Shown here: positions 1 through 21,086 of the stretch, piece by piece | Numbering within the stretch: position 1 is the first letter of the stretch | How the letters are laid out: each line of letters begins with the position of its first letter | Assembly: GCA_963798485.1 (NCBI GenBank) | Contig: CAWCTR010000029.1 | Span: 1 to 21,086, forward strand | DNA: 21,086 nucleotides | Source: an uncultured delta proteobacterium | GTDB lineage: Bacteria; Desulfobacterota; Desulfomonilia; UBA1062 | Reading direction: 5' to 3' | Translations under genes and position numbers: made by a program | The notes under the pieces: model-generated | What the model saw: the letters and a program-made list of their open reading frames with translations, nothing else | Told to the model about the DNA's origin: nothing | Databases searched by the model: none

Positions 1-171
1 ACGGGGATACGGGGTCGGACCAAGCTAACTCTCTGATATTCAATAAATTGGGTTTCAAAATGAGCTATTTTTAGGGCTTAAAGTGCCTATTTAAGGGTTA
101 AAACCAGTGCTGTAAGATAGTTACTTATCTTGGTCCAAAAGTCATCTTGGTTTATGAGTTCATGTATTACC

Positions 172-436
172 TTAGTGTACCGTCCCGGACATTTCTATCA
201 GGAGGAAATAGAGCATCGATTGTGTCTCTTCAGAGCAATGTTCCAGCTTATCCAGGATGTAGCTGACCGTATCCGCCGTACTTCGTGAAAACCAGTCGCG
301 GCAACCCTCTTGGGTTATTTCATCCTCGATGAATTCCTGCAGAGATGCTCAAATGATCTCTGATTTCCGGACAAAGGATTCCTGAGGGATAGAGTATATC
401 TGAGCATATTTTCCTAATGTCATCTATCTTCTGCAT
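172..436 (-). CDS. small hypothetical protein (~87 aa), split by one frameshift near 349-352
   Basis: Not in the ORF track. GGAGG RBS at 446-450 and ATG at 436 give MQKIDDIRKICSDILYPSGILCPEIRDHL. A second frame continues ASLQEFIEDEITQEGCRDWFSRSTADTVSYILDKLEHCSEETQSMLYFLLIEMSGTVH to TAA at 172-174. The span is 265 nt (3n+1). Confidence 0.5.
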
Positions 437-726
437 GGATATTTTCCTCCTGATGTCTCAGTTGTAGATGGATATATGGGGACAAGCTGTTCTGTAATGA
501 ATTGATCTGCCCCATTATAGAAATATATCGGTAAAGATTGGGTGTTACATGAAAGATGAAAATCTTTGCAGAGCAGAGGGCAGAGCCTTTTCATGAGCGG
601 ACCTGCGGACGGAAGACACTAATCCGAAATGGCCAACCTCATGGTGCCTACCATTGCGTCAAACCTGCATGCCCTTGGGGACCTCGGATTGTCCGACGGG
701 TGGCAGGGATAGAACGTAGACCTACT

Positions 727-763
727 CGGGTGGCACGGGCAAGGCCTGAAAGGCTTGCCCGTG
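727..763 (+). repeat. REP-like palindrome, copy 1
   Basis: CGGGTGG-CACGGGCAA-G-GCCT-GAA-AGGC-TTGCCCGTG hairpin; a related copy lies inverted at 945-981. Confidence 0.7.
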
Positions 764-944
764 GGACAGGAGAAATCAACCCCAGCACACAATCTTCCCT
801 CATATTGTATGTTTTATCGATTACCTCCTTCAGAATCCAGTGAGGGAAGTACTCTCAGGTCATTGACTGGAAGTAGTCAGGTACATCATGATATGAGAAA
901 TGTGAGTGTTAAATCAGGATGACCTTGCCTTGGTAATCATGTCA

Positions 945-981
945 CATGGGCCAAGCCTTCGGCCTTGGCCCATGCCACCCG
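945..981 (-). repeat. REP-like palindrome, copy 2 (inverted)
   Basis: Minus strand reads CGGGTGG-CATGGGCCAA-G-GCCGAAGGC-TTGGCCCATG. Same 5' tail and bulged-G stem architecture as 727-763, with compensatory stem changes. Confidence 0.7.
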
Positions 982-1041
982 GTGATTTCTTTTATCTTGG
1001 TATTCACCTCAAGGGGAAATTGGGGTTAGATCTTTATGCGT

Positions 1042-1182
1042 TGTTGCTCAAATACCCATAGGTGAATAGGTGAAGAAACGAGATTCTTCACTTCGTTCAG
1101 AATGACAATTATCATAGTGAGATAGCGTGTCATCCTGAGCGTAGCGAAGGATCTCATAACCCATTTTATGGTTCGGGCAATA
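1042..1182. repeat. palindromic MITE-like intergenic element
   Basis: Inner inverted repeat 1080-1107 (GAGATTCTTCACTTCGTTCAGAATGACA) vs 1128-1155 (TGTCATCCTGAGCGTAGCGAAGGATCTC), 23/28 complementary. Weaker outer arms at 1042-1060 and 1167-1182. Confidence 0.65.
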
Positions 1183-1290
1183 GCCCGAATATTGACAATA
1201 AGCCTAGATCAAATGTCATGATTAAAGATCTGCCCCCATCCTGATTGATGTAGTATAATACCATTCCAAAGATAGTATGCGACGGAGCCG

Positions 1291-2081
1291 ATGATGAAAT
1301 ACAGAGCAACGTTTACAATCATGGCGATATTTTTTGTGGTCGGCCTCTCTTCGAGCGTCTTGGCATGGTCAAGCAAAACACATATGTTTATTGCTCAGGA
1401 AGCCGGCATGGCCGACCCTGTTTCGGCATGTTTCCCTGACTTCTCCAGGAATGAAGAATATAACCTCTTGGTGCCTTATCACTGGCATGATGCCGCACCG
1501 AATACCATTGTCACCCCGAAATATATAGACCGGTTCCAGGTATCGGAAGAGACGTATAGGGCAAAGCCCGATTTCCCCAGGTCGTTGCCGATGAAGATCA
1601 GGGTCCCTGATCCACGTGGGGTTCTGTATTGGGAAATTGTTGAGTTGTATAAAAATTTGAAGGCGTCGACTACGCAGTGGGAGCATGCTTATTATCTCAG
1701 CAACATAGCCCATTATGTGGCGATCTGTCTCAACCCCTTCACAATTTCCCCTATGACAGCTCTCCTGCCGGTGACGGAAAGGTTTATCCTGAACTGGGGA
1801 AATGGAACGAAGAGCATCACACCGAATTTGACAATGCCCTGGATTCCATCCTGCCTCTTGGCGCCAAAAAGAGGAAATATTTCCGGAAGATGATGATCCC
1901 GATTACAATCAATACCATTGATGATCTCAAGGCAGAGATATCCAAGGTGGCGAATAGCGCGATCAGCCTGGCTGATAAGTGTTATTCGCAAAAGCGAATT
2001 ATTTCCGAGGATGAGGCGTTGAAGCAGGTTGCCATGTCGGTTTCATTGCTCAAGGCAATTATGAAGAGCACGAAACAATAG
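1291..2081 (+). CDS. secreted zinc-dependent phospholipase C / S1-P1 nuclease superfamily protein (frameshift at ~1719-1720)
   Basis: Signal peptide ending VLA, then WSSKTH (Trp1/His6 Zn-ligand pattern), FPD and HWHD. Adding one G at 1719-1720 joins ORFs 1291..1893 and 1677..2081 into HYVGDLSQPLH...HHTEFD. GGAG RBS upstream. Confidence 0.75.
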
Positions 2082-2089
2082 GGGCAAGG

Positions 2090-3120
2090 TTAGAAATCAT
2101 TGATTGCATCAATAAGATTCCTGAGCCTGCCGAAATACCTGCGGTTGAAGTCTATCACAAGTCGCGGCAGATGAATAAGATCCGCATCATCCATTTCAGC
2201 TTCCAAAGCCCCAGATGCCGTGATGCTTCCCCCGGGCATAAGGATGTCATGAAACCGATCTGTCAGCTTGGCGATGTCATCAGGGCTGAGCTGGGAAGTG
2301 AGCCGGATTACCAGTTGGCCGTGCACATACCGGATGCTGTGATAGCGGCGATAGAAATGATGGATCTTCTCCACCGCATCATCCACGGAACATACCCTTT
2401 CAAAGAGCGCAAAGTCCGAAGCATGGATATAGTTACGGGCCAGCAGTTCTTCTTCGAAGAGCTTGACCATGTGGGACCAATATGAACACTCAGGGTTATC
2501 CACGAGCACGAGCGGCATGGGATTACGTTTGCCGGTCTGCAGCAGGGTGAGCGTCTCCATCGCCTCGTCGAGCGTGCCGAAACCCCCGGGAAGAGCGCCA
2601 CGGCGTCGGCTTCCTTAAGGAAGGCGACCTTGCGGTTGAAAAAATATTTGTACGTGATAACCCGCGGGTTACCCTCGAGCACAGCATTCGGCTTCTGCTC
2701 GAACGGCAGGCGGATGTTCACGCCAAAGGAATGCTCGGAACCGGCTCCCTCGTTGGCGGCCTGCATGATGCCTTCTCCCCCGCCGGTGATGACCATGTAC
2801 CCCTTATCAGCGAGCTTTTTTCCGAAGAGCTTTGCCATCTCATATAACGGATCGCCCGGCTGAGTACGCGCCGACCCGAAGACCGTGACCTTGCGAACGT
2901 TGTGGTAGGGGCCGAAGACCTTGGAGGTAAACCGCATCTCCTTGAGCGTTGTGTTCATGAGCTTGAGGTCCGCGCTCTTGTCATCCTCCTGCCCGGCCTT
3001 GAGCGAGGCGATAATCAACTCCCGGACGTATTTCGGCCTCTGGATACCCTCGGCGGTCTCGAGCAATTGCTTGATAATCTCGTCAATGGGGCCGTTATCT
3101 TTGTCGAAATAAATCTTCAT
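2090..3120 (-). CDS. LOG family (TIGR00730-like) nucleotide phosphoribohydrolase / Rossmann-fold protein (frameshift at ~2583-2587)
   Basis: VTVFGSAR, ITGGGEGIM, LPFEQ and YFFNRK motifs. One G missing in a G-run restores PGGFGTLDE and joins ORFs 2308..3120 and 2090..2560. Confidence 0.9.
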
Positions 3121-3195
3121 ACCTATTCTCCGTTTTCCTGCCGGTAACCGCCGGCTCAGGCTTCAAAGTACATGCCGACCAGTAAAAGTGAGGAC

Positions 3196-4410
3196 TCAAG
3201 GCCCTTGCCTTTCCGGCTTTAATTTCCCGTAATAGCACCGGAGAGGTCGTTCTTCTTCTGCAATAATGCAATAATTGCAGGAGATGCACTTTGATACCGT
3301 CTGCTTGCCTTCTTTCATTTTCTTCACAATAGTAGGTTCAATGATGAAAGGGCGGCACATAGACACCATATCGGCCTGCCCGTTTGCAATTATTTGGTTC
3401 ATATCATCAAGTGACCGCAATCCTCCGACAACAATGACAGGGACCGTTACATGGGCTTTGATAGCCTGGGCTGCCGGGACGTTGTAATTCGTTATCGGTC
3501 GTACCGGCGGCTTAACAATATCAGCAAACGGCTTTATCATTGCCTTTATGATAGGCGGCAGATCCTTAAACTTGAAGTGGTAGGCAAACAATGCTTCAAC
3601 AGGGATCTTTTCTCCACGCAAGGTATGAAAGCCGTCTTCAATCACTCCGCAGGACACTTCTATTGCCGAGCACCCTGCTTTTTCGAGAAGCTGTGAAATC
3701 CGGAGGGCTTCATCTATACGCATACCATTCCTGCGGCCATCGTATGCATTCATTTTTATCATGATGGGGTAGTCCGGATATTTCTTGCGGGCCCTCTGAT
3801 AGATTTCCTGAACTATGCGGAACCTGTTTTCTGTGGTACCACCCCATTTATCCTTACGGCGATTCATATAAGGGGAGAGGAATTCAGAGAGTAAGTACCC
3901 ATGAGCAGCATGGAGTTGTACCCCGTCAAATCCTGATTGTTGTGCCCTGCCTATTGCCTGAACGAAAGCATCTATAAGCTTTTCGATTTCTTCGCCTGAT
4001 AATTCATGGGGTCGCTCTTCACTGAACATTCTGTCCTTCAGGGCAGAAGGGGCGACCGGGGTTTTCCCGGTTCTCTTTGATCTTGTCTGCCGGCCGCAAT
4101 GAGCTAACTGCATGATGATAGGGTATACCATATTCATGGACGGCATCAACCAAAGGCTTGTGGGCTTCGATACAAAAATCCTTATCTATCCTCATCATCG
4201 CATGCGAGGTTATTCCATTATCCTGACGGCAGCAAAACCAGTGATGATCGCCCCTGGCTCACCCTCTGCCAATTTCCGGTACAACTTGATTAAATTCTTG
4301 GTAGGATAACCCTGTTCATCCGCCATCCCTTCATAGGTGGCAGAACGGATGATTCTGTTATTCAACCGTATTCCTGCAAGAGACACTGGGCTAAAAACGC
4401 CTATAGACAC
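3196..4410 (-). CDS. NADH:flavin oxidoreductase (Old Yellow Enzyme family), two compensating frameshifts at ~4225 and ~4122
   Basis: N-terminus LNNRIIRSATYEGMA; GFDGVQLHAAHGYLLSEFLSP, WGG..ENRFR and terminal CISCNYC. The hidden middle frame reads QDNGITSHAMMRIDKDFCIEAHKPLVDAVHEYGI, which joins PIIMQLAHCGRQ. GAGGAGG RBS before GTG 4410; total span is 405 codons. Confidence 0.9.
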
Positions 4411-4545
4411 AAAGTACCTCCTCGATAAACATACATTTCCTGGTTACATATCTTCACCCTATATAAGGTCACAATGAAGGATAGCTCAATAGCTGATTGT
4501 CGGGAGGGGGGAATTACGTGGACTGTCCCCTGTGGAAATAAAGAA

Positions 4546-4568
4546 CCGATTAATCACGAATTAATCGG
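4546..4568. promoter_or_regulatory. perfect 9-bp inverted repeat, possible operator upstream of the OYE gene
   Basis: CCGATTAAT-cacga-ATTAATCGG; function inferred from position only. Confidence 0.3.
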
Positions 4569-4607
4569 GATGCAAATGTATAGTTAGCTTGGGGGGATAT
4601 AGATAGG

Positions 4608-4750
4608 GAGACTTTTGCATAACCCTATGTCGGTCATTGCGAGCGCAGCGAAGCAATCCCTGCATCTTGGCACTTCTCTGGATTTATCGAGATTGCCACG
4701 TCGCCTTCGGCTCCTCGCAATGACCGATGAGTAGGTTATGCAAAGGTCTC
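4608..4750. mobile_element. 143-bp MITE with IS5-family-like terminal inverted repeats and an internal palindrome
   Basis: TIRs GAGACTTTTGCATAACC (4608-4624) and GGTTATGCAAAGGTCTC (4734-4750), 16/17 complementary. Internal perfect 14-bp IR TCGGTCATTGCGAG (4630-4643) / CTCGCAATGACCGA (4714-4727), plus GCAATC/GATTGC. No coding capacity. Confidence 0.75.
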
Positions 4751-4928
4751 ACAAAAAAGAAAAAGGAAAGATATCATCCAACTTCCCCATCACTTCTAAG
4801 GGGGTTATTACTTTCTTAGATACAGGAGGAGGGGTTCCCCCATTCTGCCGGGACATGTCTGTAGTCTGTCCATTGCAGGAAAAGATGAGAACCCCGAGGG
4901 TGCATATTAAAACTGCAACCCTCTTCAC
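4749..4928 (-). CDS. putative small lipoprotein (59 aa)
   Basis: Not in the ORF track. GTG 4928 gives MKRVAVLICTLGVLIFSC-NGQTTDMSRQNGGTPPPVSKKVITPLEVMGKLDDIFPFSFL*: basic N-terminus, hydrophobic core and lipobox-like IFSC. AAGGAG lies 10 nt upstream. Confidence 0.6.
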   Translation of the reverse strand: MKRVAVLICTLGVLIFSCNGQTTDMSRQNGGTPPPVSKKVITPLEVMGKLDDIFPFSFL

Positions 4929-4963
4929 CCTCCATTCACTCCTTAATTGTTACCTTACTGATC

Positions 4964-5269
4964 TTATTTTGCAGGTTCGGCTGCCGGCTTCTCGTCTGCC
5001 TTCTTCTCGTCTGCTTTCTTCTCGTCCATTTTCTTTACTGCTTTCTTAACCTTCTTAACCTTCTTTACCTTCTTTACCTTCTTGTCGACTGCCTTGGCCT
5101 TGTCAGGAGCTGCTACATCACCCTTAACTGCATCAGGGGCGGGTTTTGCAACATCGGCGGCGGCAGGAGCTGCTTTCGCTGCATCTGCCTTCGCTGCATC
5201 AGCTGCAAATACCATTGTTGCAAAACATACCAGTGCCAGTACTGCGATCATGCTAATAATCTTTTTCAT
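4964..5269 (-). CDS. secreted low-complexity Ala/Lys-rich protein
   Basis: GGAGG RBS precedes ATG 5269 (MKKIISMIAVLALVCFATMVFA, Sec signal). Mature part has ADAAK, (KKV)4 and (DEKK)-type repeats. Confidence 0.85.
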   Translation of the reverse strand: MKKIISMIAVLALVCFATMVFAADAAKADAAKAAPAAADVAKPAPDAVKGDVAAPDKAKAVDKKVKKVKKVKKVKKAVKKMDEKKADEKKADEKPAAEPAK

Positions 5270-5318
5270 GAACCTTACCTCCATAGTTTTTTATGATGAT
5301 GCCCTATATACATGGGAG

Positions 5319-5347
5319 AAGATTAAATGATCATTAAAATAAGATTA
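5319..5347 (-). promoter_or_regulatory. three 11-bp-phased direct repeats, putative OmpR/PhoB-family response-regulator site
   Basis: AAGATTA (5319), ATCATTA (5330) and AAGATTA (5341), just upstream of a TATATA -10-like hexamer (5305-5310) of the Lys/Ala-rich gene. Confidence 0.4.
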
Positions 5348-5588
5348 GAAAAATCTCATGTTTCAAAAAGAAGAGAAGGGACGGGGAGTTCGTATTCAGG
5401 GAAAATCGGGGATGGTTTAAGATTAATTGCAAATAATGTTTGAAAATGTTAATCCAGCCCTGATACCCAGGAGATTTTGATTGTCAATGAAGATATACGC
5501 AGATATTCTCCAGGATAAAGGAAAAAGGGCTGACCTCTAACATTAATTTCTCAGAACAAAAGGCGCATATCTTGTTGCAAAGGGCTTT

Positions 5589-7433
5589 TCAACCTCTCCG
5601 CTCAATACCCTCCCAGAATCGGTCTTCAATCTCTTTTTTACACATCTTTCCGTCGATATGGCGGGGAAGTGCCTCGACAAATTCCACGTACTTCGGGATC
5701 TTGTAACCGATGAGATTGAGTGTTTTCAGGTGCTCGATGATCTCGCCCGCCATGAGGACATGGCCGTCTTTGAGCTGGATCACCGCAGCAGGCACCTCGC
5801 CGAGCTCCTTGTGGGGGTAGCGCACCACGGCGACATCCAGGACCTTGTCATGTTTCTTTATAGCGGTCTCGATCTCGTTGGGGAAGATGTTCACCCCGCC
5901 GGTGATGATCATCTCTTTATCCCTGCCGGTGAGGTACAGAAACCCGTCTTCATCAAAGTGGCCCAAAAGACCGTCGTCGAACCAGGGCTCGCCATCCACG
6001 AGCCTGAATGCGCCCTCAAGTTTCTCGGGCGACCCCACATAGTTGAGGCCCACCGTGGTGAGGCTGCGGCTGAGGATACGGCCGTCCGTACCAGGCGGGC
6101 ACCAGGATCGGGTTTGTTCATCAAAGACCTTGGTTTCAGCACAGCGGATCTTACCGACGCTCTCATAGCGCTTGGGATTTTCCTCATAGTCTCCGGGCAG
6201 GAGGACGGAAGACACCCCTGTCTCGGAGGACCCGTAGAACTCGGTGAACACGTTTTTATTGCATCCCTGCCGTTTGAACAATGCATTGGTTGCCTTTTTG
6301 AGCTCTGGGGTTGCAGGGGCGGCTGCGCATATAATGGTGTGCATGGAGCTGAGATTGTAGTGATTTTTAACAGCGTCGGGCAGCGCAAGGATCCGCTCAA
6401 GCATTGCGGGCACGACAAAGATCCAGTTAATCCTTTCTCGTTCAATTATTTTGAGGATATCCTCAGGGTCAAACTTCTGCATGGGCACTCCGGTGCCGCC
6501 GAGCAGGATAAAGGGGACCCATCCTGCAATGGAGCCTGCATGGTAGAGAGGCCCCGGGATGAGGCAGCGCATATTCTTCGTAATGGGGTCTGATATTTCT
6601 GTTCCGCCGAACCAGTACATAAAGCTGAACTGGAGTACGAGGAGTCTGAGGTATTCCCCGAGCGGCACCTTGGGCGCTTCAGCCAGATCGCTGAAGGCAT
6701 AGCCGATACTGTCAAAGTAATTGACATTTTTAGGTGTGCCCGTAGTCCCGCCGGTGTAGGGATTCAATGCCACGGCGAAGTGGGTATCGGGCATGGTGCT
6801 TGGTGCGTGCGAGAGGAGCTCTTCGTAGTTTATAGCATCTGCCGGAGAGGCCTTGCCCACAACGATGTAGTGCTCGATGCTTGGCAGGGCGTCTTTCATG
6901 GGCAGGATCCTGTCCGCGAATTCGTCATGAAGGATAAGGACCCTTGGCTTTACGCGATTGATGGAATCCACAAGTTCACCACCATCCAGATGCCAGTTGA
7001 GGAAGGGCATGGGGCAGCCGATGAGCGAGCAGGCAAAAAAGGCCTCGAAGAATTCGTTTCCGTTATACAGCAGCTCGGCGCAGCGATCCTTGGGTTTGAG
7101 TCCGAGGGATTGAAGGGCATTGGCCAGTCTGAAGACCCTGTCCTTGAGCTGGTTATAGGTGTAGCGCGAACCTTCCGAGATGAGGGCCTCACGCTCACCG
7201 AAGACCTCCCACATGGATACCAGGAAGTTCGGGGTGATCTTTTCCAGCCTAAAGCTTGCCAGGGCCTTGATGGTTTTGATATGCCCGGTCTTGCTGCCGG
7301 TCTTCAGCAGGATACGAAGGGTATTCATAACTCCCCACTGCTTGTAGAATGTCTTCAGGAGCCCTTTGGTCTGTTCCATCGATGCCAGGGCGGGTATGGC
7401 GTTCATGAGATTCCTGAAACTCTTGTCCCCCAT
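5589..7433 (-). CDS. acyl-CoA synthetase / AMP-binding (ANL superfamily) protein with atypical motifs
   Basis: YTGGTTGTPKNV P-loop, PLYH, FYGSSET, GRDKEMIITGGVNIFPNEIE and terminal GKMCK. The (T/S)GD motif reads DGL. GGAGG RBS. Confidence 0.9.
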   Translation of the reverse strand: MGDKSFRNLMNAIPALASMEQTKGLLKTFYKQWGVMNTLRILLKTGSKTGHIKTIKALASFRLEKITPNFLVSMWEVFGEREALISEGSRYTYNQLKDRVFRLANALQSLGLKPKDRCAELLYNGNEFFEAFFACSLIGCPMPFLNWHLDGGELVDSINRVKPRVLILHDEFADRILPMKDALPSIEHYIVVGKASPADAINYEELLSHAPSTMPDTHFAVALNPYTGGTTGTPKNVNYFDSIGYAFSDLAEAPKVPLGEYLRLLVLQFSFMYWFGGTEISDPITKNMRCLIPGPLYHAGSIAGWVPFILLGGTGVPMQKFDPEDILKIIERERINWIFVVPAMLERILALPDAVKNHYNLSSMHTIICAAAPATPELKKATNALFKRQGCNKNVFTEFYGSSETGVSSVLLPGDYEENPKRYESVGKIRCAETKVFDEQTRSWCPPGTDGRILSRSLTTVGLNYVGSPEKLEGAFRLVDGEPWFDDGLLGHFDEDGFLYLTGRDKEMIITGGVNIFPNEIETAIKKHDKVLDVAVVRYPHKELGEVPAAVIQLKDGHVLMAGEIIEHLKTLNLIGYKIPKYVEFVEALPRHIDGKMCKKEIEDRFWEGIERRG

Positions 7434-7501
7434 GCATTACCTCCGTGTGCAAATTGCACTCACATACTATTCAACTTACGTGTTATATGGGCCATGTTTT
7501 T

Positions 7502-9304
7502 TCATCGCTCCGGTTGAATCATATCGCTTAATGCAGGGGAAAGCGGCTTGCCATAGTCCTCCCTTACCTTGTTCCGCAAGACCTTTCCCACAGGGCTCAT
7601 GGGAAAGGCATGGGCAAACACTACCGACTTGGGCCGCTTGAACCCGGTCATCTTGTCTTTGCACCATGAGATGATCTCCTGCTCCGATGTTGCCCTCCCG
7701 GGTTTTAACACCACGACTGCCCGGACGATGTTGCCCCATGTTTCGTCGGGTACGCCGATAACGCATACCGAGTCGATCATTTCATGACGGGCCATGATCT
7801 CTTCCACCTCATGGGGGAAGACCTTTTCCGCGCCGGTTGAAATGCATTCTCCCTTGCGGTCCACCACGATAAGCTCGCCATCGGCGTCCACATAGCCGAG
7901 GTCACCCGAAAGGAACCATCCGTCTTTGATCACCTCGGATGTCTTTTCCGCCTCGCCGTAATAACCCTTCATGATGGTAGCGCTCTGATAGAGGATCTCG
8001 CCGGTGCTTCCTTGGGGCACATCCTCACCTTTCTCGTCGACAATTCGCATCTTGATGCCGGAAAGGGGCCGACCGACTGACTTGTTTTTGATGGTCTCCG
8101 GTGAGGTATCGATCCGCAGTGCCGTATCAGGCGTCATCTCTGTCTGGCCGAACACATCCACAACGATGGAGTTCGGGAATTTTTCGAGAATCTGTTTTTT
8201 CCGGCTGCCCGGGTTGGCCCCGGCGCCGGTCATGGCCACGAGCACCGACCTGCGGTCGTAACGGTCGATATCAGGGTAATCGAGGATCATTTTCCACTGG
8301 GTCGGCACGAGAAGCACCACCATGGGCCGCTCTTTGGCAATGGTGGTGAGCACTTCGGCAGGGTCGAAATGGATGCCTTCCCTGAGGATGAAACGGATGA
8401 GCCCGGACATGGGCCCGATGATGAGGAGCTGGTAGTTGGCCATATGGAAGAGCGGCATGTTCATGAATATGGAAAGCCCACCGGTGATCCTTCCAAGAAG
8501 CGGGCTGATCGATTTGCCTGTGGTCTTGGCGAGGAGTGCTGGTGCATTACGTGAGACGAACGAGCGGATCTTGGGAAACCCCATAAGCCTGTTAAGGGGC
8601 GCTTCGAGCCACGGTACGTGGACGAGGCTGGCGATTATCCTGCCGAAGTTCACCTTTTCATCACAGGCAAGCCTGCCGATCAGGTCGCCGAAGAGTGATT
8701 GTGCGAGGTTCCAGAAATTGGAGTAGGTGAGCACAACCCCCTTGGGCAGCCCGGTGGTGCCGCCCGTGTAGCAGATGGTGCATACGTCATCTTCTGTGGT
8801 GCATGCAGGCGGTTCTATAGGTGGGTGTGAGGCTATGGCCGCCCCATAATCGAGCATGCCCTCCGGTACCGGACGTCCATCGCGTGACAGGCAGATAGTT
8901 TGCCTAACGGTGGGGCAGTTCTTCAGGGCTTTACATGTCTCATCCAAGAACAGATCCTCAAATATAAGGAGGGTCGAATCCGAGTGCGTGAGCTGGTATT
9001 CGATCTCCCGGGCTACAAACCTGAAATTGATGGGTATCGGCACGGCCCCGAGCTTCTGGAGGGCATAGTTGGCCTCGATGAATTCCGGGCAGTCGTGGAA
9101 CAGGATAGCAGCGTGGTCCCCCTTTTTTATACCCAGGCCTTTCAGGGCGCCGGCCAGGGAGTTGACCCGCTCATTGAGCCCTTGCCAGGTGATATTTGTA
9201 TTTCCGCAGGTAACGGCGATTCCCTTTGGGTTGAATCGGGCCATGCCGGCAAGAAGTTCGCCGAAGCTTTTCCTGGCGATTGGTTTCAGTTTAAGCCATG
9301 TCAT
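7502..9304 (-). CDS. long-chain fatty-acid--CoA ligase-like AMP-binding protein
   Basis: YTGGTTGLPKGV, PLFH, FGQTE, WFLSGDLG and PVGKVLR. Confidence 0.92.
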   Translation of the reverse strand: MTWLKLKPIARKSFGELLAGMARFNPKGIAVTCGNTNITWQGLNERVNSLAGALKGLGIKKGDHAAILFHDCPEFIEANYALQKLGAVPIPINFRFVAREIEYQLTHSDSTLLIFEDLFLDETCKALKNCPTVRQTICLSRDGRPVPEGMLDYGAAIASHPPIEPPACTTEDDVCTICYTGGTTGLPKGVVLTYSNFWNLAQSLFGDLIGRLACDEKVNFGRIIASLVHVPWLEAPLNRLMGFPKIRSFVSRNAPALLAKTTGKSISPLLGRITGGLSIFMNMPLFHMANYQLLIIGPMSGLIRFILREGIHFDPAEVLTTIAKERPMVVLLVPTQWKMILDYPDIDRYDRRSVLVAMTGAGANPGSRKKQILEKFPNSIVVDVFGQTEMTPDTALRIDTSPETIKNKSVGRPLSGIKMRIVDEKGEDVPQGSTGEILYQSATIMKGYYGEAEKTSEVIKDGWFLSGDLGYVDADGELIVVDRKGECISTGAEKVFPHEVEEIMARHEMIDSVCVIGVPDETWGNIVRAVVVLKPGRATSEQEIISWCKDKMTGFKRPKSVVFAHAFPMSPVGKVLRNKVREDYGKPLSPALSDMIQPER

Positions 9305-9376
9305 GATGCCCCCTAACCATAGTAAAAAGAATCACCGGGCAAGGCACCCGAGTTAATATCGTATGATGGTTATATT

Positions 9377-9405
9377 ATAATACATAAAAAGAAGTTGGAA
9401 TTCAA
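9377..9405 (-). promoter_or_regulatory. sigma70-type promoter for the 9304 ligase
   Basis: Minus strand TTGAAT-17 bp-TATTAT, ~70 bp upstream of the start codon and downstream of a terminator. Confidence 0.55.
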
Positions 9406-9451
9406 TGACGATTAGAAGTTAGGCTTAAGGAAGTGTCCTTTTCTGATTTAT

Positions 9452-9482
9452 AAAAAAGGGCGGGCCGGATACCGGCCCGCCC
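9452..9482 (-). terminator. Rho-independent terminator
   Basis: Perfect 11-bp GC stem GGGCGGGCCGG-ata-CCGGCCCGCCC followed by T6 on the minus strand, 75 bp after the 9557 stop. Confidence 0.85.
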
Positions 9483-9556
9483 AATATATCGGAGGTTTTT
9501 CGTGATGGGGGTTTTTAGCAGTAATTGCCCACCCTTTGTTATGAAGAAAGTCGATC

Positions 9557-11200
9557 CTAGGAGTACATAGTCCTGATCAGCTTCTTGTCGATCTTGCCCA
9601 CGCTTGTCTTGGGTATCTCTTCGGTTATGATATACCTGTCCGGGATGGCATATTTGGGTATCTTGCCTTCAGATGCACAGATCTTCATGAACTCTTTGAG
9701 AACTTCCTCGCTCACACCGTCACCCCTGAACTGGGGTTTCAGGATGACCAGCAGCATGGGCCTCTCTCCCCACTTGGTATCGGGAATGCCGATGGCCGCC
9801 GCCTCCTGGACCGCAGTGTGGGTGCTGATTGCGTTCTCCAGGTCAAGTGAAGATACCCATTCACCGCCTGTCTTGATGACATCCTTAAGCCGATCTGTGA
9901 TCTGTATATACCCTTCGTCATCAAGATAACCCACATCACCCGTATGGAGCCATCCGCCGTTCCAGAGCTCCCCGGTCTTTTCCGGGTCCCTGTAATAACC
10001 GTGGGTGAACCAGGGTGCGCGCACAACGATCTCACCCGTGGCCTGCCCATCGTTCGGCAGGAAGTTACCCTGCGGGTCGGCGATCCTCACATCCACGAGC
10101 GAGATGGGTATGCCTGTCTTAATGACGATATCGCTCTTCTTCTCGTTGTCAAAGTCTTTCATGGATGGTTTGAGGTTCGATACACTGATCACCGGGCAGG
10201 TCTCAGACATGCCGTACCCCGCCATCACCTGGATACCTAAGTCGAGGGCTGCCTTGGCAAGCCCCTTGGGGAGCCTTGCCCCGCCGATGATGACCTTCCA
10301 GTATGAGAGATCGAACTTCTTGGAGATGGGGCTGTTCACCAGCATCTGGAGGATGGTAGGCACACAGTGGGAATAGGTAACCCTTTCTTCCAAGATGAGC
10401 TTGATGAGTACTTCGGGCTCATACTTGCCCGGATAGGCCTGCTTGATGCCCATCATGGTGGCGATATAGGGGAATCCCCAGGCATGGACATGGAACATGG
10501 GGGTGATGGGCATGTAGACATCCGAGGTGGAGAACCGTAGCGGTGTGTCATGGCAGCTCACTGCTATGCATACGCTCATGGAATGCAGCACGATCTGCCG
10601 GTGGGTGAAGAACACCCCTTTGGGGAGTCCTGTTGTCCCGGTTGTGTAGAAGGTGGTCGCCTTGGTGTTTTCGTCAAGGTCCGGGAAGTCGTAATCCGGG
10701 GATGCCTTGGCCAGCATCTGTTCATATTCCTCATCAAGGTGCACTTCGGTCTGCGGCATCTCGATATTGTCATTGAGGAGAACAACCTTTTTTACCGTCT
10801 TCAGCCTGTCCCTTATGGATAAGAAGAGAGGCAGGAAGTCGGCGTTGATAAGCACGACATCGGCCTGGGCATGGTTTATGGTGTACTCGATCTGGTCCGG
10901 GGAGAGACGCCAGTTCACCGTAAACAGCACGGCGCCCAGCATGGGAATTGCGAAGAAACTCTCAAGATAGCGGTGCGAGTCGTAATCAAACACGGCGACG
11001 GTATCTCCCTGCTTCACGCCGAGGCTGTTCAGAGCGCTTCCAAGCCTGTTGATCCTCTCAAAGAGGTCGCGGTAGGTGTAGCGCACCTTGTCCCGGTACA
11101 CGATCTCCTGATTTTGCGCGCTGATCTTAGGGCTTGTCAGCAGATCCTTGATAGTGAGCTGAAACCGATAATGTTGTCCGTTAAGGGATTTTACCGCCAT
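9557..11200 (-). CDS. fatty-acid--CoA ligase (AlkK/medium-chain type)
   Basis: YTTGTTGLPKGV, PMFHVHAWG, GYGMSET, WLHTGDVG, DRLKDVIKTGGEWVSS and TSVGKIDKK. AAGGAGG RBS favours ATG 11200 (MAVKS) over 11242. Confidence 0.95.
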   Translation of the reverse strand: MAVKSLNGQHYRFQLTIKDLLTSPKISAQNQEIVYRDKVRYTYRDLFERINRLGSALNSLGVKQGDTVAVFDYDSHRYLESFFAIPMLGAVLFTVNWRLSPDQIEYTINHAQADVVLINADFLPLFLSIRDRLKTVKKVVLLNDNIEMPQTEVHLDEEYEQMLAKASPDYDFPDLDENTKATTFYTTGTTGLPKGVFFTHRQIVLHSMSVCIAVSCHDTPLRFSTSDVYMPITPMFHVHAWGFPYIATMMGIKQAYPGKYEPEVLIKLILEERVTYSHCVPTILQMLVNSPISKKFDLSYWKVIIGGARLPKGLAKAALDLGIQVMAGYGMSETCPVISVSNLKPSMKDFDNEKKSDIVIKTGIPISLVDVRIADPQGNFLPNDGQATGEIVVRAPWFTHGYYRDPEKTGELWNGGWLHTGDVGYLDDEGYIQITDRLKDVIKTGGEWVSSLDLENAISTHTAVQEAAAIGIPDTKWGERPMLLVILKPQFRGDGVSEEVLKEFMKICASEGKIPKYAIPDRYIITEEIPKTSVGKIDKKLIRTMYS

Positions 11201-11448
11201 ACTGACCTCCTTAGAGTCATTGTAGTAACTATGGTGAATCATCGGTCAAAACAGGTTTCACAACAATCAGTTGCAGACTGTTTCTTATGTGCATGAAGGG
11301 AGGAAAGATCGGTAGGGAGATGACCTACAGTACTTCTCAATTTTAGATTACCATGCTCAACGGCTACCGAGATAATGGTAATGTTGACAAACGCTCAGAA
11401 AATGTCACACTGGAAAAACACATGTCATAGATTCAAAAGGAAGGGGCC

Positions 11449-12471
11449 ATGGACATACGCTTTGAGAGATCGGATGGGACACAACCTGGGACCATTTCAG
11501 CTTTGCGCTCAATCATTGAGACGCTTGATCCTCCCTTCTCCCGGGGTAGCTCTGTCGGTATAAAGCTCCACTGGGGGGAACTAGGCAATAACAGCTACCT
11601 GGACCCGGCCTATGCCCGGGAGGTTGTGCGCTGGCTTTTATCAAAGGGAAGCAAACCCTTTATTTTCGATACCTCGGTGCTCTATTCAGGGAGCAGGCGT
11701 ACCGGCAAGGACTCCCTGGAGACGGCTAAACAGCATGGTTATACCGAGGAGTTCTTCGGCTGCCCTGTAGTAATCGCAGATGGTATGGACGGCCGCGACG
11801 TCATCGATATCCCGGCCGGTTATAAGCACTTCAAGACCGCCCAGGTGACTGCCCTTGTTGAAAAGACTGACGGGTTTTTCATCTTTTCCCATTTTAAAGC
11901 GCATCTCGCTTCCGGCTTTGGCGGCGCCATCAAGAACATCTCCATGGGGTTCGCGTCCCGTGCCCAGAAGCAGCGCATGCATGCGGATGTGAAGCCCATA
12001 CTCAGCCGGAAAAAGTGTACCAGGTGCGGGATCTGTACCGAGGTTTGTCCCACGGGTGCGGCCGGTATAATTGACGGTGAGTACCCGACCTATGACCTGG
12101 ATACCTGTATCGGGTGCGCCCAGTGCATAGCACAGTGTCCGGAAGTGGCCCTGCGGATCCTGTGGAGTGGGGATCACGACGCATTCCAGGAAAAGCTCAT
12201 AGAGACAGCTGCCGCTGTATGGCGGATCATCGGCAATAAGACCGTGCTCATCAACGCGCTTATCAAGATCACTGCCGAATGCGACTGTCTCCCCGGAAAG
12301 GCCGACATCATTGCAGGCGACATCGGGTTCCTGGCCGGCAGCCATCCGGTGGACCTCGACAATGAATCCGTATCCAGGGTCGGGGCTGATATTATTACCA
12401 AGGCCCATTCATACCTGACATGGCAGAGGCAGTTCTCCTATGCACGGGAGATAGGGTTTAATGGAAAATGA
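11449..12471 (+). CDS. DUF362 domain Fe-S protein with 2x[4Fe-4S] ferredoxin insert
   Basis: IKLHWGE.GN, T.VLY.G.R, SHFKAH..SGFGGAIKNISMG, CTRCGICTEVCP, CIGCAQCIAQCP and ECDC. Confidence 0.9.
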   Translation: MDIRFERSDGTQPGTISALRSIIETLDPPFSRGSSVGIKLHWGELGNNSYLDPAYAREVVRWLLSKGSKPFIFDTSVLYSGSRRTGKDSLETAKQHGYTEEFFGCPVVIADGMDGRDVIDIPAGYKHFKTAQVTALVEKTDGFFIFSHFKAHLASGFGGAIKNISMGFASRAQKQRMHADVKPILSRKKCTRCGICTEVCPTGAAGIIDGEYPTYDLDTCIGCAQCIAQCPEVALRILWSGDHDAFQEKLIETAAAVWRIIGNKTVLINALIKITAECDCLPGKADIIAGDIGFLAGSHPVDLDNESVSRVGADIITKAHSYLTWQRQFSYAREIGFNGK

Positions 12472-12501
12472 TATGCAGCAGGCAGTGCAAAGGTGATGAC
12501 C

Positions 12502-13050
12502 CTACTGCTGCCTAAAGTCCAGGTTTTCTAGCCGTAACAGGGTCCATTCACCTGCTATCAATTCGTAATACAACCGAAGCCTGCCCGCATAGCTTGAAAC
12601 CGTATCCACATGGGCAACGACCTGGGCCTTATTGCCTTTCACCTTGGTATCAAGGATCTTTATTTCCTGGATATTTGTCCCATCGAACCGTATTCCCATG
12701 GGGACAGGAACAAAGGCGTCATAAGACGGCGTCCCGGGTGACGCGGAAGATGATGTCGTGCTGGTTCCGGAGCGGTTGCCCGTATTGGTTTTGACTTTTA
12801 TCGTAGACTCAGGGCCGATGCTCCTGCCCATAAGGTCCTGTTCAATCTTTTCCGGGGTGAAGACAGTGCTTTTCTTATTGGCATAAGACTCTGCTTTCGC
12901 ACAGATGGTTTTGATCTGGGCCTCAGACAACCCCTCGTCCTTCATCGCCTTAATGATGGCCTCCGGGCATTGAGTAGCCGCTGCATTGGTAATGAACAGT
13001 GTAATGAAAAAAACCGAGAGCGGAATAGCCAAAAGGATCAGTCTTTTCAT
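12502..13050 (-). CDS. secreted hypothetical protein
   Basis: 182-aa ORF with signal peptide, a Cys pair and a Ser/Thr-rich linker; AGGAG RBS. Confidence 0.8.
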   Translation of the reverse strand: MKRLILLAIPLSVFFITLFITNAAATQCPEAIIKAMKDEGLSEAQIKTICAKAESYANKKSTVFTPEKIEQDLMGRSIGPESTIKVKTNTGNRSGTSTTSSSASPGTPSYDAFVPVPMGIRFDGTNIQEIKILDTKVKGNKAQVVAHVDTVSSYAGRLRLYYELIAGEWTLLRLENLDFRQQ

Positions 13051-13077
13051 GCGGCTCCTATTCTATCTTACAAAAGT

Positions 13078-13905
13078 CTAATTGAATAAGGTTATATACC
13101 GGAATATTACCCAGAAGTGGGCAGTGCTTCCTAACATAACAAAAAGGTGGAAGAGCTCATGATATCCGAAGAGCGGAGGTTTCTCGTCCGCTTTTTCCAA
13201 GGCATAGAAGACTGCGCCTATCGTGTATGAGAGGCCTCCTGCAGCGAGCCAGAAGATGGCCCATGGCTGAAGTATCCTGAAGATATGGCCGGTCCCGACG
13301 ATTGAGAAAAAGCCTGCAAATAGGTAGATTGAAAGGCAAAGTCTTTTAGGGACATGGATCCAATATAATTTGAATACCGTACCCAAAGCGGCTATTACCC
13401 AGATGCACAAAAATACGCTCCAGCCGAACGCACCCCTGAACGGTATGAGACAGAATGGGGTGTAGGTCGCGGCTATGAATACAAATATCATGATATGGTC
13501 GAGTTTTCTGAGCTGCACGATCCTTCTTTCAGAAACAGGAAGCCAGTGAAAGAGGGTACTCGCCGTAAAGAGAAGGATCATGGATATACCGAAGACAGAA
13601 AATGTTGCAAGATGCCACGGACGGACGGGATGTGTCGTTTCCGAGACGAGCAAGGCAAGGCCGTACAACGCGAGCAATGCTCCAAGGCAATGGGTCAGGC
13701 CGCTTATCGGCTCTCTGAGTTTGGTTTTTTCCTGAAGGTGCATGACTGCGTCATTAAGAGAGGTAAAGGGATGGTGAAAGCGACCGGCCTTTGCTTCAAC
13801 ATCGATTACCCGCGAGGGTCGGATGGCAGTGCCGGGGTAGGGGAGAACCGCTTCAGTTGCTGTAGGGATGTCGCCCCATGATGAATCTTTTCGTAATGAT
13901 GCCAT
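13078..13905 (-). CDS. hemolysin III family (PAQR/TrhA-like) membrane protein
   Basis: REP.SGLTH, STLFH, RKLDH.MIF..IAATYTP, GG.SYT.GAVFY and HELFHLFV..G...H; about 7 hydrophobic segments. Confidence 0.93.
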   Translation of the reverse strand: MASLRKDSSWGDIPTATEAVLPYPGTAIRPSRVIDVEAKAGRFHHPFTSLNDAVMHLQEKTKLREPISGLTHCLGALLALYGLALLVSETTHPVRPWHLATFSVFGISMILLFTASTLFHWLPVSERRIVQLRKLDHIMIFVFIAATYTPFCLIPFRGAFGWSVFLCIWVIAALGTVFKLYWIHVPKRLCLSIYLFAGFFSIVGTGHIFRILQPWAIFWLAAGGLSYTIGAVFYALEKADEKPPLFGYHELFHLFVMLGSTAHFWVIFRYITLFN

Positions 13906-14191
13906 ACACTCTCCAAGTTCAGCAAAGCTTCAATAAATATATGAGAGGTATATTCATCCTGCGTGCCATGGAATGGCTATTGATGGAAAAATGCTAATGT
14001 AGCTTAATCATTATAGATAAATATAGCTATGCTACCGGGCCGGGGTGAATAAACGGGGCAAGAGGAAATATATTGCCTATTTGTGGTAAATTAATCCATA
14101 TTATATTAAATTATAGACGAGCACTCTGTAATTACCCCTCTTGACCTTTGCTCTGATCAAGATGAGGTCTTCGTGCAAGAAAGAGAACTTC

Positions 14192-14650
14192 TCATGGTTC
14201 AGCAATATTCTTCACAGGCTTGTCCTGAATGAAGGTATCGATCAGTCTTGCCGTGATATCCGGATACTCCTCCTGCGGCATATGGCCGCACTTCGGGATG
14301 ATCACAAGGGTTGAATCTCGAAGTTCCTTGTTGAATCTGTAGGCGCTGCTCAAGGGTATCCATCCGTCATCTTGACCCCAGATGATCATGGACTTGATTT
14401 TTATCTCAGGTATCCGATTGACATACTTCTCGAATCTGTAGAAATCCAAAGACCTCACGACAGCGATTTGAGCATCCAGAGCATTTGTTGTTCGCAATCT
14501 GTTGTAATACGCTTCCACCTGATCCTTTGTAATCCAGTCTCCATGATAATAGACTTCGGATAAGGTCTGCCGGATCATCCAACGGCTGAAGAACAGTTTA
14601 GTAATTTGTGCAGACAACGGCATGCTGGCCATTTTCATTATAAATGGAAA
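14192..14650 (-). pseudogene. C-terminal half of an alpha/beta-fold hydrolase (5'-truncated)
   Basis: IIWGQDDGWIP (acid) and CGHMPQEE (His) motifs are present, but there is no GxSxG elbow. The open frame begins at 14650 directly after a TAA, and the next gene ends only ~110 bp upstream. Confidence 0.75.
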
Positions 14651-14762
14651 TTAAGTGCTTTTATGAGTCATACCGTTCTTTCCGGGCTTCCGTTGATACC
14701 CATGATCGTCATGCTTCCCTGGTCTCCCTTAGAGTTGTCGAACACTCGCGGTGGACGATTTC

Positions 14763-15563
14763 TCAAAGGACATACGCCTCGACCTCCAAGCGGACCATTT
14801 TGACGTGTATATGGCTGAGGGCATCAATCGGATTTGCCGCCGAATAAGCTTCGATCACTTCTGCAAGAAAGGCATCTCGCAGTCCGACCGGCAGACGGTC
14901 CGTAAAGGGGAACCAAGTTGTCCGCAGCCAGCCCTTAAACCCGTCCGCTCCATGATGCTGCATATCTTTCGGCATGAGCTCAACACGTACCGGGCGGAAT
15001 CCGCTTTCCAACAGCCACGCTTCATATTCTTCCGGTCCACAAAAATGGTAGGGCGGAGTGAAGCCTTCATAGTATTGCCGCCACCGGGGGTGCCGTAAAA
15101 CCTTTTCAAGGGCTTCGAAAACCTCAGGTGCGTTCCCACGGCCGCCCATCTGAAACAGAATCTTGCCGCCTGACTTGAGGCAGGCATGCACGCCTCGAAG
15201 AATCGCACTGTGGTCTTTCACCCAATGAAGGGCGGCGTTTGAGAATGCGACATCGAATCTCCCAGAAAGGCGAATGCTTGTTGCGTCCATATGCAAGAAA
15301 GACAGGTTGGGATATTTTGCTGAAGGAAACTGCTCTGAGGCAAGCCGGATCATGTCTTCAGATAGATCAATGCCCAACACGTTTCCGTTTTTGGCAGCCA
15401 GCGCAAGAAGGGCGCTGATCTTCCCATCTCCGCATCCGATATCGAGCACGGATTCACCACCCTGCAAGGTGAGTTTTGAAATAAGCTCCTGCGCCCACTG
15501 TAGCTGTGCCGAAGAATTTTTTGCGTAATCCACGGCATTCCATTTCTGTTGAACCGGTTGCAT
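14763..15563 (-). CDS. class I SAM-dependent methyltransferase (trans-aconitate methyltransferase-like)
   Basis: W.A.DY..NS..Q..W, VLDIGCGDG, GIDLS..MI, FDVAFSNAALHW and LKSGG. Confidence 0.92.
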   Translation of the reverse strand: MQPVQQKWNAVDYAKNSSAQLQWAQELISKLTLQGGESVLDIGCGDGKISALLALAAKNGNVLGIDLSEDMIRLASEQFPSAKYPNLSFLHMDATSIRLSGRFDVAFSNAALHWVKDHSAILRGVHACLKSGGKILFQMGGRGNAPEVFEALEKVLRHPRWRQYYEGFTPPYHFCGPEEYEAWLLESGFRPVRVELMPKDMQHHGADGFKGWLRTTWFPFTDRLPVGLRDAFLAEVIEAYSAANPIDALSHIHVKMVRLEVEAYVL

Positions 15564-15794
15564 AGGGTCCGTTCCCTCTAATGGTTAAAATCACACGAGC
15601 CGTCCTCGATGTCGGCTTGATTACTACGTATACTATACGTGTAGCTATTCGATCTGTCAATGTGCCCGGCTGGTTATTAGGGTTTGGACAGTAATGTATT
15701 TTCTGGGGGCCGACGCCACGCATTAGCGGAGTGCAATTTTTACTGATCATACTGCTTATCGCATAAGGCATATGAATGGTGTATACTGGCACAA

Positions 15795-16229
15795 ATGACC
15801 AAGCCGGAGCATGCATTAGAATTATTCTCCTCCAAATACTCCTGCGCCCAGGCAGTACTGATGTCCTTTGCCGGGGATTTCGGCATGGACCGGCTCACGG
15901 CATCAAAGGTTGCCTGCGCATTCGGCGGAGGGATCTCTCACCTGGGGCTCACCTGCGGGGCCGTTTCCGGGGCTCTTATTGCCATCGGGCTTAAACATGG
16001 CGGCGGCCCTGAGATGAAGGAAAGGACCTATGAGATCGTCAATGAGTTCGTCGAACGCTTCACCAGGCTCCACGGCTCCATCAACTGCACCGAGCTCATA
16101 GGGTACGACCTGGGCAAGCCTGAGCAACTGGCCGAGGCAAGAGAAAAGGCCATCTTTGCCGTCCGATGCGTCAAATATGTGGAAGATGCAGTAAAGATAC
16201 TCGAAGAGATGTTCCGACCCATAGGCTGA
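15795..16229 (+). CDS. C_GCAxxG_C_C family putative redox protein
   Basis: YSCAQAV, FGGG, TCGAVSG, SINCTEL and RC spacing match the family. Confidence 0.88.
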   Translation: MTKPEHALELFSSKYSCAQAVLMSFAGDFGMDRLTASKVACAFGGGISHLGLTCGAVSGALIAIGLKHGGGPEMKERTYEIVNEFVERFTRLHGSINCTELIGYDLGKPEQLAEAREKAIFAVRCVKYVEDAVKILEEMFRPIG

Positions 16230-16387
16230 AAAGGTACGCCCGATGCCACTGTTTATACAGTGTTTTTCTTCGCAGCCTCCAGGGTGATGTAGGCAACCTC
16301 AGTAAAATAAATTTCTCTTGAAACTTGAAAACCAAAGGTATATGTGGGCGCCAGCTTGATACAAGCCCTTACACGAAGGAGAAGTTG

Positions 16388-16453
16388 ATGAGAAAGTTAT
16401 TTGCATTCGGTATACTGGTATACGCCCTCTTGGTCTTTATCTCATGGACCTAG
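16388..16453 (+). CDS. putative 21-aa single-helix membrane peptide
   Basis: AAGGAG (16376-16381), 6 nt, then ATG: MRKLFAFGILVYALLVFISWT*. Confidence 0.45.
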   Translation: MRKLFAFGILVYALLVFISWT

Positions 16454-16544
16454 CCGAACAAGTCCTGTCCTATATGACAACCCGCGTATTGCCCATTATC
16501 CAAGCCATATGAGTATTCCTTGAATCAAAGGCATGTGCTGAATC

Positions 16545-17183
16545 ATGAAGGATTATGAGAAGAAGGACTTTGATAAGGAGGCTGCATCCTGGGACCAGGA
16601 AGCGGGGCGGATCAAGCTTGCAAACGATGTCGCTGAAGCCATATCTGATGAGATCAGTTTGACTCCCACAATGGATGTCCTGGACTTCGGCTGTGGCACA
16701 GGCCTGCTGACCTTGCAGCTGCAGCCGTACGTCCGATCCATAACAGGCGTTGACAATTCTCAAGGGATGCTCGACATCCTTTGGGTAAAGATACAGACCC
16801 GGAACCTGTCAAAGGTAACAATCCAATACAAAGACCTTGACAAGGGAGATGTACTTGAAGGCCGGTACCATCTGATCGTCAGCAGCATGACCTTCCATCA
16901 TATCAGGGAAATCAGCCCTCTCCTCAATCAGTTCTCAAAGGTTTTAGTCCCTCAGGGGTATCTCTGCATCGCTGACCTTGACCCTGATGACGGCAGGTTC
17001 CACGGCACTAATGAAGGCGTATTTCATTATGGGTTCGACAGGTCGATCCTCAGACATGCTTTCATTGAAGCCGGATTTGACGACATCAGGGATCGGACGG
17101 CGGCATCGGTGGAGAAGCCTGTCTCTGACGGAGGGACGCAACAGTTCACGGTTTTTCTCATGACCGGCAGGAAGTCCACCTAA
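16545..17183 (+). CDS. class I SAM-dependent methyltransferase
   Basis: FD..A.SWD, VLDFGCGTGLL, GVDNSQGML, LIVSSMTFHH, IADL..DDG.FH and H.GF. Confidence 0.92.
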   Translation: MKDYEKKDFDKEAASWDQEAGRIKLANDVAEAISDEISLTPTMDVLDFGCGTGLLTLQLQPYVRSITGVDNSQGMLDILWVKIQTRNLSKVTIQYKDLDKGDVLEGRYHLIVSSMTFHHIREISPLLNQFSKVLVPQGYLCIADLDPDDGRFHGTNEGVFHYGFDRSILRHAFIEAGFDDIRDRTAASVEKPVSDGGTQQFTVFLMTGRKST

Positions 17184-17302
17184 TGATATTCAGTCTGTAA
17201 CATTACCGAATCGAGCCCCCATATAAAGAGCAGTCCTTCAGTTGAAGGATGAATTGATAAAGAACGAAATATCTGCTTCCCTCATATGTTCTGCCTTTTC
17301 AC

Positions 17303-17351
17303 TTGACAGGGAAAAGATTATGACTCATTATTGGCATATGCCAATAATGAG
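17303..17351 (+). promoter_or_regulatory. sigma70 promoter overlapped by a perfect 28-bp palindromic operator
   Basis: TTGACA (17303-17308)-17 bp-CATTAT (17326-17331). Palindrome CTCATTATTGGCAT|ATGCCAATAATGAG at 17324-17351. Confidence 0.8.
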
Positions 17352-17361
17352 GATCAGATAA

Positions 17362-17829
17362 ATGCCCAGGCCGGTTAAGTGCAGAAGGGTCGGATTCGTA
17401 CCTGATGTGCTCTATTTCAAACCTGCGGGGATTCCCGTGAGAGACCTGGACGAAGTCGCACTCACCATGGATGAGCTCGAATCTATACGTCTGGCTGATC
17501 TTGAAGGGTTGTACCAGGAAGATGCTGCAGGACACATGTGCGTTTCAAGACAAACGTTTGCGAATATACTCGTCTCTGCCCGCAGTAAGATCGCCGAGTG
17601 CCTGATACAAGGCAAGGCATTGCGGATAGAGGGGGGGAAGATAGAGGCGCGGGAAAGAGACTTCATATGTAAGGATTGTAACTATGCCTGGAGCCTTTCT
17701 TTTGGCTCGAAATGCCCGTCTGAATGCCCGCAGTGTCAATGCCCGAACATTAAGAGTTTGCTTACCGGGCAAGGAATGGCTGCAGGCCCGGGGAAAGACT
17801 GTAGAAGAAGAAAACACTGTTGTAAATAA
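17362..17829 (+). CDS. DUF134 family DNA-binding protein with C-terminal Zn-ribbon
   Basis: MPRPVKCRRV, FKP.G, LT.DELE.IRL.D.EGL.QE.AA..M.VSRQTF..I..SAR.KIA..L..GKAL.IEGG, then CxxC...CPxxCPxC. Confidence 0.93.
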   Translation: MPRPVKCRRVGFVPDVLYFKPAGIPVRDLDEVALTMDELESIRLADLEGLYQEDAAGHMCVSRQTFANILVSARSKIAECLIQGKALRIEGGKIEARERDFICKDCNYAWSLSFGSKCPSECPQCQCPNIKSLLTGQGMAAGPGKDCRRRKHCCK

Positions 17830-17849
17830 AATCCTCAGGAGGAACCAGC

Positions 17850-18218
17850 ATGAATATTTGTATACCCATAGAAAAAGACGAAGGATTAAACTCGGCCGTG
17901 TACGGTCATTTCGGGAGCGCACCGTATTTCGCCATCTATAATACCCAGAGCAAGGAAATGGAGATCGTGAACAACGGCAACCTGCATCATGCACATGGGC
18001 AATGTAATCCCATTGCCGCATTGTCAGGTAAATCGGTAGATATCCTGGCTACCGGGGGGATAGGCGCTGGGGCTATCGAGCGGCTGCGCATGATGGGGGT
18101 AAAGGTCTGTCGTGTGGTTTCCGGTAAGACCATACAGGATATCATAAGGAGCCATGAGCAGGATGGATTGAAAGAAATCGGCGGTGATGATGTTTGCAAT
18201 CATCACTCCTGTCATTAA
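17850..18218 (+). CDS. NifB/NifX family (dinitrogenase Fe-Mo cofactor-binding domain) protein
   Basis: ICIP, HFGSAPYF, HAHGQC.P, GGIG.GA and terminal CNHHSCH; AGGAGG RBS. Confidence 0.9.
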   Translation: MNICIPIEKDEGLNSAVYGHFGSAPYFAIYNTQSKEMEIVNNGNLHHAHGQCNPIAALSGKSVDILATGGIGAGAIERLRMMGVKVCRVVSGKTIQDIIRSHEQDGLKEIGGDDVCNHHSCH

Positions 18219-18264
18219 ATATTCCTCAAGGGACATACTCATGAGGCAGGATTACTGCCCTGTC

Positions 18265-18944
18265 CTATTCCCCTTCAGAGAGTTCCTCAAGGGCCTTGCT
18301 GTTCAGGATAGTGATTATCTTCCCTTGAACTTCCAATACGCGATCGTTCTGCATCTTTCTTAAGGCACGGGAAAGGGCCTGGGAGTTGATCCGAGTATCT
18401 TGGACAGTTCCCGATGGCTGATGGGCAGCTCCATCCTTCCTCCTTTGCCCTTATTTTCACGGACCTGGGTGAGGATGAGGAATGAAGCCAGACGCTGGGG
18501 GATCTCCTTCAGCGCCAGGGATTCGATGAGTGTCATGGATTCTTTGAGCCTGCGGGATAACACCTTCAGGATGTTCAGGAGGAGCGCCGGATCTTTCATG
18601 ACGATCTCCTCCACGGCTGCACCGGGAATGGTGAGGATGTCCGACTTCTTCAGTGCCTGGGCTTCAGCGGGAAAGTCATGGGTGGCAAAGGCGGTGCACA
18701 GGCCGAAAGGCTCACCTGATCCCAGGAGATACAGAGTCTGCTCCCTGCCTTCCATTGAGCTTTTGGAGAGTTTCACCTGTCCCGTAATAATTACAAAGAA
18801 CTGCTTGACCAGGTCCGTCTCGGCAACGATCACTTCCCCCGGCTGGTATGTCCCTATAAGTACACGCCGGGAAAGGGCCTCCAATACTTCATCGGATAGC
18901 CCCTGGAAGAGAGGTATGTCCTGAATCTGTTTCAGCGTGTCCAT
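18265..18944 (-). CDS. Crp/Fnr family transcriptional regulator (frameshift at ~18380)
   Basis: IPLF.GL, G.VKL.K....GREQ.L..L..GE.FG and RLA.FL motifs. One added G gives HTH ...LSKILGSTPEALSRALRKMQNDRVLEVQGKIITILNSKALEELSEGE* with stop at 18265-18267. Start is 18944 or 18959. Confidence 0.9.
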
Positions 18945-18956
18945 AAAAACCCATTC

Positions 18957-19000
18957 CATTGATCTAGATCAATGACCGCACCAACGATGTCGTCTATGTT
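18957..19000 (+). promoter_or_regulatory. FNR-type box with class II activated promoter geometry
   Basis: Perfect 18-bp palindrome CATTGATCTAGATCAATG containing TTGAT-N4-ATCAA (18959-18972). TATGTT at 18995-19000 sits at the -10 position if the box is centred at -41.5. Confidence 0.8.
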
Positions 19001-19076
19001 TAATTTCACGGGATGAAACCTTGTTATCATAAGGAAGAATACCGGGCAAAAGAGATCAACGCTTCAAGGAGTGAAA

Positions 19077-19418
19077 ATGGCGGGCAAAGAATACGTAACC
19101 CATGCCCATGACAACACGTTCGATACCCTTGTCTTAAAGACAAACAACCCAGCCCTTGTGGATTTCTGGGCGCCCTGGTGCGGACCCTGCCGGGCTATCG
19201 GACCGGTCCTGGAAGAGATAGCAAAAGAATATTCCGGACGGGTGAATGTCGTGAAGGTAAATGTTGATGAAAGTCCTGAAACATCAAGGAAATACGGGGT
19301 CCGGAGCATTTCCACCTTATTGTTCATAAAGGCTGGACAGGTCCGGGAGACGCAGATAGGTTCTCTCCCCAAGGCACAACTCACGGCTTTTATAGACAGA
19401 CTTAAAGTAACCCTGTAA
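19077..19418 (+). CDS. trxA: thioredoxin
   Basis: LVDFWAPWCGPCR, KVNVDE and YGVRSI. AAGGAG RBS favours ATG 19077. Confidence 0.95.
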   Translation: MAGKEYVTHAHDNTFDTLVLKTNNPALVDFWAPWCGPCRAIGPVLEEIAKEYSGRVNVVKVNVDESPETSRKYGVRSISTLLFIKAGQVRETQIGSLPKAQLTAFIDRLKVTL

Positions 19419-19446
19419 ACGACAAAAGTAGAAAGGAAAGTAGGTT

Positions 19447-19605
19447 ATGAGCGATTTCTGGATATTCATTATTGCACTGGTTCTCTGGTTTTTCTTCCAG
19501 ACCTGGCTGTTCCCCCGGCTGGGTGTTCCTACCTGAGCATCTGGACCGGCCTGCCGGGTGGCAGACAAAAAAGACCATAATCTAAAAATATCTTCCAGGA
19601 GGTAG
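19447..19605 (+). CDS. putative small membrane-anchored selenoprotein (52 aa, UGA30 = Sec)
   Basis: MSDFWIFIIALVLWFFFQTWLFPRLGVPT-[TGA 19534-19536]-ASGPACRVADKKDHNLKISSRR-TAG 19603-19605. SECIS-like hairpin follows the UGA, and the readthrough stops 2 nt before the next ATG. Confidence 0.7.
19540..19566 (+). promoter_or_regulatory. putative bacterial SECIS element
   Basis: CTGCC-GGGT-GGCAG hairpin (19551-19564) with a G-starting loop 19 nt after UGA. An alternative fold TCTG..CCGG-CCTG-CCGG..CAGA is also possible. Confidence 0.55.
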
Positions 19606-19607
19606 TC

Positions 19608-20921
19608 ATGAAGAAAAGCAGTATTATCTTAGCAATGGCACTATTAGCCTTTATCGTATCGAGTTCAGGTGCCTTAGCAACCAACGGTGATAATATGATC
19701 GGTGTGGGCCCCATTGCGAATTCCATGGGCGGTGTGGGCATTGCAGCACCCCAGGACGCCATCACCTCGGTCTTTGCCAACCCTGCCTCGCTTGGTTTTG
19801 TGCCATTTGCCCCGGCCCCATCCTTTGACTTTGCCGGGACGATATTAATGCCCAAGGTTAGTGCCGAGGTGAGGACAATCAGTGGAACCGCCACCACTTC
19901 TGTCAAGGCGGACAGTGCTGATGCCACATATGCCATCCCCGCCATCGGCCTGAATGTCCCTATGGGACCAGACATGCCCAGGTGGAGGTTTGGTTTGGCA
20001 GCCTATGGAGTTTCCGGCCTTGGTGTTGATTACCGCGGTACCGCTCTTGATAATGCCTCGGGCTATAATTTCGGCGGCGGAAAGGTTGCCCCCCTTATCC
20101 AGGGTGAATACACACAGCTCCAGATCATGAAATTTTCACCGGCCATATCCTATATGGCCAGTGATACCATAGCGGTGGGTGCTGCGTTGCAGATCGATTA
20201 TGCAACGTTGGATCTCAGGAGCGGAACATCACCCAATTATGGCGCGGGCCTGAACCTAGGGCTTCTCTATACACCCATTGATGTTGTGAGACTGGGCCTG
20301 ACCTACACCACTGCACAGCCGGTCACCTATAAGCGGATTGAAGACTTTAACCAGGACGGAACTCCTGACAACCTCAAACTCGAGTCGCCCCAACAAGCAG
20401 GTTTTGGTGCGGCCTACACTATCAAAGGTCCGATTAAAACACTCATTGAGGCGGATGTGAAATGGATAAATTGGGCTAATGCAGATGGGTACAAGGATTT
20501 TGACTGGAACAACCAGTGGGTATATGCCATTGGGGCACAAGTGGAGCCCAAGGAGAACTTCTTTTTACGATGCGGGTTCAACTACGGCAAGAACCCCGTT
20601 GAGACACACAACGGTTTTAATGGAAGTTTCAATCCCTCTACAGGATTGCCGAACAGCGCGGTTAATGTCCAGGGCAATTACCTCCCTGCCTATTACTATG
20701 AGACCTTCCGGATCATCGGATTCCCGGCCATTGCGGAAAAGCATCTCACCTTGGGGACCGGATACTGTTTCAGCAAAAACTTCTCCATGAACCTGGGCTA
20801 CATGCATGCCTTTGAGAAGACTATCTCCGAGACCGGGACCGACTTGTTCGGCAGGCCTGTAACACTTGAGTCGAAACTCAGCGAGGACAGCATCGATTTC
20901 GGGCTTACATGGGTCTTTTAA
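19608..20921 (+). CDS. OmpP1/FadL family outer-membrane transport protein
   Basis: Signal peptide, N-terminal hatch TNG...IG.GP...SMGG..IA......S...NPA, alternating beta-strand pattern and C-terminal Phe; AGGAGG RBS. Confidence 0.88.
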   Translation: MKKSSIILAMALLAFIVSSSGALATNGDNMIGVGPIANSMGGVGIAAPQDAITSVFANPASLGFVPFAPAPSFDFAGTILMPKVSAEVRTISGTATTSVKADSADATYAIPAIGLNVPMGPDMPRWRFGLAAYGVSGLGVDYRGTALDNASGYNFGGGKVAPLIQGEYTQLQIMKFSPAISYMASDTIAVGAALQIDYATLDLRSGTSPNYGAGLNLGLLYTPIDVVRLGLTYTTAQPVTYKRIEDFNQDGTPDNLKLESPQQAGFGAAYTIKGPIKTLIEADVKWINWANADGYKDFDWNNQWVYAIGAQVEPKENFFLRCGFNYGKNPVETHNGFNGSFNPSTGLPNSAVNVQGNYLPAYYYETFRIIGFPAIAEKHLTLGTGYCFSKNFSMNLGYMHAFEKTISETGTDLFGRPVTLESKLSEDSIDFGLTWVF

Positions 20922-20972
20922 AAAGTATAAGAGCTGACCTTCGTGTATGCATAGCCCCCGGGAGGAATAAGG

Positions 20973-21086
20973 ATGTCAAATCTCAGCAGTACTCATAAGG
21001 AATATCTCAAGGAAAAATTCAAAGACCGCGTGAACTTCGATGACGTGGAGCGAATGCTCTACAGCCACGATATCGCTGCCATGCCG
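20973..21086 (+). CDS. FAD-linked oxidoreductase (GlcD/D-lactate dehydrogenase-like), N-terminus only
   Basis: GGAGG RBS, then MSNLSSTHKEYLKEKFKDRVNFDDVERMLYSHDIAAMP running off the window. ER..YSHD resembles the N-terminus of FAD-binding PCMH-type oxidases; only 38 codons are visible. Confidence 0.6.
   Translation, partial: MSNLSSTHKEYLKEKFKDRVNFDDVERMLYSHDIAAMP

Follow-up and report, generated by a model that had tools for sequence, protein, structure and literature searches.

A putative 52-residue membrane selenoprotein encoded beside trxA in an uncultured delta proteobacterium represents a widespread family absent from the catalogues searched

Does the short gap between a thioredoxin gene and an outer-membrane channel gene in an uncultured delta proteobacterium encode a selenoprotein, and, if so, what might so small a protein do? 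The window, by which we mean the whole stretch of 21,086 nucleotides that was analyzed, contains trxA on the forward strand (start at 19077 or 19071, end at 19418; WCGPC motif; PF00085, E 8.5e-31; TIGR01068, 121 bits, cut-off 96.8) and, on the same strand, a FadL/TodX-type outer-membrane channel (porin) gene at 19608–20921 (PF03349, E 6.7e-15). The gap between the end of trxA and the porin ATG is 189 nt, and it holds a forward-strand reading frame at 19447–19605 that opens with an ATG at 19447–19449, 28 nt past trxA, passes through an in-frame TGA at 19534–19536 and closes with a TAG at 19603–19605 that ends 2 nt short of the porin ATG. The intervals separating trxA from the small gene, and the latter from the porin gene, showed no promoter- or terminator-like site. 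The read-through product, with the TGA taken as Sec at residue 30, has 52 residues, MSDFWIFIIALVLWFFFQTWLFPRLGVPT-U-ASGPAC-RVADKKDHNLKISSRR. A Shine-Dalgarno-like AGGA can be read from the sequence at 19434–19437 (+), 9 nt 5′ of the ATG, and a GGAG, GAGG or AGGA core lies 4–17 nt 5′ of the start at 53 of 68 family loci, as against 1083 of 8812 (12.3%) other ATG triplets.

The predicted transmembrane helix spans residues ∼4–23 (FWIFIIALVLWFFFQTWLFP, 19456–19515, +), with W14 and P23 invariant in the alignment of Sec forms (A1), and it runs into a conserved core, L-F-P-R-L-G-V-P-T-U-A-S-G-P-A-C (19507–19554, +), that is evident both in A1 and in its hhalign comparison with the Cys-form profile A4. 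Within A1, P23, G26, T29, and U30 are invariant and C36 is at least 90% conserved. Cys36 (TGC, 19552–19554, +), which has counterparts five or six positions after U across the family loci, is the proposed resolving partner of Sec30. The remainder (19555–19602, +; RVADKKDHNLKISSRR) is a charged tail that is probably disordered, judging from its sequence, the alignment and a predicted model. The reading frame, helix, TGA, Cys and stop that the initial annotation of this DNA had described are each found at the coordinates it gave, and its 52-residue product, with a charged tail and a TAG 2 nt before the porin, is likewise borne out by reading the sequence. In a search of sequencing runs, parts of the stretch were recovered from five DNA runs belonging to two studies, with no RNA run among them.

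We propose that 19447–19605 is very probably a true selenoprotein gene, as supported, among other evidence, by the behavior of the TGA among relatives. The 47 best matches, found in 46 of 61 related genomes, each contain exactly one TGA, and U is residue 29 or 30 at all 30 related loci that were read. In the phylum the family occurs in 186 of 401 genomes, which represent 121 of 254 genera, and among the matches listed in that scan all but one carry the TGA, which the exception also proved to have on inspection. A motif expression matches 39 of 40 further phylum loci, the fortieth being a PSG-U variant, and the Planctomycetota yield 20 matches in 201 genomes, 19 of which have the TGA. Past the TGA, all 68 loci have an open frame of 13 codons or more and 67 of them one of 14 or more, a length that the two alternative frames reach at 39 and 38 loci. 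A Cys follows U at +5 in 52 loci and at +6 in 14 (66 of 68 in total), and the spacing from U to C varies by whole codons among homologues. The related genomes share descent and are not independent of one another. The third-position excess in the tail is weak (entropy 1.35/1.10/1.42), which suggests that the tail is conserved only loosely. According to the initial annotation, homologues with TAA or TAG at this position, or with no conservation beyond it, would have spoken against a selenoprotein; no TAA or TAG at the Sec position was found in the related-genome and phylum scans, and the homologues keep the TGA, the frame, the Cys at +5 or +6 and a charged tail.

Cys-containing homologues, a further expectation of the same annotation, are numerous. 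A family profile search returned 210 matches, and 1562 family representatives were found at E ≤ 0.001. Among 263 family proteins that were retrieved, 181 have Cys at the Sec position, and the gene calls of 61 end there. Forms with W, R, G, S or L in place of Sec also exist. When the Sec profile A1 is aligned with the Cys profile A4 by hhalign (probability 99.8%, E 1.3e-28), the U column pairs with a conserved Cys column. The two forms differ in their overall Cys content, with three to five Cys in 83 of 177 Cys forms as against U plus one Cys alone in 66 of 68 Sec forms.

The genome also has the machinery for Sec insertion, as the initial annotation had suggested should be checked. The selA (519.5 bits), selB (323.9), selD (383.3, with one TGA) and tRNA-Sec (75.9) matches all lie above the curated cut-offs, and it is by the products of these genes, SelA, SelB, SelD, and tRNA-Sec, that the UGA at 19534–19536 would be decoded as Sec. 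Across the phylum selA is present in 371 of 401 genomes and the small family in 186 of 401, so possession of Sec machinery does not predict the family, and a link between the family and the Sec trait was considered and rejected on the ground that selA is far commoner. One genome, G103, has no detectable selA and retains the TGA with a diverged tail.

A hairpin resembling a bacterial SECIS (bSECIS) element, CUGCC-GGGU-GGCAG, lies at 19551–19564 (+), with its arms at 19551–19555 (CTGCC) and 19560–19564 (GGCAG) and its loop at 19556–19559 (GGGT). The stem begins 14 nt and the loop 19 nt after the UGA, and thus the G-starting loop noted at the outset is indeed present at the distance reported. In the bSECIS model, as described in a 2026 review (PMC13188914), the apical loop lies 16–37 nt 3′ of the UGA with a G within its first two positions. 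The GGGU loop in the window fits this model, with a folding energy of −8.3 kcal/mol obtained on L022, a near-identical second copy with the same letters. The hairpin stems vary from subgroup to subgroup at a conserved position. A single consensus SECIS alignment was dropped because the hairpin registers differ among subgroups, and a per-sequence scan with controls was used in its place, this being a simple scan (not bSECISearch) that requires a hairpin of −6 kcal/mol or lower at 16–37 nt with a G in the loop. Among the Sec forms, 29 of 30 and 36 of 39 have a fitting hairpin after the TGA, as against 485 of 3314 (14.6%) and 449 of 3035 (14.8%) control TGAs, and 13 of 30 Cys forms have one by the same scan. 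Mann-Whitney P values for these comparisons exaggerate the difference, since the related genomes are not independent. The local fold at this site is not significant when taken alone, since RNAfold of 19528–19590 gives a z-score of −0.63, with equal or better folding in 51 of 200 shuffles. What stands of the original SECIS-like claim is therefore the recurrence of the hairpin after the TGA throughout the family, and not the stability of this single copy. We consider that the feature as a whole rises above chance because of what its relatives have, namely a conserved TGA, Cys homologues, recurrent hairpins with differing stems and a Shine-Dalgarno-like core, and that the hairpin at 19551–19564 would serve as the bacterial SECIS element. 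Judged by sequence, the small gene and its genome have what is generally looked for in bacterial selenoproteins, that is, a conserved UGA, Cys homologues, coding sequence downstream of the UGA, a stem-loop and Sec machinery.

The family is large, widespread and absent from the catalogues and profile libraries that we searched. The window protein matches no Pfam or NCBIfam family at E ≤ 1, in agreement with the initial annotation, to which no named family seemed to fit, and in the same libraries 47 Cys forms give scattered single matches to unrelated families at E 0.005–0.4. A search of PDB sequences with the Cys-form profile has ribosomal protein eS26 as its sole match (E 0.37), which was taken as chance, and in Rfam the region 19300–19750 has only two chance matches at E ≤ 10, both far under their gathering scores. 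The natural Cys homologue P0021 leads in the ESM Atlas only to what appears to be its own unnamed Planctomycetota cluster (score 0.84) and to no family. Table 1 of the review cited above (PMC13188914) covers 119 prokaryotic selenoprotein families and subfamilies. Its entries are of the same kind as the family described here, in that a UGA-Sec gene has Cys homologues, and it contains no transmembrane peptide of ∼50 residues and no T-U-x4/5-C motif, a comparison that for most rows involves the Pfam or NCBIfam models they name (scanned, no match) and for rows with a cd or PTHR model only their descriptions. The families of Haft and Tolstoy (2025, mSystems) are covered by way of that table and their NCBIfam models. 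A literature search of main texts, among those consulted being 10.1101/2022.07.06.499078, PMC9312934, and PMC13326102, turned up neither a single-pass membrane selenoprotein from bacteria nor a paper with the motif strings. The term "membrane selenoprotein" in that search refers to the eukaryotic SELENOK and SELENOS.

With respect to topology, the side C-terminal to the helix is richer in Lys plus Arg in all 68 Sec forms, and we infer from these sequences that the N-terminus is outside and the C-terminus is in the cytoplasm. In this orientation a very short N-terminal segment would lie outside and the tail would be cytoplasmic, so that Sec30 and Cys36 would sit within a few residues of the membrane's inner face. 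An AlphaFold2 model of a Cys homologue consists of a single helix at residues 3–26, with a pLDDT of 92 over the first 20 residues, followed by a region at pLDDT 54–76 without secondary structure. A homodimer prediction with two copies of the Cys-form module (residues 1–48) scored 0.02, which speaks neither for nor against a dimer. Some thioredoxin-fold neighbors of the family, namely AhpC/TSA proteins of family f2 and several Planctomycete thioredoxins, have lipoprotein or signal-anchor N-termini, and these anchored neighbors look periplasmic, which is at odds with a cytoplasmic Sec/Cys tail.

In overall design the family resembles the single-pass ER-membrane proteins SELENOK and SELENOS (VIMP), which are also small, cross the membrane through one N-terminal helix and have Sec in a disordered tail on the cytosolic side, and in SELENOS the Sec and a Cys form a selenenylsulfide that is reduced by thioredoxin. 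The likeness does not extend to sequence, as neither the window protein nor the 47 Cys forms have a Pfam match, in a library that presumably includes the SelK and SelS families. Moreover, Sec is juxtamembrane here (residue 30 of 52) and two to three residues from the end of a Gly/Pro-rich tail in SELENOK and SELENOS, the SECIS here would be a bacterial-type hairpin within the coding region, and the protein is at most half their size. The bacterial thioredoxin-fold selenoproteins with UxxC or CxxU motifs (Trx, Grx, Prx-like, and DsbA-like, among others) have in common with the small family a Sec/Cys pair, Cys homologues, a bSECIS and a likely thioredoxin-linked thiol-redox role, and they differ in that the small protein has U-x4-C or U-x5-C, is membrane-anchored and has ∼50 residues. 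In those proteins the redox motif stands at the start of helix 1 of a thioredoxin fold, whereas the small protein shows no thioredoxin-like Pfam or NCBIfam match at E ≤ 1, and the model of its Cys homologue is a helix with a disordered tail. PF12669, which we take to be the FeoB-associated Cys-rich membrane protein family, is similar in being tiny, with an N-terminal transmembrane helix and then a Cys motif on a short tail. However, there is no match to it at E ≤ 1, its motif is different and no feoB is found among the neighbors of the small gene, and we know of no Sec forms of that family. A working analogy for U-x4-C is the CX4C tail at the C-terminus of class Ia ribonucleotide reductase, a flexible dithiol outside the folded domain that receives reducing equivalents from thioredoxin and passes them on, although the enzyme to which it belongs is large and soluble, and the tail has no membrane anchor, Sec or homology to the small family.

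Thioredoxin also recurs near the small gene. A trx gene is directly upstream at 11 of 30 relatives' loci, representing two genera, in one of which it overlaps the small gene by 1 nt, and 4 further loci of the same 30 have an AhpC/TSA-redoxin gene upstream; given the kinship of these genomes, the 15 of 30 thioredoxin-fold neighbors amount to few events. Among 39 loci spread over the phylum, trx is within four ORFs at 4, and Trx-domain genes are near 5 of 30 Cys-form loci. There are also natural fusions of the module, three to a whole thioredoxin domain and one (P0124) to a rhodanese domain, known from protein records only and possibly gene calls that run through a lost stop codon. The suggestion in the initial annotation of a thioredoxin partner thus gains independent backing, both from the three thioredoxin-domain fusions and from several lineages in which trx adjoins the small gene. 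A conserved operon partner was rejected since clustering of the neighbors at 30 + 39 + 30 loci gave none common to the whole family; at the 39 loci the largest cluster comprises 6, and most neighbors are unrelated housekeeping genes. The porin gene is not regarded as a partner because it adjoins the small gene in only 4 of 30 close relatives, and it is not kept as a neighbor beyond the genus. Metal-type genes are seen at some loci, including ArsR, MerR, DUF364, and a CusB-like MFP with an RND pump.

We propose, with a probability of about 0.6 for the statement as a whole, that the locus encodes a 52-residue single-pass membrane selenoprotein, that its hairpin is a SECIS element and that its Sec/Cys pair is a redox site recycled by thioredoxin. 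The pair would probably alternate between the selenol/thiol and selenenylsulfide states, the oxidized form being re-reduced by the thioredoxin whose gene is 28 nt upstream, and the peptide would represent a membrane-tethered redox site, such as a reductase, a peroxide scavenger or a redox sensor at the membrane surface. Thioredoxin-coupled redox chemistry as the job of the peptide has, in our estimate, an even chance of being correct. Hence, of the tiny membrane-anchored redox selenoprotein that was originally suggested, the selenoprotein gene is backed by the conserved TGA, the Cys homologues, the hairpins and the Sec machinery, and the redox function is one that we infer and that has metal binding as its main rival.

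According to that rival, the protein is a real selenoprotein that captures soft metals or metalloids (Hg, Cu(I), Cd, As, or Ni) through its Sec/Cys pair at the membrane surface, serving a transporter or regulator as chaperone, buffer or sensor rather than catalyzing redox reactions. We regard it as unlikely, although several observations are in its favor. The G-V-x-T-U/C segment seems reminiscent of the GMTCxxC metal-binding loop, an ArsR-type HTH gene is near 4 of 30 loci and DUF364/DUF4213 ("heavy-metal chelation") near 3 of 30, with MerR also present, and at the Planctomycete Cys-form loci a zf-HC2 protein is directly upstream in 9, and in 6–7 a CusB-like MFP lies downstream together with an AcrB-type RND pump. 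Such metal-type neighbors are nevertheless a minority that varies by lineage, HMA, MerT and other metal-binding families are unmatched at E ≤ 1 in Pfam and NCBIfam, and the fused domains are thioredoxin and rhodanese with no metal transporter. The three to five Cys of many Cys forms would suit metal as well as redox chemistry, but U with a single Cys, as in nearly all Sec forms, offers too few ligands per chain. The rhodanese fusion, together with the general knowledge that thioredoxin also serves sulfur and selenium trafficking, would fit a different role for a real selenoprotein, that of a membrane-bound carrier that passes activated sulfur or selenium (as persulfide, perselenide or selenotrisulfide) to other proteins. 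This we judge quite improbable, as that fusion was found only once, no conserved TusA, YedE or SelD is seen among the neighbors at the 30 + 39 + 30 loci, and the occurrence of the family in half as many phylum genomes as selA places it outside the core selenium pathway.

The remaining alternative concerns the gene itself, in that translation might simply terminate at the TGA to give a 29-residue membrane peptide, the conserved sequence and hairpin beyond it then reflecting an RNA element or mere common descent. The 61 database proteins that end at this position, the lack of significance of the window hairpin by itself and the retention of the TGA with a diverged tail in the selA-less genome G103 are all compatible with termination. 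Against it, the Cys homologues align across the position and onward, the frame past the TGA stays open at every locus with a Cys codon at +5 or +6 in nearly all and with indels of whole codons, no homologue has TAA or TAG there, the hairpin is much commoner after the TGA than after the Cys codon of Cys forms, and no Rfam family is matched. We consequently regard termination as very improbable, and the reading of the locus as a membrane selenoprotein gene is the one that we adopt.

Very short genes escape the methods by which selenoprotein catalogues are built, and this small family illustrates the cost, as a gene found in about half of the sampled genomes (186 of 401) of a selenoprotein-rich phylum, and in other phyla, is either uncalled or reduced to a 29-residue stub. 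One short profile added to annotation pipelines could correct thousands of records. The family would also represent a new bacterial selenoprotein architecture, a bare transmembrane helix with a Sec/Cys pair and no folded domain. Sec is used almost exclusively over Cys in two phyla, from which it can be argued that selenium chemistry is needed for the job. More speculatively, and in a reading that we judge less likely than not, these may be among the most widespread unrecognized bacterial selenoproteins, providing a membrane-tethered selenol of ∼50 residues that is recycled by thioredoxin. Its role would be protection or sensing at the membrane's cytoplasmic face, where it might, for instance, reduce lipid hydroperoxides or nearby disulfides, and it would be a counterpart in function (not by descent) of GPX4 or SELENOS that has Sec in preference to Cys in nearly all anaerobes carrying it. 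In practical terms, the family offers a small synthesizable peptide for probing a selenol at a membrane surface, and it provides a concrete candidate partner for the numerous "orphan" thioredoxin genes of anaerobes.

We propose that the window contains a gene for a true selenoprotein, with a probability of about 0.9. It lies on the forward strand in the 189-nt gap between the end of trxA (19418) and the start of a FadL/TodX-type outer-membrane channel (porin) gene (19608), and it begins at an ATG at 19447 with AGGA 9 nt upstream. By the standard code the ORF ends after 29 codons at a TGA (19534-19536), while reading through to the TAG at 19603-19605 yields a product of 52 residues, MSDFWIFIIALVLWFFFQTWLFPRLGVPT-U-ASGPAC-RVADKKDHNLKISSRR, and a hairpin, CTGCC-GGGT-GGCAG (19551-19564), has its loop beginning 19 nt past the UGA. 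The coordinates of ORF and hairpin in the initial annotation were all correct on re-reading of the sequence. No promoter- or terminator-like sites were found in the window between trxA, the small gene and the porin gene, which weakly supports a single transcript for the three.

The genome is able to make selenoproteins, as searches of the window's assembly placed selA, selB, selD and tRNA-Sec above their curated cut-offs, with selB present in two copies of near-equal score (contigs C27 and C28) and selD carrying an in-frame TGA of its own. Selenocysteine use is nearly universal in the phylum, 371 of 401 sampled genomes having a selA match. The TGA form also occurs in a few genomes with no selA match (G014, G038, G196, G328, three incomplete genomes of genus g36).

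The TGA is conserved in close relatives, across the phylum and in Planctomycetota. Of 61 related genomes queried with the read-through peptide, 46 yielded 47 best matches between them, and every one of these has a single in-frame TGA; the weaker matches, beyond E 0.02, were mixed and were treated as noise. All 30 extracted loci share one build, in which a short acidic N-terminus and a hydrophobic helix in which one Trp is invariant are followed by L-P-[RK]-x-G-[VI]-x-T, U at residue 29 or 30, four or five further residues, a Cys and a charged tail. A profile built from 28 of these loci detected the family in 186 of the 401 phylum genomes and 121 of 254 genera. Among the matches listed, with 46 more lying outside this inspected set, TGA was present in all but one (genome G103), where the match reached only residue 29 and the next codon on inspection was also TGA. 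The motif pattern is present in 39 of 40 further loci fetched with their flanks, mostly one per family, the fortieth being a P-S-G-U variant, and 20 of 201 Planctomycetota genomes had a match, 19 of them with TGA. The G103 locus (L157, G103:C29:37216-37302) is in a 100%-complete genome that retains the TGA and has no selA match at E<=1e-30; its sequence past the TGA is diverged and short (U-IGKDDRKDSCK-stop), and the locus may be either degenerating or still functional as a 29-residue form.

Coding conservation past the TGA, which the initial annotation had called for, was evident in 68 loci, a set from which we dropped the near-identical second copy of the window. The frame is open for at least 13 codons in 68/68 and for at least 14 in 67/68, against 39/68 and 38/68 in the other two frames. 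The Cys after U is at +5 in 52 loci and at +6 in 14, and the differences in U-to-C length are whole codons. The two Sec forms with no Cys at these positions are L149 (G403:C2), whose tail has no Cys at all, and L049 (G010:C69), with a single Cys 16 residues past U. Entropy by codon position is strongly raised at the third position before the TGA (0.79/0.42/1.78) and only slightly after it (1.35/1.10/1.42), and hence the tail is loosely conserved apart from the Cys. Upstream of the start, 53/68 loci have a Shine-Dalgarno-like core, compared with 12.3% of other ATGs.

Folded alone, the hairpin stretch of the window is no more stable than its shuffles (z = -0.63), so the window proves nothing by itself, but the SECIS-like hairpin of the initial annotation is present as described and recurs among Sec forms. 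The bacterial SECIS outline in PMC13188914 has a loop 16-37 nt past the UGA whose first two positions contain G, and we scanned for simple hairpins fitting it at -6 kcal/mol or better. They were found in 29/30 Sec forms of close relatives, against 485/3314 (14.6%) of all other TGA triplets in the same loci, and in 36/39 independent phylum-wide Sec forms, against 449/3035 (14.8%) of their controls. For Cys forms, with the scan begun at the Cys codon, the count was 13/30, against 24.6% of controls in these G+C-rich genomes. The stems vary by subgroup (CUGCC/GGCAG, CCUGUCC/GGACGGG, GGAUCGA/UCGAUCC and others) while their position is kept. Hence the hairpin goes with the TGA, as expected of a SECIS. 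Locus L043 has a larger structure outside the simple definition, and no Rfam family matched.

Homologues with Cys at the Sec position also exist. The Sec-form profile matched 210 proteins in a collection of 5.8 billion, and the full-length matches read ...LPRFGVPT-C-MSGxC..., with Cys in place of the window's TGA. A full HMMER pass of the Cys-form profile over 1.84 billion representatives gave 1562 matches at E<=0.001 and 185 at E<=1e-10, and comparison of the two profiles aligned the U column over the Cys column (probability 99.8%, E 1.3e-28). Among 263 retrieved family proteins, 181 have Cys at the Sec position, 61 are gene calls ending there and four lie outside the residue pattern used. 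The others carry W (12), R (2), G, S or L (1 each), all one base away from TGA (P0007, P0014, P0204, P0206, P0218, P0229, P0231, P0235, P0237, P0243, P0251-P0253, P0257, P0259, P0262 and P0263). Some of these, known from protein calls alone, may be gene-calling artefacts from an alternative reading of TGA, which codes 4 and 25 translate as W and G. P0079, of the same lineage as P0007, ends at the Sec position. A scan located 30 Cys-form loci in named genomes of Planctomycetota, Acidobacteriota, Verrucomicrobiota and one Myxococcales MAG. At the Planctomycetota loci (L086-L115), a zf-HC2 anti-sigma-type zinc finger protein is directly upstream on the same strand in nine, a CusB/HlyD-type membrane-fusion protein and an AcrB-type RND pump are downstream in 6-7, and a cytochrome bd subunit I-like gene is downstream in four; three Acidobacteriota loci neighbour a tandem Usp protein and DUF302.

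An AlphaFold2 model of a Cys homologue with its alignment has one helix at residues 3-26 (pLDDT 92 over the first 20 residues) and no structure past it. In 68/68 Sec forms and 42/47 Cys forms the helix is preceded by fewer Lys+Arg than follow it, and by the positive-inside rule the tiny N-terminus would be outside and the Sec/Cys tail cytoplasmic. Gene context is not conserved, the largest shared-neighbour cluster among 39 phylum-wide loci being six loci with a housekeeping-type GTPase, and the small gene behaves as free-standing. Thioredoxin is the only recurring functional theme. Its gene is directly upstream on the same strand in 11/30 loci of relatives, at 9-41 nt in the window's genus (eight related genomes plus the second copy in the window's genome) and overlapping by one base in a second genus, while an AhpC/TSA-redoxin gene takes that place in four loci of another taxonomic family. 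Thioredoxin is within four ORFs in 4/39 phylum-wide loci, and thioredoxin-domain genes are near 5/30 Cys-form loci. The module is also fused to a thioredoxin domain in three proteins, whole in P0123 and P0212 and shortened in P0122, and to a rhodanese domain in P0124.

These adjacent genes and fusions favor the thioredoxin partnership suggested initially, and although they are few events, with relatives that are not independent, the links from different phyla point one way. We are evenly divided on whether the family provides a juxtamembrane redox site recycled by thioredoxin. Counting against the redox reading, the AhpC/TSA neighbours begin with lipoprotein or signal-anchor sequences, as do several thioredoxin neighbours in Planctomycetes, and such proteins would be periplasmic rather than placed beside a cytoplasmic tail. 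Binding of a soft metal by the Sec/Cys tail is thus a live rival, if an unlikely one, as ArsR, MerR and DUF364 genes, a zf-HC2 protein and a CusB-like/RND pump pair neighbour the small gene in some lineages, and nearly half of the Cys forms have 3-5 cysteines; 66/68 Sec forms have U and one Cys. A sulfur/selenium relay seems to us more doubtful still.

A 3.1-kb stretch that includes trxA, the small gene and the porin gene (window 17952-21086) recurs on another contig of the assembly at G000:C22:11693-14848 (L022), 99.4% identical with 13 mismatches and four gap openings. The likely reading, given the double selB and an assembly contamination of 6.96%, is that one bin has taken in two strains or redundant contigs. 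Divergent from trxA is a Crp/Fnr regulator gene (18360-18959, reverse strand). Elsewhere in the window, an uninterrupted ORF (15795-16229, forward strand) encodes a C_GCAxxG_C_C 'putative redox-active protein' (PF09719, E 2.5e-32), a family with selenoprotein forms according to PMC13188914, and three AMP-binding (acyl-CoA ligase-type) genes of 614, 600 and 561 residues lie in a row on the reverse strand (5589-11242), with a FadL-type channel gene further downstream.

As far as these searches reach, the family is undescribed. Neither Pfam nor NCBIfam (June 2026 release) matched the window peptide to any family at E<=1, and 47 Cys homologues drew only scattered chance matches; among the matches listed from the 5.8-billion-protein collection, none had a precomputed Pfam assignment and the sole source name was 'hypothetical protein'. 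The 119 prokaryotic selenoprotein families tabulated in a 2026 review include no membrane peptide of ~50 residues and none with this motif (PMC13188914), and since most rows there name a Pfam or NCBIfam model, our scans would have matched those. BSepDB gathers previously reported families, according to PMC13326102, and a search through the main text of the papers covered returned nothing fitting the family. The initial observation is confirmed and its interpretation supported. The family is new, being absent from the libraries and catalogues searched, and its architecture is one hitherto unlisted among bacterial selenoproteins; it is large, widespread and mostly in the Sec rather than the Cys form.
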